Source of the DNA: Bulleidia sp.
GTDB lineage: Bacteria; Bacillota; Clostridia; Lachnospirales; Lachnospiraceae
Direction: 5' to 3'
Assembly: GCA_963640245.1 (NCBI GenBank)
Contig: CAVHYN010000042.1
Coordinates: 4,102-68,101 of the forward strand
Length of the DNA stretch: 64,000 nt
The position numbers were made by a program, and so were the translations under genes. Each line of letters begins with the position of its first letter. Within the stretch, counting starts at the first letter, position 1. The notes below the pieces were generated by a model. That model had not been told where the DNA came from. It made no database searches and was given only the letters and a program-made list of their open reading frames with translations. Shown piece after piece: positions 1-64,000 of the stretch.

Positions 1-709
1 ATGCATTTCCTATGAGGGTCCGGCGGACAAGGCACGTGTCCAGATGACCATACCGGACGGCACGGTTTACTCCTATTACCTGGAGCCGGGCGCCTTCGAG
101 ATCTTTCCGCTTTCCGGCGGCAATGGTTCCTACGAGGCTGCAGTCTATGAGCATGCCTATGACAGTAAGTATGCCCTGGCTTTTTCCCAGAATCTGGAGG
201 TTGATCTTTCCGATGAATTCAAGCCCTTTCTCTATCCGAACCAGTATTGCTGGTATACGAAGGACAGTGAGGCAATAGCCTGCGGAATCGAGCTTTCCGA
301 TGATTCCGACTCGGATCTGGACTATGTCGGACAGGTCTACGACTATGTCACCAACCATATTTCCTATGACGAGGATCTGGCAAAGAATATCCCAACGGAC
401 TATATTCCGGATATCGATGCCACCCTGGCATCCGGCAAGGGCATCTGCTTCGATTATGCTTCGCTGATGACTGCCATGCTTCGCTCTCAGGGAATCCCGA
501 CCAAGCTGGAGGTCGGTTATTCCGGCCAGGCTTATCACGCCTGGATCAGTGTCTATCTCGAAGATGTCGGCTGGGTAGACGACATTATTTCCTTCGACGG
601 GAAGGACTGGACCCTGATGGATCCCACGCTGGCGGCCAGCAATGACCGGAAGTCCGTCCGAAAATATACCGGGGACGGAACCAATTATACCGTAAAATAT
701 CATTACTAA
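1..709 (+). CDS. Transglutaminase-like domain protein (5' truncated by window edge)
   Basis: Frame is open from position 2. Cys-His-Asp triad motifs GICFDYA, YHAW and MDPT are typical of the transglutaminase-like core. Confidence 0.85.
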   Translation, partial: CISYEGPADKARVQMTIPDGTVYSYYLEPGAFEIFPLSGGNGSYEAAVYEHAYDSKYALAFSQNLEVDLSDEFKPFLYPNQYCWYTKDSEAIACGIELSDDSDSDLDYVGQVYDYVTNHISYDEDLAKNIPTDYIPDIDATLASGKGICFDYASLMTAMLRSQGIPTKLEVGYSGQAYHAWISVYLEDVGWVDDIISFDGKDWTLMDPTLAASNDRKSVRKYTGDGTNYTVKYHY

Positions 710-721
710 TGGAGGGTTGTT

Positions 722-1762
722 ATGAAGGTGCAGACTTTTTCTGATATGGAGCTTTCTGGCTTCTCCGGACAGCTTGCCTTGATTTTGCATTCTGGCATTT
801 CTTCACTGGAAGGAATTTCCATTTTATTGGAGGATACTGCGGATAAGAAGGAGCAAGAGGTTCTAAAACAGATAGAGGAGGAGCTTCAGAGCACAGGCAG
901 TCTCTATACTTCCCTTAAGGAGACCGGCTGGTTTCCTGCCTATTTTCTCTCTATGGTGCGAATCGGGGAGGAAACCGGTACACTCGATGAGGTTATGAGC
1001 GCCCTCTCCCTTCACTACGAACGGGAGGATGCCCTTCGCCGTAATCTCCGCAATGCCCTGACGTATCCTCTGACCATGTCGGCCATGATGGTGGCTGTCA
1101 TCGTCATTTTGCTTGTCAAGGTCATGCCGATTTTTCAGCAGGTTTTTGTACAGCTTGGCACGGAGATGACCGGCTTTTCCAAAGCCCTGATGAGCCTTGG
1201 AACGGCTCTGAACCGGTATTCGGCCTTCTTTCTCATCCTGCTTCTTCTCCTTCTGGCCGTCGGCTTTTTCGGCACCAGAACCGAGAAGGGACATCGCTTT
1301 TTTCAGCGTCTCTTTCTCCATTTTCCGGACTTTCGTACCATGCAGGAGAAGATGTCCCTTTGTCGTCTCGCCGGAGGTCTGTCGATTTCCTTAAAAAGTG
1401 GCCTCACTCAATCTCAAAGCCTTGAGCTCTCGGAAATGCTTCCGGAGGATGATGCTTTCAGGGGAAAACTGGAAATTTGCAGGCAAGGACTGGATGAAGG
1501 GCAGGATTTGGTGGAGCTATTGCGCGAACAGCAGATCTTCACCGGCCTCTATGCCAGAATGGCTTCCATCGGTGCCAGAACCGGCTCCCTTGACCAGGCT
1601 ATGGAAAAGATCGCAGTTCTCTGTCAGGAAGATATGGAAAATCGCACGGCCAGGCTTCTCTCAGCCCTTGAGCCCACCCTCGTCATCACCTTATCCCTGA
1701 TCGTCGGTGCCATCCTGCTCTCTGTGATGCTGCCACTTATGGGAATCTTATCCAGTCTCTAG
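722..1762 (+). CDS. Type II secretion F / PilC-like platform protein
   Basis: Two T2SSF repeats (GEETGTLDEVM...LTYP; GARTGSLD...LEPTL), three TM segments, GGAGG RBS. Confidence 0.9.
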   Translation: MKVQTFSDMELSGFSGQLALILHSGISSLEGISILLEDTADKKEQEVLKQIEEELQSTGSLYTSLKETGWFPAYFLSMVRIGEETGTLDEVMSALSLHYEREDALRRNLRNALTYPLTMSAMMVAVIVILLVKVMPIFQQVFVQLGTEMTGFSKALMSLGTALNRYSAFFLILLLLLLAVGFFGTRTEKGHRFFQRLFLHFPDFRTMQEKMSLCRLAGGLSISLKSGLTQSQSLELSEMLPEDDAFRGKLEICRQGLDEGQDLVELLREQQIFTGLYARMASIGARTGSLDQAMEKIAVLCQEDMENRTARLLSALEPTLVITLSLIVGAILLSVMLPLMGILSSL

Positions 1763-1773
1763 GAGGAATCGTT

Positions 1774-2097
1774 ATGCTTTTTCAGACAGAGAAAAAATCA
1801 TGGGACGGCAAAAGCCTTCTCTGGTCCATCGTCCTCTTTGCCCTTCTCTTTCTCTGCTTTCTTTTCGGTGTTCGATCCCTCTCCCGGGATACGGATCGGC
1901 GGCAAAGAGAGAATCTGGAGGCAGCCTTAAACCGCAGCATTACCTATTGCTACGCGGTGGAGGGAGCTTATCCGGAGAGTCTTTCCTATCTTGTCGAGCA
2001 TTATGGTCTAACCTATGATTCCGATCGATTTTTTGTCGATTACCGCATCCTGGGCGCGAATCTTTACCCGGATGTCACGATCTTGGAGGTGGAATGA
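1774..2097 (+). CDS. Pilin-like small membrane protein
   Basis: Short charged N-terminus then a hydrophobic helix; CYAVEGAYP motif; AGGAGG RBS; operonic with the T2SSF gene. Confidence 0.65.
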   Translation: MLFQTEKKSWDGKSLLWSIVLFALLFLCFLFGVRSLSRDTDRRQRENLEAALNRSITYCYAVEGAYPESLSYLVEHYGLTYDSDRFFVDYRILGANLYPDVTILEVE

Positions 2098-2612
2098 GTA
2101 TGCATACCAGGCAGGAATCCCGTCATCTCATAGACCTGCTTTTTCCGGTAGCCCTGCTATTTGTCTTTGTTTTATCCGCAGTCTCCGTGATTCTTCTGGC
2201 CACCGGTGTCTACCAGGATACGGCGGAACACTCAGCCCGATCCTATACTGCCGAGACAGCACTGGCCTATCTTACCGAAAAGGTTCATCAAAACGATGGA
2301 AGCGGGTTTATGGATCTGACCGAGTTTGATGGCTGTGAGGCACTTCGGATCCGGCAGACCTATGATGACCTTTCCTACACCACCTATATCTATGTCTATG
2401 AGGATTCTCTTCGGGAGCTTTTTTTGAAGGATGGGACGGCTGCCTCGGCTGGGGACGGACGCGAGCTCCTTTCTCTCCACTCGCTCGACTTTCAAAATCT
2501 GGGGAATGGACTTTTTTCCTTTTCCTCTGAGGATTTGGAGGGTCACGAAGCGACAGCCTTCGTCCGGGTGCGCAGTGAAGCATCTTCTTTGAAAGGGGGA
2601 GAGGGATCATGA
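2094..2612 (+). CDS. Pilin-like protein, DUF4860-like
   Basis: N-terminal hydrophobic helix; YTTYIYVYEDSLRELF motif; ATGA overlap with the upstream gene. Confidence 0.65.
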   Translation: MSMHTRQESRHLIDLLFPVALLFVFVLSAVSVILLATGVYQDTAEHSARSYTAETALAYLTEKVHQNDGSGFMDLTEFDGCEALRIRQTYDDLSYTTYIYVYEDSLRELFLKDGTAASAGDGRELLSLHSLDFQNLGNGLFSFSSEDLEGHEATAFVRVRSEASSLKGGEGS

Positions 2613-3109
2613 ATAAACAGAAGCTTCCCCGTTCCTCCAGTCTCTTTTTACTGGAGCTGACCTTTTCGATATTATTTTTTTCTATCGCAAGTGCCATCTG
2701 CATCCAGGTCTTTGTGCGGGCTCACACCTTAAGCCGCGATGCGCAGGCTCTCCATCAGGCAGTGACCCTTTGCTCCAATGCTTCGGAGCTTGCAGACGCT
2801 GCCCCAGATGCTGCTTCTGCCCTTGCTTCCCTGGCCGCCCTCTACCCGGAGGCCGTGGTTACAGAAGCTGGTTCGGATTCGGGTTTGGATACAGATTCAG
2901 ATGCGGACTCCTATCAGCTTACGCTTGGTTTTACCTCTAAGCTCGAAAGCTGTCCTTTAGATACTTCCGATGCCGCACCAGCCTATCTCTTTCGGGTATC
3001 CTTTTATCAGGTGGATAACCTGCTGCACTGCGATGCGGTGATGACAAAATCCGGTGCCGAAAATGCTGCACAGGAGATCTATCGGCTTGAAACGGTACAT
3101 TATCTGTAG
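2609..3109 (+). CDS. Pilin-like protein with a degenerate class III signal peptide
   Basis: MNKQKLPRSSS|LFLLE places Glu at +5 before a hydrophobic helix; ATGA overlap. Confidence 0.6.
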   Translation: MNKQKLPRSSSLFLLELTFSILFFSIASAICIQVFVRAHTLSRDAQALHQAVTLCSNASELADAAPDAASALASLAALYPEAVVTEAGSDSGLDTDSDADSYQLTLGFTSKLESCPLDTSDAAPAYLFRVSFYQVDNLLHCDAVMTKSGAENAAQEIYRLETVHYL

Positions 3110-3157
3110 CCATTCAGTCCTTTCACAGTTCGTATTAACTTACAGGAGATTTAAGCA

Positions 3158-3541
3158 ATGCATCAGACAAAAAAAGAGCTTCCATTTTTCAATATCGGAA
3201 CCTCCTCGCTTCTGGTAGTCTTTCTGGTTCTCTGTCTCGTCATCTTCGCTGTCCTGACCCTGACAGGCGCCCAGAGCGATTACCGCTTTGCTACGAGGCT
3301 TGCCGAGCGACGGACTGCATATTATGCCGCCTGCAATCAGGCCGAAGAAAAAATCGCAGCCCTCGATGCCGAAAGAGCTTTGGATCGTCTCTCGGAGGAT
3401 TACCAGTTTGAAGTGCCTATCACGGATCAGCAGGTACTTTCTGTCACACTAAGCCCGGATGAGCAGGGCGGTTTTCTTATCAGCGCCTGGGAGACTGTCA
3501 ACACAGCGGAATGGACTGCAGGAACTTTGGAGGGAATCTAG
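3158..3541 (+). CDS. Pilin-like protein (minor pilin type lacking E5)
   Basis: NIG|TSSLLVVFLVLCLV hydrophobic N-terminus; YYAA motif; AGGAG RBS. Confidence 0.6.
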   Translation: MHQTKKELPFFNIGTSSLLVVFLVLCLVIFAVLTLTGAQSDYRFATRLAERRTAYYAACNQAEEKIAALDAERALDRLSEDYQFEVPITDQQVLSVTLSPDEQGGFLISAWETVNTAEWTAGTLEGI

Positions 3542-3542
3542 C

Positions 3543-4598
3543 ATGGATATCGTAACAATCTTAAAACAGGCCGTGAACGAGCAGGCCTCCGACGTCTTCA
3601 TCGTTGCCGGACTTCCCTGCTCCTTCCGGAAAAACGGAACCTTACAGCGTATCAACGAGGAACGGCTCCTGCCGCCGGATACGGAAGCTTTGCTGACTGC
3701 GATCTACCAGCTTGCCGGAAACCGGGACATGACCGCCCTTCTTGAGCAGGGCGATGATGATTTTGCCTTCGCGATTCAGGGAGTTTCCCGCTTTCGTGTC
3801 AGCGCCTACAAGCAGCGCGGTGCCCTTTCCGCCGTCATCCGGATCATTACCTTTCAGCTGCCGGATTATGCGTCCCTTCGGATTCCGCCTTATATCATCG
3901 ATTTGACGACCTCCGGAAGCGGCATGATCCTGATCACAGGTCCCGCCGGCAGCGGCAAGTCTACAACCCTGGCCTGCATGATCGACCATATCAATAAGAC
4001 CCGTGAGACCCATATCATTACCCTGGAGGATCCACTGGAATTTCTTCACCGCCATGACCGCTCCATCGTAAGCCAGCGGGAGATCCATGTCGATACCGAA
4101 AATTATGTGACGGCTCTCCGCGCAGCTCTTCGCCAGAGTCCGGATGTCATCCTTCTCGGCGAAATGCGGGATTACGAGACGATCAATGTGGCCATGACCG
4201 CGGCAGAAACCGGACATCTCCTCCTTTCCACTCTGCATACTATCGGTGCCGCCAATACCATCGACCGAATCATCGATGTCTTTCCGCCCAGTCAGCAGCA
4301 TCAGATCGCGATTCAGCTTTCTACCGTTTTGAATGCTGTAGTTTCGCAGCAGCTTTTGCCGACCGTAGACGGACGGATGGTACCGGCCTTCGAAATCATG
4401 ACCGTGACACCGGCCATCCGCAACATGATTCGGGAGAATAAGGTTCCCCAGATCGAAGGGATTCTCTATTCCGCGAACCGGAATGATATGATCTCCATGG
4501 ATGCCAGCATCCTCTCCCTCTATCGGGAGGGAATCATCTCCAGAGATACAGCACTCATCTATGCCACAAATCCGGAGATGCTGCGCAAGAAACTTTAA
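3543..4598 (+). CDS. pilT: PilT/PilU-family type IV pilus ATPase
   Basis: Walker A GPAGSGKST, EDPLE, LRQSPDVILLGEMRD, TGHLLLSTLH and AIRNMIRE motifs; start placed at MDIVT (3543). Confidence 0.9.
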   Translation: MDIVTILKQAVNEQASDVFIVAGLPCSFRKNGTLQRINEERLLPPDTEALLTAIYQLAGNRDMTALLEQGDDDFAFAIQGVSRFRVSAYKQRGALSAVIRIITFQLPDYASLRIPPYIIDLTTSGSGMILITGPAGSGKSTTLACMIDHINKTRETHIITLEDPLEFLHRHDRSIVSQREIHVDTENYVTALRAALRQSPDVILLGEMRDYETINVAMTAAETGHLLLSTLHTIGAANTIDRIIDVFPPSQQHQIAIQLSTVLNAVVSQQLLPTVDGRMVPAFEIMTVTPAIRNMIRENKVPQIEGILYSANRNDMISMDASILSLYREGIISRDTALIYATNPEMLRKKL

Positions 4599-4613
4599 GA
4601 AAGATGCTCTATT

Positions 4614-4649
4614 AAAAAGCCCCGCAGATTTCTCTGCGAGGCTTTTTTT
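4614..4649. terminator. Bidirectional intrinsic terminator
   Basis: AAAAAGCCCCGCAG...CTGCGAGGCTTTTTTT between convergent genes. Confidence 0.75.
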
Positions 4650-4672
4650 AACGTTCGATCATTGCCCGAGTC

Positions 4673-6670
4673 CTATACCCCCCCCAGGTATTTTTCTCCG
4701 CCCCGGGAGACAAAATTCTCCGGCGTCGATGCATGAATTTCGTAACGGATCTTGTCCTGGATCTCCAGCATGCACTCGAGAAGCAAGGGATTGAAGACAC
4801 CGCATTCTCCATTTAGGATCATCTCTATGGCCTTCTCATGGGAATATGCTTTCTTGTATACACGCTCACTGGTCAGGGCATCGTAGACATCCGCAACCGA
4901 GACAACCTGAGCGGAAATCGGAATCTCATCCCCTTTCAGGCCATCGGGATATCCCTTTCCGTCATAGCGCTCGTGATGCCAGCGACAGATATCATGAGCC
5001 ATCTTCACGAGAGGATCGTCCCCATACATAGCCTTATTTTCCAGCATGGAGGCTCCGACACTGGTATGGGTTTTCATAATCTCGAATTCCTCTTTCGTAA
5101 GCCTTCCGGGCTTATTCAGAATCTTTTCATCGATGCTGATCTTCCCGATATCGTGGAGGGAAGATGCTGTAATGATGAGCTCCCGGTCAGACCAGGTCAT
5201 ATTGTATCCCACATCCTTCTTCATCAGTTGATCGAGAAGAAGTCTGGTCAGAACATTGATATGCATGACATGGAGGCCGCTTTCACCATTTCGAAATTCG
5301 ACAATCTGACTCAGGATCGTGATCATGATGCGGTTGCTGTGTTCCTTCTCGTAGATCTGGCTTGCCACCATACCGAGAAGACGGCGCTGTCTGGCATAAA
5401 GCTTGATGGTATTGAAGACGCGTCGGTATACGACCTGTGCATCAAAGGGGCGGCTGATATAATCGGTCGCACCAAATTCATAGGCCTTCTGGATAAACTG
5501 GGAGCTGTCCTCGCTGGAAATCATGACCACCGGGATATCCTCGAGCCATTGCTTGCGTTTCATGATGGAAAGTACCTCGAAGCCATCCAGCTTCGGCATT
5601 ACCAGATCGAGCAGTACCAAAGAAATGCCGGTTCCGTATTGTTCGAGCATACTGATGCATTCTTGCCCGTCCCTGGCCTCCAGGATCCGGTATTCATTTT
5701 CCAGAATTCCCCGGAGAATCAACCGATTCATAGCGGAATCATCCACGAGCAGAATCTGCTGATGCAGCTCATCACCGGTGCTCTCTGACTCATTTTTGAT
5801 ATCTTCTGCGCCTTCCCATTCGGTTACCACCATATTTTTCTTGAGCTTGCCACGGTACATCAGGCGATCCGCACGGGATACAGCCTCCTTGATCGTGGCT
5901 CCGTTATACATGACTGCACCGATGCTGACAGACATCTGGATGCTGGGATAACCCTTGATCACGGCCTTGTGAATCCGATCCCGGATCATCCGAAGCTTGG
6001 TTGAAAAGGCCTCCGGCTCGATACCCGGCAGGATCAGAAGGAATTCATCCCCGCCATAGCGAATCAGGATATCGGACTGCCTGATATAGCGGCGGATGAT
6101 ATCCGCTGTAGTCTTTAAAACCAGATCTCCGGTATGATGACCATAGGTATCATTATAGATCTTAAAATCATCCAAATCGATGATCGCGACTCCGGCCTTC
6201 TCACGCATATTCCGAACCTTATCCTCATAGAATCGGCGGTTGTAGGCTTTGGTCAGAACATCTGTATAGAGCTTTTCATTGTAGATAGTCAGACGACTTA
6301 AAAGCTTTTCCGAGCCTTCGGAATCCAGAAGCGTGTCCTGATCGAGCTCTTTGATCATCTCCATTACATAGGCTTCTCCGTCGATCCGGTAATACTTGGA
6401 AAATACCTGAAACATCTCATCATCGATGAATTCGATCTTATTGCCTTCTCCCTGATTCTTCAGCACCTCTCGGGAGATACAATTCTCACAAGGTCTATCC
6501 TTTCCCCAGAATTCATAGCACTGACAGGGTCTTGGAATTCTTCCCTCTTCCTCTAGGTCTCTCGCCTCCAGATCGCTTCCTTTCAGCAAGCGCACATAGG
6601 GGAAGAGTTCTCTCAGACCCGCCATTCTATTTTCAGCCTCGGCCATGGTGATATTTTCTTTGCTGCTCAT
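4673..6670 (-). CDS. GGDEF-REC-HD-GYP c-di-GMP turnover protein
   Basis: RQSD I-site and GGDEF; REC domain (VDDS, LLDLVMP); HD-GYP motifs LHDIGK and HHERYDGKGYP. Confidence 0.92.
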   Translation of the reverse strand: MSSKENITMAEAENRMAGLRELFPYVRLLKGSDLEARDLEEEGRIPRPCQCYEFWGKDRPCENCISREVLKNQGEGNKIEFIDDEMFQVFSKYYRIDGEAYVMEMIKELDQDTLLDSEGSEKLLSRLTIYNEKLYTDVLTKAYNRRFYEDKVRNMREKAGVAIIDLDDFKIYNDTYGHHTGDLVLKTTADIIRRYIRQSDILIRYGGDEFLLILPGIEPEAFSTKLRMIRDRIHKAVIKGYPSIQMSVSIGAVMYNGATIKEAVSRADRLMYRGKLKKNMVVTEWEGAEDIKNESESTGDELHQQILLVDDSAMNRLILRGILENEYRILEARDGQECISMLEQYGTGISLVLLDLVMPKLDGFEVLSIMKRKQWLEDIPVVMISSEDSSQFIQKAYEFGATDYISRPFDAQVVYRRVFNTIKLYARQRRLLGMVASQIYEKEHSNRIMITILSQIVEFRNGESGLHVMHINVLTRLLLDQLMKKDVGYNMTWSDRELIITASSLHDIGKISIDEKILNKPGRLTKEEFEIMKTHTSVGASMLENKAMYGDDPLVKMAHDICRWHHERYDGKGYPDGLKGDEIPISAQVVSVADVYDALTSERVYKKAYSHEKAIEMILNGECGVFNPLLLECMLEIQDKIRYEIHASTPENFVSRGGEKYLGGV

Positions 6671-6892
6671 GGATCCTTACTCCTACATCTTACCCATCGG
6701 ACTTTTATATCTGAATAATATCTTACCTCTTATATTTTGCATACACAACTATTATACCCCAGAATTTTCAAAAATAATATACAGAATTTCAAAATTCATG
6801 AATTTTCTGTTAAAAATCGATTTTGTAATTGATCTTTGGGGATAATTGGTTTATGCTTAAAATCGAGTCGATTCAGGATAGGAGAATGTTTT

Positions 6893-7240
6893 ATGAATCT
6901 GGAAGAATTTTACAATACTGTGGGTGGTGATTATCATCAGACGGTTTCCAGACTGACCAGTGATGCCTTGGTAAAGCGGTTTGTCCGAAAATATATGGAA
7001 GATGATACTTATCAGGAGCTAAGCTCCTCTATCGAAAATGAAAACTGGGGCGCTGCCTTTCGCGCGGCTCATACCCTGAAGGGAATTGCCTCGAATCTCG
7101 GCTTTGATGCTCTCTTTGCCGCAAGCTCTGCCCTGACAGAAGCGCTGCGGGGAGAAAAGCCTCTTTCCGAGCCTTCCCTCTGGGACGCTGTGAAGGATGC
7201 CCACCAGCTGTTGGTTCAGACAATTGCGGAAATTGAATAA
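6893..7240 (+). CDS. Stand-alone Hpt phosphotransfer protein
   Basis: AAHTLKGIASNLG Hpt motif; AGGAG RBS before ATG 6893. Confidence 0.88.
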   Translation: MNLEEFYNTVGGDYHQTVSRLTSDALVKRFVRKYMEDDTYQELSSSIENENWGAAFRAAHTLKGIASNLGFDALFAASSALTEALRGEKPLSEPSLWDAVKDAHQLLVQTIAEIE

Positions 7241-7274
7241 AAAAAGATCCTGCCAAGAGCAGGATCTTTTTTTT
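7241..7274. terminator. Bidirectional intrinsic terminator
   Basis: AAAAAGATCCTGC-CAAGA-GCAGGATCTTTTTTT. Confidence 0.8.
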
Positions 7275-8265
7275 ACGCTTCTGTCTGGTCGCTCTGAAAT
7301 CTTGACAGGTGCTCGTAGGGCAAAATCTGACGACCACGGAAGAGGCCGCAGCCATCGTTGATCAGGCTGTTGTTCGCAGCACCGAACATATTGACATCCA
7401 CCTTCGACAGGTCAAGCTGCTGCAGGAGCCGTCCCCGCTCGTAGGCCTCATCAAACCAGATGCATTCCCCTTTGGGAATCTGGTGGCGGCGGGCACGTTC
7501 CCTCTCTTGGCGCTTCTCGTAGGCCATATGATTGGCGATACCGATCTCCGCCACATCATCCATTTCCTTCGTTCGAAGCTGCACCTCCATATAGCAATTC
7601 GCACTTTCGTCAAAGAAGGTGATATGGAGGGACTGGTATTCGGACATATTTTTATTGTAAATATAATCCCGGTAGTAATCCTTGTTTTTCTCTTCGAGAA
7701 GTGGGGACCCGCTTCGCTTTACGCCTCCGGTAGGCTGTACCTGAAAGCCTCTCTCCTCCAGAAAGCCCGGCAGGACGTTGGCGATCTCATAGAGAATCCG
7801 AAGCTCCTCCTCGGCTAAATCCTTTCCCGGAATCACCCGGCATCTCGGAAGGGAAATCACGATACGGTAAGCGATGAGATCCCGGAATTTGACCAGGCGC
7901 TTTCGAAGCTCCTCTACAGGCGGAAAGGTTCCGTTTGCCATATAGTACTTATAGCTGTCCTTCACGATATAGCCGTTGAATTTCTTCTCGGCACGGATCA
8001 GGGACTTGATCCGCCCCTTGAAGGTAAATGCAAGCTCCGGATATTCTTTCGCCATATACATATAAAATTCCCGGATCTTCTGGGACTGAGCTGTCAGGAA
8101 TTCATTGTGTTCCAAAAGATCGATCAGGCTCTGAAGGAAATCACAGTGGATCTCGTCAATCGCATTTCCTGTCACAGCCGCATCTGCCGCCAGGTCTTTC
8201 TTATATTTTTTCAGAATCCGCATGACGGTATCTCCGGAATACAGATAGTCGTTCAAAGTAATCAT
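7273..8265 (-). CDS. RelA/SpoT synthetase-domain protein (small alarmone synthetase-like)
   Basis: GRIKS, RDLIAYRI, RDYI...YQSLH and EVQLRT...AEIG...H..YEK motifs; no HD, TGS or ACT domain visible. Confidence 0.75.
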   Translation of the reverse strand: MITLNDYLYSGDTVMRILKKYKKDLAADAAVTGNAIDEIHCDFLQSLIDLLEHNEFLTAQSQKIREFYMYMAKEYPELAFTFKGRIKSLIRAEKKFNGYIVKDSYKYYMANGTFPPVEELRKRLVKFRDLIAYRIVISLPRCRVIPGKDLAEEELRILYEIANVLPGFLEERGFQVQPTGGVKRSGSPLLEEKNKDYYRDYIYNKNMSEYQSLHITFFDESANCYMEVQLRTKEMDDVAEIGIANHMAYEKRQERERARRHQIPKGECIWFDEAYERGRLLQQLDLSKVDVNMFGAANNSLINDGCGLFRGRQILPYEHLSRFQSDQTEA

Positions 8266-8345
8266 ACTTTTCTCCCAATTTACATTACAAATCAATCGTT
8301 GCAACCCGATCTTGTATTATACAGGATTTTCCTTTTCAAGGCAAG

Positions 8346-8387
8346 AAAAAAAGACCGTTACTTTTTCGAAAAAATAACGGTCTTTTT
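8346..8387 (-). terminator. Intrinsic terminator of the ABC operon
   Basis: AAAAAAAGACCGTTA...TAACGGTCTTTTT inverted repeat. Confidence 0.75.
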
Positions 8388-8406
8388 GTATTTTCACCTC
8401 TTCCTT

Positions 8407-9399
8407 TTATCGTTCCTCCCGGAAATAAGGCAGTCCCAGGCTTGCGGGAGGCTGATTTTCCCTTTTGCTGCGGATGCTGGTCACAACCAGTACCACCAGG
8501 GTTACCACATAGGGGAGCATCTTATATAACTCCTGGAACTCCATGTGATCCATACCGGTCGGTATATACAGATAGATGATATACAGACCGCCAAAGAGGA
8601 AGGAAGCCAGAATACTTAGGTTCGGTCTCCAGATGGTGAAGATTACAAGGGCGATGGCCAGCCAGCCACGGTCACCGAAGGCATCGTTGGACCAGACACC
8701 GCAGGCATAGTCCATGACATAGTAAAGTCCGCCAAGACCTGCGATCATACAGCCGATACAGGTGGCTGCATACTTGTATTTCGATACATTGATACCTACT
8801 GCGTCCGCCGTATTCGGATTCTCACCAACTGCACGAAGATGCAGTCCCTTTCTCGTATGATTCAGGAAATAGGAAGCTGCGATAGCTATGATGACTGCCA
8901 GATAAGCCAGAAAGCCGTAGGATAAAAAGAGCTTTCCAAACCATCCAAAGCTTCCTGCAAAGGGCAGGGATTTGCTGAAGCAGGCACTGGTGGCTGTCAG
9001 GGCGATAGAGGGCACGTCACTGTCTACCAGCTTGATGAGAGAGCCGCCGAAGAAGTTTCCGAAGCCCACACCGAAGGTGGTCATAGCGAGACCAGTCACG
9101 TTCTGATTTGCACGCAGGGTTACCGTCAGGAAGCAATAGAGAAGTCCCATCAGGAAGGAACCGAGCAGACAGCAAAGCATCGGAATCAGGATCGCGAGTG
9201 CCGGATTCACGGTTGATACGGAGTTCTCATAAAGGAAGGCTCCGATGACACCGCTGATCGCTCCTACGTACATGACACCGGGAATTCCCAGGTTCAGGTT
9301 GCCGGATTTCTGCGTGATGATCTCGCCGGTACTTCCGTAGAGAAGAGGGATACCCTGTACGATGGCTCTCGGAATAAATGCAAGTAAGAAATTCCACAT
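8407..9399 (-). CDS. ABC transporter permease (nucleoside/CUT2 type)
   Basis: Polytopic membrane protein; KSGNLNLG, GLHLRAVGENP..AD.VGI and GWLAIALV motifs. Confidence 0.9.
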   Translation of the reverse strand: MWNFLLAFIPRAIVQGIPLLYGSTGEIITQKSGNLNLGIPGVMYVGAISGVIGAFLYENSVSTVNPALAILIPMLCCLLGSFLMGLLYCFLTVTLRANQNVTGLAMTTFGVGFGNFFGGSLIKLVDSDVPSIALTATSACFSKSLPFAGSFGWFGKLFLSYGFLAYLAVIIAIAASYFLNHTRKGLHLRAVGENPNTADAVGINVSKYKYAATCIGCMIAGLGGLYYVMDYACGVWSNDAFGDRGWLAIALVIFTIWRPNLSILASFLFGGLYIIYLYIPTGMDHMEFQELYKMLPYVVTLVVLVVTSIRSKRENQPPASLGLPYFREER

Positions 9400-9401
9400 G
9401 A

Positions 9402-10499
9402 TTACTGTACCTCCTTTTCTGCTTTCTTACGGAACTGCAGCTTGTACTGGATGAAGAACTCACAGCCGATGATGAAGAACAGGATGATTCCGGTCAGGAT
9501 ATCCGAGTAAGACTGGTTCAGACCGAAGGCTGTCGAGATCTCACCGGCTCCTCTGTCCATAAAGATAATCAGGAAGCTTGCCAGCACCATGGTCAGGGGA
9601 TTGAACTTGGACATCCAGGATACCAGGACGCCGGTAAAGCCCTGTCCGCCCGCGATCGTCGTGGTGATGGTATGATTGATACCTCCCACCAGCAGAAGGC
9701 CTGCAAGGCCGCATACAGCGCCTGAGAGAAGCATCGTGCGGACGATGACCTTCTCTACCTTGATGCCTACGTACTTGGCTGTATTCTCACTCTCTCCTAC
9801 GACAGAGATTTCATAGCCGTGTTTGCTGTAATTCAGATAGATATACATCAGGATGGTCACTGCCACAGCTACGACGATGGCCAGAAGATACTTGGAGCCA
9901 AAGATCTGGGGCAGCCAGCCTGCATTCGTATTTTGGTTGATGATACCGATTTTTCCCGATCCCTTGGGTACCTCCCAGACGATGGTATAGAAGGCTACCA
10001 GCTGGGTGGCGATGTAATTCATCATCAGGGTCGACAGGGTCTCATTCGTATTCCACTTTGCCTTGAAAAAGGCCGGTACAAAGCCCCAAAAAGCACCCGC
10101 TGCGAGGCTGGCCACTACCATAACCAGGATCAGAAGGCCGTTCGGCAGCTTCTCACCCAGGCAGATCATGCAGGCTCCTGCTGCGAGACCGCCGATCAGA
10201 ACCTGTCCCTCACCGCCGATATTCCAGAACTTCATCTTGAAGGCCGGTGTCAGTGCCAGAGCGATCAAAAGCAGGATGGAAAGGTTCTGCAGGGTAATCC
10301 AGGTCTTTCGCGCACTGCCGAAGGCACCGGCGAAAATAGACTCATAGACAGCCACCGGATCGACACCTGTCGTAATCGTCGTCAGGATTCCGCAAAGTAC
10401 CAGAGCCAGGATGATGGCAATGGCGCGGATCCCGATGGACTGATACCAGGGAAGGGCATCCCTTTTGACAATATGAAAAAATGGCTCTTTCTTATTCAT
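9402..10499 (-). CDS. ABC transporter permease (nucleoside/CUT2 type)
   Basis: WNIGGEGQ, NETLSTLMMNYIA and GYEISVVGES..A.Y.GI motifs. Confidence 0.9.
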   Translation of the reverse strand: MNKKEPFFHIVKRDALPWYQSIGIRAIAIILALVLCGILTTITTGVDPVAVYESIFAGAFGSARKTWITLQNLSILLLIALALTPAFKMKFWNIGGEGQVLIGGLAAGACMICLGEKLPNGLLILVMVVASLAAGAFWGFVPAFFKAKWNTNETLSTLMMNYIATQLVAFYTIVWEVPKGSGKIGIINQNTNAGWLPQIFGSKYLLAIVVAVAVTILMYIYLNYSKHGYEISVVGESENTAKYVGIKVEKVIVRTMLLSGAVCGLAGLLLVGGINHTITTTIAGGQGFTGVLVSWMSKFNPLTMVLASFLIIFMDRGAGEISTAFGLNQSYSDILTGIILFFIIGCEFFIQYKLQFRKKAEKEVQ

Positions 10500-12024
10500 G
10501 GCTCTTCTCCCCTCCTACTCTGGTCATCATCAGGCCGACCTCATTTTTATCGGTTTTCCGGGCGTCTACGATGCCGCTGACCTCACCGCCGCAGAGCACC
10601 ATGATCTTATCACAGAGCTCTACCATGACATCGAGATCCTCTCCGACGAAGATAACGGCGACACCCTTCTTTTTCTGTTCATTCAGCAAATCGTAGATGG
10701 TATAGGAGGAATTGATATCCAGTCCTCTTACCGCATAGGCAGTCAAAAGTACCGTCGGGGAGGAAGCGATCTCACGGCCTACCAGCACCTTCTGTACGTT
10801 TCCGCCGGAAAGACGGCGCACAGGAGTGGAGATACCGGGGGTTACCACTTCCAGTTCCTTTACAACAGCTTCTGCCAGCTTCTTTGACGGGCGGCGGTTG
10901 GTAAAGGGACTTCTTCCCTTGCGGAAGGTACGAAGCATCATATTGTCTGCCAGATCCATATTTGCCACCAGACCCATGCCCAGACGATCCTCGGGCACGA
11001 AGGAAAGGGAAACTCCCATCTCAGCGATTTTCAGCGGATCCTTGCCGAGAAGCGGCTCTTCATGGCCGTCCTCCTCCACATATTCGATGCTTCCGCCTTC
11101 GACCGTCTGAAGGCCTGCGATAGCCTCTAGAAGCTCCTTCTGGCCACAGCCGGAGATGCCGGCGATACCTAGGATCTCTCCGCTGTTCGCGGTAAAGGAG
11201 ACATCCTTCAGCTTCTGAATCCCGTCCTCAGTTCGTACATTCAGACCCTCCACACGAATCCTGGGCTTCGGATTTACCGGATCCGGGCGGTCGATATTCA
11301 AGGTCACCGCATGACCTACCATCATGTTCGTCATCTCGGTAACGTTGGTATCCTTGGTTGCCATGCTTCCGATATAGCGTCCATCTCTAAGGACAGCCAC
11401 GCGATCGGACAGGGACTCTACCTCATGCATCTTATGGGTAATGATGATGATGGCCTTGCCGTCATCGCGCATCTTCCGAAGGACACGGAAGAGCTTCTCC
11501 GTCTCCTGGGGAGTCAATACGGCGGTCGGCTCATCCAGGATCAGGATATCCGCGCCGCGGTACAATACCTTTACGATCTCTACGGTCTGCTTCTGTGAAA
11601 CTGACATGTCATAGATCTTCTGCTTCGGATTTACCTCGAAACCGTACTTCGTACAGATCTCCTCGATTTTTTTCGAGGCCTCCTTGATATTCAGCTTTCC
11701 ATCCAGACCCAGGATAATATTCTCGGTAGCAGAGAGAACATCGATCAGCTTGAAATGCTGATGCACCATACCAATTCCCAGATTCAGGGCATCCTTCGGT
11801 GTCTTAATGATCTCTTCCTTTCCGTTGATAAAGATCTGTCCCTCATCCGGATAATAGATGCCGGAAAGCATATTCATCAGCGTCGTTTTTCCGCTTCCGT
11901 TTTCACCCAGAAGTGCCAGAATCTCACCCTTGTAGATCTCGAGATTCACCTTCTCATTGGCGATTACGGAACCGAAGGTCTTCGTGACATTTTTCATTGA
12001 AACTGCGGCTGCTTTGGTTTCCAT
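10492..12024 (-). CDS. ABC transporter ATP-binding protein (tandem NBD)
   Basis: GENGSGKTT, LILDEPT and LSGGNVQK motifs. Confidence 0.93.
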   Translation of the reverse strand: METKAAAVSMKNVTKTFGSVIANEKVNLEIYKGEILALLGENGSGKTTLMNMLSGIYYPDEGQIFINGKEEIIKTPKDALNLGIGMVHQHFKLIDVLSATENIILGLDGKLNIKEASKKIEEICTKYGFEVNPKQKIYDMSVSQKQTVEIVKVLYRGADILILDEPTAVLTPQETEKLFRVLRKMRDDGKAIIIITHKMHEVESLSDRVAVLRDGRYIGSMATKDTNVTEMTNMMVGHAVTLNIDRPDPVNPKPRIRVEGLNVRTEDGIQKLKDVSFTANSGEILGIAGISGCGQKELLEAIAGLQTVEGGSIEYVEEDGHEEPLLGKDPLKIAEMGVSLSFVPEDRLGMGLVANMDLADNMMLRTFRKGRSPFTNRRPSKKLAEAVVKELEVVTPGISTPVRRLSGGNVQKVLVGREIASSPTVLLTAYAVRGLDINSSYTIYDLLNEQKKKGVAVIFVGEDLDVMVELCDKIMVLCGGEVSGIVDARKTDKNEVGLMMTRVGGEKSHE

Positions 12025-12144
12025 CTTTCGTTTCCTTCCCTTGTTTATCGCTGACCCGATAACGGATCAAAAGGACGGCGCGGCATTTTGGCTGCTGCGC
12101 CGCCCTGTGTTTTTTTCATTCAGGCGTAAGCGTCTGTGCTCTTA

Positions 12145-13395
12145 TTAGAATGCGGTATCCAGAAGTGTGATGCCGTCAATCTCTACATTGAAGTACGGAG
12201 CAGAACGATACTCGGACTCATGGAAGTAGCCGTCGCTGACTGCCTCATGGTCTCCCTCGTAGTTTGCATCGGTATCTACGTCTGCCATATAAGTGGTCAG
12301 CTCTGCACCCTCTACAGTGAAGGTAGAAGTATCGAATACATGCAGCTCACCGGACTCCAGCTTTGCCTGTGCCTCGTCGATAGCTTCCTGTGTTCCCTCT
12401 GCAACTGCAGCTCCCAGGTCGCTCAGTACTACAGAACCGGTTGCCAGGCTTCCTGTCCAGTCAGCGTCGATAGCTTCACCGGTTGCTACGCAGTTGATCG
12501 CATACTCGAAATACGGCTCCCAGTTTACTCTGGAGGATACCAGGAAGGTGTTCGGGCAAGCGCTCTCTGTGCTTCCGTTGTAGGATACGTTCGGTACACC
12601 GGCGGTCTCGCATGCGGTCGGAGCTCCCATGGAGTCTGCATGCTGGCTGATCAGGACGCAGCCGTTCTCGATGAGCTTGTTTGCTCCCTCTTTCTCAGCA
12701 GTCTCATCATACCAGGAACCGGTAAAGGTAACTTCCATCGTAGCAGTCGGGCATACGGAACGAGCGCCCAGGAAGAAGGAGGTATAACCGGAGATAACCT
12801 CTGCATAGGTATAAGCGCCTACGTAACCGATCTTTGCCTGATCCTCGGTGATCTCTCCGTTTGCAATCATCTCATTCAGCTTCTCACCAGCTACGATACC
12901 TGCCAGATAACGGCCGTCGTAGATGGAAGCAAAGGCATTGTGGAAGTTGTCAAGGCCTTCGGTATGTGCCTTGGTACCGGTTGCATGGCTGAACTGTACT
13001 TCCGGATATTCCTTAGCTGCCTCAATCATGTAGTCCTCATGACCAAAGCTGTCTGCGAAGATAAAGTCGCAGCCGGCATCTGCCAGCTCGCAGGCTGCCT
13101 CATAGCACTCCTGGCCTTCCGGAATATTGGTCTTTGCAACATACTCAACACCCAGCTTCTCGCATGCCTCTTTTGCGGCATTCATGAAGTTCAGGTCGTA
13201 GGTGGAGTTCTCATCGTGCAGGAAGATAAATCCTACCTTCATATCAGACAGAGCGGTGGTTTCACCCTCTGCAGTGCTCTCGGAAGAGCTGTCTGCTGTG
13301 CTGGAAGAAGCAGTATCCGAAGATCCGCCGCAGCCGGCCAGCATACCGACAGTCATAGCCAATACAGTAATAAGACTAAGTACTCTCTTTTTCAT
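12145..13395 (-). CDS. BMP-family ABC substrate-binding lipoprotein
   Basis: Lipobox LAGC; DSFG, GSWYD and SQHAD motifs; AGGAGG RBS before ATG 13395. Confidence 0.9.
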   Translation of the reverse strand: MKKRVLSLITVLAMTVGMLAGCGGSSDTASSSTADSSSESTAEGETTALSDMKVGFIFLHDENSTYDLNFMNAAKEACEKLGVEYVAKTNIPEGQECYEAACELADAGCDFIFADSFGHEDYMIEAAKEYPEVQFSHATGTKAHTEGLDNFHNAFASIYDGRYLAGIVAGEKLNEMIANGEITEDQAKIGYVGAYTYAEVISGYTSFFLGARSVCPTATMEVTFTGSWYDETAEKEGANKLIENGCVLISQHADSMGAPTACETAGVPNVSYNGSTESACPNTFLVSSRVNWEPYFEYAINCVATGEAIDADWTGSLATGSVVLSDLGAAVAEGTQEAIDEAQAKLESGELHVFDTSTFTVEGAELTTYMADVDTDANYEGDHEAVSDGYFHESEYRSAPYFNVEIDGITLLDTAF

Positions 13396-13599
13396 AACTT
13401 TCCTCCTATGTGTTTTCCTTACTTGGATGTTGAGTAAAATATAACGAAATTCGCTCTCACTCAATTCAACATATAGAAGTATAAGTGTCTGCCTCTCTGT
13501 TTGTCAATAGATTTATTAATTTTTCTTGAAGTTTTTGTTTATTTATAAGTACTTCTAATATATATGATGATGACGCCTTATAACAGCCGGAAGCTTTTA

Positions 13600-13950
13600 T
13601 CAAGAATCCGTCACTTCGATCTCCTTGATCAGAAATTCATTGCCCCGGCGCAGGTAGGTATGCTCGCTGCCGCAGTGGGGGCAGATCTTTCCATGAGCCA
13701 CGGTGGGATATTCCCGTTCGCAGTCCTCACAGAAGGTGACCGCGTCGATCTGTTCGATCTTCAGCTCGGCCTCCTCCATCACCGCTTCTTTTTTCCTGGC
13801 CCAGTTCCAGCAGTCGATGAGGTACTCGGGAATGATTCCCGATACCTCACCGATCTGTAGGGTTACTGCAGAGACCTTTTTGACATCATTCTCGTCCGCG
13901 ACCTTTTTGACGTCGCGGACGACATAGAATACGACTCCGAGTTCGTGCAT
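13600..13950 (-). CDS. hypA: Nickel metallochaperone HypA
   Basis: N-terminal MHE Ni motif; CEDC...CPHC zinc finger; GNEF.IKEIEV C-terminus. Confidence 0.92.
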   Translation of the reverse strand: MHELGVVFYVVRDVKKVADENDVKKVSAVTLQIGEVSGIIPEYLIDCWNWARKKEAVMEEAELKIEQIDAVTFCEDCEREYPTVAHGKICPHCGSEHTYLRRGNEFLIKEIEVTDS

Positions 13951-13952
13951 AA

Positions 13953-16760
13953 TTATTTTTCCTTATTTGTGATGATCTTCACCGCGCGCTTCAGCTGGTA
14001 CGGGATGATATGCTTAAACTTATCCTCCGCCTTCACCATCGTCGAGCACTCCGGATGATCGCGGTGCAGGGTAATCGCGTCGAATTCGCACTTGGTGGTG
14101 CAGACACCGCAGCCGATACACTTATTCTCATCTACGATCGTTGCGCCGCAGCCAAGGCATCTCGCAGTCTCTTTGCGTACCTGCTCCTCGGTCAGGGTCA
14201 GGTGTGCGTCCTTGAAGGATTTGGACGGCAATGTCTCGTCCATGCCCTCGATCTGGCGAGAAGAATTGTCGTAGCTCTCCACAGAGATATTGCTCTTATC
14301 CAGCTCGTTGAACTCCCAGCGGTTCCGTCCGATGGTCATATGGCCGTTGTGGACATAGCGGTGCAGGGACTCTGCCGCATAGTGTCCTGCTGCGATGGCA
14401 TCGATGGCGAATTTCGGTCCTGTATACACATCGCCGCCTACGAAGATATCCGGCTGCCCGGTCTGGTAGGTCAGCTTGTCTGCCACGATGGCCGGGCCGT
14501 TGAAGGTGACATTCTCGCCCTCCAGCATATTACCCCAGACGCTTCTCTGGCCGACTGCGAAGATTACACGGTCACAGGAGATCTCGATGGTCTCATTTTC
14601 ATCATAGGTCGGTGCAAAGCGGCCTTCTGCATTCTTCACGGAGGTACACTTCTTAAAGATAATTCCAGTCACCTTACCATTCTCGGTCAGAACTTCCTTC
14701 GGTCCCCAGCCATTCTGAATCTTCACGCCGTCCTCGCCTGCCTCGCGTACCTCGTCGTCTGCCGCCGGCATCTCTGCTGCGGACTCAAGGCAAAGCATAT
14801 GAACCTCTGCCGCTCCGCTTCTTGCACTGACTCTCGCCGCGTCGATCGCTACGTTTCCGCCGCCTACGACTACGACTCTTCCGGTATAAGAGGTCTTACC
14901 GGTATTGGCCTCATGCAGATACTCGAGGGCTGTGATGGTGCCCTCCGCGTCATCGCCCGGCACGCCGGGTCTGCGGCCTGCGCTGCAGCCGATGGCGATA
15001 TAGAAGGCCTTGTAGCCCTGCTCGCGAAGCTCTTTTAAGGTCACGTCCTTGCCGACTTCTACGCCGGTCTTGATCTCCACGCCCATCTCTCGCATCACGT
15101 CGATTTCTGCCGCGATGACGTCCTTTTCCAGCTTATAGGAAGGAATTCCATAGCGGAGCATACCGCCCGGCTCCTCATTTTTCTCAAATACGGTGGGGCG
15201 ATAGCCTTTCTCTGCCAGATAGAAGGCTGCGCTCATGCCTGCCGGGCCGCCGCCGATGATGGCAATCTTCTCCGGAAAATGATCCATGTGGATACTGGCC
15301 GGGATGATTACAGGCGGGATATAGCGGGTCTCCGCCTTCAGATCCTGCTCTGCGATAAACTTCTTTACTGCATCGATCGCTACAGCCTGGTCGATGGTGC
15401 CTCTGGTGCAGGCATCCTCGCAGCGGCGGTTACAGATGCGTCCGCAGACTGCCGGGAACGGATTCTGCTTCTTAATCAGAGCCAGTGCCTCCCGGTATTT
15501 TCCCTGGGAAGCCTTCTTTAAGTAGCCTTGAACAGCGATATGTGCCGGACAGGCGGTCTTACAGGGAGCGGTACCGGACTTGTGGCTGTTGATACGGTTA
15601 TTGTCACGGTAATCGGGATCCCATTTGTCCTTGCCCCATTTTACTGCATCCGGAAGCTGCTGCTTCGGATACTTCACCTCGGTGCCGTCCTTCTGACAGA
15701 GTTTCTGACCAAGGCGGGTAGCACCTGCCGGGCAGTACTCCACGCAGCGTCCACAGGCCACGCACTTGTCCTTGTCCACGTGTGCCACGTATGCGGAACG
15801 GGACATGTTCGGGGTGTTAAAAAGCTGTGAGGTTCGCAGTGCGTTACAGATATTCACATTGCAGTTGCAGATACCGAAAATCTTGTTATCACCGTCGATG
15901 TTCGTGATCTGGTGTACGAAGCCGTTGTCCTCGGCACGCTTTAAGATGGCCATGGCCTCCTCGTAGGTGATGTCATGACCCTTGCCGGTCTCGCGGCAGT
16001 AGTCCGCGAAGTCGCCGACACCGATACACCAGCCGAAATCGTCATCTGCCACGCCCTCACCGATCACCTTGCGGGACGCACGGCAGGAGCAGCGGCCTAC
16101 GCCGATATGTCCTTCATATTTCTTCAGCCAGTAGGACAGATGCTCGATGTCCATGGACTGATTTTCCATAGAAATAGCCTTCTCTACCGGAATGACATGC
16201 ATGCCGACGCCGGCGCCTCCGGGCGGTACCATCTGGGTGATTCCGGCCAGCGGAATGAAGGTCATGCGCTCGAAGAAGGATGCCACGTCCGGATGATCGC
16301 GAAGACGCGGATTGCTTCTGTCCGGCAGCTCCTCCATGTTGAACAGCTCTGCAGATCCCGGCACAAACATAGGCAGGATGTATCGGCGCTCGGTAGGCTC
16401 GTGAGTGCGGCCGTTGTGGTCATAGTGGTAGCCGTAATCGTACTCCAGAAGGCCGATATAGCTCATCTCATCCAGCAGTTTCTGAAATTTTTCTTCGCCC
16501 TCTTTCGAAATTTTGTTCAGCTTGCACAGCTCGGAGAAGGTGTAGGGTACACGCTTTTTCATCGATAAGCCGACCTCTGCCATCTCCTCGGTAATGATTT
16601 CTGCTAGACCCCAGTACTCCGGATCCTCCACCTTTACGCCGCCGATGATATGTCCGGCTACGTCGGTAATTTTTCGTCCCAGCTTAATGATTTTCTCGCT
16701 GGGGGCTTTGTCATTTTTGTGGTTTGCGAGCCACTGGTTGTATTGTTCCATGTCAAACAT
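13953..16760 (-). CDS. Large Fe-S flavoprotein: Cys-rich N-domain, ferredoxin, GltD/NfnB-like FAD/NAD(P) domain, C-terminal ferredoxin
   Basis: CSCR...C...CNC...C; CVACGRCVEYCP; APCKTACP, CGRIC...CEDAC; GGGPAG; GGGNVA; CIGCGVCTTKC; AAGGAG RBS before ATG 16760. Confidence 0.85.
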   Translation of the reverse strand: MFDMEQYNQWLANHKNDKAPSEKIIKLGRKITDVAGHIIGGVKVEDPEYWGLAEIITEEMAEVGLSMKKRVPYTFSELCKLNKISKEGEEKFQKLLDEMSYIGLLEYDYGYHYDHNGRTHEPTERRYILPMFVPGSAELFNMEELPDRSNPRLRDHPDVASFFERMTFIPLAGITQMVPPGGAGVGMHVIPVEKAISMENQSMDIEHLSYWLKKYEGHIGVGRCSCRASRKVIGEGVADDDFGWCIGVGDFADYCRETGKGHDITYEEAMAILKRAEDNGFVHQITNIDGDNKIFGICNCNVNICNALRTSQLFNTPNMSRSAYVAHVDKDKCVACGRCVEYCPAGATRLGQKLCQKDGTEVKYPKQQLPDAVKWGKDKWDPDYRDNNRINSHKSGTAPCKTACPAHIAVQGYLKKASQGKYREALALIKKQNPFPAVCGRICNRRCEDACTRGTIDQAVAIDAVKKFIAEQDLKAETRYIPPVIIPASIHMDHFPEKIAIIGGGPAGMSAAFYLAEKGYRPTVFEKNEEPGGMLRYGIPSYKLEKDVIAAEIDVMREMGVEIKTGVEVGKDVTLKELREQGYKAFYIAIGCSAGRRPGVPGDDAEGTITALEYLHEANTGKTSYTGRVVVVGGGNVAIDAARVSARSGAAEVHMLCLESAAEMPAADDEVREAGEDGVKIQNGWGPKEVLTENGKVTGIIFKKCTSVKNAEGRFAPTYDENETIEISCDRVIFAVGQRSVWGNMLEGENVTFNGPAIVADKLTYQTGQPDIFVGGDVYTGPKFAIDAIAAGHYAAESLHRYVHNGHMTIGRNRWEFNELDKSNISVESYDNSSRQIEGMDETLPSKSFKDAHLTLTEEQVRKETARCLGCGATIVDENKCIGCGVCTTKCEFDAITLHRDHPECSTMVKAEDKFKHIIPYQLKRAVKIITNKEK

Positions 16761-16836
16761 AGGGTTTCTCTCCTTTTTAATCGTATAACTCAAGCTTCCG
16801 TTGCGAATTTGTTGGCGTCGTTTCAAACCTCTTAAA

Positions 16837-17538
16837 CTAGTGCATATCCACGGGGCAGCTGTACAGTTTCGCTCTCCATGCTTCTGCCTCCTTCACAATC
16901 CAGTCAGCCAGCGCATCTACGCCCTCACCGGTCTTTGCGGAAATGTAGAGGATCTTGATATCCGGGTTTCGAAGCTTCGCATTCGCCTCCAATTTTTCTT
17001 TGCTGAAATCGAAATACGGCATGACATCCGTCTTATTCACTACCAGCAAATCGCATTTTTCATACATCAGCGGATACTTGAGCGGCTTGTCGTCACCCTC
17101 CGGCACGGATAAGATTGTTATATTTTTCACAGCTCCCGTGTCAAATTCCGCCGGACAGACCAGATTTCCCACATTTTCCAGAATCACCAACTCTGCATCG
17201 TCGAGACCGAACTCGTAAAGCCCCTGTCTCGTCATATCCGCGTCCAGGTGGCACATGCCGCCGGTATGGATCTGGATGGATTTTACTCCCGCTTTTGTCA
17301 TCGTCTCGGCATCCACTGCCGAATCAATGTCAGCCTCCATGACACCCATTTTTATGCGGCCTTCCAGAGCTTTCGCCAATGCCAGCAAAGTCGTGGTTTT
17401 ACCGGATCCCGGAGAGGACATCAGATTCAGAAGGAATACCTTTTTCTCCTTCAGCTCCTGCCGTAGCCTGTCCGCGTCCGCATCATTATCCGCGAAGATA
17501 CTTCTCTTCACTTCTATAATCCGAATCTTATCTTCCAT
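16837..17538 (-). CDS. hypB: Nickel incorporation GTPase HypB
   Basis: SSPGSGKTT, CHLD, ENVGNLVCP, EGDDKPLKYP and NKTD motifs. Confidence 0.93.
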   Translation of the reverse strand: MEDKIRIIEVKRSIFADNDADADRLRQELKEKKVFLLNLMSSPGSGKTTTLLALAKALEGRIKMGVMEADIDSAVDAETMTKAGVKSIQIHTGGMCHLDADMTRQGLYEFGLDDAELVILENVGNLVCPAEFDTGAVKNITILSVPEGDDKPLKYPLMYEKCDLLVVNKTDVMPYFDFSKEKLEANAKLRNPDIKILYISAKTGEGVDALADWIVKEAEAWRAKLYSCPVDMH

Positions 17539-17640
17539 AACAGTTCTCTCCCTCTTATTGATCGTATATTGTTATTTTCTAACATTATTACACATTTGTA
17601 AAGTACTTATTGCCAAAAAAATCACAATCAAAAATATTTA

Positions 17641-17670
17641 TTGACACTTCCTTTTCTCATCTGCTATCAT
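17641..17670 (+). promoter_or_regulatory. SigA-type promoter for the riboswitch/antiporter transcript
   Basis: TTGACA-18nt-TATCAT with TG extension. Confidence 0.65.
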
Positions 17671-17687
17671 AATTCAAGCATAAAAAA

Positions 17688-17787
17688 GTATTCCGTGAGG
17701 GAGTAGTTTGCACGAAAGTGTGGTTTGTCAACAACCCCGGTGTCTGTGGCACCTGGCAAACCTTAAAAAATGAGACTCATGTATACC
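17688..17787 (+). ncRNA. yybP-ykoY manganese riboswitch
   Basis: GTGAG-GGAGTAG ... GTCAACA ... TGAGACTCAT consensus blocks; P1 GTGAG/CTCAT; overlaps a terminator; upstream of a cation transporter. Confidence 0.8.
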
Positions 17788-17822
17788 ATTCTTTTTGAGA
17801 AGGGTATATAGGAGTCTTTTTT
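17774..17822 (+). terminator. Riboswitch-coupled terminator
   Basis: GACTC-ATGTATACC...GGTATATA-GGAGTC followed by a T-run; shares its 5' arm with the aptamer 3' strand. Confidence 0.7.
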
Positions 17823-17863
17823 ATGTAATACGATTCCGATTACATTTCCAAGGAGGATTTCTT

Positions 17864-18835
17864 ATGAACACATTTTTACAGAGCGTACCCTTCGCTGTGA
17901 TACTGCTCATCATCGGCTTCTGTTTTCTGATCAAGGGTGCTGATGCCTTTGTAGAGGGCAGCAGCAGCATCGCCAAGCATTTCCATGTACCGTCTTTGAT
18001 CATCGGCATGACCATCGTAGCGATGGGAACCAGTCTTCCGGAGACGGCTGTCAGTGTCACTGCTGCCATCGCAGGCAGCAATGCCCTCGCCGTCAGCAAT
18101 GCCATCGGCTCCAATATTTTCAACCTGATGATTGTCATCGGTGTCTGTGCCGTTCTGACGCCTGTAGCTGTGCAGAAGAGCTCCCTCATCGCCGACATTC
18201 CCTTTTCCGTCGTCTGTGCCCTGCTTCTCCTTATCCTGGGTCACGACCGCATGACGCTGACCAGGGGCAATGGCTTGTTCCTGATCCTTCTTTTCGCCTG
18301 CTTTATCGTTTACATGATTCGCTCTGCAAAGCATTCCATGAATCAGGAAGAAACGGAGCTTGCCTCCGAAGCAGAGGAATACAAGGTCATGTCCGTTCCG
18401 AAGAGTCTTCTGTACATTGTACTTGGCATCGCTGCCATCACCTTTGGCAGTGACTGGGTCGTAGACGGTGCTACTACGGTCGCTTCTGCCTTCGGTCTCA
18501 GCGAGAATCTCATCGGCCTTACCATCGTTGCCTGCGGCACCAGCCTGCCGGAGCTTACGACCTCCGTCGTAGCTGCCCGGAAAAATGAGGTAGACATGGC
18601 TCTCGGAAATGCCGTGGGCTCAAATATTTTCAATATTCTGATGGTACTGGGCATCGCTTCGGCCTTAAGCCCCATCGCCTTTATCGGAGAAAACATCATC
18701 GATATCATCATTCTTGTAGTTTTCACCTTCATCGTCTGGCTGATGGCCTGGACAAAGCATCAGCTTAGCAAGATCGAAGGCTGGTTTATGATCGGACTGT
18801 ATGTCGGATATCTCATTTATATCTGCATCCGATAG
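17864..18835 (+). CDS. Ca2+/Na+ antiporter (YrbG/CaCA family)
   Basis: Two alpha repeats GTSLPE and GSNIFN; AAGGAGG RBS. Confidence 0.92.
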   Translation: MNTFLQSVPFAVILLIIGFCFLIKGADAFVEGSSSIAKHFHVPSLIIGMTIVAMGTSLPETAVSVTAAIAGSNALAVSNAIGSNIFNLMIVIGVCAVLTPVAVQKSSLIADIPFSVVCALLLLILGHDRMTLTRGNGLFLILLFACFIVYMIRSAKHSMNQEETELASEAEEYKVMSVPKSLLYIVLGIAAITFGSDWVVDGATTVASAFGLSENLIGLTIVACGTSLPELTTSVVAARKNEVDMALGNAVGSNIFNILMVLGIASALSPIAFIGENIIDIIILVVFTFIVWLMAWTKHQLSKIEGWFMIGLYVGYLIYICIR

Positions 18836-18856
18836 AACAGTCGAAAATCAGCCTTC

Positions 18857-19762
18857 TTAATAATTCGTGATCAGGACTTCCTTTCCTGTCCGTTTGTTCG
18901 CATCCCGGTTAATCATGCGCTTTACATCCAATGCCTGTATGTGATATCCGTCGTACAGCGAACGTACCAGCGGAACATCATTGTTTGACAACATAACCTT
19001 CGCGCCCAGGCCGTCCAAACGCCGAAATAAGGCGGCCAGGCGCTGATGGTCTTCCAGACCAAACCCTCGCTTTGCATAATCCGTAAAGGACGCCGTCGCA
19101 CTTTCCGGAACATAGGGGCTGTCAAAATATACAAAGTCCCCTTCTTTGACCCCATTGCAGGCTTTTTCAAAATCCATACAGGTAATCGTGATATCTGCTT
19201 TTTGCAGATAGGCGGAAATCGCCCGGATATTGTTTTCGTCGATGGATTTTCCGTTGACCCTGTTATTATACGGAACATTGAACAGGCCTTTGCTATTGAC
19301 GCGATACAGGCCATTAAAGCAATGCTTGTTCAGCCATATCAGCATCGCAGCGCATTCCGCATCAAGGTCACGACTTAGAATTTTCATATTGTACTGTTCC
19401 CGAATCTCATAATAGAACTCTTTCGTACAGGACGTCTCGTCCAGTTCCCTTACCTTCGCAATCACGCCTTCGGCAGCAAGCTTTAATTGCATGTAAAGAT
19501 TTACCAGCTGCTCATTTACGTCATTTACATAGGCCTGCGCAGGTGCAATGCCAAAAAGCACGGCTGCGCTGCCGAGAAACGGTTCATAGTAATGGTGATA
19601 TTCGGCAGGCATATGAGCCGCTATCTGTTCTAACAGCTGTGTTTTCCCGCCTGCCCATTTAAGAACCGGGGACATTCCTTTGAGATCTTTCTCACCCTTT
19701 AGTAGTTCGATTCTAAGGTCTGATTTGAATTTGGCACTGAAATTTCTTCTTTGTCTGGACAT
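18857..19762 (-). CDS. Dam/DpnM-type N6-adenine DNA methyltransferase with an N-terminal IS3-orfA-like peptide
   Basis: KWAGGK, EPFLG, NGLYRVN..G.FNVP, DSPY and EVLITNY motifs; the first ~27 aa look like a transposase HTH start; internal ATG at 19675. Confidence 0.85.
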   Translation of the reverse strand: MSRQRRNFSAKFKSDLRIELLKGEKDLKGMSPVLKWAGGKTQLLEQIAAHMPAEYHHYYEPFLGSAAVLFGIAPAQAYVNDVNEQLVNLYMQLKLAAEGVIAKVRELDETSCTKEFYYEIREQYNMKILSRDLDAECAAMLIWLNKHCFNGLYRVNSKGLFNVPYNNRVNGKSIDENNIRAISAYLQKADITITCMDFEKACNGVKEGDFVYFDSPYVPESATASFTDYAKRGFGLEDHQRLAALFRRLDGLGAKVMLSNNDVPLVRSLYDGYHIQALDVKRMINRDANKRTGKEVLITNY

Positions 19763-20004
19763 GTTTATGAATCCTTTCTTTGTTGTAACTATTCAGAGCC
19801 ATGCAAAACTGCGTTCTGCGAATGCTTGCATTCAGGCAGATAAGCAGTTTTATATGGCGAGGTAACCACATGAGCAAAAGCAAAGCCTCGCAGAGGCGAT
19901 TTTGCGAATGGGGTTCTGAATAGTTACTCTTTGTTATCAATTTTAGTATACCAGATTCATGAAAAGCTGTCCGAAAAAGTGTCTTAATTTATAAGACCAT
20001 TATA
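19682..20004 (-). mobile_element. IS3-family left-end remnant (terminus, promoter, first ~27 codons of orfA), interrupted by a MITE
   Basis: MSRQRRNFSAKFKSDLRIELLKGEKDL resembles IS3 OrfA N-termini; upstream TATAATGGTCTTATAAATTAAGACAC end-like sequence; TGG-TATACT extended -10. Confidence 0.65.
19785..19927. mobile_element. 143-bp MITE with GTAACTATTCAG terminal inverted repeats
   Basis: GTAACTATTCAGAGCC / GGTTCTGAATAGTTAC (15/16 complementary), flanked by the direct repeat TCTTTGTT at 19777-19784 and 19928-19935. Confidence 0.88.
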
Positions 20005-20015
20005 CTTTTTTTCAT

Positions 20016-20060
20016 AAAAACAGCCCCGTCACCAATATTACTATCGGTGATGGGGCTTAT
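20016..20060 (-). terminator. ppdK intrinsic terminator
   Basis: AAAAACAGCCCCGTCACC...GGTGATGGGGCT. Confidence 0.7.
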
Positions 20061-20088
20061 CACACTTTTGCCTAAAGCAAACCTGCTA

Positions 20089-22713
20089 TTACTTGTTGCT
20101 GATAGCTGCCTGTGCTGCTGCAAGGCGAGCGATGGGTACGCGGAACGGGGAGCAGGATACATAGTCCAGACCAATCTTATGGCAGAATTCTACGGAGGAG
20201 GGGTCGCCGCCGTGCTCGCCGCAGATACCTACGTGGAGCTTCGGATTTACCGGCTTGCCAAGCTTGATAGCCAGCTCCATAAGCTTGCCGACACCTGTCT
20301 GATCCAGCTTTGCAAACGGGTCATTCTCCAGAATCTTCTTGTCATAGTATGCATTCAGGAACTTGCCTGCATCGTCACGGGAGAAGCCAAAGGTCATCTG
20401 AGTCAGATCATTGGTACCGAAGCAGAAGAAGTCTGCATCCTTTGCAATCTCATCTGCGGTCAGGGCAGCTCTCGGGATCTCGATCATCGTACCTACCTCA
20501 TACTCCAAATCAATGCCGGAGGCCTTGATCTCAGCATCTGCAGTCTCTACTACAATCTTCTTGACATACTTCAGTTCCTTATCCTCGCATACCAGCGGAA
20601 TCATAATTTCCGGCTTCACCGTCCAGTCTGCGTGCGCCTTCTTTACATTGATAGCCGCGCGGATGACAGCCTTGGTCTGCATCTTCGCAATCTCCGGATA
20701 GGTGACAGCCAGACGGCAGCCTCTGTGTCCCATCATCGGGTTGAACTCATGAAGGGATGCAATGATATTCTTGATGGTCTCTACGGATTTTCCCTGTGCC
20801 TTAGCCAGTTTTTCGATGTCTGCTTCCTCGGTGGGAACAAACTCATGAAGAGGCGGATCCAGAAAACGGATGGTTACCGGGCAGCCCTCCAGAGCTTCAT
20901 ACAGCTTCTCGAAGTCACCCTGCTGATACGGCAGGATCTTGTCAAGCGCCGCTTCTCTCTCTTCTACTGTGTCGGAACAAATCATCTCGCGGAAGGCTGC
21001 GATTCTGTCTTCTTCAAAGAACATATGTTCAGTACGGCAAAGACCGATTCCCTCAGCACCCAGCTCACGTGCCTTCTTTGCGTCTGCCGGTGTATCTGCG
21101 TTTGTACGAACCTTCAGGGTTCTGTACTTGTCTGCCCATGCCATAACGCGGCCGAACTCGCCTGCGATCTTTGCGTCCGCAGTCGGAATCTGTCCGTCGT
21201 AAATATTTCCCGTGGTACCGTCGATGGAGATCCAGTCTCCCTCGTGATACTCCTTGCCAGCCAGTGTAAACTTCTTATTTGCCTCATCCATGGCGATGTC
21301 GCCACAGCCGGATACGCAGCAGGTTCCCATTCCGCGGGCTACGACTGCTGCATGGGAGGTCATGCCGCCGCGAACAGTCAGGATACCCTGAGCCACCTTC
21401 ATACCGGTGATATCCTCCGGAGAGGTCTCCAGACGAACCAGGACAACCTTCTCTCCCTTCTCATCCCATTCTTCTGCATCCTCTGCAGTAAATACGATAC
21501 GTCCGCAGGCTGCTCCCGGGGAAGCTCCCAGACCCTTGCCAGCCGGTGTAGCTGCCTTTAATGCCGCCGGGTCGAATTGCGGATGAAGCAGGGTATCGAG
21601 GTTACGCGGGTCGATCATTGCGACAGCCTCTTCCTCTGTACGCATGCCCTCGTCTACCAGATCGCAGGCAATCTTCAGAGCTGCCTGTGCGGTTCTCTTG
21701 CCATTTCTGGTCTGCAGCATATATAGCTTGCCGTGCTCTACGGTAAATTCCATATCCTGCATGTCTCTGTAATGCTCTTCCAGAATCTTGCATACTTTAT
21801 TGAACTCTGCGAAGGCCTCCGGGAACTTTTCGCCCATCTCGGAGATGTGCATCGGAGTACGAACGCCTGCTACTACGTCCTCGCCCTGGGCATTGGTCAG
21901 GAACTCACCGAACAGCCCCTTCGCACCTGTCGCCGGGTCACGGGTAAAGGCTACGCCGGTACCGCAGTCATCACCCATGTTTCCGAATGCCATGGACTGT
22001 ACGTTGACTGCTGTTCCCCAGGAATAGGGAATATCATTGTCGCGGCGATATACATTTGCACGGGGGTTATCCCAGGAACGGAATACAGCTTTGATGGCTC
22101 CCATCAGCTGTTCCTTCGGATCGTCCGGGAAGTCTGTACCGATTTTTTCTTTATACTCGGCCTTGAACTGGTTTGCCAGCTCTTTCAGGTCATCTGCGCT
22201 AAGCTCTACATCCTGCTTTACGCCCTTTTTCTCTTTCATGGCGTCGATCAGCTCTTCGAAGTATTTCTTTCCGACTTCCATTACGACGTCTGAATACATC
22301 TGGATAAATCTCCGATAGCAGTCCCAAGCCCAGCGGGGATTGCCGGATTTCTCTGCAATTGCATTTACTACGGTCTCGTTCAGACCCAGATTCAGGATCG
22401 TGTCCATCATACCCGGCATGGATGCCCGTGCACCGGAACGTACGGATACCAGCAGCGGATTCTCTGCATCACCGAATTTTTTCCCGGTAATCTCTTCCAT
22501 CTTACCGATGTACTCGCCGATCTGTCCCATGATCTCTTCGTTGATTTCCTGTCCGTCTTCATAGTACTGGGTGCAGGCTTCTGTCGTAATCGTGAAGCCC
22601 TGCGGTACGGGAAGTCCAAGCCCTGTCATCTCTGCCAGATTTGCTCCTTTTCCGCCAAGAAGATTGCGCATCTGCGCATTTCCTTCTTTGAATAAGTAAA
22701 CCCATTTTGCCAT
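20089..22713 (-). CDS. ppdK: Pyruvate, phosphate dikinase
   Basis: LLGGKGANLAEM, GGMTSHAAVVAR, GIGLCRTEHMF and GICGEHGGDP motifs. Confidence 0.97.
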   Translation of the reverse strand: MAKWVYLFKEGNAQMRNLLGGKGANLAEMTGLGLPVPQGFTITTEACTQYYEDGQEINEEIMGQIGEYIGKMEEITGKKFGDAENPLLVSVRSGARASMPGMMDTILNLGLNETVVNAIAEKSGNPRWAWDCYRRFIQMYSDVVMEVGKKYFEELIDAMKEKKGVKQDVELSADDLKELANQFKAEYKEKIGTDFPDDPKEQLMGAIKAVFRSWDNPRANVYRRDNDIPYSWGTAVNVQSMAFGNMGDDCGTGVAFTRDPATGAKGLFGEFLTNAQGEDVVAGVRTPMHISEMGEKFPEAFAEFNKVCKILEEHYRDMQDMEFTVEHGKLYMLQTRNGKRTAQAALKIACDLVDEGMRTEEEAVAMIDPRNLDTLLHPQFDPAALKAATPAGKGLGASPGAACGRIVFTAEDAEEWDEKGEKVVLVRLETSPEDITGMKVAQGILTVRGGMTSHAAVVARGMGTCCVSGCGDIAMDEANKKFTLAGKEYHEGDWISIDGTTGNIYDGQIPTADAKIAGEFGRVMAWADKYRTLKVRTNADTPADAKKARELGAEGIGLCRTEHMFFEEDRIAAFREMICSDTVEEREAALDKILPYQQGDFEKLYEALEGCPVTIRFLDPPLHEFVPTEEADIEKLAKAQGKSVETIKNIIASLHEFNPMMGHRGCRLAVTYPEIAKMQTKAVIRAAINVKKAHADWTVKPEIMIPLVCEDKELKYVKKIVVETADAEIKASGIDLEYEVGTMIEIPRAALTADEIAKDADFFCFGTNDLTQMTFGFSRDDAGKFLNAYYDKKILENDPFAKLDQTGVGKLMELAIKLGKPVNPKLHVGICGEHGGDPSSVEFCHKIGLDYVSCSPFRVPIARLAAAQAAISNK

Positions 22714-23015
22714 TGCCCTGTTTTCCTCCTGTTAATTATGTTTCTCCCTTATTGCTGGGCAAATTATATGCCCCGGCACGTTTTTGTGCCTTACATAAAA
22801 TGAGCGCGGGATCTGTGGTCAACGACCAAACCCTGCGCACATTTATAGTGTAGCACGCTTGTGATATTTGTCAAGGTGTTTTCGTGGATTTATTATGAAT
22901 TTCTTGTAAATTATGCGTGCTTTTTTGTTTATTTTTTAACTATTTCACAGGAATCCACATGGATGGATTCGGTAAATTGTAGAATTGTAGAGAGGTTGTG
23001 TAAAGATTGTAGGAA

Positions 23016-23070
23016 GTGTTCTGAGCGAGACGGACGGAGTGCCCCTCCGAAACACGCGGATTTTCCTGCT
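23016..23070 (+). repeat. Truncated copy of the structured repeat (left arm of element A)
   Basis: Aligns with 25931-25986 and shares the exact 17-mer AACACGCGGATTTTCCT; ends at the adhE stop codon. Confidence 0.7.
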
Positions 23071-25690
23071 AATTTCCATAATAAGCTTTCAGGTACAGTT
23101 CCTTGATCTCGGACATCAGCGGGTACCGCGGGTTGGCGCCGGTGCACTGGTCGTTGAAGGCGTTCTCTACCATTTCGTCGAGGGTGGCCAGGAAGTCTTC
23201 TTCTTTGATGTCGTAGTCTTTGATATACTTTTTGATGCCGACGCGCTCTTTCAGGGCTGCGATAGCAGCGATAAAGTTTTCGAAGACTTCGTCATCATTC
23301 TTGCCGGTGATGCCGACGAAACGAGCCACTTCGCAGTAGCGCTCCTTGGCATGTGGATACGGATACTGAGAGAAGGTTCCCATTTTTACCGGAGCCGGGT
23401 CAGCGTTGTAGCGCATGATGTGCTCGATGAGCAAAGCGTTTGCTACGCCGTGCGGCAGATGGTGGTATGCGCCCAGCTTATGTGCCATGGAGTGGCAGAC
23501 TCCCAGGAAGGCGTTGGCAAATGCCATACCGGCCATGGTGGAGGCATTGGCCATATGCTCTCTTGCTACCGGATCGTTTGGTCCGTCGTCGTAGCAGCGG
23601 GGCAGATAGTCGAAGATATTTTTTGCCGCCTTCAGTGCCAGACCGTCCGTGAAATCGGTGGCCATGATGGACACGTATGCCTCCAGCGCATGGGTCAAGG
23701 CATCGATTCCGGAAGCACTCGTGAGTCCCTTCGGCTGTGTCATCATATAATCGGTGTCGATGATGGCCATATTGGGCAATAGTTCGTAGTCCGCGATAGG
23801 CCATTTGGTTCCGGTGTCCGCATCTGTGATGATAGCAAACGGGGTTACCTCGGATCCGGTGCCGGAGGAGGTAGGAATCGCCACGAACATAGCTTTCTCG
23901 CCCATCTTCGGGAATACATAGACACGTTTCCGGATATCCATGAAGTCCATAGCCAGGTCTTCAAAATTGCACTCGGGATGCTCATACATGAGCCACATGA
24001 TCTTGCCTGCGTCCATCGCAGATCCACCGCCCAGAGCGATGATCACATCAGGGTTAAAGGCACGAATCTGTTCCACTCCCCTTCTCGCGCACTGGAGGGT
24101 CGGATCGGGCGCTACTTCGTAGAAGCAGGCGTAGGTAATTCCCATTTCATCCAGCTTATCCGTGATGGGTTTGGTATGGCCATTGCTGTAGAGGAAGCCA
24201 TCGGTTACGATAAAGGCTTTTTTCTTATGGTAATAGGTTTTCAGCTCATCCAGCGCCACCGGCAGGCAGCCTTTTTTAAAGTATACTTTCTGCGGCGTGC
24301 GGAACCAAAGCATGTTTTCTCTCCTTTCTGCCACGGTCTTGATATTGATCAGATGCTTCACGTTGACATTTTCGGATACGGAATTTCCACCGTAGGAACC
24401 GCAGCCCAGGGTCAGGGATGGCGCGAGTTTAAAGTTGTACAGATCACCGATTCCGCCATGTGAGGACGGGGTATTTACCAGGATACGGCAGGTCTTCATG
24501 CGTGCTGCATGCTGTGTCATCTTTTCGATCTCTGACGGATGGATATAGAGGGAGGAGGTATGACCGTAGCCGCCGTCCTCTATGAGCTTCTCGGACATAT
24601 CCAGGGCTGTCTCGAAATCCTTTGCCTTGTAAAGAGCCAGCACAGGGGATAGCTTCTCATGAGCGAAAGGCTCACTGATATCTACAGAGCTTACCTCACC
24701 GATCAGAATCTTTGTATTCTTCGGTACCTCAAACCCTGCGATCTGGGCAATGATGTATGCGGGCTGGCCTACGATCTTCGGATTGACCGTGCCTGCCTCG
24801 GTCAGGATGACTGCGCGCATCTTATCCAGCTCTTCTTTGTTAAGGATATGGCAGCCTCTCTTTACGAATTCTGCCCGTACCTTATCGTAAATATCAGCTA
24901 ATGCAGTAACAGACTGCTCGGATGCACAGATCATACCATTGTCAAAGGTCTTAGAATGAATCACCGAATATACGGAAAGCTCGATATCGCAGCTGCTGTC
25001 CATGATTACCGGCGTATTGCCGGGGCCTACGCCGATGGCCGGCTTGCCTGAGGAATAGGCTGCCTTTACCATGCCCGGACCGCCGGTGGCCAGAATCACG
25101 TCTGCACCCTTCATCAGCTCGTTGGAGAGCTCGATAGTCGGACTCTCAATACAGTCGATAAGTCCCTTCGGTGCGCCTGCCTTTTCTGCAGCTTCTCTTA
25201 CGATGCGTGCCGCTTCAGCCGTACATTTTTTTGCACGGGGATGCGGACTGATCAGGATCGCATTGCGGGTTTTCAGACAGATCAGGGTTTTGAAGATAGC
25301 GGTAGATGTGGGATTTGTGGTGGGGATAACCGCGCCCACAAGGCCTACAGACTCTGCGATCTTCTTGATGCCGAAGGATTTGTCCTCCTCGATGACTCCG
25401 CAGGTTTTGACTCCCTTGTAGGCATTGTACATATACTCCGCCGCATAATGGTTCTTGATGACCTTGTCTTCCACTACGCCCATGCCGGTCTCCTCACAGG
25501 CCATCTTCGCCAGGGGGATTCTCTGCTTGTTGGCCGCCATAGCCGCTTCGAAGAAGATGCGGTCTACCTGCTCCTGGGTGAAGGTGGCGTAGATTTTTTG
25601 CGCTTCGCGCATGGCTGCCATTTTCTCTTTCAGCAGCTCCACGTCGGTTCTGGGTTCGGGTGCCGGATTGACTTCTGTCTTTTTCGCCAT
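23069..25690 (-). CDS. adhE: Bifunctional acetaldehyde-CoA/alcohol dehydrogenase
   Basis: ATGGPGMV, DNGMICASEQ, EKLSP, GGGSAMD and GVCHSMAHK motifs. Confidence 0.97.
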   Translation of the reverse strand: MAKKTEVNPAPEPRTDVELLKEKMAAMREAQKIYATFTQEQVDRIFFEAAMAANKQRIPLAKMACEETGMGVVEDKVIKNHYAAEYMYNAYKGVKTCGVIEEDKSFGIKKIAESVGLVGAVIPTTNPTSTAIFKTLICLKTRNAILISPHPRAKKCTAEAARIVREAAEKAGAPKGLIDCIESPTIELSNELMKGADVILATGGPGMVKAAYSSGKPAIGVGPGNTPVIMDSSCDIELSVYSVIHSKTFDNGMICASEQSVTALADIYDKVRAEFVKRGCHILNKEELDKMRAVILTEAGTVNPKIVGQPAYIIAQIAGFEVPKNTKILIGEVSSVDISEPFAHEKLSPVLALYKAKDFETALDMSEKLIEDGGYGHTSSLYIHPSEIEKMTQHAARMKTCRILVNTPSSHGGIGDLYNFKLAPSLTLGCGSYGGNSVSENVNVKHLINIKTVAERRENMLWFRTPQKVYFKKGCLPVALDELKTYYHKKKAFIVTDGFLYSNGHTKPITDKLDEMGITYACFYEVAPDPTLQCARRGVEQIRAFNPDVIIALGGGSAMDAGKIMWLMYEHPECNFEDLAMDFMDIRKRVYVFPKMGEKAMFVAIPTSSGTGSEVTPFAIITDADTGTKWPIADYELLPNMAIIDTDYMMTQPKGLTSASGIDALTHALEAYVSIMATDFTDGLALKAAKNIFDYLPRCYDDGPNDPVAREHMANASTMAGMAFANAFLGVCHSMAHKLGAYHHLPHGVANALLIEHIMRYNADPAPVKMGTFSQYPYPHAKERYCEVARFVGITGKNDDEVFENFIAAIAALKERVGIKKYIKDYDIKEEDFLATLDEMVENAFNDQCTGANPRYPLMSEIKELYLKAYYGN

Positions 25691-25738
25691 AGATGACCTC
25701 CTTGTCTTTGGTTTTATGGGTTGTTTGGTTTTATTTGA

Positions 25739-25907
25739 TTGTTAGTTTTTTATCATTTAAATATGCATATTTTTTGTCAATGTTGTGTTAGTTTTCACAA
25801 TCGTTTGGTTGTTTTCTGATTTTTCTTGGTTGCATTGTATCATATTTGGTGAATAAATGGAAGTGTTAAATATATAACTTTTGCTGGTTTCGTTATTTTT
25901 TTAACAT
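25739..25907. promoter_or_regulatory. Cluster of Rex-like operators upstream of adhE
   Basis: TTGTG-N8-CACAA at 25783-25800; weaker 18-mers at 25739-25756, 25863-25880 and 25890-25907. Rex control of clostridial adhE is established. Confidence 0.7.
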
Positions 25908-25936
25908 TTCGTAGGCAAAAAATTTAGGTTGTGTTC

Positions 25937-26128
25937 AGAGAAAGAAGCCGCCGGTCTGCCCTTCGGAACACGCGGATTTTCCTACTCCTCGCAGGCGGCT
26001 GATCCGCGCCCGACCGCCAAACTCGGCCTGCGGCCTCAAACAATGGCTCCTTCGGGCGCTGCCAGCCTGCTCGTCCCGACGGAAAATTCGCTACCGTTCC
26101 GGAGGGCAGACCGGCGGCCTCTTTCTCT
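25937..26128 (+). repeat. Structured rod-like palindromic element A
   Basis: 33-nt arms (25937-25969 / 26096-26128, 2 mismatches) enclosing a core shared with element B. Confidence 0.85.
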
Positions 26129-26308
26129 TGGGTGAACGTTATCAAAGATTCCCATCCTGGCGTGGGCTGACGCCACGTCTTTCGGGCCAATCCGTTTTTA
26201 GGATCTTACGATTCATTATAACTCACACTCTCTCACTCCCGACTTTTAAAGGATGCGTCTTAAAATCTCTCGGTTCGCCGTAGACCGAACCTCCGTCTTT
26301 CATATCCA

Positions 26309-26499
26309 GAAACAGGAAAAATGCACCCCTGGCTGACGGTAGCTTATTTTCCGTAGCTTCTGTCTGCGCTAGGCAGCACCCGAAGGAGCCACTGTCTGAG
26401 GCCCTTTAGGGCCGAGTTTGGCGATCGGGTGCGAATCAGCCGCGCGGACAGAAGCAGGAAAATAATGCGTGTCAGCAAGGGGTGCATTTTCCCTGTTTC
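26309..26499 (-). repeat. Structured rod-like palindromic element B (inverted relative to A)
   Basis: 29-nt arms (26309-26337 / 26471-26499, 2 mismatches); core homologous to A on the opposite strand. Confidence 0.85.
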
Positions 26500-26512
26500 G
26501 TCCTATATGAAA

Positions 26513-27901
26513 TTAAAACGTAAACTTATCTGCAAAGTAAGCATCCAGCTCGTCAATTTTTACACGAACCTGCTCCATAGTATCGCGGTCACGGATGGTT
26601 ACTGCTCCGTCTGTCTCAGACTCGAAGTCGTAGGTCACGCAGAACGGAGTACCGATCTCGTCCTGACGGCGATATCTCTTTCCGATGTTGCCTCTGTCGT
26701 CGAACTCGCAGTTATATTTCTTGCTAAGCTGTGCAAAGATCTTCTCTGCGCCTTCATTCAGCTTCTTAGAGAGCGGCAGTACACCGATCTTTACCGGAGC
26801 GAGTGCCGGATGGAAATGAAGTACGGTACGAGTGTCTCCGCCCTCCAGTTCTTCCTCGTCATATGCAGCGCACAGGAAGGCCAGCACAACGCGGTCTGCA
26901 CCCAGTGACGGCTCGATGACATAGGGAACGTATTTTTCCTTGGACTCGTCATCGAAGTAAGACATATCCTGTCCGGATACGTTCTGATGCTGGGTCAGGT
27001 CGTAGTCGGTTCGGTCTGCGATGCCCCAGAGCTCGCCCCAGCCGAAGGGGAAGAGGAATTCCAGGTCTGTCGTCGCCTTACTGTAGAAGCACAGCTCCTC
27101 CGGAGAATGATCTCTTGCGCGCATCTCGTCATCCTTCATACCGAGGGACTTCAGCCAGTCGATGCAGTACTGCTTCCAGTATGCAAACCACTCCAGATCC
27201 GTACCCGGCTTGCAGAAAAACTCCAGCTCCATCTGCTCGAACTCTCTGGTACGGAAGGTGAAGTTGCCCGGTGTAATCTCGTTACGGAAGGATTTACCAA
27301 TCTGACCGATACCGAAGGGAACCTTCTTTCTGGAGGTTCTCTGTACATTCTTGAAGTTTACAAAGATACCCTGAGCAGTCTCCGGACGAAGGTATACGGT
27401 ATTCTTTGCATCCTCGGTTACACCCTGGAAGGTCTTAAACATCAGATTAAACTGACGGATATCTGTAAAATCATGCTTTCCGCAGGACGGACAGCAGATG
27501 TTATGCTCGTCTACGTAGGCTTTCATCTCCTCCGGAGACCAGGCATCTACAGAGCCCTCAATCTCGATGTTATTTTCTGCCATATAATCCTCGATAAGCT
27601 TGTCGGCACGGAAACGCTCCTTACAGCTCTTACAGTCCATCAACGGATCGGAGAAGCCTCCCAGATGTCCGGATGCTACCCAGGTCTGCGGGTTCATCAA
27701 GATAGCGCAATCTACACCTACATTGTACGGGTTCTCCTGTACGAATTTCTGCCACCAGGCGCGCTTCACATTATTTTTCAGCTCTACGCCCAGATTGCCA
27801 TAATCCCAGGTATTGGCCAGGCCGCCATAGATCTCGGAACCCGGATATACGAAACCTCTTGCCTTTGCCAGAGATACAATTTTGTCCATTGTCTTTTCCA
27901 T
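26513..27901 (-). CDS. glyQS: Glycine--tRNA ligase (alpha2 type)
   Basis: [22 protein letters not shown] and IEPSLG motifs. Confidence 0.96.
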
Positions 27902-27920
27902 TTGTTTTTCTCCTCTTCGC

Positions 27921-28508
27921 TTATTGATAAATAATGTAGGACATTCCGCCCTCTGCGACAGATGCCTGTTTTTTACCTGTGATGCTTACATTTCCGCCAC
28001 CGGATACAGCCAGTATCTTTCCCGGTACTTCCACATTTACCGTTTCATCATTTTCCAGAATCACGATCCTTGCCTTTGCCGGATCCTCCAGGGAACTCAC
28101 CCCTGTCTTCTCTCCGTCCGTATCCACCATATCTCCGGTCAGCTCATATCCTTCTGCCTGAGCCTCCTCTACCGTGCCGGTAAAAAATGTGGACTCGGTA
28201 TATTCCTCATAATACTTTGCTTCCGAAAAGAGCAGCTGAAGGGTTGCTTTTCCGTTCTTTATTCCGAATTTCTTAAGCTCGATCGGATCGGATGCATAGT
28301 TTTGATTGTACTTTGCAAGCTCAGCCTCGATCTCACTTTGAAGCTCGTCGGAATCGTAATAATCCTTGTCAAAGTCCTCCACGATCGTATCGGTTATTCT
28401 TCCCTTTTTATCTACTGCTATGGTATTCTCCTCCGGTTCGGAGCTGCCACAGCCGACAAAAAGTGATAACATGCAGATCAGGAGACAAAAACAGATTGAT
28501 TTTTTCAT
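27921..28508 (-). CDS. Hypothetical acidic lipoprotein
   Basis: Lipobox FVGC; AGGAGG RBS; operonic between recO and glyQS. Confidence 0.75.
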
Positions 28509-28585
28509 CTAGACTCCTCCTACTTTTTCTCCGAAGCCTTTGCTCCGGGAAATCCCATATAGTATATCGTCTTTTAGGGCATTTT

Positions 28586-29260
28586 TCAAGTCCCGTCACC
28601 CGAAATCACAGCCTCACAGCTTTCCAATATCTCCAGAGATTTGAAATGCCCTTCCATATACGTATCCCGGTACCTGCGAAGTACCGCTCCCAGCTCCCCA
28701 AGCACCTGTTCCGAGACGTTAAAGGTATAGAGCTTTTCGATCGGAGAGGCAGCGATATACTGCAGGGTATAGCGTGTGGATTCGCATACCTGAAGCTCGT
28801 CAAGGTCCGGTGGGCACTCGCCGTTTATCACAAGTACTTTCAGCTCATAGATATAGCGAATCAAGGGATCTGGAATGCTCTTATTTCCCAGTGCCCGCAG
28901 GGACTGATATAGAAGCTTCAGCATCAGTACCTCATCATTTGCTTCTCTGGTATAGTATTCCGCGATCTCACAGAAATAAAAGCCGTAGCAGGCACCTTCG
29001 AAATCTGTACTCAGTTCCTGGAAATAATTGGAGATTTCTGCCTGTTCCAGATTATAAGAGGTTCGTCCCTCAAAAAGCTGAAATTTACCGAAGACAAAGG
29101 AATTGCATACGGCAAGCAGCGGACTGTTCGGGCGTCTCGCTCCCCGGGCAAAGGCTGTGATTTTCCCCCGTTCCCGGGTCAGGAGGACGATGCGTTTGTC
29201 ATAGTCCCCCTGGGGATAGGCTGCCAGAACCTGCCCCGTCACGGTAATCAACTGTCCCAT
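28586..29260 (-). CDS. recO: DNA repair protein RecO
   Basis: DKRIVLLTRERGKI.AFARGARR motif; follows era. Confidence 0.92.
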   Translation of the reverse strand: MGQLITVTGQVLAAYPQGDYDKRIVLLTRERGKITAFARGARRPNSPLLAVCNSFVFGKFQLFEGRTSYNLEQAEISNYFQELSTDFEGACYGFYFCEIAEYYTREANDEVLMLKLLYQSLRALGNKSIPDPLIRYIYELKVLVINGECPPDLDELQVCESTRYTLQYIAASPIEKLYTFNVSEQVLGELGAVLRRYRDTYMEGHFKSLEILESCEAVISGDGT

Positions 29261-29266
29261 TCTTTA

Positions 29267-30181
29267 TTAAAGCTCCAGATCCTTCTTATCGTAGCCAAAG
29301 TTCTTGATCAGGAAATCGCTGTCACGCCAGTCCTTCTTGACCTTCACCCACAGCTTCAAATTCGCCTTCATCTCCAGCATTTCTTCTATCTCGTAGCGGG
29401 CTGCACTTCCGATCTTTTTCAGCATTGCTCCCTGCTTTCCGATGATGATGCCCTTGTGGGAATCCCGCTCACAGATGATCGTCGCATCGATATCCATGAT
29501 TCTGCCGTCCGACCGCTCTTTCATCTTATCGATGGAGACCGCGATACCGTGCGGAATTTCTTCATTCAGACAACGAAGTGCCTTTTCCCGAATCAGCTCT
29601 GCCACGATCTGCCGCATGGGCTGATCCGTCACCGTATCCTCGTCATAAAACTTTGGACCATAGGGAAGATATTTAAAAATCTGCTGAATCAGAACTTCCG
29701 TATTGTCTCCGCTTAAGGCGGATACCGGTACAATTTCCTCAAACTCATGAAGCTTCCGATAGGTGTCGATGACGGCCAAAAGCTCTTCCCTTTTGACGGT
29801 ATCTGTCTTATTGATCACCAGGATCACCGGTGTCTTCACCTTTTTTAGCTGCTCCGCAATATGCTGTTCCCCGGCACCTACAAAGGTGGTCGGCTCCACC
29901 AGCCAGAGAATCACATCTACCTCTTTCAGGGTTCGCTCTGCAGCATGAACCATATATTCTCCGAGCTTATTCTTCGCCTTATGGATTCCCGGCGTATCGA
30001 GAAATACGATCTGTCCCTCCTCGCAGGTATAGACTGTCTGAATCCGATTGCGCGTGGTCTGCGGTTTATTTGATGTAATCGCGATCTTCTGTCCGATCAG
30101 CCGGTTCATCAGGGTGGATTTTCCTACATTGGGCCTGCCAATCAATGTGGCAAACCCGGATTTACAATTTGAATTTTCCAT
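29267..30181 (-). CDS. era: GTPase Era
   Basis: GRPNVGKS, DTPG, NKTD and KH-domain IIGKQG motifs. Confidence 0.97.
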   Translation of the reverse strand: MENSNCKSGFATLIGRPNVGKSTLMNRLIGQKIAITSNKPQTTRNRIQTVYTCEEGQIVFLDTPGIHKAKNKLGEYMVHAAERTLKEVDVILWLVEPTTFVGAGEQHIAEQLKKVKTPVILVINKTDTVKREELLAVIDTYRKLHEFEEIVPVSALSGDNTEVLIQQIFKYLPYGPKFYDEDTVTDQPMRQIVAELIREKALRCLNEEIPHGIAVSIDKMKERSDGRIMDIDATIICERDSHKGIIIGKQGAMLKKIGSAARYEIEEMLEMKANLKLWVKVKKDWRDSDFLIKNFGYDKKDLEL

Positions 30182-30198
30182 CTGTTCTTCTCCGATTT

Positions 30199-33123
30199 TT
30201 AATGGAAGAGGCTCTCAGTTACCTCAAAGAGCTCCTTCTCCTTCTCCAGCTTTTCTTCGTTTCCAATGACGCAGATATAATGCTGGGACAGCATAGCTTT
30301 CAGATAAGGCGCCAGGCTTCTGATTTCCTCGACGCCGCAGCCAAGTACCTCGTCCCGCTCCTTCTGAAGCTGTTCTTCCGTCAGTCCTGTCATCCAGGCG
30401 CTGAAGGAACGCATGCCCTTCGCCCTCGCATTCAGCGGTGTGTCCATAGAGCTGATCGTTCCGATGATGTACTTTGTCATATCCCGCTTGGATACGTCAA
30501 ACGCTTCTATATAGGCGACGCTCTCCGTGAAAATCTCATTTGTCTTCGAAAGATTCGGATCACGATAGGACACCAGGTAACCGCTGCCTGTCCTGGTATA
30601 ATTATTCATGCAGCCGTAAGCGCCGCCTTTTACCCGGACATTATTCCAGAGATAATCATAGCTCATGATGATCCGAAGAACCTTCAAGGCTCCGTTGTAG
30701 GGCAGCCCTGCTGCAAGAAAGCTTCCCGCCCGGGCTACGTACTGAATCTGAGCCGAGGTCTTCAGGCCTTCGTTTTTATGCGCCGGTTTCAGATCCCATA
30801 CAGCCTTTTCTGCTCCGGTATTCGCATAAAGGGCGCGGATAAGCCCTCCTGCCTCGTTTTCAAATCCCGGAAGACTCTTTTCTTCTCCGGTATAGCTGAT
30901 AATCAGATTTTCCTGGCAGAACAGGCATTTCATAAGCTGTTCCAGCTTCTTCACGGTCTCCTCGAACTCTGTCTCAAAGTTCTTATCCAGCTTTTCGATA
31001 AATCGATAAAAATCTACACCCTCTGTCCGGTCGGAGAAGGCTGCACTGGAAGAAAAGTAGGACATCGCCCGAAGTGCCGCTATAGAGTGGCCTGCCGTCT
31101 GGAATGCCATCTGAAGTCTCGATTTCGTCTCAGACAGGATTTCGCGCAGTCGCTTTTTATCCCGCAGCTTCGAGGTCAGAAGCATTTCCTTGATCATCCC
31201 AAAGGCCACCGGCTCTTCCTCGTAGAGCGCCTTACTCTTTACCTCTAAGACCGGAATATAAGCTCCCGGTTTTTTCAGATTATCGTAGCTTCCGATGCTT
31301 AAGGAGATGCCGCCGGTATGCAGATTCAGCTCGTTCGAAAATTCTCCGTAGGTATAATGCTCCGTATCCACCCGTCCAATCACGGCCTTTAAAAGTCCCA
31401 GATAGGGAACCAGTTCTTCCGGAATGCGGTCTGCCTGAAATACCAAAGTCACGTAGCCGATACCATTTGTAAAGATGGGATGGTAAACAACCTTGGTATC
31501 CTCCACCATTCTCTCCTCATTTTGGAAGGGCTGAGCCTTCTTTTCGATATCCTCCCGGTCGAGAAGGGGGATTTTCGCCAGATCTTCCTGCGGGGAAGGC
31601 TCGCTCTGATACTCCTTCAGATGTTTTGTGAATGCCACGATTTCCTTTTTCTCTTCCTGGCTCAAAGAATCCCGATAGGCCTTCAGCTTTTCCTTCTGCT
31701 TCTCATCCTGAGCGGCTGTCAGTCCCTTCTTCGGCCGGATCGTCACCAGAGAACCATGGGGATTCTCGAGAAGATAGGTCTTAATCAGGCCTTCAAAATA
31801 TCCCTGCTTTACCTGTTCCTTTAAGAAGGCAAAGCTATCCAGGGCTTCCAGATGCAAAAATGCACTGTCATCCTTGTAAAGCCAGCTGTCAAAGGCCTGG
31901 AGACCATACATCAGACCCGCTGGATAATTTCCGAAATCTGCCTCCCGGTAGCGGAATTCAAAATAATTGATACCGGCACGCAGAGCCTTCTCGTCCACCC
32001 CTTCCTCTGCCAGCTTTTTCAGGGTGGTTTCGATCACTTCTACAAATGTATCTTTTTGATCTTCATTTGCATTTTTTGCAATAATTGAGAAAATAGGCTG
32101 CTTTACGCCATTGTCGTAGGAGCTCATGATGTCCTGACCGATACCGGCATCCAGAAGTGCTTCCTTTAAGGGTGCACCGGTAGCAGATAAGAGAACATAC
32201 TCCAGCACCTGCATCGCCAGATAGAGCTTTGGATCCAGGGTATCCCCTACGGATTTATTGTAGGAAAGATAGGTATGATCTGCCTCGCTTTCCTCCGCTG
32301 AAATGGAATAATCCTTTACGATTTCCCGCATTTTCTCAAAGGGTGCCTGGGTTCGAACCTCTGAATCGATGGAGAGATATTCAAACTTGCTTAAGTATTT
32401 TTCATCCAGCCACGTAAGCTTCTCAGCCATATCACAATTGCCATACAGGAAGATATAACTGTTTGACGGATGATAATAACGGCCATGGAAATCCAGGAAC
32501 TGCTCTCTGGTCAAGGTAGGGATAAATTCCGGATCTCCGCCGGACTCATTGGCATAGGTGGTATCCGGATAGAGCGAATTTAAAATCTCCCGTTCCAGCA
32601 CGCCCTCCGGGGAGGAAAAGGCGCCCTTCATCTCATTGTAAACGACACCGTTTACCGTCAGATCGCCATCCTCGTTCTCCATCTCATAATGCCAGCCCTC
32701 CTGGCAGAAAATTTCTTTCTTCTGATAGATATTCGGATAGAAAACCGCATCCATGTATACATGAATCAGGTTCTGAAAATCCTTGTCATTGCAGCTTGCA
32801 ACGGGATATACCGTCTTGTCCGGATAGGTCATTGCATTTAAAAAGGTATTTAAGGAACCCTTGGCCAGCTCTACAAAGGGATCCTTTACCGGAAACTCCT
32901 TCGATCCGCAAAGCACGGAATGCTCCAGGATATGTGCTACGCCGGTATCATCCGGTGCCGGAGTACGAAATCCGATGTAGAAAACCTTATTCTCATCGTC
33001 GTTTGATAAGAGGCATACCTTTGCGCCCGTCTTTTTATGTTTCAGATAATAGCCGATGGAATGCAATTCTTCAATTTCACGTTTTTCCACCAGTTCATAG
33101 GTTTTTAATTCTTCAACTGTCAT
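30199..33123 (-). CDS. M16C insulinase-family metallopeptidase (PreP-like)
   Basis: HILEH inverted zinc motif; FLNAMTYPDKT; RVKGGAYG. Confidence 0.92.
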   Translation of the reverse strand: MTVEELKTYELVEKREIEELHSIGYYLKHKKTGAKVCLLSNDDENKVFYIGFRTPAPDDTGVAHILEHSVLCGSKEFPVKDPFVELAKGSLNTFLNAMTYPDKTVYPVASCNDKDFQNLIHVYMDAVFYPNIYQKKEIFCQEGWHYEMENEDGDLTVNGVVYNEMKGAFSSPEGVLEREILNSLYPDTTYANESGGDPEFIPTLTREQFLDFHGRYYHPSNSYIFLYGNCDMAEKLTWLDEKYLSKFEYLSIDSEVRTQAPFEKMREIVKDYSISAEESEADHTYLSYNKSVGDTLDPKLYLAMQVLEYVLLSATGAPLKEALLDAGIGQDIMSSYDNGVKQPIFSIIAKNANEDQKDTFVEVIETTLKKLAEEGVDEKALRAGINYFEFRYREADFGNYPAGLMYGLQAFDSWLYKDDSAFLHLEALDSFAFLKEQVKQGYFEGLIKTYLLENPHGSLVTIRPKKGLTAAQDEKQKEKLKAYRDSLSQEEKKEIVAFTKHLKEYQSEPSPQEDLAKIPLLDREDIEKKAQPFQNEERMVEDTKVVYHPIFTNGIGYVTLVFQADRIPEELVPYLGLLKAVIGRVDTEHYTYGEFSNELNLHTGGISLSIGSYDNLKKPGAYIPVLEVKSKALYEEEPVAFGMIKEMLLTSKLRDKKRLREILSETKSRLQMAFQTAGHSIAALRAMSYFSSSAAFSDRTEGVDFYRFIEKLDKNFETEFEETVKKLEQLMKCLFCQENLIISYTGEEKSLPGFENEAGGLIRALYANTGAEKAVWDLKPAHKNEGLKTSAQIQYVARAGSFLAAGLPYNGALKVLRIIMSYDYLWNNVRVKGGAYGCMNNYTRTGSGYLVSYRDPNLSKTNEIFTESVAYIEAFDVSKRDMTKYIIGTISSMDTPLNARAKGMRSFSAWMTGLTEEQLQKERDEVLGCGVEEIRSLAPYLKAMLSQHYICVIGNEEKLEKEKELFEVTESLFH

Positions 33124-33168
33124 GTTTTCTCCCATCTTTGCTTTTCTATGATACTCCTTATTTTACAC

Positions 33169-33208
33169 AAGAAACGGCACAGCCGCAAGCGACTGTGCCG
33201 TCTTTTTT
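33169..33208. terminator. Intrinsic terminator after ptsH
   Basis: ACGGCACAG...CTGTGCCGT hairpin flanked by A/T runs. Confidence 0.65.
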
Positions 33209-33215
33209 CCTTATC

Positions 33216-33473
33216 TTACAGGTTTGTCTCGAAGAAGGTCTTGATAGCGTCGAATGCTGTATCCTCATCCTCACCATCTACGGTTACGGTAACCTCTACG
33301 CCCTGCTTTACGCCCATGGACATAACTGCCATGATTCTCTTTGCGTCTGCCTTCTTAACGCCGCTGTCCAGAGTGATTGCACTCTTATACTTTGCAGCTT
33401 CCTTTACCAGAAGTCCTGCCGGTCTTGCGTGAAGTCCTAACTCGTCCTGTACTACATACTTAAACTCTTTCAT
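33216..33473 (-). CDS. ptsH: Phosphocarrier protein HPr
   Basis: GLHARPA motif; 85 aa. Confidence 0.92.
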   Translation of the reverse strand: MKEFKYVVQDELGLHARPAGLLVKEAAKYKSAITLDSGVKKADAKRIMAVMSMGVKQGVEVTVTVDGEDEDTAFDAIKTFFETNL

Positions 33474-33554
33474 CGTAAATTCTCCTTTTATTAAATAATT
33501 TTATAGCGATAAACCGGACTGCCTCCGGTCAACTATCCTTGTAATCCGCTTCTC

Positions 33555-35174
33555 TTACTCGGTCTCGCGAATCTTCTTACGCAGCTCCAGGGTAAATACC
33601 GGAGATACAGACAGCTCGTCGATGCCCATCTGGATGAAGCGGCGGGTCAGCTCCATATCTGCACCCAGCTCTCCACAGATACCGCACCATGCGCCGTGTG
33701 CATGTGCACACTCGATGGTTCTCTGGATCATGCGAAGCACTGCCTCATGATGGGGATCATAGATGTCATCCAGAGACTGATTCTGACGGTCGATCGCCAG
33801 GGTATACTGTGTCAGGTCGTTGGTTCCGATGCTGAAGAAGTCTACCTCCGGAGCCAGCATATCTGCGATCATAACGGCTGCCGGTGTCTCTACCATGATG
33901 CCAAGCTCTACATCGCCGAAGGGGATGTCTGCCTGACGAAGCTCTTCCTTTACTTCCTCTACGATTTCTTTGATCTTCTTAACCTCTGCTACAGAAATGA
34001 TCATCGGGAACATAATGGAAGCGGTTCCATAAGCACTTGCACGATAGATGGCGCGCAGCTGGGTCTTGAATACCTCCGGTCTGTGCAGGCAGATACGGAT
34101 CGCACGGAAGCCCATGGCCGGGTTCTCTTCCTTCGGAATCTGGAAGTAATCAGCCTGCTTATCTGCACCGATATCCAGGGTACGGATAATGACCTTCTTA
34201 CCGTTCATCTTGGAAATAACATTCTTATATACGCGGAACTGCTCCTCCTCGGTCGGATAATCATCACGGCCCAGGTACAGGAACTCGCTGCGGAACAGGC
34301 CGATACCCTCGGAATCGTTCTCCAGAACTGCGTCTACATCTTCCTCGCTGCCGATGTTGGAATACAGATGAATATGCTTGCCGCTCTTGGTTACGGTAGG
34401 CAGACCCTTCAGGCTCTGAAGCAGGAGCTTGCGCTCTTCCTCACGCTTCTTCTTCTCAGCCATAACCGCTGCTGTCACTTCATCCGGCTCGATATAGATC
34501 TTACCTGTGAAGCCGTCTACGATACCTTCTTTTCCGGTCAGCTCCGGATTTAAGTCGATGTCAGCGGTAACGATACACGGAATGTTCATCATACGTGCCA
34601 GAATCGCGGTATGAGAGTTAGCAGAACCCTTCTGGGTAACCAGCGCCAGGATTTTGTCCTTCTCAAACTGTACCGTCTCACTGGGTGCCAGATCCTCTGC
34701 CATGATGATCACCGGCTCCGGCATAGCCTCTGCGCTTACCTGGGTACCGCTTAAGATAGCGATCAGACGGTTGGAAATATCGTTGACATCGGCTGCACGT
34801 CCGCGCATATAGTCATCATCCATGCTTAAGAATAATGCTGCACACTGCTCACCGGTCACAAATACTGCATACTCGGCATTGACCTTGTCGTTCTCGATCA
34901 TGCCTGTAATGCCTTCTACAAAGTCCAGATCTTCAAGAAGCATCTGGTGAGCCTCAAAGATCTCAGCCTCAGCCTCTCCTACATCCTTCATCGTCTTCTC
35001 TTTCAGCATCTCCAGCTGCTCTTTTGCCTTTTCCTTTGCAGCCATATAGCGGGCTACCTCTGCTGCCGGATCCTCAATTGTGTTCTTTTCTACGACCTGT
35101 TTTGCCTTCTTGTAGATAAAAAGCTTTCCGATAGCTACACCGGAAAACACGCTCTTGCCCTGACGAGTTTCCAT
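33555..35174 (-). CDS. ptsI: PTS enzyme I
   Basis: SHTAILAR, GIGLFRSEF, SIGTNDL and GICGE motifs. Confidence 0.95.
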   Translation of the reverse strand: METRQGKSVFSGVAIGKLFIYKKAKQVVEKNTIEDPAAEVARYMAAKEKAKEQLEMLKEKTMKDVGEAEAEIFEAHQMLLEDLDFVEGITGMIENDKVNAEYAVFVTGEQCAALFLSMDDDYMRGRAADVNDISNRLIAILSGTQVSAEAMPEPVIIMAEDLAPSETVQFEKDKILALVTQKGSANSHTAILARMMNIPCIVTADIDLNPELTGKEGIVDGFTGKIYIEPDEVTAAVMAEKKKREEERKLLLQSLKGLPTVTKSGKHIHLYSNIGSEEDVDAVLENDSEGIGLFRSEFLYLGRDDYPTEEEQFRVYKNVISKMNGKKVIIRTLDIGADKQADYFQIPKEENPAMGFRAIRICLHRPEVFKTQLRAIYRASAYGTASIMFPMIISVAEVKKIKEIVEEVKEELRQADIPFGDVELGIMVETPAAVMIADMLAPEVDFFSIGTNDLTQYTLAIDRQNQSLDDIYDPHHEAVLRMIQRTIECAHAHGAWCGICGELGADMELTRRFIQMGIDELSVSPVFTLELRKKIRETE

Positions 35175-35463
35175 GAACCTAATCCTCCCTGACTTCATTA
35201 TAATTAGCGCACTGCATCACATGTAGACAAACTGTACAGTCGAAAAAGAAGCCAGATAGTGCGTAAAATAGCGGGAATCTCTCTGCCCCTCATTTTCGCA
35301 AAACCCGGTCTTCTCTTCATTTTTGCTGTTAAATTTAATTATTCGTAACTGTTTTCTTCCTGACCAGCTGCGCTTTTTGTAACTGCTTTTTTCTTTAAAA
35401 TATAGCAGTTTGTTCATAAAAAGTCAATGCTGTTTATGACCGATTCAGATTGTTTCTGAACCT

Positions 35464-36060
35464 TTAGTGCTCTTTCGGATTTAAGAGTCCTGCCTGGAGA
35501 AGTCTTCCCCGAAGCACCGTTCCGACTAAGACTGCCAAAACCATCTTTACCAGATCTCCCGGGATAAAGGGAATCACTCCCGCCCACAGAGCTGCCTGAA
35601 AATTCATTCCTGCCGAATAGGCAAGCCATGCGCTTCCTAGAATATAAAGTACAATGGTTCCCAGCACCATGCCAATCATCGCAAAGGCGATGTTCTTTTC
35701 TTTTTTCTCCGGAAAACGTCCGACAAAGACACCGGCAATCAATGCCAGAAAGAGGTAGCCAATCAGGTAGCCGCCTGTCGGTCCGAAGAGCTTATCTGCT
35801 CCCGCGCTTCCGCCTGCAAAGACCGGAAGGCCTACCAGTCCAAGCAGCAGGTAAATCCCGCAGCTTAAGGTTCCAAGCTTCGTTCCAAGTACCGTTACCG
35901 CCAGGTAAACTGCCATACTTCCAAGGGAAATCGGCACCGGACTGATCGGAATATTTAAGGAAACGGGGCTTAAGACACAGATCACCGCTGTCATCACCGC
36001 CGTCAGGGTCAGTTGATAGGTTGTCAGTTTCTTTTTGTTTTTGAGGGATTCTGTATTCAT
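35464..36060 (-). CDS. bioY: Biotin transporter BioY
   Basis: PVPISL, GLPVFAGG, GPTGGYLIG and PFIPGD motifs; AAGGAG RBS before ATG 36060. Confidence 0.92.
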   Translation of the reverse strand: MNTESLKNKKKLTTYQLTLTAVMTAVICVLSPVSLNIPISPVPISLGSMAVYLAVTVLGTKLGTLSCGIYLLLGLVGLPVFAGGSAGADKLFGPTGGYLIGYLFLALIAGVFVGRFPEKKEKNIAFAMIGMVLGTIVLYILGSAWLAYSAGMNFQAALWAGVIPFIPGDLVKMVLAVLVGTVLRGRLLQAGLLNPKEH

Positions 36061-36113
36061 CTTTTGTCTCCTTTTGCATTTCTCTTTTGTAACTATAAAG
36101 AATCCCTTTTTAA

Positions 36114-36145
36114 TTGTCAACCTTTTTTCTTTGTTTGGTTTACAT
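36114..36145. promoter_or_regulatory. BirA operator
   Basis: TTGTCAACC-N14-GGTTTACAT matches the established BirA box, directly upstream of bioY. Confidence 0.8.
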
Positions 36146-36260
36146 TTATTTGTTCCATGACTTTCAGCTGCCGATCCAGTTCTGCAAGCAAGCTCTTTCT
36201 TATCTTCTCATATTCCGGATCCGGAAGAAGCCCTTTTTTCTTTTTGATACGCCACCGCAT
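36117..36260 (-). CDS. Candidate 47-aa small protein
   Basis: AAGGAG RBS then MRWRIKKKKGLLPDPEYEKIRK...; no recognised homology. Confidence 0.3.
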   Translation of the reverse strand: MRWRIKKKKGLLPDPEYEKIRKSLLAELDRQLKVMEQINVNQTKKKG

Positions 36261-36324
36261 GTTGTCGCTCCTTGTCGCCTTTTGATGACATGATTGTAGC
36301 ATTTATTTCTGACAAGATCCATGG

Positions 36325-36351
36325 TTTGCGAATGGGGTTCTGAATAGTTAC
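36325..36351 (+). repeat. Orphan right end of the GTAACTATTCAG MITE family
   Basis: TTTGCGAATGGGGTTCTGAATAGTTAC identical to 19901-19927. Confidence 0.8.
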
Positions 36352-36427
36352 GATTTTTCAAAGAGTGCTTGTATTTTTTTGCCAAGGCAGGACGGCTATT
36401 TTTACGTGTATAATTCACTCATCTAAT

Positions 36428-36471
36428 AAAAGCCATTTGATTAGCAATATTAGCTAAACAAATGGCTTTTT
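36428..36471. terminator. Terminator after tpiA
   Basis: AAAAGCCATTTG...CAAATGGCTTTT. Confidence 0.7.
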
Positions 36472-36520
36472 ATCACGTTTTATAGCGTTATATTTGGTTA
36501 TTTTGCCTAAAATTTTAGAC

Positions 36521-37270
36521 TTACTTGTAATTTACGATCTTTCCGAAGTCCGGCTTCAGAGCTGCGCCGCCTACCAGGCCGCCATCGATGTCAGCCTGTG
36601 CAAAGAGCTCCGGAGCGGTAGCTGCATTTACAGATCCGCCGTACTGGATACGGATAGCTGCTGCAGTTGCCTCATCATAGATCTCAGCGATGCAAGCACG
36701 GATACCAGCGCAAACTTCCTCAGCCTGCTCTGTAGTAGCGGTCTTGCCGGTTCCGATTGCCCAGATCGGCTCGTAAGCGATAACTGCTTCCTTTGCCTGG
36801 TCTGCAGTAACGCCCTGGAAACCAACCTTTACCTGCTGACGGATGAAGTCCATGGTTACACCCTGCTCTCTCTGAGTCAGAGTCTCGCCGCAGCACATGA
36901 TCGGTGTCAGGCCATGCTCGAATGCCTTCAGCATCTTCTTGTTTACAGTCTCGCTGGTCTCTGCGAAATACTCACGTCTCTCGGAATGTCCAAGGATGAC
37001 ATACTTCACGCCGGCATCTGTCAGCATGTTCGGGGAAATCTCGCCTGTATAAGCGCCCTTCTCCTCGAAGTACATATTCTCAGCACCAACCTGGATGTTG
37101 GATCCCTTAGCAGCCTCTACAACCGGGATGATATCGATAGCCGGTACGCAGAATACTACGTCTACTTCATCATTTGCTACCAGCGGCTTTAAGGTGTTTA
37201 CCAGTTCTACTGCCTCGCTGGGAGTCATGTTCATTTTCCAGTTGCCGGCGATAATTTTCTTTCTTGCCAT
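36521..37270 (-). CDS. tpiA: Triose-phosphate isomerase
   Basis: AGNWKM, GHSERR and [11 protein letters not shown] motifs. Confidence 0.97.
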
Positions 37271-37300
37271 TGTTCTTTTCTCCTCTTATATTATATAAAA

Positions 37301-38509
37301 TTACTCTGCGTCGTTAGCTGCAGCTACACCCGGAAGCTCTTTGCCCTCAAGGAACTCCAGGGAAGCGCCGCCGCCTGTAGAGATATGAGTCATCTTGTCA
37401 CCGAAGCCAAGGGTGTTCACTGCTGCTGCAGAGTCGCCGCCGCCGATGATGGTAGTTGCGTCTGTCTCAGCCAGGGATTTTGCTACTGCGATGGTACCCT
37501 TTGCCAGGATCGGGTTCTCAAATACACCCATCGGTCCGTTCCAAACAACGGTCTTCGCAGACTTCACTGCCTCAGCGTACAGCTCAGCAGTCTTGGTTCC
37601 GATATCCAGACCCATCATATCTGCCGGGATCTCGTTGGACGGTACGACAGATACCTCGATCTCTGCGTCAATCGGGTTCGGGAAATCTTTTGCAATGGTG
37701 GTATCAACCGGAAGAAGCAGCTTTTTGCCAAGCTTCTCAGCCTTCTCCATCATTTCCTTGCAGTAGTCGATCTTTTCATCATCTACCAGGGAAGTACCTA
37801 CTTCGTATCCCTTTGCCTTCAGGAAGGTATATGCCATTCCGCCGCCGATGATCAGAGTGTCGCACTTCTCAAGCAGGTTTGCGATAACGTTCAGCTTGTC
37901 TGCTACCTTTGCTCCGCCCAGGATCGCTACGAACGGACGCTCCGGGTTGTTGACTGCATTACCCAGGAAGTTGATCTCCTTCTGCATCAGGTATCCTACT
38001 ACAGAAGTCTTTACATACTGAGTTACGCCTACATTGGAGCAATGTGCACGGTGTGCGGTTCCGAATGCGTCGTTTACAAATACATCTGCCAGGGAAGCCA
38101 GATCCTTGGAGAATGCCTCTCCGTTCTTGGTCTCCTCTGCGCGATAACGGGTATTCTCAAGAAGAACTACCTCGCCGTCCTGCATAGCCTCTACAGCTGC
38201 CTTTGCGTTCGGTCCAACTACCTCCGGATCTGCTGCAAATTTTACTTCCTGCCCAAGAAGCTCAGAAAGTCTCTTTGCTACCGGTGCCAGAGACAGCTCT
38301 GGCTTCGGCTCTCCCTTCGGCTTGCCCAGATGGGAGCAAAGGATTACCTTTCCGCCGTCTGCGATCAGCTTCTTGATCGTCGGCAGAGCTGCTACCAGAC
38401 GGTTTTCGTCTGTGATCTTGCCATCCTTCAGCGGTACGTTGAAGTCGCATCTTACCAGGACGCGCTGTCCTTTTACGTTGATGTCATCTACAGATTTCTT
38501 GTTTAACAT
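37301..38509 (-). CDS. pgk: Phosphoglycerate kinase
   Basis: [17 protein letters not shown] and ISTGGGASL motifs. Confidence 0.97.
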
Positions 38510-38594
38510 CGTAATCTCTCCTTACTTGTTATGATAAATGCAAAAAGAGATCCGGTCCATAAAGACCGGACCTCTTAAGGTCTTAATTAGATAC

Positions 38595-39608
38595 TTAAGC
38601 GAGCTCAGCGAAGTACTTAATTGTACGAACCATCTGAGATACATAGGAGTTCTCGTTGTCATACCAAGAAACAACCTGTACCTGAGATGTGCCATTGCCA
38701 AGGTTTACAACCATGGTCTGAGTTGCATCAAACAGAGAACCAAATCTCATACCAACGATATCGGAAGATACGATCTCATCTGTGTTGTATCCGAAGGACT
38801 CGGTAGCTGCTGCCTTCATAGCTGCGTTGATACCATCAACAGTAGCCTCACCCTTAACAACTGCGTTCAGGATAGTGGTAGAACCAGTCGGGGTCGGTAC
38901 ACGCTGTGCAGCGCCGATGAGCTTGCCGTTCAGCTCCGGAATAACAAGGCCGATTGCCTTAGCTGCTCCTGTGCTGTTCGGAACGATGTTGATAGCGCCT
39001 GCACGGCTTCTTCTCAGGTCACCCTTTCTCTGCGGTCCGTCAAGGATCATCTGGTCGCCTGTGTAAGCGTGGATGGTGCACATGATACCAGACTCAACCG
39101 GCAGATAGTCGTTCAGAGCCTTTGCCATCGGTGCCAGGCAGTTTGTAGTACAGGAAGCTGCGGAAATTACAGTATCCTCTTTTGTCAGTGTTGTGTGGTT
39201 TACATTGTAAACGATAGTCGGAAGGTCATTTCCAGCCGGAGCAGAGATAACTACCTTCTTAGCGCCTGCTGTGATATGAGCAGAAGCCTTCTCCTTGGAT
39301 GTGTAGAAACCTGTGCACTCCAGAACTACGTCTACACCGATCTCTCCCCAGGGAAGCTCAGCTGCGTTAGCCTTTGCGTAGATCTTGATCTCCTTACCAT
39401 CAACGATGATGGAATCTTCTGTTGCAGATACGGTATCTGCCAGAGCGTACTTACCCTGAGAAGAATCATATTTTAACAGGTGAGCCAGCATCTTCGGGCT
39501 TGTCAGGTCGTTGATAGCTACAACCTCATATCCCTCTGCGCCGAACATCTGTCTGAATGCAAGTCTGCCGATACGTCCGAAACCGTTAATCGCTACTTTT
39601 ACTGCCAT
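38595..39608 (-). CDS. gap: Glyceraldehyde-3-phosphate dehydrogenase type I
   Basis: [17 protein letters not shown] and SWYDNE motifs. Confidence 0.97.
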
Positions 39609-39836
39609 TTTAAATTTCCTCCTAAATGTGAATTTAGTTTATTTCGTGGTTTCCATCCCTAAAACAGGGCAGGCCCAACCTGCCACTATTGTATCGAATC
39701 CCGTACAAAAAAGCAAGTGTGAATTCGTCTTTGTGCAATTTTTGTCAGAACAGCGAATTTCTTGTCGATCTTTTTCCTGTCATTGTATATTTTTTTTACA
39801 GAATCGGGTGTATACTCGAAATCGGAGGTAAAAATT

Positions 39837-40637
39837 ATGACTGCTGATTATCATTTGCATTCCTGCTTTTCCGGTGACAGCGAGACACCCACCGAAGAAG
39901 TCATCCAGACAGCCATGAAGCGCGGGCTTTCCCTGATTTGCATGACGGAACATCAGGATCTCGATTATCCCTATACGGATATGTGCTTTGACCTGGATAC
40001 GGACGCATATTTTCCCGAAATGAAACGTCTTCAGGAAAAATATAGGGATCAACTGGAAGTTCGGATCGGTGCAGAGCTTGGTCTCCAGCCTCACCTCGGC
40101 GATGCATACCGCAGCTGGCTTTCGGATAAGACCTTTGATTTTCTGATCGGTTCCACTCATATGGTAGATAAATTCGATCCATATTTTCCCGATTTCTGGA
40201 GTTCCTGGGAAGTCTCAGCCGGAATCAACCGTTATCTCGATGTAACCCTGGAAAATATCCAGGCCTTCGATGGCTTCGATGTCTACGGACATATCGATTA
40301 TATCATTCGCTATATTCCGGAGGGCGAGCGAGTCTTTCCTTATAAAAAGCATGCCGAGCAGGTCGATGCGATTCTGAAGCTCTTGATCCAGAAGGGCAAG
40401 GGCATCGAGATCAATACCGGCGGCTATAAGGCCGGACTTTCCGAGCCGAACCCCTGTCATGATGTGCTGCGCCGCTACCGTGAGCTCGGTGGCGAAATTA
40501 TTACCATGGGATCCGATGCCCATACGACAGAATATGTCGCTTACCGGTTTGACGACGCCAAGCAAGTCCTTCGAGAATGCGGCTTCCGGTATTTTACGGT
40601 ATTCCGGGAACGAAAACCAGAGTTTCTTCCGTTGTAA
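39837..40637 (+). CDS. PHP-family hydrolase (HisJ histidinol-phosphatase-like)
   Basis: DYHLHS, TEH, GHID, EINT and GSDAH motifs; GGAGG RBS. Confidence 0.85.
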   Translation: MTADYHLHSCFSGDSETPTEEVIQTAMKRGLSLICMTEHQDLDYPYTDMCFDLDTDAYFPEMKRLQEKYRDQLEVRIGAELGLQPHLGDAYRSWLSDKTFDFLIGSTHMVDKFDPYFPDFWSSWEVSAGINRYLDVTLENIQAFDGFDVYGHIDYIIRYIPEGERVFPYKKHAEQVDAILKLLIQKGKGIEINTGGYKAGLSEPNPCHDVLRRYRELGGEIITMGSDAHTTEYVAYRFDDAKQVLRECGFRYFTVFRERKPEFLPL

Positions 40638-40733
40638 GAAAGAGTGTGCATCCTCTCGGAGCTTTTTTGATTCATAGGACGCACTTTCCTATGAATTAGA
40701 ATGAGCAGGGTATGAAAACCCTGCTCATCTAAT

Positions 40734-41813
40734 TTATCGCATGATGGTTCCGCCGCCGAGCACATAGTCTCCGTCATAAAAGACTACCGCCTGTCCCGGT
40801 GTAACGGCGCGGACGGGTTCTGTGAAATTCACGCGAACCAAATCCTCGCTCTCCCTGTGAATGATACAGGGGGAGCCTTTGTGATTATAGCGGATCTTCG
40901 CCAGCACTTCCCTGTCTTCCGGAAATTCTGCTTCGGACATATGATTCAGGCGATTTGCCAGAAGGGTTGTCGTAAATACATCCTCCTGCTCACCGATAAC
41001 GACCTCGTTGGTCTCCGGGCGAATCTCCGTAACTACAACTCTTCGCCCCATCGCAAGGCCGAGACCTTTTCGCTGTCCGATGGTATAATGAATGATTCCC
41101 TTGTGTCTGCCCAGCACCGTGCCGTCGGCCGTGACGAAATTTCCCTCTTTCGACGGCTCCCCGGTCGTCCTTTCGATAAAGCCAGCATAATCCTGATCCG
41201 GCACAAAGCAGATCTCCTGACTGTCCGGCTTTTTTGCCACACGAAAGCCAAGCTTCGCAGCGATTTCCCGGATCTGATCCTTCGAGTAGGCGCCCACCGG
41301 CATCAGCGTATGCGACAGTTGCTCCTGAGTCAGGTTGTAGAGGGCGTAGGTCTGATCCTTCGCTGCCGTGACAGAATTGCGGATCGCATAGCGACCATTC
41401 GAAAGCTTTTCTACCCGTGCATAATGCCCCGTGGCAATATAGTCTGCTCCGATGTCCAGGCTGCGCTTTAAGAGTGCCTCCCATTTCACATAACGGTTGC
41501 AGGCAATGCAGGGATTCGGTGTCCGCCCCGCCAGGTATTCTGCCACGAAGTAATCCATGACCGCTTCCTTGAAGTCCGCCTTGAAATTCATGACATAGTA
41601 GGGGATGTCAAGCTGAGCTGCCACGCGCCTCGCATCATCTACTGCAGACAGGCCGCAGCAGCCGCCATTTTCCTCCTGGGTGAACTCATCTTCATCCTGC
41701 CAGATCTGCATCGTCGCTCCGATGACCTCGTAGCCCTGTTCCTTTAAAAGATAGGCCGCCACGGAGGAGTCTACACCGCCGGACATTCCTACTACTACTT
41801 TTTTCTTTGACAT
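40734..41813 (-). CDS. mnmA: tRNA 2-thiouridylase
   Basis: SGGVDS, TPNPC, ATGHY, KDQTY, DSQEICF and PGQ motifs. Confidence 0.96.
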   Translation of the reverse strand: MSKKKVVVGMSGGVDSSVAAYLLKEQGYEVIGATMQIWQDEDEFTQEENGGCCGLSAVDDARRVAAQLDIPYYVMNFKADFKEAVMDYFVAEYLAGRTPNPCIACNRYVKWEALLKRSLDIGADYIATGHYARVEKLSNGRYAIRNSVTAAKDQTYALYNLTQEQLSHTLMPVGAYSKDQIREIAAKLGFRVAKKPDSQEICFVPDQDYAGFIERTTGEPSKEGNFVTADGTVLGRHKGIIHYTIGQRKGLGLAMGRRVVVTEIRPETNEVVIGEQEDVFTTTLLANRLNHMSEAEFPEDREVLAKIRYNHKGSPCIIHRESEDLVRVNFTEPVRAVTPGQAVVFYDGDYVLGGGTIMR

Positions 41814-41838
41814 TTTCTATTCTCCGGCAAGACCTTTT

Positions 41839-42282
41839 TTAGTAGTCCTCGCCCTCTTCTTCCTCGCCTTCATGGATATCAGACTTCGGCTTCTTCAGGC
41901 CTTCGATCTTGATGCCATGCTTCTCTGCATAATCCCAGAGTGCTGCATGAATGGCTTCCTCTGCCAGCAGGGAACAGTGAACCTTTACAGGGGGAAGTCC
42001 GTCCAGAGCTTCCATAACAGCCTTATTCGTAACCTCCAGAGCTTGCTGGATGGTCTTTCCCTTTACAAGCTCGGTGGCCATGCTGCTGGTAGCTACTGCA
42101 GCACCGCAGCCGAAGGTCTTGAACTTACAGTCCTGGATAACACCATTCTCATCGATGTCTAGGTACATCCGCATGATGTCACCACACTTTGCATTACCGA
42201 CTGTTCCTACGCCGCTGGCGTTCTCTATCTCTCCTACGTTGCGGGGATGCTGAAAATGATCCATTACTTTTTCGCTGTACAT
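41839..42282 (-). CDS. iscU: Fe-S scaffold NifU/IscU
   Basis: CGD, GCG and LPPVKVHC motifs. Confidence 0.93.
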   Translation of the reverse strand: MYSEKVMDHFQHPRNVGEIENASGVGTVGNAKCGDIMRMYLDIDENGVIQDCKFKTFGCGAAVATSSMATELVKGKTIQQALEVTNKAVMEALDGLPPVKVHCSLLAEEAIHAALWDYAEKHGIKIEGLKKPKSDIHEGEEEEGEDY

Positions 42283-42338
42283 AATTGATTTCTCCTCTAT
42301 TTCTAAATTATTTCATGCTAGCGCATCGTTTACATGAC

Positions 42339-43517
42339 TCATTGCTTACGCAGAAAGTCCTCGTATAACGGTGACATACTTCTCAGTCTGTCAATGATTC
42401 GCTTCAGGTTTTCCACTACAAAGTCCAGATCCTCTTTCGTAATCTCCTCGTTCAGAGTCAGTCTGAGGGAGCCGTGGGCAATCTCATGCGGCAGGCCGAT
42501 GGCCATCAGGACATGGGACGGATCCAGCGAGCCGGAGGTGCAGGCAGAACCTGAGGAACCGCAGATGCCTTCCATATCCAGCATGATGAGCAGGGACTCG
42601 CCCTCGATGAACCGGAAGCTGAAGTTTGCGTTGTTCGGAAGACGGGTAGTTCTGTGTCCGTTCAGCTTCGTATAAGGAATCTCCTTCAGGACGCGGTCAA
42701 TCAGGTAATCACGAAGCTCGATCTCCTTATCGGTACGCTCCTTCATCGTCGTCATGGCACGCTCGACAGCCTTGCCCAGTCCTACGATACCCGGCACATT
42801 CTCGGTGCCTGCACGGCGCTTGCGCTCCTGTGCGCCGCCATGTACAAAGGAACGAATCTTTACACCCTTGCGGATATACAAAAAGCCGATGCCCTTCGGG
42901 CCGTTCAGCTTATGACCGCTGGCACTCAGCATATCGATATGATACTCATCTACGTTGATGGGAACCTGACCGAAGGCCTGTACCGCATCGGTATGGAAAA
43001 GGATGCCATGCTCATGGGCAATCTCGCCGATCTCCTTGATGGGCTGAATAGTTCCAATCTCATTGTTGGCAAACATCACGGAAATCAGGATGGTATCCGG
43101 ACGAATGGCTTTTTTCAGCTCTTCGAGCTCTACAACACCGTCCTCGTCCACCGGCAGGTAGGTGATCTCAAAGCCATGCTTCTCAAGCCACTCGCAGGTA
43201 TGCAGGATCGCATGATGCTCGATCTTGGAGGTAATGATGTGCTTACCCTTACTCTGGTATGCCTCTGCTGTAGCCTTCAAAGCCCAGTTGTCTGACTCGC
43301 TGCCGCCCGCTGTAAAATAAACCTCTTCGGTCTGGGCACCCAAGGCATTCGCAATGGTCTCTCTTGCTTCGGTGATAGCCTTCTTGCTCTCGCCTCCCAG
43401 GCTATATACGGTAGAGGGATTGCCATAATGCTCTGTAAAGTACGGCAGCATCGCCTCTACAACCTCCGGCGCCGTCTTTGTGGTCGCCGCATTATCCAAA
43501 TAAATTAACTTTTTCAT
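42339..43517 (-). CDS. iscS: Cysteine desulfurase NifS/IscS
   Basis: YLDNAATT, SGHK and SSGSACTS motifs. Confidence 0.95.
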   Translation of the reverse strand: MKKLIYLDNAATTKTAPEVVEAMLPYFTEHYGNPSTVYSLGGESKKAITEARETIANALGAQTEEVYFTAGGSESDNWALKATAEAYQSKGKHIITSKIEHHAILHTCEWLEKHGFEITYLPVDEDGVVELEELKKAIRPDTILISVMFANNEIGTIQPIKEIGEIAHEHGILFHTDAVQAFGQVPINVDEYHIDMLSASGHKLNGPKGIGFLYIRKGVKIRSFVHGGAQERKRRAGTENVPGIVGLGKAVERAMTTMKERTDKEIELRDYLIDRVLKEIPYTKLNGHRTTRLPNNANFSFRFIEGESLLIMLDMEGICGSSGSACTSGSLDPSHVLMAIGLPHEIAHGSLRLTLNEEITKEDLDFVVENLKRIIDRLRSMSPLYEDFLRKQ

Positions 43518-43537
43518 CGTGCTATCTCCTTCTTTTA

Positions 43538-43999
43538 TTAGATACAGCAGGACGTGCTCTCGTTTGTCCCCGCCTCTTCTTTCATATTTTTGCTTTCTTT
43601 CACCAATTGATCCAGCTTCATCTCATCTACTGTGCGGTTGATGCTGTCATTGATCTTCTGCCAGACGTATTTCGTGACACAGAACTCTGAGCCGTCGCAG
43701 GAGCTTTCCTCCTCCAGTCCCGGGCATTTCACTGCATCCAGGCTTCCCTCCAGCGCTCTTAGGATATCTCCCACAGAGATCTCAGATGCCGGTTTTGCAA
43801 GCTTATAGCCTCCGCCCGCGCCCCGGACACTGGTTACCAGCCCTGCCTTTCGAAGCTTCGCAATCAGCTGCTCCAGATAACTTTCTGATATGTTCTGCCT
43901 GGCGGAAATGCTGGCAATGGACACCGTCTCATTTTCACTGTACAGAGCCAAATCAATCAACGCGCGAAGTCCATATCTTCCTTTTGTAGATAGTTTCAT
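43538..43999 (-). CDS. Rrf2-family regulator (IscR-like)
   Basis: STKGRYGLR and SVRGAGGGY motifs; three Cys (C...C...C) in the cluster-binding region. Confidence 0.9.
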   Translation of the reverse strand: MKLSTKGRYGLRALIDLALYSENETVSIASISARQNISESYLEQLIAKLRKAGLVTSVRGAGGGYKLAKPASEISVGDILRALEGSLDAVKCPGLEEESSCDGSEFCVTKYVWQKINDSINRTVDEMKLDQLVKESKNMKEEAGTNESTSCCI

Positions 44000-44015
44000 T
44001 CAGTCACCTCGCATT

Positions 44016-44078
44016 AAATTCCGAGCATTTTTGTCGGATTTCAGTTTTGATAATATCACTCAATAAGCCCCCTGTCAA
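44016..44078 (-). promoter_or_regulatory. isc operon promoter and Rrf2/IscR-type operator
   Basis: TTGACA(44078-44073)-17-TATTAT; imperfect palindrome AAATTCCGAGCATTTTTGTCGGATTT at 44016-44041. Confidence 0.65.
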
Positions 44079-44171
44079 CCCTCCTCAAAAATTTTTCGTG
44101 ACAATTTCACAGGGGTGCGTTATGATAGAAACAGTTCGCAATTACAATCTACAAACGAGGAGTTCGAAAAA

Positions 44172-45200
44172 ATGTCATTTGATTTCAAGCAAAAGCTGCC
44201 CACCCCGCAGGAAACCCGTGAGCTGTATCCGGTTCCGGAACGGGTCGCGCAGATTAAGAAAGAGAGAGATGAAGAGATCCGTAAGATATTTACCGGAGAG
44301 GATGACCGCTTCATCGCCATCATCGGCCCCTGCTCTGCCGACAATGAAGAGGCAGTCTGTGACTATGTACGCCGTCTGGTTCCGGTGCAGGAGAAGATTA
44401 AGGACAAGGTCTTAATCATTCCCCGCATCTATACCAACAAGCCCCGTACCACCGGTGACGGCTACAAGGGAATCATGCATCAGCCGGATCCGGAGAAAAA
44501 ACCCGATCCGCTGGCCGGCATCATTGCTCTGCGCCACATGCACATCCGCGCCATCGAGGAAACCGGCCTGACTGCGGCCGACGAGATGCTCTACCCGGAG
44601 AACCTGCCCTACGTGGAGGACTTTCTTTCCTATATCGCCATCGGTGCCCGCTCGGTCGAAAACCAGCAGCATCGCCTGGTATCCAGCGGAATCAACATGC
44701 CCGTCGGCATGAAGAATCCCACCAGCGGTGACTTTTCTGTCATGCTGAACTCCGTTCATGCGGCACAGAACGGCCATTCCTTCATCTATCACGGCTGGGA
44801 TGTTCAAACCAGCGGCAATGACCTGGCTCATGTCGTTCTTCGCGGTGCGGTCAATGAGCGCGGTGTCTCCCTGCCGAACTACCATTATGAGAATCTTCGC
44901 AATCTCTGCAATCTCTACGCACAGAGAGAGCTGAAGAATCCGGCCTGCATCGTCGATGCCAACCACAACAACTCCAACAAGCAGTTCAAGGAGCAGATCC
45001 GTATCATCAAGGAAGTTCTGCACAGCCGTTCCTGCGCAGACGACATCCGAAAGATGGTAAAGGGCGTCATGATCGAGAGCTACATCGAGGAAGGCAATCA
45101 GGGCATTCATGACCATATCTATGGCAAATCCATCACCGATGCCTGCCTTGGCTGGGAGGATTCCGAGCGACTGCTTTACGAGATCGCAGAGCGGTGCTAA
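44172..45200 (+). CDS. 3-deoxy-7-phosphoheptulonate (DAHP) synthase, class I
   Basis: GPCS, KPRT, IGARS, GMKNPT, LRG and KSITDACL motifs. Confidence 0.93.
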   Translation: MSFDFKQKLPTPQETRELYPVPERVAQIKKERDEEIRKIFTGEDDRFIAIIGPCSADNEEAVCDYVRRLVPVQEKIKDKVLIIPRIYTNKPRTTGDGYKGIMHQPDPEKKPDPLAGIIALRHMHIRAIEETGLTAADEMLYPENLPYVEDFLSYIAIGARSVENQQHRLVSSGINMPVGMKNPTSGDFSVMLNSVHAAQNGHSFIYHGWDVQTSGNDLAHVVLRGAVNERGVSLPNYHYENLRNLCNLYAQRELKNPACIVDANHNNSNKQFKEQIRIIKEVLHSRSCADDIRKMVKGVMIESYIEEGNQGIHDHIYGKSITDACLGWEDSERLLYEIAERC

Positions 45201-45218
45201 TACAAAATAGTTGTTACG

Positions 45219-45256
45219 AAAAAGAGATTCCTGCGTTTTGCAGGAATCTCTTTTTT
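45219..45256. terminator. Bidirectional terminator
   Basis: AAAAGAGATTCCTGC-GTTTT-GCAGGAATCTCTTTTT. Confidence 0.8.
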
Positions 45257-46128
45257 TATCCTCTCGGATGTGCCTTCGCATATATTTCCCTTGCCCTGGC
45301 TGCATATACCATCGTTGTAGAGATATCAGAATGACCAAGCATCTCCTGCACGACATGCAGATCTGCTCCATTTTCCACCAGATGTGCTGCAAAGGAGTGA
45401 CGCAGGGTATGGGGTGTAATCTCCATCTCGATACCTGCCTGCTTTACATACTGCTTCAACAGCTTCCAGAAGCCCTGGCGGCTCATGCCTTCACCGGAGC
45501 AGTTTGGAAAGAGCATGTCGCACTTTTTCTCACCTACCAGCTGCGCGCGTGCTTCCTTCAGATAGGACTCCAGCGCCTTCTTTGCTTTTGGTCCGAAGGG
45601 AATGATCCGCTCCTTATTCCGGTCACGGCAGACGATATAATCCAGCTTCCAGTTCACGTCCTCGAGCTTTAGGGAAATCAACTCTGTGACGCGGATACCG
45701 GTCGCGTATAAAAGTTCCAGCATAGCCGTATCACGGAGTCCCTTGGTCGTGCGATCTCCGGGCTGTTTGAGCAGACGCTCTATCTCCTCCACCGACATAA
45801 CCTCAGGAAGCTTTTTCTCTACCTTCGGGGCTTTCAGTTTCTCCGCCGGATCGCTGTTTATACTTCCTTCTTTCCAAAGATACAGGTAAAATCCCTTCAT
45901 CGATGCGATATTTCTCGAAACGGTCGCTGCCGACATTCCATTTTTTTCCAAATCCAGAATATAAGAATTTAAGGCTGTCTCCGTTACCTCAGCGGCCTTC
46001 TCCACCTTCTGTTTCTGGAGAAAATGCATCATTTTCAGGAGGTCTCTCTGATAAGAAAGCTCTGTATTCCGGGATGTCTTTTTTACATTGTGCAAATAAG
46101 ACATAAATCCATTAATTTCTTGTTCCAT
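45256..46128 (-). CDS. xerD: Site-specific tyrosine recombinase XerD
   Basis: YATGIRVTEL, HTLRHSFA and LGHSDISTT.Y motifs; chromosomal context. Confidence 0.85.
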   Translation of the reverse strand: MEQEINGFMSYLHNVKKTSRNTELSYQRDLLKMMHFLQKQKVEKAAEVTETALNSYILDLEKNGMSAATVSRNIASMKGFYLYLWKEGSINSDPAEKLKAPKVEKKLPEVMSVEEIERLLKQPGDRTTKGLRDTAMLELLYATGIRVTELISLKLEDVNWKLDYIVCRDRNKERIIPFGPKAKKALESYLKEARAQLVGEKKCDMLFPNCSGEGMSRQGFWKLLKQYVKQAGIEMEITPHTLRHSFAAHLVENGADLHVVQEMLGHSDISTTMVYAARAREIYAKAHPRG

Positions 46129-46203
46129 CTATCTATATGCCCCTCAGCTTCACCCTGTCCTGCCGCCACCTTCTCGAATTTTGGCGGCAAGCTTGTAAAG
46201 TAC

Positions 46204-46232
46204 ATTATAGACAGAAATGCTCGGAAAATCAA
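46204..46232 (-). promoter_or_regulatory. xerD promoter
   Basis: TTGATT-17-TATAAT on the minus strand. Confidence 0.6.
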
Positions 46233-46284
46233 TCATGTTTTTTAGAAACTTAGTAACTGTAAAGCTACTGAAGCGTTACTAAGC

Positions 46285-47082
46285 TTATTTGATTCCTTCG
46301 GATTTTTCATAGCAGGCGGTACAAGCCTTGAGAATCGCTCCACGGAAGCCAGACTGTTCGAGAGCGGCTACACCGGCAATGGTCGTTCCCCCCGGTGAGC
46401 ATACCTTATCTTTCAGGGCTCCCGGATGCTCTCCGGTTTCCAGCACCATCTTTGCCGCACCGGCCACGGCCTGGGCTGCAAAGGTATAAGCCTCTGCCCT
46501 CGGAAGGCCATAGGCTACTGCCCCGTCTGCCAGAGCTTCGATGAACTGATAGACATAGGCCGGTGAGCTTCCGCTGGCGCAGACTACTGCACTCATCATC
46601 CGTTCTTCCACATCTGCATATTTTCCAACGGCACCGAAGATCCGGTGAATGGTATCGATCTCCTCCTGTGAAAACTCCTCTGCCTGATACGAAAGTCCGG
46701 TCATTCCCTCTCCTATCAGAGCCGGTGTATTTGGCATCGCCCGGACGATTCTCCGGTCAGAGCCGAGAGCTTCCTTCAAGCTTGCTATCGTGATGCCGGG
46801 TGCCAGAGAAATCACCACATGATCCGGAGTCACGGCATAGCGGATCTGCTTCAGCACCGATGCATAATATTGCGGTTTTACCGCCAGAATCAAATATTTG
46901 CAGCTATTTGCGCATTCTGCATTGGATTCTGCATAAACTACCTCTGTCTTTGCATGGATCCGATGTCTGGTCTCCGGAGTCTTGGCCGTAAAAATCAGCT
47001 TTTCTGCCGGAAACTCCTTCATGACACCCTTTAAGAGGGCATAGCCCATATTTCCCATCCCGATAAATCCTATCTCTGCCAT
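46285..47082 (-). CDS. proC: Pyrroline-5-carboxylate reductase
   Basis: GMGNMG, AVKPQ, RAMPNTP, SGSSPAY and VCSPGGTT motifs. Confidence 0.95.
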   Translation of the reverse strand: MAEIGFIGMGNMGYALLKGVMKEFPAEKLIFTAKTPETRHRIHAKTEVVYAESNAECANSCKYLILAVKPQYYASVLKQIRYAVTPDHVVISLAPGITIASLKEALGSDRRIVRAMPNTPALIGEGMTGLSYQAEEFSQEEIDTIHRIFGAVGKYADVEERMMSAVVCASGSSPAYVYQFIEALADGAVAYGLPRAEAYTFAAQAVAGAAKMVLETGEHPGALKDKVCSPGGTTIAGVAALEQSGFRGAILKACTACYEKSEGIK

Positions 47083-47168
47083 CGAAACTTCCTCCTTGTC
47101 TAAAAATGTGCCTTGGCACATTCTCTGATGATTCAAAAAAGGATGCCGCATTGCGACATCCTTCGTCT

Positions 47169-48710
47169 TTATTTCGCGTAATCTGTTACCCGGCTTTCGC
47201 GGATAACATTTACCTTAATCTGACCCGGATATTCCAGCTCTGCTTCAATCTGCTTGGAAATATCTCTTGCCAGCAATACCATGCTGGCGTCATCTACCTG
47301 ATCCGGAACTACCATTACACGAATCTCTCTGCCTGCCTGAATAGCAAAAGACTTATCTACGCCCTTAAATCCATTGGCGATATCCTCTAACTGTTTTAAT
47401 CGATTGGTATACGTCTCCAAGGTCTCTCTGCGGGCACCCGGACGGGCTGCGGAAATCGTATCTGCCGCCTGTACCAGACATGCGATCAAAGAGGTCGGTT
47501 CGGTATCACCATGATGGGACTCTACCGCATTGATGACAATCGGTGACTCCTTATACTTTCTGCACAGATCCGCACCGATCTGGATATGGGATCCCTCCAC
47601 CTCATGGTCGATGGATTTTCCGATATCATGCAGCAGTCCGGCGCGCTTTGCCATGCGGACATCGACGCCTACCTCGCCTGCCAGAAGCCCGGTCAGGTGT
47701 GCTACCTCGATGGAATGCTTTAAGGCATTCTGTCCATAACTGGTACGGAATTTCATTCTTCCGAGAAGCTTGACAAGCTCCGGGTGAATGCCATGGACGC
47801 CTACCTCGAGTACGGCAGCCTCGCCTTCCTCGCGGATCTTGGTCTCCACTTCCCGCTGCGCCTTCTCTACCATCTCCTCGATGCGTGCCGGATGAATCCG
47901 GCCGTCTACGATAAGCTTTTCCAGCGCAATCCTTGCCACCTCGCGGCGAATGGGATCGAAGCCTGACAAAATGACTGCCTCAGGTGTATCGTCGATGATC
48001 AAATCGATACCTGTCAGGGTCTCGAGAGTACGGATATTCCGTCCCTCACGGCCGATGATTCTTCCCTTCATCTCATCGCTGGGAAGCTGTACCACAGAAA
48101 TCGTAGTCTCTGCCACATGATCGGCAGCGCATTTCTGAATGGCCGTCACCACATATTCCTTTGCCTTTTTGTCTGCTTCTTCTTTTGCCCTGCTCTCCAA
48201 TTCCTTGACGAGCACGGCGGTTTCATGTTTTACTTCGTCTTCAACAGTTTTTAATAAATAATCTTTTGCTTGTTCGGAGGTAAGGCCAGAGATTCTTTCC
48301 AGTTCCTGTACTCTTTTTTCCTGAAGCTTGTTCAACTCAGTTTCCTGCTTTGCCAGCTTCTCTTCTTTGGCCGCATAGCTTTGCTCACGGCGTTCCAAAG
48401 CATCTGATTTCTTGTCCAGAGTTTCCTCTTTGGCAAGCACTCTCCGCTCATAACGCTGCAGCTCTGCCCTGCGTTCCTTGGTCTCTTTTTCCAACTCGTT
48501 CTTTGACTTCATCGACTCTTCCTTCGCTTCCATCAAAGCCTCGCGCTTGGACCGTTCTGCCACCTTCAATGCATCATCGATGATGGTTCTTGCTTTTTCT
48601 TCCGCATCTCCTATCTTTTTCTCGATAGTGTTCTTGCGTACGACACTTGTCACAACAGCCGTCACCACGATACATACGACCGCGACGATAATCGGAACAT
48701 AAAACGGCAC
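47169..48710 (-). CDS. rny: Ribonuclease Y
   Basis: N-terminal TM, coiled coil, [14 protein letters not shown] motif LHDIGK. Confidence 0.96.
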
Positions 48711-48811
48711 AGGAGCACCTCCTTTATTTAATTTTCATTGTACAAATATAACCCGTTTGACACGCTTATTTTTATAAGTTTTGCCGATTAGGAATAACAT
48801 ACAACTATTAA

Positions 48812-48840
48812 ATTTTATACTTATTTCGTCTTCCTGTCAA
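48812..48840 (-). promoter_or_regulatory. rny promoter
   Basis: TTGACA-17-TAAAAT on the minus strand, a few nt from the end of the pilus island. Confidence 0.7.
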
Positions 48841-48847
48841 GCAATAG

Positions 48848-49504
48848 TTATGCCCGATGCGATTTGCGTCTTGCCTGCTTCAGGAGAAAAAAGAGGCCGG
48901 TTACTCCCAGGAGAAAAGCTCCGCACCAAAGTTCCGGTCTGTTTTCATCTCCGGTCTGAACTGCGCTTTCGGTCGATGTCGGTGTCTTTTTGTCCGTGGT
49001 TTGTGATGTCGATCCGGATTTCTTTTCATTGGTCACGGATTTCTTTTGCGCGGGGTCTTTAAAACGAATCACATCTGTCTTGGCTCCGTCTTCCTTATTT
49101 TCCCGGATTGCTGTCGTAACGGTAAGCTTATCTCCTTCTGCATAATAAGCCGAGATATGCAGGTAATAAAGACCGACCTGTGTTCCGTCTTCTCGTTTCA
49201 GGGAAAGCTTGTAGGTATAGTCGCCTGGCTTTTCATATAGAATCGTAGGAAGGCTGTCAATGCTTGCTTTTTTACTGACCTTTACCTGATAGCTTTTGTC
49301 ACTTCCCTTTGGCATGGGAGAATCCGACGTCATCCCTTCCAGACTCAGTAGATAGGTTTCATCTTCTCTTAAGCCTTCCTCGCCCCAGGAAATCGTAAGC
49401 GGCAGCGTAAGTTCATTAGCAGCAGACGCATCCGCAAAAGAGCCTATCATAAAAGCCAGAATACACGCTAATAAGGGCGTGACTAGAAAGCTTATCTTTT
49501 TCAT
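48848..49504 (-). CDS. Sortase-anchored small (basal/ancillary) pilin
   Basis: Signal peptide, one Ig-like pilin domain (YEKPGDYTYK), S/T/K-rich linker, VQTGD motif + TM + basic tail. Confidence 0.75.
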   Translation of the reverse strand: MKKISFLVTPLLACILAFMIGSFADASAANELTLPLTISWGEEGLREDETYLLSLEGMTSDSPMPKGSDKSYQVKVSKKASIDSLPTILYEKPGDYTYKLSLKREDGTQVGLYYLHISAYYAEGDKLTVTTAIRENKEDGAKTDVIRFKDPAQKKSVTNEKKSGSTSQTTDKKTPTSTESAVQTGDENRPELWCGAFLLGVTGLFFLLKQARRKSHRA

Positions 49505-49508
49505 TTTC

Positions 49509-50249
49509 TTACCTCTCATAGTGCCACAGTACAACGATCCGTTCCTCCTCTTTTTCCGAGGAACAAGTGCTAAGAGCCAGAATACTATTGCGCTCCCTGT
49601 CTTTTTCTATCTCGTACAGAAGTTCCTCGTGGGCCAAAACAGCATCTGACATAGCTTCCGTTATCAGCTGCTCGGATTCTGTCTCCCACTTTTCCGGTTC
49701 AAAGAGAACCGAACTGCCTGCATCCGCTTTAATCACCGCCAAAAGCTCCAAGGAATAGGTCTTTCCCGGAATCATCAGCGTTCCTGTATGATGCTCCTTC
49801 GAAAAATCTTCATCCAGATAGAGATCCAAATCTCCAAACATTCTGTGCTTCTCCATATGATGTCCGTAAACCAGCTCATAGAAGCTCTGAAAAGTTTTAT
49901 CGCAGCGAACATCCAGGAAGATACTTCCTGCCAGAGCATACTCTCCATAGGCATTCAAGTTTAAATATTCCAGATTATCTTCACCCTGGAGAATAGGTTC
50001 GTCAATAGCTGTCCCCTCCAACGTCACCCAGGCTGCTACATCCGGATTGATAGCTAGAAGTTCCTCAAAGGAGGGACTCTCTTCCTGCGGGCGAAGTTCT
50101 CCCACCCTTTTCTGAAAATCTCCGGCTTCGTCGTAGATCTGATTGTTATCCCAGATGCAATAAATGCAATAGAGGGCTGCTGTCAGTAAGGTTAGGCCTA
50201 TCACCAGATCCAGAATCTTATTCAGAAGCTTTCGCACGCATCGCTCCAT
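49509..50249 (-). CDS. srtB: Class B sortase
   Basis: INPDVAAW, GSIFLD, YGHHM...MFG, LSTC and ERIVV motifs. Confidence 0.9.
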   Translation of the reverse strand: MERCVRKLLNKILDLVIGLTLLTAALYCIYCIWDNNQIYDEAGDFQKRVGELRPQEESPSFEELLAINPDVAAWVTLEGTAIDEPILQGEDNLEYLNLNAYGEYALAGSIFLDVRCDKTFQSFYELVYGHHMEKHRMFGDLDLYLDEDFSKEHHTGTLMIPGKTYSLELLAVIKADAGSSVLFEPEKWETESEQLITEAMSDAVLAHEELLYEIEKDRERNSILALSTCSSEKEEERIVVLWHYER

Positions 50250-50257
50250 TTTCTGGA

Positions 50258-51430
50258 TTAATCCTCTCTTCGATGATGGTTTTTGGTCACAAGGAATAAG
50301 GAAGCTGCTGCAATTCCAAGTAAAGCAAGGATGTAGGGCAGATTTGAGAGGATAATGCCGGTATCGATGGCACCTTCTTTATGATTAACAATTTTAACAG
50401 ATGGATTCATAATTCCGCCTGCTTCTGTATCTGCCACTGTTCCGGTTACAGTATTCCCAGAAACTGTTGTTCCATTCAGCGAATAATCAGGATTATCATA
50501 GCCATCAGCTTTGGTTTCCTTCACCGTATAAGTGACTCCCTCCGGGATATTGGAGAAGGTGACCTTTGTTCCATGCTTTACGTAAATTGTGGCAGTCAGT
50601 TCAGAAGAACCATCAGCTTCCAGTGTCAGTGTAGTAGGATTCGTGGTAGTTGCGGGATTTTCTGTCGTAATCGTGATGGGTGCCTTGATCTTCTTTGTAC
50701 CTGCATGAAAGGTCACGGTCACAGTAAATTCTTTGTCCCGATCTCCCATATTACCTGTAACCTGTTTTTCGATAGTCAGGGTTCCTGCGGAATAAAAATT
50801 TGTAATGCTATCTTTTTTTGCTAATTTTCCTGTGGCATCAACACTCATTAGCTTTATATTTCCAATGCCGAGAGCTCCTGTCGCATCATCTCGGACAACT
50901 GCAACCTGCAGCACGCAGGCATCGCTGCTGTAGGTAACACCTGCTGTATCTCCCTGCGTCTCCTGGAATTCATAATAGTAATAGCCGACGCTGGGGTAAG
51001 CACTCGCTTCGGGTGGAGTGATTTCGACTGATTTTTCTACAGGGTTCAAAGAAGCAGCCGTATATTTCACTTCCCCTTCCGTATAGTTTGCCATTCCAAG
51101 AGCCAGCGTTTTTACACTATCCAAAGCTAATTTCGTTGCATCATCGAGTGTTTCATAAGTTATGATACTATCCAGATTATCCGTATCGTTATACTTCGTA
51201 CAGGAGATCGCATACAAGGTCGCCTGATTGTTCACCGGAGTGGTATCTGTACTCTGAAAGCTAAAGCTTTCTGCTGGGGCAGAGGCTCCGCTCTGTGCAT
51301 TATCTTTCAAGCTGTAGGATTTTTCAAAAGTAAAATTACTTCCCTCTGCCTGTACTTCCCCATAGTTTCCGAAAGCCAGCATGCCAGCCAGCAAAAAGCT
51401 CATCATTCCAACTACTATTTTCCTTTTCAT
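50258..51430 (-). CDS. Backbone pilin (Spy0128/FctA-like isopeptide domains)
   Basis: Signal peptide; GYYYYEFQETQG..AGVTY; LTIEKQVTGNMGD; YTVKE; IDTGI sorting motif + TM + basic tail. Confidence 0.8.
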   Translation of the reverse strand: MKRKIVVGMMSFLLAGMLAFGNYGEVQAEGSNFTFEKSYSLKDNAQSGASAPAESFSFQSTDTTPVNNQATLYAISCTKYNDTDNLDSIITYETLDDATKLALDSVKTLALGMANYTEGEVKYTAASLNPVEKSVEITPPEASAYPSVGYYYYEFQETQGDTAGVTYSSDACVLQVAVVRDDATGALGIGNIKLMSVDATGKLAKKDSITNFYSAGTLTIEKQVTGNMGDRDKEFTVTVTFHAGTKKIKAPITITTENPATTTNPTTLTLEADGSSELTATIYVKHGTKVTFSNIPEGVTYTVKETKADGYDNPDYSLNGTTVSGNTVTGTVADTEAGGIMNPSVKIVNHKEGAIDTGIILSNLPYILALLGIAAASLFLVTKNHHRRED

Positions 51431-51526
51431 CTTAGTCCCCCACATTTTGCATTTCCATATCACTTTCATAAACCCCAAGCAGCTAGTGCTTAGGGCTGCA
51501 CTACTGTATCGTTACTTATAGTTTAC

Positions 51527-51931
51527 TTATATCCCGCGTCTTCGAAGAATGGTAAGAACCTTTCCCTTGATCTGTTCCTTTGAAACCACAAGATTTTCCT
51601 GCTCTGACAAGTTCTCCCCTTCTACGGAATCTTCTGTAACCAATGCATCTTTTTGCACTATCCAAGCGTTTTCCCGACCTTCCGCTTTTTCCACTATACG
51701 GACAAAGGCAAGTTCATCTTCTTCCCGGCAGACGATGACATCTCCACTTTCGTACTCCTGACCGATTCGCAGTCCGAAAGCCAGATCTCCGTCTTTCAGT
51801 GACGGTGCCATCTCCATCCCCTGTACCTGGTTCAGAAAGAAAACCTTGGAAAAGAGAAGTGCCATCACGGTCAGATATGCTCCTGCCCGCAAAAACAGAT
51901 GAAGATACTCTTTTAAAATTTCCTGTTTCAT
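51527..51931 (-). CDS. SipA/LepA-like signal-peptidase-I homolog lacking catalytic residues
   Basis: VQGMEMAPSLKDGD (Glu at the catalytic Ser position), FVRIV in place of KR, C-terminal IKGKV..ILRRRGI. Confidence 0.8.
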   Translation of the reverse strand: MKQEILKEYLHLFLRAGAYLTVMALLFSKVFFLNQVQGMEMAPSLKDGDLAFGLRIGQEYESGDVIVCREEDELAFVRIVEKAEGRENAWIVQKDALVTEDSVEGENLSEQENLVVSKEQIKGKVLTILRRRGI

Positions 51932-54900
51932 CTCTTTCTTCTCCAGAATAGAAAGGCTCCTCCAGCCAGAAGTATTATGCTGGCCAGAATTCCTGCATAC
52001 AGAAGATTCGAATCCGTATGAATACCGGTCTCCGGGATTGTATCTACATCCTGACGGTTCGTGATAGTCACCTTTCCTCCATCTCCTGTAGCCGGAATTT
52101 CTACCGAGGTCTCATGATAGGTTACTCGGAAGCTCAAACCATTTGCCATCGTGGCAAGAGTACCGGATGCTTCGATAGGATTTCCATCTTTGTCAAGCTC
52201 GAGAATTCGGTATTTTGTTCCCACAGACAATTCGTTAAACTCTGCTTTTTCAACTGTGGTTCCATCCCGCTGACAGGTTAAATTTCCGCCCGTATAGGTC
52301 AGACTTAGCTCCTGCAGCTTCACCTTGGAACCTTCCGCATAAATACCGAAACGGTAGGTACCATCCGGAATCTTAGCGCCATCTACAGCTTCGCTGTTTA
52401 TATTCTGAAATTTCTTTTCCAGCGCCAGGCTTCCCTTCTTGTTATAAACCGTCACCCGATAAGTGATTCCGGAATAATAAATCTTCACACCCTTTTGTTC
52501 CCAGGTTTCTAATTTTTCCGGATAATTTTCCGTAGCTTGATCAACTTTTGCAATCACATAGTATCCCGGCTCCGTGTTTTGGACATATCCCTCTGGTGCC
52601 TCGGTCTCTGTCAGGCAATAGACTGTATTGTATGCGAGCTTTTCACTGGCATCAGAACCTTTTCCAAAGGATAAGCTACCGTCTTCCTCGGTTGTTCCGG
52701 TTAAGCTCAAGCCATCTTCCAGTTTTTTCCATGTATTTTCAGTTTCATCCCACTCTACCGCTTTCAGGGAAAAAATCGCGCCGGAAAGCGCCTGCGTCGT
52801 GTTATTCTGATCTACCTTTTTTATCTCCAGTACCGGTGTCGAGCTGGTCTCTGCTGTCGCTTCCACCGTATAGCTGACCTTCTTGTTCTCAATCTTTGCC
52901 ATATCCGTACGGTAGCCGTACCAGTTAGCCTTGTTGTTTACCGTAATCTCCTGATTCGGTGCGCTGTTAATCACGGCCTGATAGGTGACAGTAAGGCATT
53001 TCTCATCTGGCAGGGTCAGGGTTAATTTCTGACCGCCATCCACATTCTCGATTTGCGATAGAAAGCTTACGCTATTCCCATCTTTATCCTTTACGGTCAA
53101 AGAATCCGTATCAAACGAAAGAGGATCGTCCATCTCATCTACCAGGGTCAAGCTGTCTGCGTTTGCAGCCAGGTCTTCTCCCAGGGGGTTGACCGTCAGG
53201 GTAAAGCTCAGCTTTCCCCCGTTTATGCTTCCCATGGATTTGTCAATGGTCTTTTTTGTGATATTTGCTGAAGCAGACGAGGTACTAATAATCTTTCCCG
53301 CCTCATTCCTTACCGTAATACCGTTCGTATAAGTCTTGCTTCCTCCATTTGTCATCAAAGAACTGTCACTGACCTTTGTTACCACCTGCACTTCCAGAGA
53401 GCACCGGTCTGCAGCCGAGCCACCCTTTTGCAGGTTCGATACATCAAAGCAAAGCTGTCTGGTCGTGCTGTTATAATAGGCAATCGCGATATGAGGTTTA
53501 TTATCTGTCGAAGTACCATCGATTCTCCCTGTATAGGTCAGCTTTGTCCAGGAAGAATTCTCCTCTAATTCCTGAATTTCCGGCATCTGCGGCGGATCAT
53601 CATAAATCTCCGAACTGATCCAGAAATACCGTACATAGACCGGATCCAGTCCTTCCGGGAGCAGATCCTCTACCTCTACCTTTCCTTCCAGATCACCGGC
53701 ATAATTGATCTTGATTCGCCACTCAATATAGGTTCCCGGATCTTTGAGCTCACTCTGCACAAGCTGCCTCAAAGATCCCGAGGTACTTATCATATTCCAA
53801 GTACTTCCATCATACTCAAATACTCCTGCAGCTTCCTTGAAGTTCGTGCCCGCTCCTGTTGCGCGAAGCGTGGCATCATTGATTTTTACAAAACTCGTGG
53901 CACTGCTGTCCTTCAAGGAAAGACTGTTGGTATAGGTTCTGGCATCCCTGCCATTTAATGCAGAGGAAGGCGCGGTTCGAAGAACGATATAAAGATGTTG
54001 GTCATCGTCTAGACTTATGGTTTTCTGGAAGGTAATCGTTGCATTATCATTCTCCGCCTTCCAGCTATAATCTGCATTTGTCGGAGTGGCTCCTCCATTT
54101 GTCTCATTTCCGGACAGTTTCTTTAAACATTTGCCATCTCCTGTATCTTCAGAAAGTTCCTCTACCATGCCGTAGTAATGGGTAAAGCTTTCACCCTCCG
54201 GCAAAGTCCCCAGATAAACACCTACCATCGAGGTTTCTCGCATATGATGAGCCGGGCTGCTTCCTACTGTATCCTTCAGCTGCGTCCCCTCAGCGATTTC
54301 CGTTCCGCTGACCTCGATGACCCAGTAGAGGCTCCCATTTGTCCAGTCTCCGCTTGTGGCCTTTGTATGGTCGAAGTACCAGCCGGACTTTTCCGCCTGC
54401 AGGCTCTTCTCGCCCTCTATGATCACAGATGTAGTGACCTTTATGCCACTTAATGTAACACTTGTTCCACCCGGTCCTATCACATGACCGGACAGGGTAA
54501 AGGAGTTCCCGGAGTTTACCTGACTGATATTTTCCGTATTTCGAGCTGTCGCATAGTAGGTCAGAACATAGGCTCCACGGTTATTTTTCAAATGCAAATC
54601 CGCCGGAGTAAACTGAAAGGATTTCTGCCCGTCAATGTATACCCAGAGAGTAGATTGGATCGTTTGGTGCTGGAGTGCTTCTACCGCAGCCGCATCGGAT
54701 TCCGGAGTTTCTGCAAGGCCAGTACTATAATAATCCAGCCTCAGATATCCACTGTAGGCAAGATAGTCATTGACCAAGGCATCTCCAAAGACAGCCGAAG
54801 TCACATTCCAGTCTGCCGCCTCATTGACTACCACCTGATAGCGGAAGCTGTTCTTCGGTACGGTAAAAGTGATATCCGCTGACGATGCTGTACTGTTCCA

Positions 54901-57078
54901 GGAAGTATTTTGCTGTTCATAGATCGGGCTGCCCTTTGGAATCGTCACATTCGTCGCTTCCGTCAGAGCTTCGCTTTGGAGTTTTCTGTCCCAGATCTTT
55001 TTTCCTAAGGTCTTTGTCGTACTGCCTGATGAAAAACTCTTGTTGCCACCAGATACCGTATCATCCGAGTATGTCGCAGCATTGTTTTTGATCTCAATAG
55101 CCGTATTTCCGGCTCCGTAGATATCACCACTGACGGAAATCTGATAAACCAGGGTTTTCGTCTCTCCCGGTGCCAATTCTGCAATATAATAATCAAATTT
55201 TCGCTCTATACTGCTACCGGAACCGGTCTCTGCGATATCCGGATTGCTTTTTCCAGTATGAGGGTTGGAACCCGTTTCAATCTCTGCACTTTCCGTAATT
55301 TCCGTCCCTTTGTAGAGCTGGAAGCTGTTTTCTACATAATGCAGACTGCTCAGATACTTATTCTGTGTTCCTCCATTTTTCAGACTGTCATTGATCTTGA
55401 CATTCTTTAAGGTATAGGTATTGTCCTTGTCTGCACTTATGGTTACCTGATAGGTCAAAGTTCCGCCATCACCGGATTCATTCTTTACAAACTCTCCTAC
55501 TGTTTTATTTGTCGTCACTTTTGCAACCGGTGTAAATTCTTTGCTGTCACTGGTGTGAGGATAGGTTTTGGAATAAGAGGATGCTTCATTTGTAATAGTC
55601 CCCCGACTCTGTGCGCCTACGTATAAATCTTTCAGCCTTGCCCTATAGGTAAGGGTTCGGCTCTCGTTTGCCTCCAGATCCCCAACCTTCCATACCAGGA
55701 CGCCCGGTGTCGTAAGACTGGAACCTGCCGCAGTCGGTATCGGATTTTCCTCTGTGATTCTGTTTCCAAGATAAATTTTTCCTTTACCAGCGTTTGTTCC
55801 TGTCTCATAGGGTGCAGTCGCTGCCTTTGCCGCCAAAGCCGACTCTTTCCCCGTTATACCGATATAACTATCGATATAATTTGCATTTGTAGTAAAATGA
55901 TCCGTCACTGTGACATCCGGCATGGCCGTAGATCCCGCCTGGATAGTCAGGGTATATTCCAGATATGCCCCCTGCTCATCCGTTCCAAAGGTCGCTTCCG
56001 ACTTCGCCAAGTCTAGCTCACCCAGTCTTGCGTCACTGTCTTTTTCAAAGGAAAGTGTAATCTCTTTTGTTCCTACCGTAATCTTTTGTTCTGGATCTTT
56101 CTTTGCTTTCTCTTCATCCGGATAGGCGTAGAACACAAAGGACCCGCTGATGGTTTTGGTGCTTCCATCTTCTTCGGCATTCAGAAATTCTTTTGTAAAA
56201 GTCAGCAGGATCTTTTTCATGTCCTCCGAAGCTTCGATCGTTCCAATTTTCGTACCACTGCCATCCTGCACAGTCCCTGACTGCACGGTAGGTTTCTTCA
56301 GAAGTTCCGGCAGGGTATAGCTGATGGTATTCGTATGCTCTTCGACTGTCTTTACCGGAAGGTCCTTATAGGTCATCGAAAACTTCAGCTGTGCATCCAC
56401 CGGGATATCAGTGGTATTGGTGTTAATCTCTATCCAATCGGAATCCGACTTTCCTTTATAGGAGATAACAACATTTGAGATATAATTCTCTATATCTAGT
56501 GGTTCACTCGTCGTTTCGCCTGTATCTTCATCCTCTGTAAGATCTGCTGTCAAGGCTTCTTTCGAGGTGTCAGCTGATGTTGTTCCCTTGTCTGTTGCTT
56601 CTACAGCTGGATCAGAACTCTTAGGGATTGTTTCCGTCGATGGTTTTTCATTCACTTCTGTATTCGCAGCGATTCCGGTCGAATCGGAAGTAGCAGAGTC
56701 TTCGCCCTTTGTATCGGATGCATCTGTGTCTCCGGTGCCCGTTTCTCCCGGATCTATATTTCCGGCCTCTGCATCTCCCGAATTCGTATCTCCTGCACCT
56801 GTATTCGCTCCATCTTCAGACGTTTCCCCTTCATTCAAAATCAGTCCGCCACTTTCAGGGTTTCCTTCTGAATTGCCTTCTGAATCACTTTTCAAGATGC
56901 TCTCAGAGGCATAGGACTCCTCCTGTTCTGCCGTCACGATGCTGTGCTTCGGCACTGTGATGGTCAAAAGTAGGGCGAGGGCAAGAAATGCCCAGATTTT
57001 TACATTTTTTCTGTGGTTGTTTTTCTTTATATCTTTTACCGATGGAATGATCATTGAGGAACCATCCTGAACCATCAT
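51928..57078 (-). CDS. Large cell-wall-anchored adhesin / tip pilin with repeated CnaA/CnaB-like domains
   Basis: Signal peptide, acidic low-complexity linker, repeated K...Y.L/I.V...D...N motifs, SpaA-type ETEAPEGY, IPETG + TM + RRKR. Confidence 0.8.
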   Translation of the reverse strand: MMVQDGSSMIIPSVKDIKKNNHRKNVKIWAFLALALLLTITVPKHSIVTAEQEESYASESILKSDSEGNSEGNPESGGLILNEGETSEDGANTGAGDTNSGDAEAGNIDPGETGTGDTDASDTKGEDSATSDSTGIAANTEVNEKPSTETIPKSSDPAVEATDKGTTSADTSKEALTADLTEDEDTGETTSEPLDIENYISNVVISYKGKSDSDWIEINTNTTDIPVDAQLKFSMTYKDLPVKTVEEHTNTISYTLPELLKKPTVQSGTVQDGSGTKIGTIEASEDMKKILLTFTKEFLNAEEDGSTKTISGSFVFYAYPDEEKAKKDPEQKITVGTKEITLSFEKDSDARLGELDLAKSEATFGTDEQGAYLEYTLTIQAGSTAMPDVTVTDHFTTNANYIDSYIGITGKESALAAKAATAPYETGTNAGKGKIYLGNRITEENPIPTAAGSSLTTPGVLVWKVGDLEANESRTLTYRARLKDLYVGAQSRGTITNEASSYSKTYPHTSDSKEFTPVAKVTTNKTVGEFVKNESGDGGTLTYQVTISADKDNTYTLKNVKINDSLKNGGTQNKYLSSLHYVENSFQLYKGTEITESAEIETGSNPHTGKSNPDIAETGSGSSIERKFDYYIAELAPGETKTLVYQISVSGDIYGAGNTAIEIKNNAATYSDDTVSGGNKSFSSGSTTKTLGKKIWDRKLQSEALTEATNVTIPKGSPIYEQQNTSWNSTASSADITFTVPKNSFRYQVVVNEAADWNVTSAVFGDALVNDYLAYSGYLRLDYYSTGLAETPESDAAAVEALQHQTIQSTLWVYIDGQKSFQFTPADLHLKNNRGAYVLTYYATARNTENISQVNSGNSFTLSGHVIGPGGTSVTLSGIKVTTSVIIEGEKSLQAEKSGWYFDHTKATSGDWTNGSLYWVIEVSGTEIAEGTQLKDTVGSSPAHHMRETSMVGVYLGTLPEGESFTHYYGMVEELSEDTGDGKCLKKLSGNETNGGATPTNADYSWKAENDNATITFQKTISLDDDQHLYIVLRTAPSSALNGRDARTYTNSLSLKDSSATSFVKINDATLRATGAGTNFKEAAGVFEYDGSTWNMISTSGSLRQLVQSELKDPGTYIEWRIKINYAGDLEGKVEVEDLLPEGLDPVYVRYFWISSEIYDDPPQMPEIQELEENSSWTKLTYTGRIDGTSTDNKPHIAIAYYNSTTRQLCFDVSNLQKGGSAADRCSLEVQVVTKVSDSSLMTNGGSKTYTNGITVRNEAGKIISTSSASANITKKTIDKSMGSINGGKLSFTLTVNPLGEDLAANADSLTLVDEMDDPLSFDTDSLTVKDKDGNSVSFLSQIENVDGGQKLTLTLPDEKCLTVTYQAVINSAPNQEITVNNKANWYGYRTDMAKIENKKVSYTVEATAETSSTPVLEIKKVDQNNTTQALSGAIFSLKAVEWDETENTWKKLEDGLSLTGTTEEDGSLSFGKGSDASEKLAYNTVYCLTETEAPEGYVQNTEPGYYVIAKVDQATENYPEKLETWEQKGVKIYYSGITYRVTVYNKKGSLALEKKFQNINSEAVDGAKIPDGTYRFGIYAEGSKVKLQELSLTYTGGNLTCQRDGTTVEKAEFNELSVGTKYRILELDKDGNPIEASGTLATMANGLSFRVTYHETSVEIPATGDGGKVTITNRQDVDTIPETGIHTDSNLLYAGILASIILLAGGAFLFWRRKR

Positions 57079-57151
57079 GGAGAATTGAGAATCGGATTTT
57101 TAAGCAAACATGTTGGTTCTGTGTGGAGTTTTATGGGTTTACATGGTAAAT

Positions 57152-57180
57152 ACTATACCATAGATACCCGCTTCTTTCAA
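57152..57180 (-). promoter_or_regulatory. Pilus operon promoter
   Basis: TTGAAA-17-TATAGT with TG extension on the minus strand. Confidence 0.6.
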
Positions 57181-57195
57181 TTAGGAAAAACAGAC

Positions 57196-57726
57196 TTATT
57201 CCTGCTCAATCCGAAGCTCCGCCAGAATATCCGCGCTTCGAAAGCCACGGCGCAGAAGGAACTGATAAAAGCGTCTGAGCTCCTCCCGGCTTGCCACAGC
57301 CGGGTCTATGTGCTTTTTTTCTATCCATCGTCGAATCTGCTCTCGCTCATCCTGCGGTTCTGCTTCCTCCCTGGCTGCTTCCAGTACGGCTTTTGAGATA
57401 CCTTTTTTATAAAGGAGCTCCTGTTCTATCCGGCGGCTGCTTTTTGACTGACCGCGGCTGTTCAGATAATTGACCGCATAGCGGTGATCGTCGATATAGT
57501 GATAACTCTTCACATACTCTACTGCTGCCTCCACCACCTCCGGCAGGTAGTTTTTCGAGAGTTTTTCACGCAATTCCTGCTCTGTACGATCAGAGCGCTC
57601 CAGGATATGGAGCGCTCTGCGTTTTGCCCGATTCAGATCACCGGACTTCTCCGGCTTACCATCTTCTTTCTCGGGATTATCTTCTGTATATTTTCTATAT
57701 CTATTTCTCTGGGGTTTCTGCTGCAT
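57196..57726 (-). CDS. recX: Regulatory protein RecX (start uncertain)
   Basis: [22 protein letters not shown] and LLRRGF motifs; directly after recA. Confidence 0.85.
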
Positions 57727-58795
57727 TCTTCTTTCCTGCCGTCTCAGTCTCCGGCTTCTTTGCGCCCGGATTTTCTGCCTGTTTCTCGCTAGCTTCTTCT
57801 CCATCCAGGCCAAAGCCCTCGCGAACTCTTTCTTCGATCTCGTGACAAATATCTGGATGCTGCTTCAAAAACTGCTTTGCATTCTCACGACCCTGACCGA
57901 TCTTATCTCCCTCGTAGGCATACCAGGCACCACTCTTATTTACCACGCCGGTATTTGCAGCCAGATCCAGAATATCACCTTCCCGGGAAATACCCTCACC
58001 AAACATAATGTCGAATTCTGCTTCCTTGAAGGGTGGAGCAATCTTATTCTTCACGACACGGATGCGGGTACGGTTTCCTACCATCTCGCCACCCTGCTTC
58101 AGGCTCTCGATCCTTCTGACATCCAGACGAATCGAGGAGTAAAACTTCAGCGCACGGCCACCGGTAGTAACCTCCGGATTTCCGAACATCACGCCTACCT
58201 TTTCACGCAGCTGATTGATAAAAATCACAGTACAATTCGACTTGCTGATCACGGCCGTCAGCTTCCGGAGAGCCTGCGACATCAGACGTGCCTGAAGGCC
58301 TACATGAGAATCTCCCATATCACCCTCGATCTCTGCCTTGGGAACAAGTGCTGCCACGGAGTCCACGATGATGATATCTACCGCACCGGAACGCACCATC
58401 GTCTCAGCGATCTCCAGCGCCTGCTCGCCATTATCCGGCTGGGAGATGTAGAGGTTATCGATATCGACACCGATATTCTTTGCATAAACCGGATCGAGGG
58501 CATGCTCTGCATCGATGAAGCCTGCGATTCCTCCGCGCTTCTGTACCTCTGCTACCATATGCAGGGCTACTGTCGTCTTACCACTGGACTCCGGACCGTA
58601 GACCTCGATAATTCGTCCCTTCGGGATACCGCCCAGACCCAAGGCCAGATCCAGACTCAAACAGCCTGTCGGGATCGTCTCGATCTGCATATGTGCTCCT
58701 TGATCACCCAGCTTCATCACGGATCCCTTTCCGAACTGCTTCTCAATCTGCGCCAGTGCGGCGTCCAATGCCTTCTGCTTTTCTTCTTTTACCAT
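57701..58795 (-). CDS. recA: Recombinase A
   Basis: [15 protein letters not shown] and GGRALKFY motifs. Confidence 0.98.
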
Positions 58796-58825
58796 ATCCT
58801 TCTCCTTTATTCCGTACCGCTGTAT

Positions 58826-58895
58826 CGAACATTTGTTTTCGAATATTTGTTCGCTTTTCTGGTACTATTTTATTCTATTTTTTTTCTTCTGTCAA
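58826..58895 (-). promoter_or_regulatory. recA promoter with tandem LexA (SOS) boxes
   Basis: TTGACA-17-TAAAAT (58895-58867); CGAACATTTGTTTT 58826-58839 and CGAATATTTGTTCG 58840-58853 fit GAAC-N4-GTTC. Confidence 0.8.
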
Positions 58896-58904
58896 GGCTA
58901 TTTT

Positions 58905-59017
58905 CAGCTTATCTTTCGTGCGTTGGGAAAACGAAGGGAGAAACCCTCCATCCGGGAAATGTATTCTTCTTGGCTCAGAGCACTCCTCGCAGAACGCGTC
59001 CGCTGCGACTCTGAATG
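58905..59017 (-). ncRNA. Candidate structured small RNA
   Basis: Own promoter TTGACG-17-TATCGT (59051-59023); nested stems UCAGAG/CUCUGA and UCGCAG/CUGCGA; no credible ORF. Confidence 0.4.
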
Positions 59018-59066
59018 ATTTCACGATAGCACAGGAAATTCTGCACGTCAACTCTTTTTTGTAACT

Positions 59067-59104
59067 AAAAATGGCCATCCCTTTCCCGGGATGGCCATTT
59101 CTTT
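59067..59104 (-). terminator. asd terminator
   Basis: AAAAATGGCCATCCC...GGGATGGCCATTT. Confidence 0.8.
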
Positions 59105-59107
59105 TAT

Positions 59108-60199
59108 CTATTTCGCTGCAATAAAACCCTTTGCCTTCAGAAGCTCTGCGCAAAGCACGGCTCCGCCTGCTGCACCGCGGACGGTATTGTGGGAAAGACC
59201 TACGAACTTCCAGTCGTAGACGCTGTCTTCCCGGATTCTTCCGATGGAGACTCCCATGCCTCTCTCGTAATCCACGTCAAGCTTAACCTGCGGACGGTTG
59301 TCCTCTGTCATATACTGAATGAACTGCTTCGGTGCGCTGGGTAGGTCAAGCTCCTGGGGCGCTCCCTTGAAGCTTTCCAGCTTCTCGATCAACTGCTCCT
59401 TGGTCGGCTTCTTGCGGAATTTTACGAAGACCGCTGCGGTATGACCATTCAGTACCGGCACACGGATACACTGGCAGGTGATCACCGGCTCTTTTGCCAG
59501 CTTGATCTCGCCGTCTTCATATTTTCCAAGAACGCGAAGCGGTTCCTTCTCGCTCTTTTCTTCCTCACCGCCAATATAGGGGATGATATTTTCTACCATC
59601 TCCGGCCAATCCTTGAAGGTCTTGCCTGCACCGGAAATCGCCTGATAGGTCGTAGCGACTACCTCGTAGGGCTCAAACTCTTCCCAGGCTTTTAGTGCCG
59701 GGGTGTAGGACTGAATCGAGCAGTTTGGCTTTACTGCAATGAAGCCACGAGTGGTTCCGAGACGCTCCTTCTGCTTTGCAATGATCTGCACATGATCGTC
59801 ATTGATCTCCGGAATAATCATCGGAACATCCGGGGTCCAGCGATGTGCACTGTTGTTGGAGACTACCGGTGTCTCAGTCTTTGCATAGGCCTCCTCGATG
59901 GCACGAATCTCGTCCTTTGTCATGTCTACGGCACTGAATACAAAGTCTACTCCTGCTGCGACCTTTTCTACTTCATTGACGTTCATGACAACGATGTCCT
60001 TTACTGCCTCCGGCATCGGTGTATCCATCTTCCAGCGGCTGCCTACCGCATCCTCGTAGCGCTTTCCTGCACTTCTCTCACTGGCTGCGATGGTCACAAC
60101 CTGGAACCAGGGATGGTTCTCCAATAAGGAAATAAATCTCTGTCCTACCATTCCGGTACCGCCCAGGATACCGACTTTCAGCTTCTCACTCATTTTCAT
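59108..60199 (-). CDS. asd: Aspartate-semialdehyde dehydrogenase
   Basis: [26 protein letters not shown] and HNTVRGAAG motifs. Confidence 0.95.
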
Positions 60200-60307
60200 A
60201 ATCTCCTCTTAAATGTCTTTTTTGTACGGACATTTGTATGTCTTTGAAAATACTACCGCAATTATTTCGAAATTGCAAGCACTTTTTCGCTTTTTTTCAC
60301 GCAGACA

Positions 60308-61234
60308 TCAAACCTGAAGCAGCTCCGTGGATTTGGCCGCGGCATCTCCGAGCATCTGAAGGAAGCCCTCCGGATCCGTCATGTTTTTGCCCTTACCGGC
60401 ATCAATGAGGCTGACCAAATCTTTATAAACCTCACTGCCGTAGACATCGCCAAGCATGGCTGCCAGTCTGCTCGAGGATTCTATCATCCGCAAAGGTCCA
60501 TAGATATGGGGTTCCCCGGGCAGTCCTGCCGCACTCGTGATCATGTAAATCAGAAGCTCCTGCAATGCCTTCTTATCAAAATGCTGACTCTGTGAACCGG
60601 AAGCGGCATCTGTATTTATTTTCTTCTCCACTGCCTTTTCTAATGCTTCTTTCTCTATATCCGTGCATTTCGCTGTCTCATTCCGCTTCTCTGACGCTGT
60701 TCCTTCTTTTCCTGCTTCTTCCCGGGTATTCCAGAACAGCACCTCTTCCATCGGCTTTCGCTTGGGAGTCCTTGGTTCTCCTTCCGGCCAGCCAATAGAA
60801 ATCAGGATTTCCAGCCGCATGGTATCCGGCAGCTTCAAGAGCTTGTGTACTGCCCTGTCATTATAGCTTTTAATTGCACAGCTGCCAAGCCCCAAATCCG
60901 CCGCCTTCAGCATCAGATTTTCTGCAGCCATGGCTGCGTCCATCATAAGGCCGTATACAAGGCTGTTTTTGCTGCCTCGCTGCTTTGCCTCAGCCAGATC
61001 GCTGGCGATCGCGATAATCACCGGTGGCTTCCCGGAAAGTCCGGGACTGAAGGAGTCTATGTCCCTCACCAGCTTCGGATCGTCTGCCACAACAAAACGC
61101 CAGGCCTGCAGATTGCTTGCCGTAGGTGCTAAGGCTGCCACCCTTATCAGCTCCGTTAGGGTTTCCCGCGGAACCGATTTGTCTGAGAATTTCCGGATGC
61201 TTCTTCGTTTTTCAATTGCTTCTGTCAGTTCCAT
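60308..61234 (-). CDS. Nitroreductase fused to a DUF6092-like C-terminal domain
   Basis: RRSIRKF, APTASNLQAW and LGLGSC motifs; charged linker; then ELLIYMITSA.GL..EP..YGPLR. Confidence 0.8.
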   Translation of the reverse strand: MELTEAIEKRRSIRKFSDKSVPRETLTELIRVAALAPTASNLQAWRFVVADDPKLVRDIDSFSPGLSGKPPVIIAIASDLAEAKQRGSKNSLVYGLMMDAAMAAENLMLKAADLGLGSCAIKSYNDRAVHKLLKLPDTMRLEILISIGWPEGEPRTPKRKPMEEVLFWNTREEAGKEGTASEKRNETAKCTDIEKEALEKAVEKKINTDAASGSQSQHFDKKALQELLIYMITSAAGLPGEPHIYGPLRMIESSSRLAAMLGDVYGSEVYKDLVSLIDAGKGKNMTDPEGFLQMLGDAAAKSTELLQV

Positions 61235-61307
61235 ATTACTCTTCTCCTATATCATTTTACCCTTACTCTGCCTGCTCAGACAGAATAGTTTCCAATTATC
61301 ATTCTTT

Positions 61308-62261
61308 TTATCGAAACAGGGCAGATGTCAAAAACAATAGTGGGATCGTCACCATACAGCAAATCGTGGTCACGAATACTGCCGTGGATGCATAATCCTC
61401 ATCCAAACTGTATTCGTTGGCAATCATGCAGCTTGTCGTCATCGAAGGAGCACCTGCGATCAGCATCACGACCACCCGCTCCGTCTCTGTCAGGAAAGAA
61501 CCCGTGACTGCATAAATCAGAAGCGGCATCAGATACAGCTTTGCAGCTACCAGAAGCCACAGGGTCTTTAGACAGCCAAGACTTCCTTTTTTCAGAAAGC
61601 AGATCGAACAGCCTATATAAATCATTCCCAGGCTGTAGCTGATATTTCCCACATTCGTGCAAACATCCAGCACAGGAGTCGGCAGGGTCACTGACAAGGA
61701 ATTCAAGGTTAGAATCAGTATGATGGAGATCAGGATCGGGTTGCACAGGCGTTTAAGCAGAATCCGGTACCAGGGCTCCCCTGCTTTTTCGATCCCTCTG
61801 GTAAAGAAATAAAGTCCCAGAGTCCAGACCATCAAGGTATCGACGGCCGAACAAATCGGAATGTATTGCTGTCCATTTTCCGGTGTATACAAGGCCATCA
61901 GGATCGGGATAACCACAAAACCATAGTTGTCACCAATCATGCATCCTATATGCACATTTGCCGTCCGAACCACGCGGATTCGAAGGAGCTTCACGCTGAG
62001 AAGGCCGGCCAGAGCAAGGAGAACATAGCTGAGCATCTGACCGATGACAATGCCATGAAAGTCTGCCAGATCACTCCAGGTCGTCCCCCGCTCGCAAAGA
62101 AGGGATACCGTCAGGCAGGGTAAAACTACTTTCAGCAGAAAGGCCGAAATGGAGGGCAGACAGCTTTGGGGGAATATTCCCACCTTCGAAATCAAAAAGC
62201 CTAGAGCAATCAGCAAAAAGAAGGTGACAAGCTTTGGGGCTATGATAATAAAATAATCCAT
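61308..62261 (-). CDS. AEC (auxin efflux carrier)-family transporter
   Basis: About 10 TMs; N.GF..IP, NPIL, PS.T and ASTAVFVTT motifs. Confidence 0.85.
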   Translation of the reverse strand: MDYFIIIAPKLVTFFLLIALGFLISKVGIFPQSCLPSISAFLLKVVLPCLTVSLLCERGTTWSDLADFHGIVIGQMLSYVLLALAGLLSVKLLRIRVVRTANVHIGCMIGDNYGFVVIPILMALYTPENGQQYIPICSAVDTLMVWTLGLYFFTRGIEKAGEPWYRILLKRLCNPILISIILILTLNSLSVTLPTPVLDVCTNVGNISYSLGMIYIGCSICFLKKGSLGCLKTLWLLVAAKLYLMPLLIYAVTGSFLTETERVVVMLIAGAPSMTTSCMIANEYSLDEDYASTAVFVTTICCMVTIPLLFLTSALFR

Positions 62262-62283
62262 GTTTTACTTCCTCGTCCGAAAG

Positions 62284-62324
62284 AAAAAAGGGAATCCTGT
62301 CCGAAAGGCGGACCGGATTCCCTT
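62284..62324 (-). terminator. Hairpin/terminator between the OPT and AEC genes
   Basis: AAAAAAGGGAATCC-TGTCCG-AAAGG-CGGAC-CGGATTCCCTT. Confidence 0.65.
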
Positions 62325-62358
62325 ATGTCAATTCAGACTCTTTCTAATATAATCTCTA

Positions 62359-64000
62359 TCAGTCTTTCTTTCCAACCAGTCCCAGTGTAGCGGTAAAGAA
62401 GCTGTAGATCGCAGCTCCTGCCAGTGCGCCTGCACCCAGGATGTTAAGGGTCTGCTCGTTCTCTTTATTTGCACGAACAGCTACCAGACGGATAATCAGA
62501 CCTACGGCAATGGTCAGACCATTGATGATGCTTCCTACCAGAAGTCCGGTAGCAAACAGGATACCCAGCTGACGCTTTCCGCCAAGAAGCTGGATGATTG
62601 CACCCGGAATAGCCCAGATAAGAAGCCATTTTGCGATCTCTCCGCTGGCTCCTGCGTCGATCGTAGCTACGAAGGTATTGGATACTGCTACGAACAGTCC
62701 CTGACCAAAGTATTTATTAGCAAAGAAGGCAACCATTACAAATGCTACTGCAAAGCCCATGAGCTCTGCGAAGTACTGCTGCTTACGTCCTTCCTTCTCA
62801 AGCTCCGGATTTGCTCCGCTTCCTCTTAAGATATATCCACACTTCAGATCATATGCCATATCCGAGAAGCAAGGACCTGTAGCTGCGGTAAAGCCTACCA
62901 GAAGGCCAAGAGCCAGAGCCGGGAAGCCCATCAGCATACCTACAATCAGGAAAATAAGAGCTGTAGCAAAGCCCGGGAACCAACCGGAATACATCGCGGA
63001 GATACCTACGATCAGCTCAGATGCTTCTGCTGCGAAGGCTGCAAAGATCAGCCAGAGGATGAACTGGGGTACGCTCATCTGTGTGATAATGCCGCCTACC
63101 ACTGCCAGAAACAGGGCAATAACCAGGTATGCACCAAAGCCTACACCCAGAGTTTTTTTCATATGTTCGCTGGTTACTACATTTGTACTGTCTACCGCCT
63201 TGGTTCCCTTGCTCTTCTTAAACAGAGCAATACCACACTGTACCAGGGAAATGATACCGGCACCGATCATAACACCATGTGCCATATACTGCAGCGGCAG
63301 ATGGTCGGTGTATACAAAGCCCTCTCCAAAGGCATTGGTGACAAAATTAAATGCATGTCCGAAGATAGCGAAAGAGAAGCCGTTTACCTTCAGAACGCCG
63401 ATAACCAGAGAGCCTGCTGCCAGGGCTGCCATCGCTCCGAAATCACCGAACCAGGAAACACCCAGAAGATCCATCGGAAGTCCTGCTACCTTACCAACCC
63501 AGCCGATGCCGATACCGACCAGAAGAAGGACTGCCTTCTTACCTTTTTCAATAACTGCCAGGATGGAATCTGCTGCTGCGACTCCGGGCGGCCATGCGCC
63601 TTCTGCCGGAAACATCTCAGATCCGAAGCAATTGTAAAGAATCGTTGCATCCACGCAGGTAGCCAGCATAACACCAACCAGCATCGGAAACATCAGCTCC
63701 GGATATCCCATGATAACCGGAATACCAATCGGAAGAATCATGCAGTTTGCTGCAGAGAATGTCGCTGCAGAGATCGATGTCTGCAAAAGATTCTGTCTGT
63801 GAATACTGCGATATTTTCTCAGAAAAGCTACCGGAATTCTGGAGAGCAGAATAGCAAACAGGGCGCCGATGATGGATGTATTCGGGGTTACTCCGGTACG
63901 GACAATCAGTTCCAGGCCGATGATACATCCGATCACAGCAAGTGGTAGTCCCAGAATCAATACCTGAGGATCATACGCCTTTGGATGTTCGGCTGCTGAA
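62359..64000 (-). CDS. OPT/YSL-family transporter (5' truncated)
   Basis: Frame open to the window edge; HRQNLLQT.IS.ATF, WPPGVAAA and DMAYDLKCG motifs; highly hydrophobic. Confidence 0.8.
   Translation of the reverse strand, partial: SAAEHPKAYDPQVLILGLPLAVIGCIIGLELIVRTGVTPNTSIIGALFAILLSRIPVAFLRKYRSIHRQNLLQTSISAATFSAANCMILPIGIPVIMGYPELMFPMLVGVMLATCVDATILYNCFGSEMFPAEGAWPPGVAAADSILAVIEKGKKAVLLLVGIGIGWVGKVAGLPMDLLGVSWFGDFGAMAALAAGSLVIGVLKVNGFSFAIFGHAFNFVTNAFGEGFVYTDHLPLQYMAHGVMIGAGIISLVQCGIALFKKSKGTKAVDSTNVVTSEHMKKTLGVGFGAYLVIALFLAVVGGIITQMSVPQFILWLIFAAFAAEASELIVGISAMYSGWFPGFATALIFLIVGMLMGFPALALGLLVGFTAATGPCFSDMAYDLKCGYILRGSGANPELEKEGRKQQYFAELMGFAVAFVMVAFFANKYFGQGLFVAVSNTFVATIDAGASGEIAKWLLIWAIPGAIIQLLGGKRQLGILFATGLLVGSIINGLTIAVGLIIRLVAVRANKENEQTLNILGAGALAGAAIYSFFTATLGLVGKKD

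Follow-up and report, generated by a model that had tools for sequence, protein, structure and literature searches.

An IsrA-type flavoprotein encoded between hypB and hypA in a Bulleidia genome and its probable link to nickel delivery

In a 64,000-nucleotide stretch of DNA from Bulleidia sp., a gut-type anaerobe (hereafter the window), the gene for a large iron-sulfur flavoprotein lies between hypB and hypA, and the pairing of the two chaperones HypA and HypB with this enzyme is real and conserved. As judged from sequence comparisons, the enzyme is probably the client which HypA and HypB serve. We consider the chances to be about even that the locus represents a conserved IsrA-type unit, in which HypA and HypB would supply nickel to an N-terminal six-cysteine (Cys6) site of an enzyme hydrogenating C=C bonds at the expense of NADH. 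Granting this, conjugated dienes or C=C bonds of the enoyl/enoate type would be the somewhat favoured acceptors, and isoprene itself is probably not the acceptor of the window enzyme.

Gene arrangement and nickel chaperones

The original prediction had described hypB, a flavoprotein of about 935 amino acids and hypA as co-oriented genes with a 2-nt gap before hypA, which is confirmed by the coordinates of the open reading frames. All three are located on the minus strand at 13600..17538, in the order hypB, oxidoreductase gene and hypA. The hypB gene (16837..17538) codes for a nickel-chaperone GTPase of 233 amino acids consisting of the G-domain only (TIGR00073, 240 bits vs. a cut-off of 121), and hypA (13600..13950) codes for a nickel metallochaperone of 116 amino acids (PF01155, 111 bits vs. 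a cut-off of 29). The gene in between (13953..16760) starts with an ATG downstream of an AAGGAG site and yields a protein of 935 amino acids, which was assigned as an IsrA-type (clade 9) Fe-S flavoprotein oxidoreductase by its domains, AlphaFold2 model, cysteine spacing and clade-9 accessions. It is separated from hypB by 76 nt and from hypA by 2 nt. A weak sigma-70-like site 5' of hypB (17574..17602, minus strand) agrees with 9 of 12 consensus positions and does not stand out above chance, with seven such sites found vs. 4.2 ± 2.2 in shuffled sequences. No terminator-like site was detected on the minus strand, Rfam gave zero matches in the window at the gathering score, and two Rfam matches in the region 17500-17950 were both put down to chance. 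A search against plasmids matched two records, which carried no annotation under the match.

HypB is known to hydrolyse GTP and to pass nickel on to HypA, which brings it to the client enzyme. The HypB protein encoded here contains the Walker A motif (GSGKT at 44), the Cys-His...Cys motif (C96-H97, C128) and the NKxD motif (168), and these motifs are intact in 90 of 90 HypB copies neighbouring the enzyme. HypA starts with an N-terminal MHE and contains two CxxC motifs, which are likewise intact in 96 of 96 neighbouring copies; its TIGR00100 score was slightly under the cut-off (80.6 vs. 88.1 bits). Whole-genome searches revealed a single copy of hypB and a single match for HypA. Both proteins belong to the same families and show the same metal-binding motifs as the HypA and HypB proteins serving NiFe hydrogenases and the Helicobacter urease, although profile searches for the NiFe large subunit, HypD and urease gave no match in the whole genome, which is 97.64% complete. 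The absence of a NiFe large subunit and of urease, originally noted for the window, thus extends to the genome, and a hidden hydrogenase or urease was rejected as the client of HypA and HypB. A complex prediction for HypA and the enzyme scored 0.00 in two runs, which were performed without folded controls and speak neither for nor against such a complex.

Domain structure of the enzyme

The N-terminal region (residues 1-323; 15792..16760, minus strand) consists of a weak winged-helix-like subdomain followed by a cysteine domain and showed no family match among the matches listed (25 of 29 from Pfam and 25 of 130 from NCBIfam). It contains a putative metal site (15846..16091, minus strand) equivalent to "cluster V" of IsrA, with C224, C226, C245, C298, C300 and C305 and additionally H283, N287, N299 and R227. 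All of these residues are conserved without exception in 112 of 112 homologues, including C224-x-C226-R227, C245, H283 and C298-N-C300...C305, which represent the motifs originally named for the N-terminal Cys/His-rich domain. Further cysteines close to this site are less widely shared, namely C237 (95 of 112 homologues) and C301 and C303 (16 of 112). The weak winged-helix likeness derives from a VIA-align search with the N-terminal model (best Z of 4.1, mainly residues 5-150). Foldseek returned no PDB match for the N-domain at E ≤ 0.001, and profile and fold searches otherwise yielded ferredoxin-motif matches only; such weak fold matches do not establish a new fold. The AlphaFold2 model of the entire enzyme reached a pLDDT of 90.1 and a pTM of 0.91, compared to a pLDDT of 77.6 with weak stretches for the Cys6 domain.

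The remaining part agrees with the proposed GltD/NfnB-like FAD/NAD(P) module and two ferredoxin motifs. The first ferredoxin motif, CxxCxxCxxxC, occupies C333-C343 (15732..15764, minus strand; PF00037), the GltD/NfnB/Stn-like Fer4_20 and FAD/NAD(P) module residues 397-805 (14346..15572, minus strand; PF14691, PF07992), and the C-terminal C868 and C871 are followed by the second ferredoxin motif C881-C891 (14088..14159, minus strand), with RCLxCG aligned with 9bov_A and 8oh5_C. The corresponding Pfam spans are 327-347 for Fer4, 397-475 for Fer4_20, 498-792 for Pyr_redox_2 and 875-901 for the second Fer4 domain. Judging from these motifs and the PDB alignments, the protein should bind four canonical [4Fe-4S] clusters as well as FAD and NAD(P). 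The best PDB matches of the FAD/NAD(P) module were 9bov_A (E 5.7e-98) and 8oh5_C (E 9.6e-91), and subunits of the NfnABC, StnABC, NfnB, GltD and DsrL systems (9bov, 8oh5, 9n5u, 5jca, 2vdc) share the Fer4_20 and FAD/NAD(P) core with 31-38% identity over 430-520 columns, but none of them spans residues 1-390 of the enzyme. In contrast to the NfnB, GltD and DsrL systems, the operon contains no gene for a partner subunit, and all 25 NCBIfam models listed stayed under their cut-offs, with PRK12771 as the best one; an assignment as NfnB, GltD or DsrL was therefore rejected. The enzyme also contains LCLES in the place of YRRT in 9bov_A and 8oh5_C. Because the YRR motif, which is linked to NADP use, is replaced, the enzyme would prefer NADH.

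Relation to IsrA

The system had originally been regarded as undescribed, which did not hold: the IsrA "clade 9" family has been published together with its HypA and HypB neighbours by Kronen et al. 2023 (PMC10134865), and the locus is not a discovery of this family. According to that paper, HypA co-occurs at 73% and HypB at 56% over 988 homologues, and nickel was proposed to enter the N-terminal Cys6 site, which was likened to the P-cluster and the double-cubane cluster. IsrA (VUZ27132.1, LNN31_08025) is a putative isoprene reductase of Acetobacterium wieringae ISORED-2 / strain Y (PMC10134865; PMC9765523) and is induced by isoprene (PMC10134865). Strain Y reduces conjugated dienes. Acetobacterium strains carrying clade-9 homologues are reported not to reduce isoprene (PMC10134865).

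The enzyme of the window resembles IsrA in its size of about 900 amino acids, the unannotated N-terminal region, two CxC motifs spaced 74 residues apart in the Cys6 site, the order of Fer4, Fer4_20, FAD/NAD(P) and Fer4 domains, and the HypA and HypB neighbours. In IsrA, the CxC motifs are located at 180/182 and 254/256 and the first ferredoxin motif at 289-300 (PMC10134865), so five cysteine landmarks of our enzyme (224/226, 298/300, 333-344) show a constant offset of 44 residues. The protein from one related locus (L060) is identical to WP_105614785.1 and shares 32% identity in the N-domain and 52% in the C-terminal part with the window enzyme (P0001), and that from another (L051) clusters at 90% with WP_053984118.1; both accessions, looked up together with that of IsrA itself, are present in the clade-9 tree (PMC10134865). 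DUF5692 occurs in 45 of 115 related loci, compared to a value of 0.4 in the paper (PMC10134865), and was not found in the genome studied here. At least 120 listed homologous proteins are all 96-97% identical over the N-domain.

Several features differ between the two systems. The putative five-gene isr operon contains two hypA genes and a ferredoxin gene, whereas a single hypA is present here in the order hypB-enzyme-hypA. The stand-alone ferredoxin with the same N-domain shows no association with HypA or HypB (PMC10134865), so the N-domain may not always need nickel; no such ferredoxin was found in our genome, in which the enzyme is the single N-domain match. Because the window enzyme is about 20 residues shorter in its middle part by landmark spacing, the IsrA-specific insertion of 26 residues (756-782) is probably absent. 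Literature searches covering a minority of the subscription journals revealed no report on purified IsrA or its metal content and no link to Butyrivibrio biohydrogenation, dehydratase modules or orphan HypA.

Nickel enzymes and co-occurrence of HypA

CODH is missing from the window, as originally stated, but not from the genome: CODH (TIGR01702), ACS (NF040764) and LarA (NF033504) are encoded above cut-off on other contigs. CODH/ACS is flanked by two CooC-like ATPases and LarA is accompanied by LarB, LarC and a LarE-family match, indicating that each does have its own maturation genes. The situation resembles that of A. wieringae, which also lacks a NiFe hydrogenase and contains CODH/ACS and LarA with their own chaperones. 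A search for the CbiM-type transporter family gave no match in the genome; nickel appears to be available to the organism because other nickel enzymes are encoded.

We then compared presence and absence patterns in 201 genomes of the same order, which are related and do not represent independent cases. HypA was present in all 27 enzyme-bearing genomes, 19 of which showed no NiFe hydrogenase match and 11 no match to NiFe hydrogenase, CODH, Lar_N or urease. HypA was detected in only one of 154 genomes with neither the enzyme nor a NiFe hydrogenase and in one of 41 with CODH or Lar_N as sole clients (CODH-only, 1 of 20; Lar_N-only, 0 of 22). The HypA profile is not exact, since it failed to match in 6 of 20 genomes which contain a NiFe hydrogenase but not the enzyme. 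Among GTDB loci, a HypA gene was located in the vicinity of the enzyme gene in 69 of 80 cases and in 49 of the 51 with at least 2 kb on both sides. Of 35 fetched enzyme copies, 7 lacked an adjacent hypA although they were not cut by a contig end, and each of these 7 is a second copy in a genome also containing a hypA-linked one. This genome-level test adds to the published work and points to the enzyme as the client of HypA and HypB. Together with the conserved neighbourhood, it favours the originally proposed role of both chaperones in serving the enzyme and loading its N-terminal site, apart from the claimed novelty.

A five-gene module in related loci

Three congeners (G206, G207, G209) contain a gntR gene and a 5.4-kb module of five genes between hypB and the enzyme gene, coding for a CooC-like ATPase, an HgdD pair, an activase and an ACS fragment resembling the middle domain. 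Neither the module nor this gntR was found in the window's genome, and a further genome (G212) shows the same short layout. With neither the module nor DUF5692 nor the gntR of the congeners present, the genome offers no local clue to the substrate. In the window subclade, 17 of 26 rows contain the module, whether at the locus itself or in another part of the genome; one cultured carrier is Pseudobutyrivibrio ruminis AD2017 (L083). Outside of this subclade, the HgdD pair occurs in the fetched locus in only one of 90 rows; a connection of this kind is not mentioned for IsrA in the accessible part of PMC10134865. Like HadBC-HadI, BzdNO-PQ and the DCCP family, the module combines two PF06050 subunits with a TIGR00241 activase, and the best PDB match of its HgdD subunit is BzdN. 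Unlike in these systems, both subunits scored under every specific cut-off, no CoA-transferase is encoded among the five genes, and the module additionally codes for a CooC-like ATPase together with a protein similar to the ACS middle domain. The tree was built by a quick method, and we therefore do not claim an order of module gain and loss.

Comparing the junctions, we found a 79-bp repeat (16794..16872) at the position of the module, extending across the 3' end of hypB and the spacer, with an 82% identical copy at G000:C8:64-142. Compared with most of its homologues, the HypB protein of the window has about 10 additional residues. The repeat was rejected as the cause of module loss, because G212 shows the short layout but does not contain the repeat.

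Proposed function and alternatives

In the mechanism we favour, nickel is probably supplied to the Cys6 site by HypB and HypA, electrons would pass from NAD(P)H via FAD and four canonical [4Fe-4S] clusters to this site, and the enzyme likely hydrogenates a carbon-carbon double bond using NADH. The most serious competing explanation, which we still consider unlikely, accepts the enzyme as the client of HypA and HypB but takes it for an NAD(P)H-linked electron supplier of the Nfn/Stn/DsrL or BzdV type, e.g., for the HgdD pair and its activase. BzdV is encoded in benzoyl-CoA reductase clusters, and the BzdN match of the HgdD subunit fits this idea, as do the frequent module in the window subclade, the NfnABC and StnABC subunits as closest solved relatives of the C-terminal part, and PRK12771 as the best NCBIfam match among those listed, albeit under cut-off. 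However, an additional metal site served by dedicated chaperones suits catalysis better than plain electron transfer, the HgdD pair is nearly confined to the loci of one subclade, and IsrA responds to isoprene (PMC10134865). It appears rather improbable that an all-iron cluster similar to the P-cluster or double-cubane cluster, or another metal, occupies the Cys6 site, with HypA and HypB delivering non-nickel cargo or aiding assembly. Six to nine cysteines would suit an Fe-S cluster, a likeness also named in PMC10134865, and the lacking CbiM-type match agrees with this, but the conserved His-Glu nickel motif of HypA and Cys-His...Cys motif of HypB and the other nickel enzymes of the organism argue for nickel.

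The short layout might also be what is left of an operon of eight genes after trimming, now idle or decaying, given the additional genes of the three congeners and the repeat left in the 3' end of hypB. We regard this as very improbable, because the three reading frames are intact with all motifs kept, the N-domain is nearly identical in the many listed proteins, G212 shares the layout, and the module is missing in most loci of the family. Least of all do we expect that the clients of HypA and HypB are CODH/ACS or LarA, with the flavoprotein as a passenger: these enzymes are encoded on other contigs of the genome, but they are equipped with own maturation genes, HypA is almost absent from genomes with CODH or Lar_N only, and 11 genomes combine the enzyme and HypA without any such client.

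Only a small number of nickel enzyme classes are known, to which the IsrA family has been added in the literature as an unproven candidate. The 11 genomes without the four other searched nickel clients represent clean hosts for a metal test. If the proposed function is confirmed, "hydrogenase maturation" labels on hypAB would be wrong in many gut anaerobes, and a gene would be assigned to a widespread activity of C=C hydrogenation.

For the window subclade, the link to the radical-enzyme module leads to a concrete substrate class. We tentatively suggest, as a doubtful extension, that these enzymes are nickel-dependent terminal reductases of an undescribed anaerobic gut pathway, in which the ATP-activated HgdD-type radical enzyme, together with the CooC-like ATPase and the ACS fragment, would produce an unsaturated acyl compound, and the IsrA-type enzyme would hydrogenate this compound; the Ni-Fe-S site responsible would be located in a domain without solved relative. 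If true, this would add a new class of nickel enzymes distributed among Bacillota, Bacteroidota, Spirochaetota and Actinomycetota of gut and rumen, and those reductive steps of biohydrogenation in both habitats which lack an assigned enzyme would have a candidate. The reaction proposed for the enzyme is favoured by one locus (L159), in which the module is followed by a gene for an OYE-type ene-reductase. An argument against is that the module was also found without a nearby IsrA-type gene (L157, L158, L161-L164).

Organisation of the hypB–flavoprotein–hypA locus

The three genes were present in the predicted co-oriented arrangement on the minus strand: hypB (17538–16837; 233 aa, TIGR00073 with 240 bits vs. 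a cut-off of 121), the gene for the Fe-S flavoprotein (16760–13953; 935 aa, with Fer4, Fer4_20, Pyr_redox_2 and a second Fer4 domain) and hypA (13950–13600; 116 aa, PF01155 with 111 bits vs. a cut-off of 29), whose product scored narrowly below the TIGR00100 cut-off of the NCBIfam profiles. The enzyme gene is separated by 76 nt from hypB and by 2 nt from hypA. The sigma-70-like site upstream of hypB is weak, the ABC-transporter lipoprotein gene downstream of the triad has its own strong site (11/12), and the GC content of the triad resembles that of the neighbouring DNA.

A 79-bp repeat (16794–16872) extends across the 3' end of hypB and has an 82% identical copy in the source genome (G000:C8:64–142), with short pieces on several contigs of the congener G212; it is possibly a mobile-element end. 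A divergent Ca/Na antiporter gene, whose ORF extends to 18835, is preceded by a leader (17641–17850, plus strand) with a sigma-70-like site (11/12) and a strong fold (z −5.7) including a terminal hairpin and U-tract. Some words of this leader resemble, as we take it, the yybP-ykoY Mn riboswitch; an Rfam search of the leader gave no match. An ORF at 18857–19762 (minus strand) presumably resembles a Dam-type DNA adenine methylase, with DSPY in place of the usual DPPY, and we take its first 27 residues to resemble the start of an IS3-type transposase.

Relationship of the enzyme to the IsrA family

IsrA, a putative isoprene reductase of Acetobacterium wieringae, is a 901-aa protein induced by isoprene together with two HypA and HypB; the available part of the paper reports no domain in residues 1–270, and four canonical clusters plus a Cys6 site with C180-x-C182 and C254-x-C256 (Kronen et al. 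2023, PMC10134865). Among 988 homologues, HypA is encoded near 73%, HypB near 56% and DUF5692 near 40%, and entry of nickel into the Cys6 site was already proposed there (PMC10134865), so the Ni-dependent oxidoreductase which the original prediction regarded as undescribed had been put forward in 2023. The same protein was up-regulated in the work of Jin et al. (2022, PMC9765523), where, in the part available, strain Y reduced conjugated dienes and did not reduce ethene, propene or fumarate. IsrA is still treated as putative in the available text of two 2026 Pelotomaculum preprints (10.64898/2026.02.25.708027; 10.64898/2026.02.19.706888), and a literature search, with most subscription journals outside its reach, found no biochemical study.

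Family membership of the window enzyme (P0001) was judged indirectly, by cysteine spacing and accessions in the tree of the IsrA homologue family (clade 9) rather than by direct alignment with IsrA. Compared with IsrA, both CxC motifs (C224/C226 and C298/C300) and the N-terminal one of the two ferredoxin motifs (333–344) are shifted by a constant 44 residues towards the C terminus. The protein of locus L060, found by searching with the N-domain (residues 1–323), is identical to WP_105614785.1, and that of L051 belongs to a 90% cluster with WP_053984118.1; both accessions appear in the clade 9 tree as available (PMC10134865). Judged by sequence, the window locus is a clade 9 member rather than an established isoprene reductase. 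Unlike the five-gene isr operon, the window genome contains neither a second hypA nor a stand-alone N-domain protein, according to a genome search. The triad is real and conserved, and we assign it as a further member to the IsrA family, which has been published but is as yet unproven. Butyrivibrio and Pseudobutyrivibrio are biohydrogenating rumen genera, which makes the enzymes of this family candidate reductases of conjugated fatty acids; the literature search found no paper tying it to Butyrivibrio biohydrogenation. The word Butyrivibrio, counting Pseudobutyrivibrio, has 236 occurrences in the clade 9 tree (PMC10134865, supplement 2, as available).

The C-terminal part of the enzyme is similar to NfnABC/StnABC/NfnB/GltD subunits (PDB alignment, Foldseek); residues 1–323 were covered by no family among the best 25 of 29 Pfam and the best 25 of 130 NCBIfam matches. 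C224, C226, C245, C298, C300 and C305, which would form the Cys6 site, are invariant in 112/112 N-domains, as are H283, N287, N299, R227, R309, E138, E193 and E206. A seventh cysteine at position 237 (95/112) is valine in the window enzyme, and a distinct subfamily (16/112) has two further cysteines (CNCCGCxC). The full-length AlphaFold2 model was confident (pLDDT 90.1, pTM 0.91); that of the N-domain alone reached a pLDDT of 77.6 and resembled only winged-helix proteins, weakly and within residues 1–150 (best Z 4.1), with no Foldseek match at E 0.001. Spatial clustering of the six cysteines is taken from the published IsrA model (PMC10134865, available part), not from the model of the window enzyme.

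Co-occurrence of HypA and HypB with the enzyme

A search of the whole genome (2.19 Mb, 97.64% complete by markers) gave no match to the NiFe large subunit, HypD or urease. CODH, ACS and LarA are encoded outside the window, beyond the view of the original prediction. LarA is accompanied by LarB, LarC1, LarC2 and a TIGR00268 match, while CODH and ACS are flanked by two ATPases that we label CooC-like from position and sequence (NCBIfam matches are MinD-like only). This cluster (ACS, CooC-like, CODH, CooC-like, MetF-like) lies at a contig end (L166:229–6942, G000:C70). The second Prismane match is a hybrid cluster protein. The genome contains a single HypA match and a single hypB.

We searched 201 genomes of the order (requested completeness at least 90%), using this set for all profiles except urease, and found the N-domain in 27, HypA in 42, CODH in 26, Lar_N in 34 and the NiFe large subunit in 28, weak N-terminal matches included. 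HypA was present in all 27 enzyme-bearing genomes, 19 of which have no NiFe match; 11 had no match to NiFe, CODH, Lar_N or urease, the last of these giving no match in 27 selected genomes (the 26 carriers other than the window genome, and G112). HypA-positive genomes without the enzyme had a NiFe match in 14 of 15 cases, and only 1/154 genomes lacking both enzyme and NiFe match encoded HypA. On the other side, HypA was not detected in 6/20 NiFe-only genomes. No P value is given for these counts because kin genomes are not independent. That the enzyme is a passenger and HypA/HypB serve CODH or LarA would agree with the presence of both in the genome; HypA occurred in 1/20 CODH-only and 0/22 Lar_N-only genomes, and we consider this explanation highly improbable. 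G112 (L066, on C10) is the sole genome with HypA and HypB yet no IsrA-type or NiFe match; its CODH is on another contig.

Among 35 fetched copies, hypA is adjacent in 26 (three convergent, L046–L048), two break off at a contig end, their remainder adjoining hypA on another contig, and seven are second copies in genomes also holding a hypA-linked one. In a GTDB search covering 5 of 64 parts, the best 80 of 472 confirmed loci, spanning Bacillota, Bacteroidota, Spirochaetota and Actinomycetota, had HypA near 69, HypB near 62 and both near 58. Of these loci, 51 reach at least 2 kb to either side of the enzyme gene, and among them HypA lies near 49 and HypB near 42. The neighbouring proteins retain a His-Glu pair following the start residue together with two CxxC motifs (96/96 HypA) and Cys-His...Cys (90/90 HypB). 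Seven loci carry two hypB copies (L046, L067, L081, L086, L088, L097, L098).

Association with a five-gene module and proposed function

The enzyme gene occurs in 4 of 15 same-genus genomes (77–89% DNA identity). Three of them (G206, G207, G209) have the order divergent gntR, hypB, five-gene module, enzyme gene, hypA; the module codes for a CooC-like ATPase, two subunits of the HgdD family (PF06050), an activase (TIGR00241) and an ACS middle-domain-like protein (237–241 aa, C-terminal CxxC-x6-C), with no CoA-transferase among its genes. It was located at L149:6751–12076, L150:6430–11725 and L151:6936–12338, and also in L031, L071, L077, L083, L084 and L156–L164. In a tree of 116 N-domains built by a quick method, the enzyme of the window falls into a 26-row group (SH-aLRT 96). 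Same-family rows of the gene tree are placed among named Lachnospiraceae, which makes the host a probable lachnospiracean. Module genes lie at the locus in 11 rows of this group and elsewhere in the genome in 6 more; they lie at the locus, the only place searched, in 1 of the other 90 rows. Of 400 genomes from the class, four contained the larger PF06050 subunit at a threshold of E 1e-40.

GTP-dependent transfer of Ni from HypB to HypA and on to a client is established (summarised in PMC10134865, available part). The Cys6 site would be such a client, receiving electrons from NADH via FAD and the four clusters and passing them to a C=C bond that is conjugated or activated. NADH would be the favoured donor because the enzyme has LCLES where the aligned PDB relatives have YRR, a swap that we take to mark NADH preference. 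We give this reading as a whole, nickel supply by HypA/HypB to the Cys6 site of an NADH-driven C=C reductase, an even chance. If the dehydratase-plus-reductase pathways operating in amino-acid-fermenting clostridia are taken as the model, the module association agrees with C=C reduction by the enzyme. It also suits an enzyme supplying electrons to a partner protein, by analogy with the electron-supplying BzdV, which we regard as a rather unlikely alternative. G212 and the window genome have the short triad layout without the module, and the window genome has no PF06050 match. This layout might mark the triad as an idle remnant of a larger operon, which appears very unlikely for a locus whose three reading frames and motifs are all intact. 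A Cys6 site without nickel is improbable, given that the neighbouring HypA and HypB retain their metal-binding motifs.

The module adjoins a distant subfamily-B enzyme with hypA in L156. At L159, a locus with two HgdD pairs, it is followed in place of the IsrA-type gene by an OYE-type flavoenzyme gene (15110–17176, 689 aa) related to BilR/BaiCD/naphthoyl-CoA reductase, a single case that gives only a hint of a C=C role. Neither gene type accompanies it in L157, L158 and L161–L164. In one genome, the gene immediately behind the module encodes a fatty-acid-binding protein of the DegV/FakB type (L162:11206–12093), which may point to a fatty acid as the substrate.
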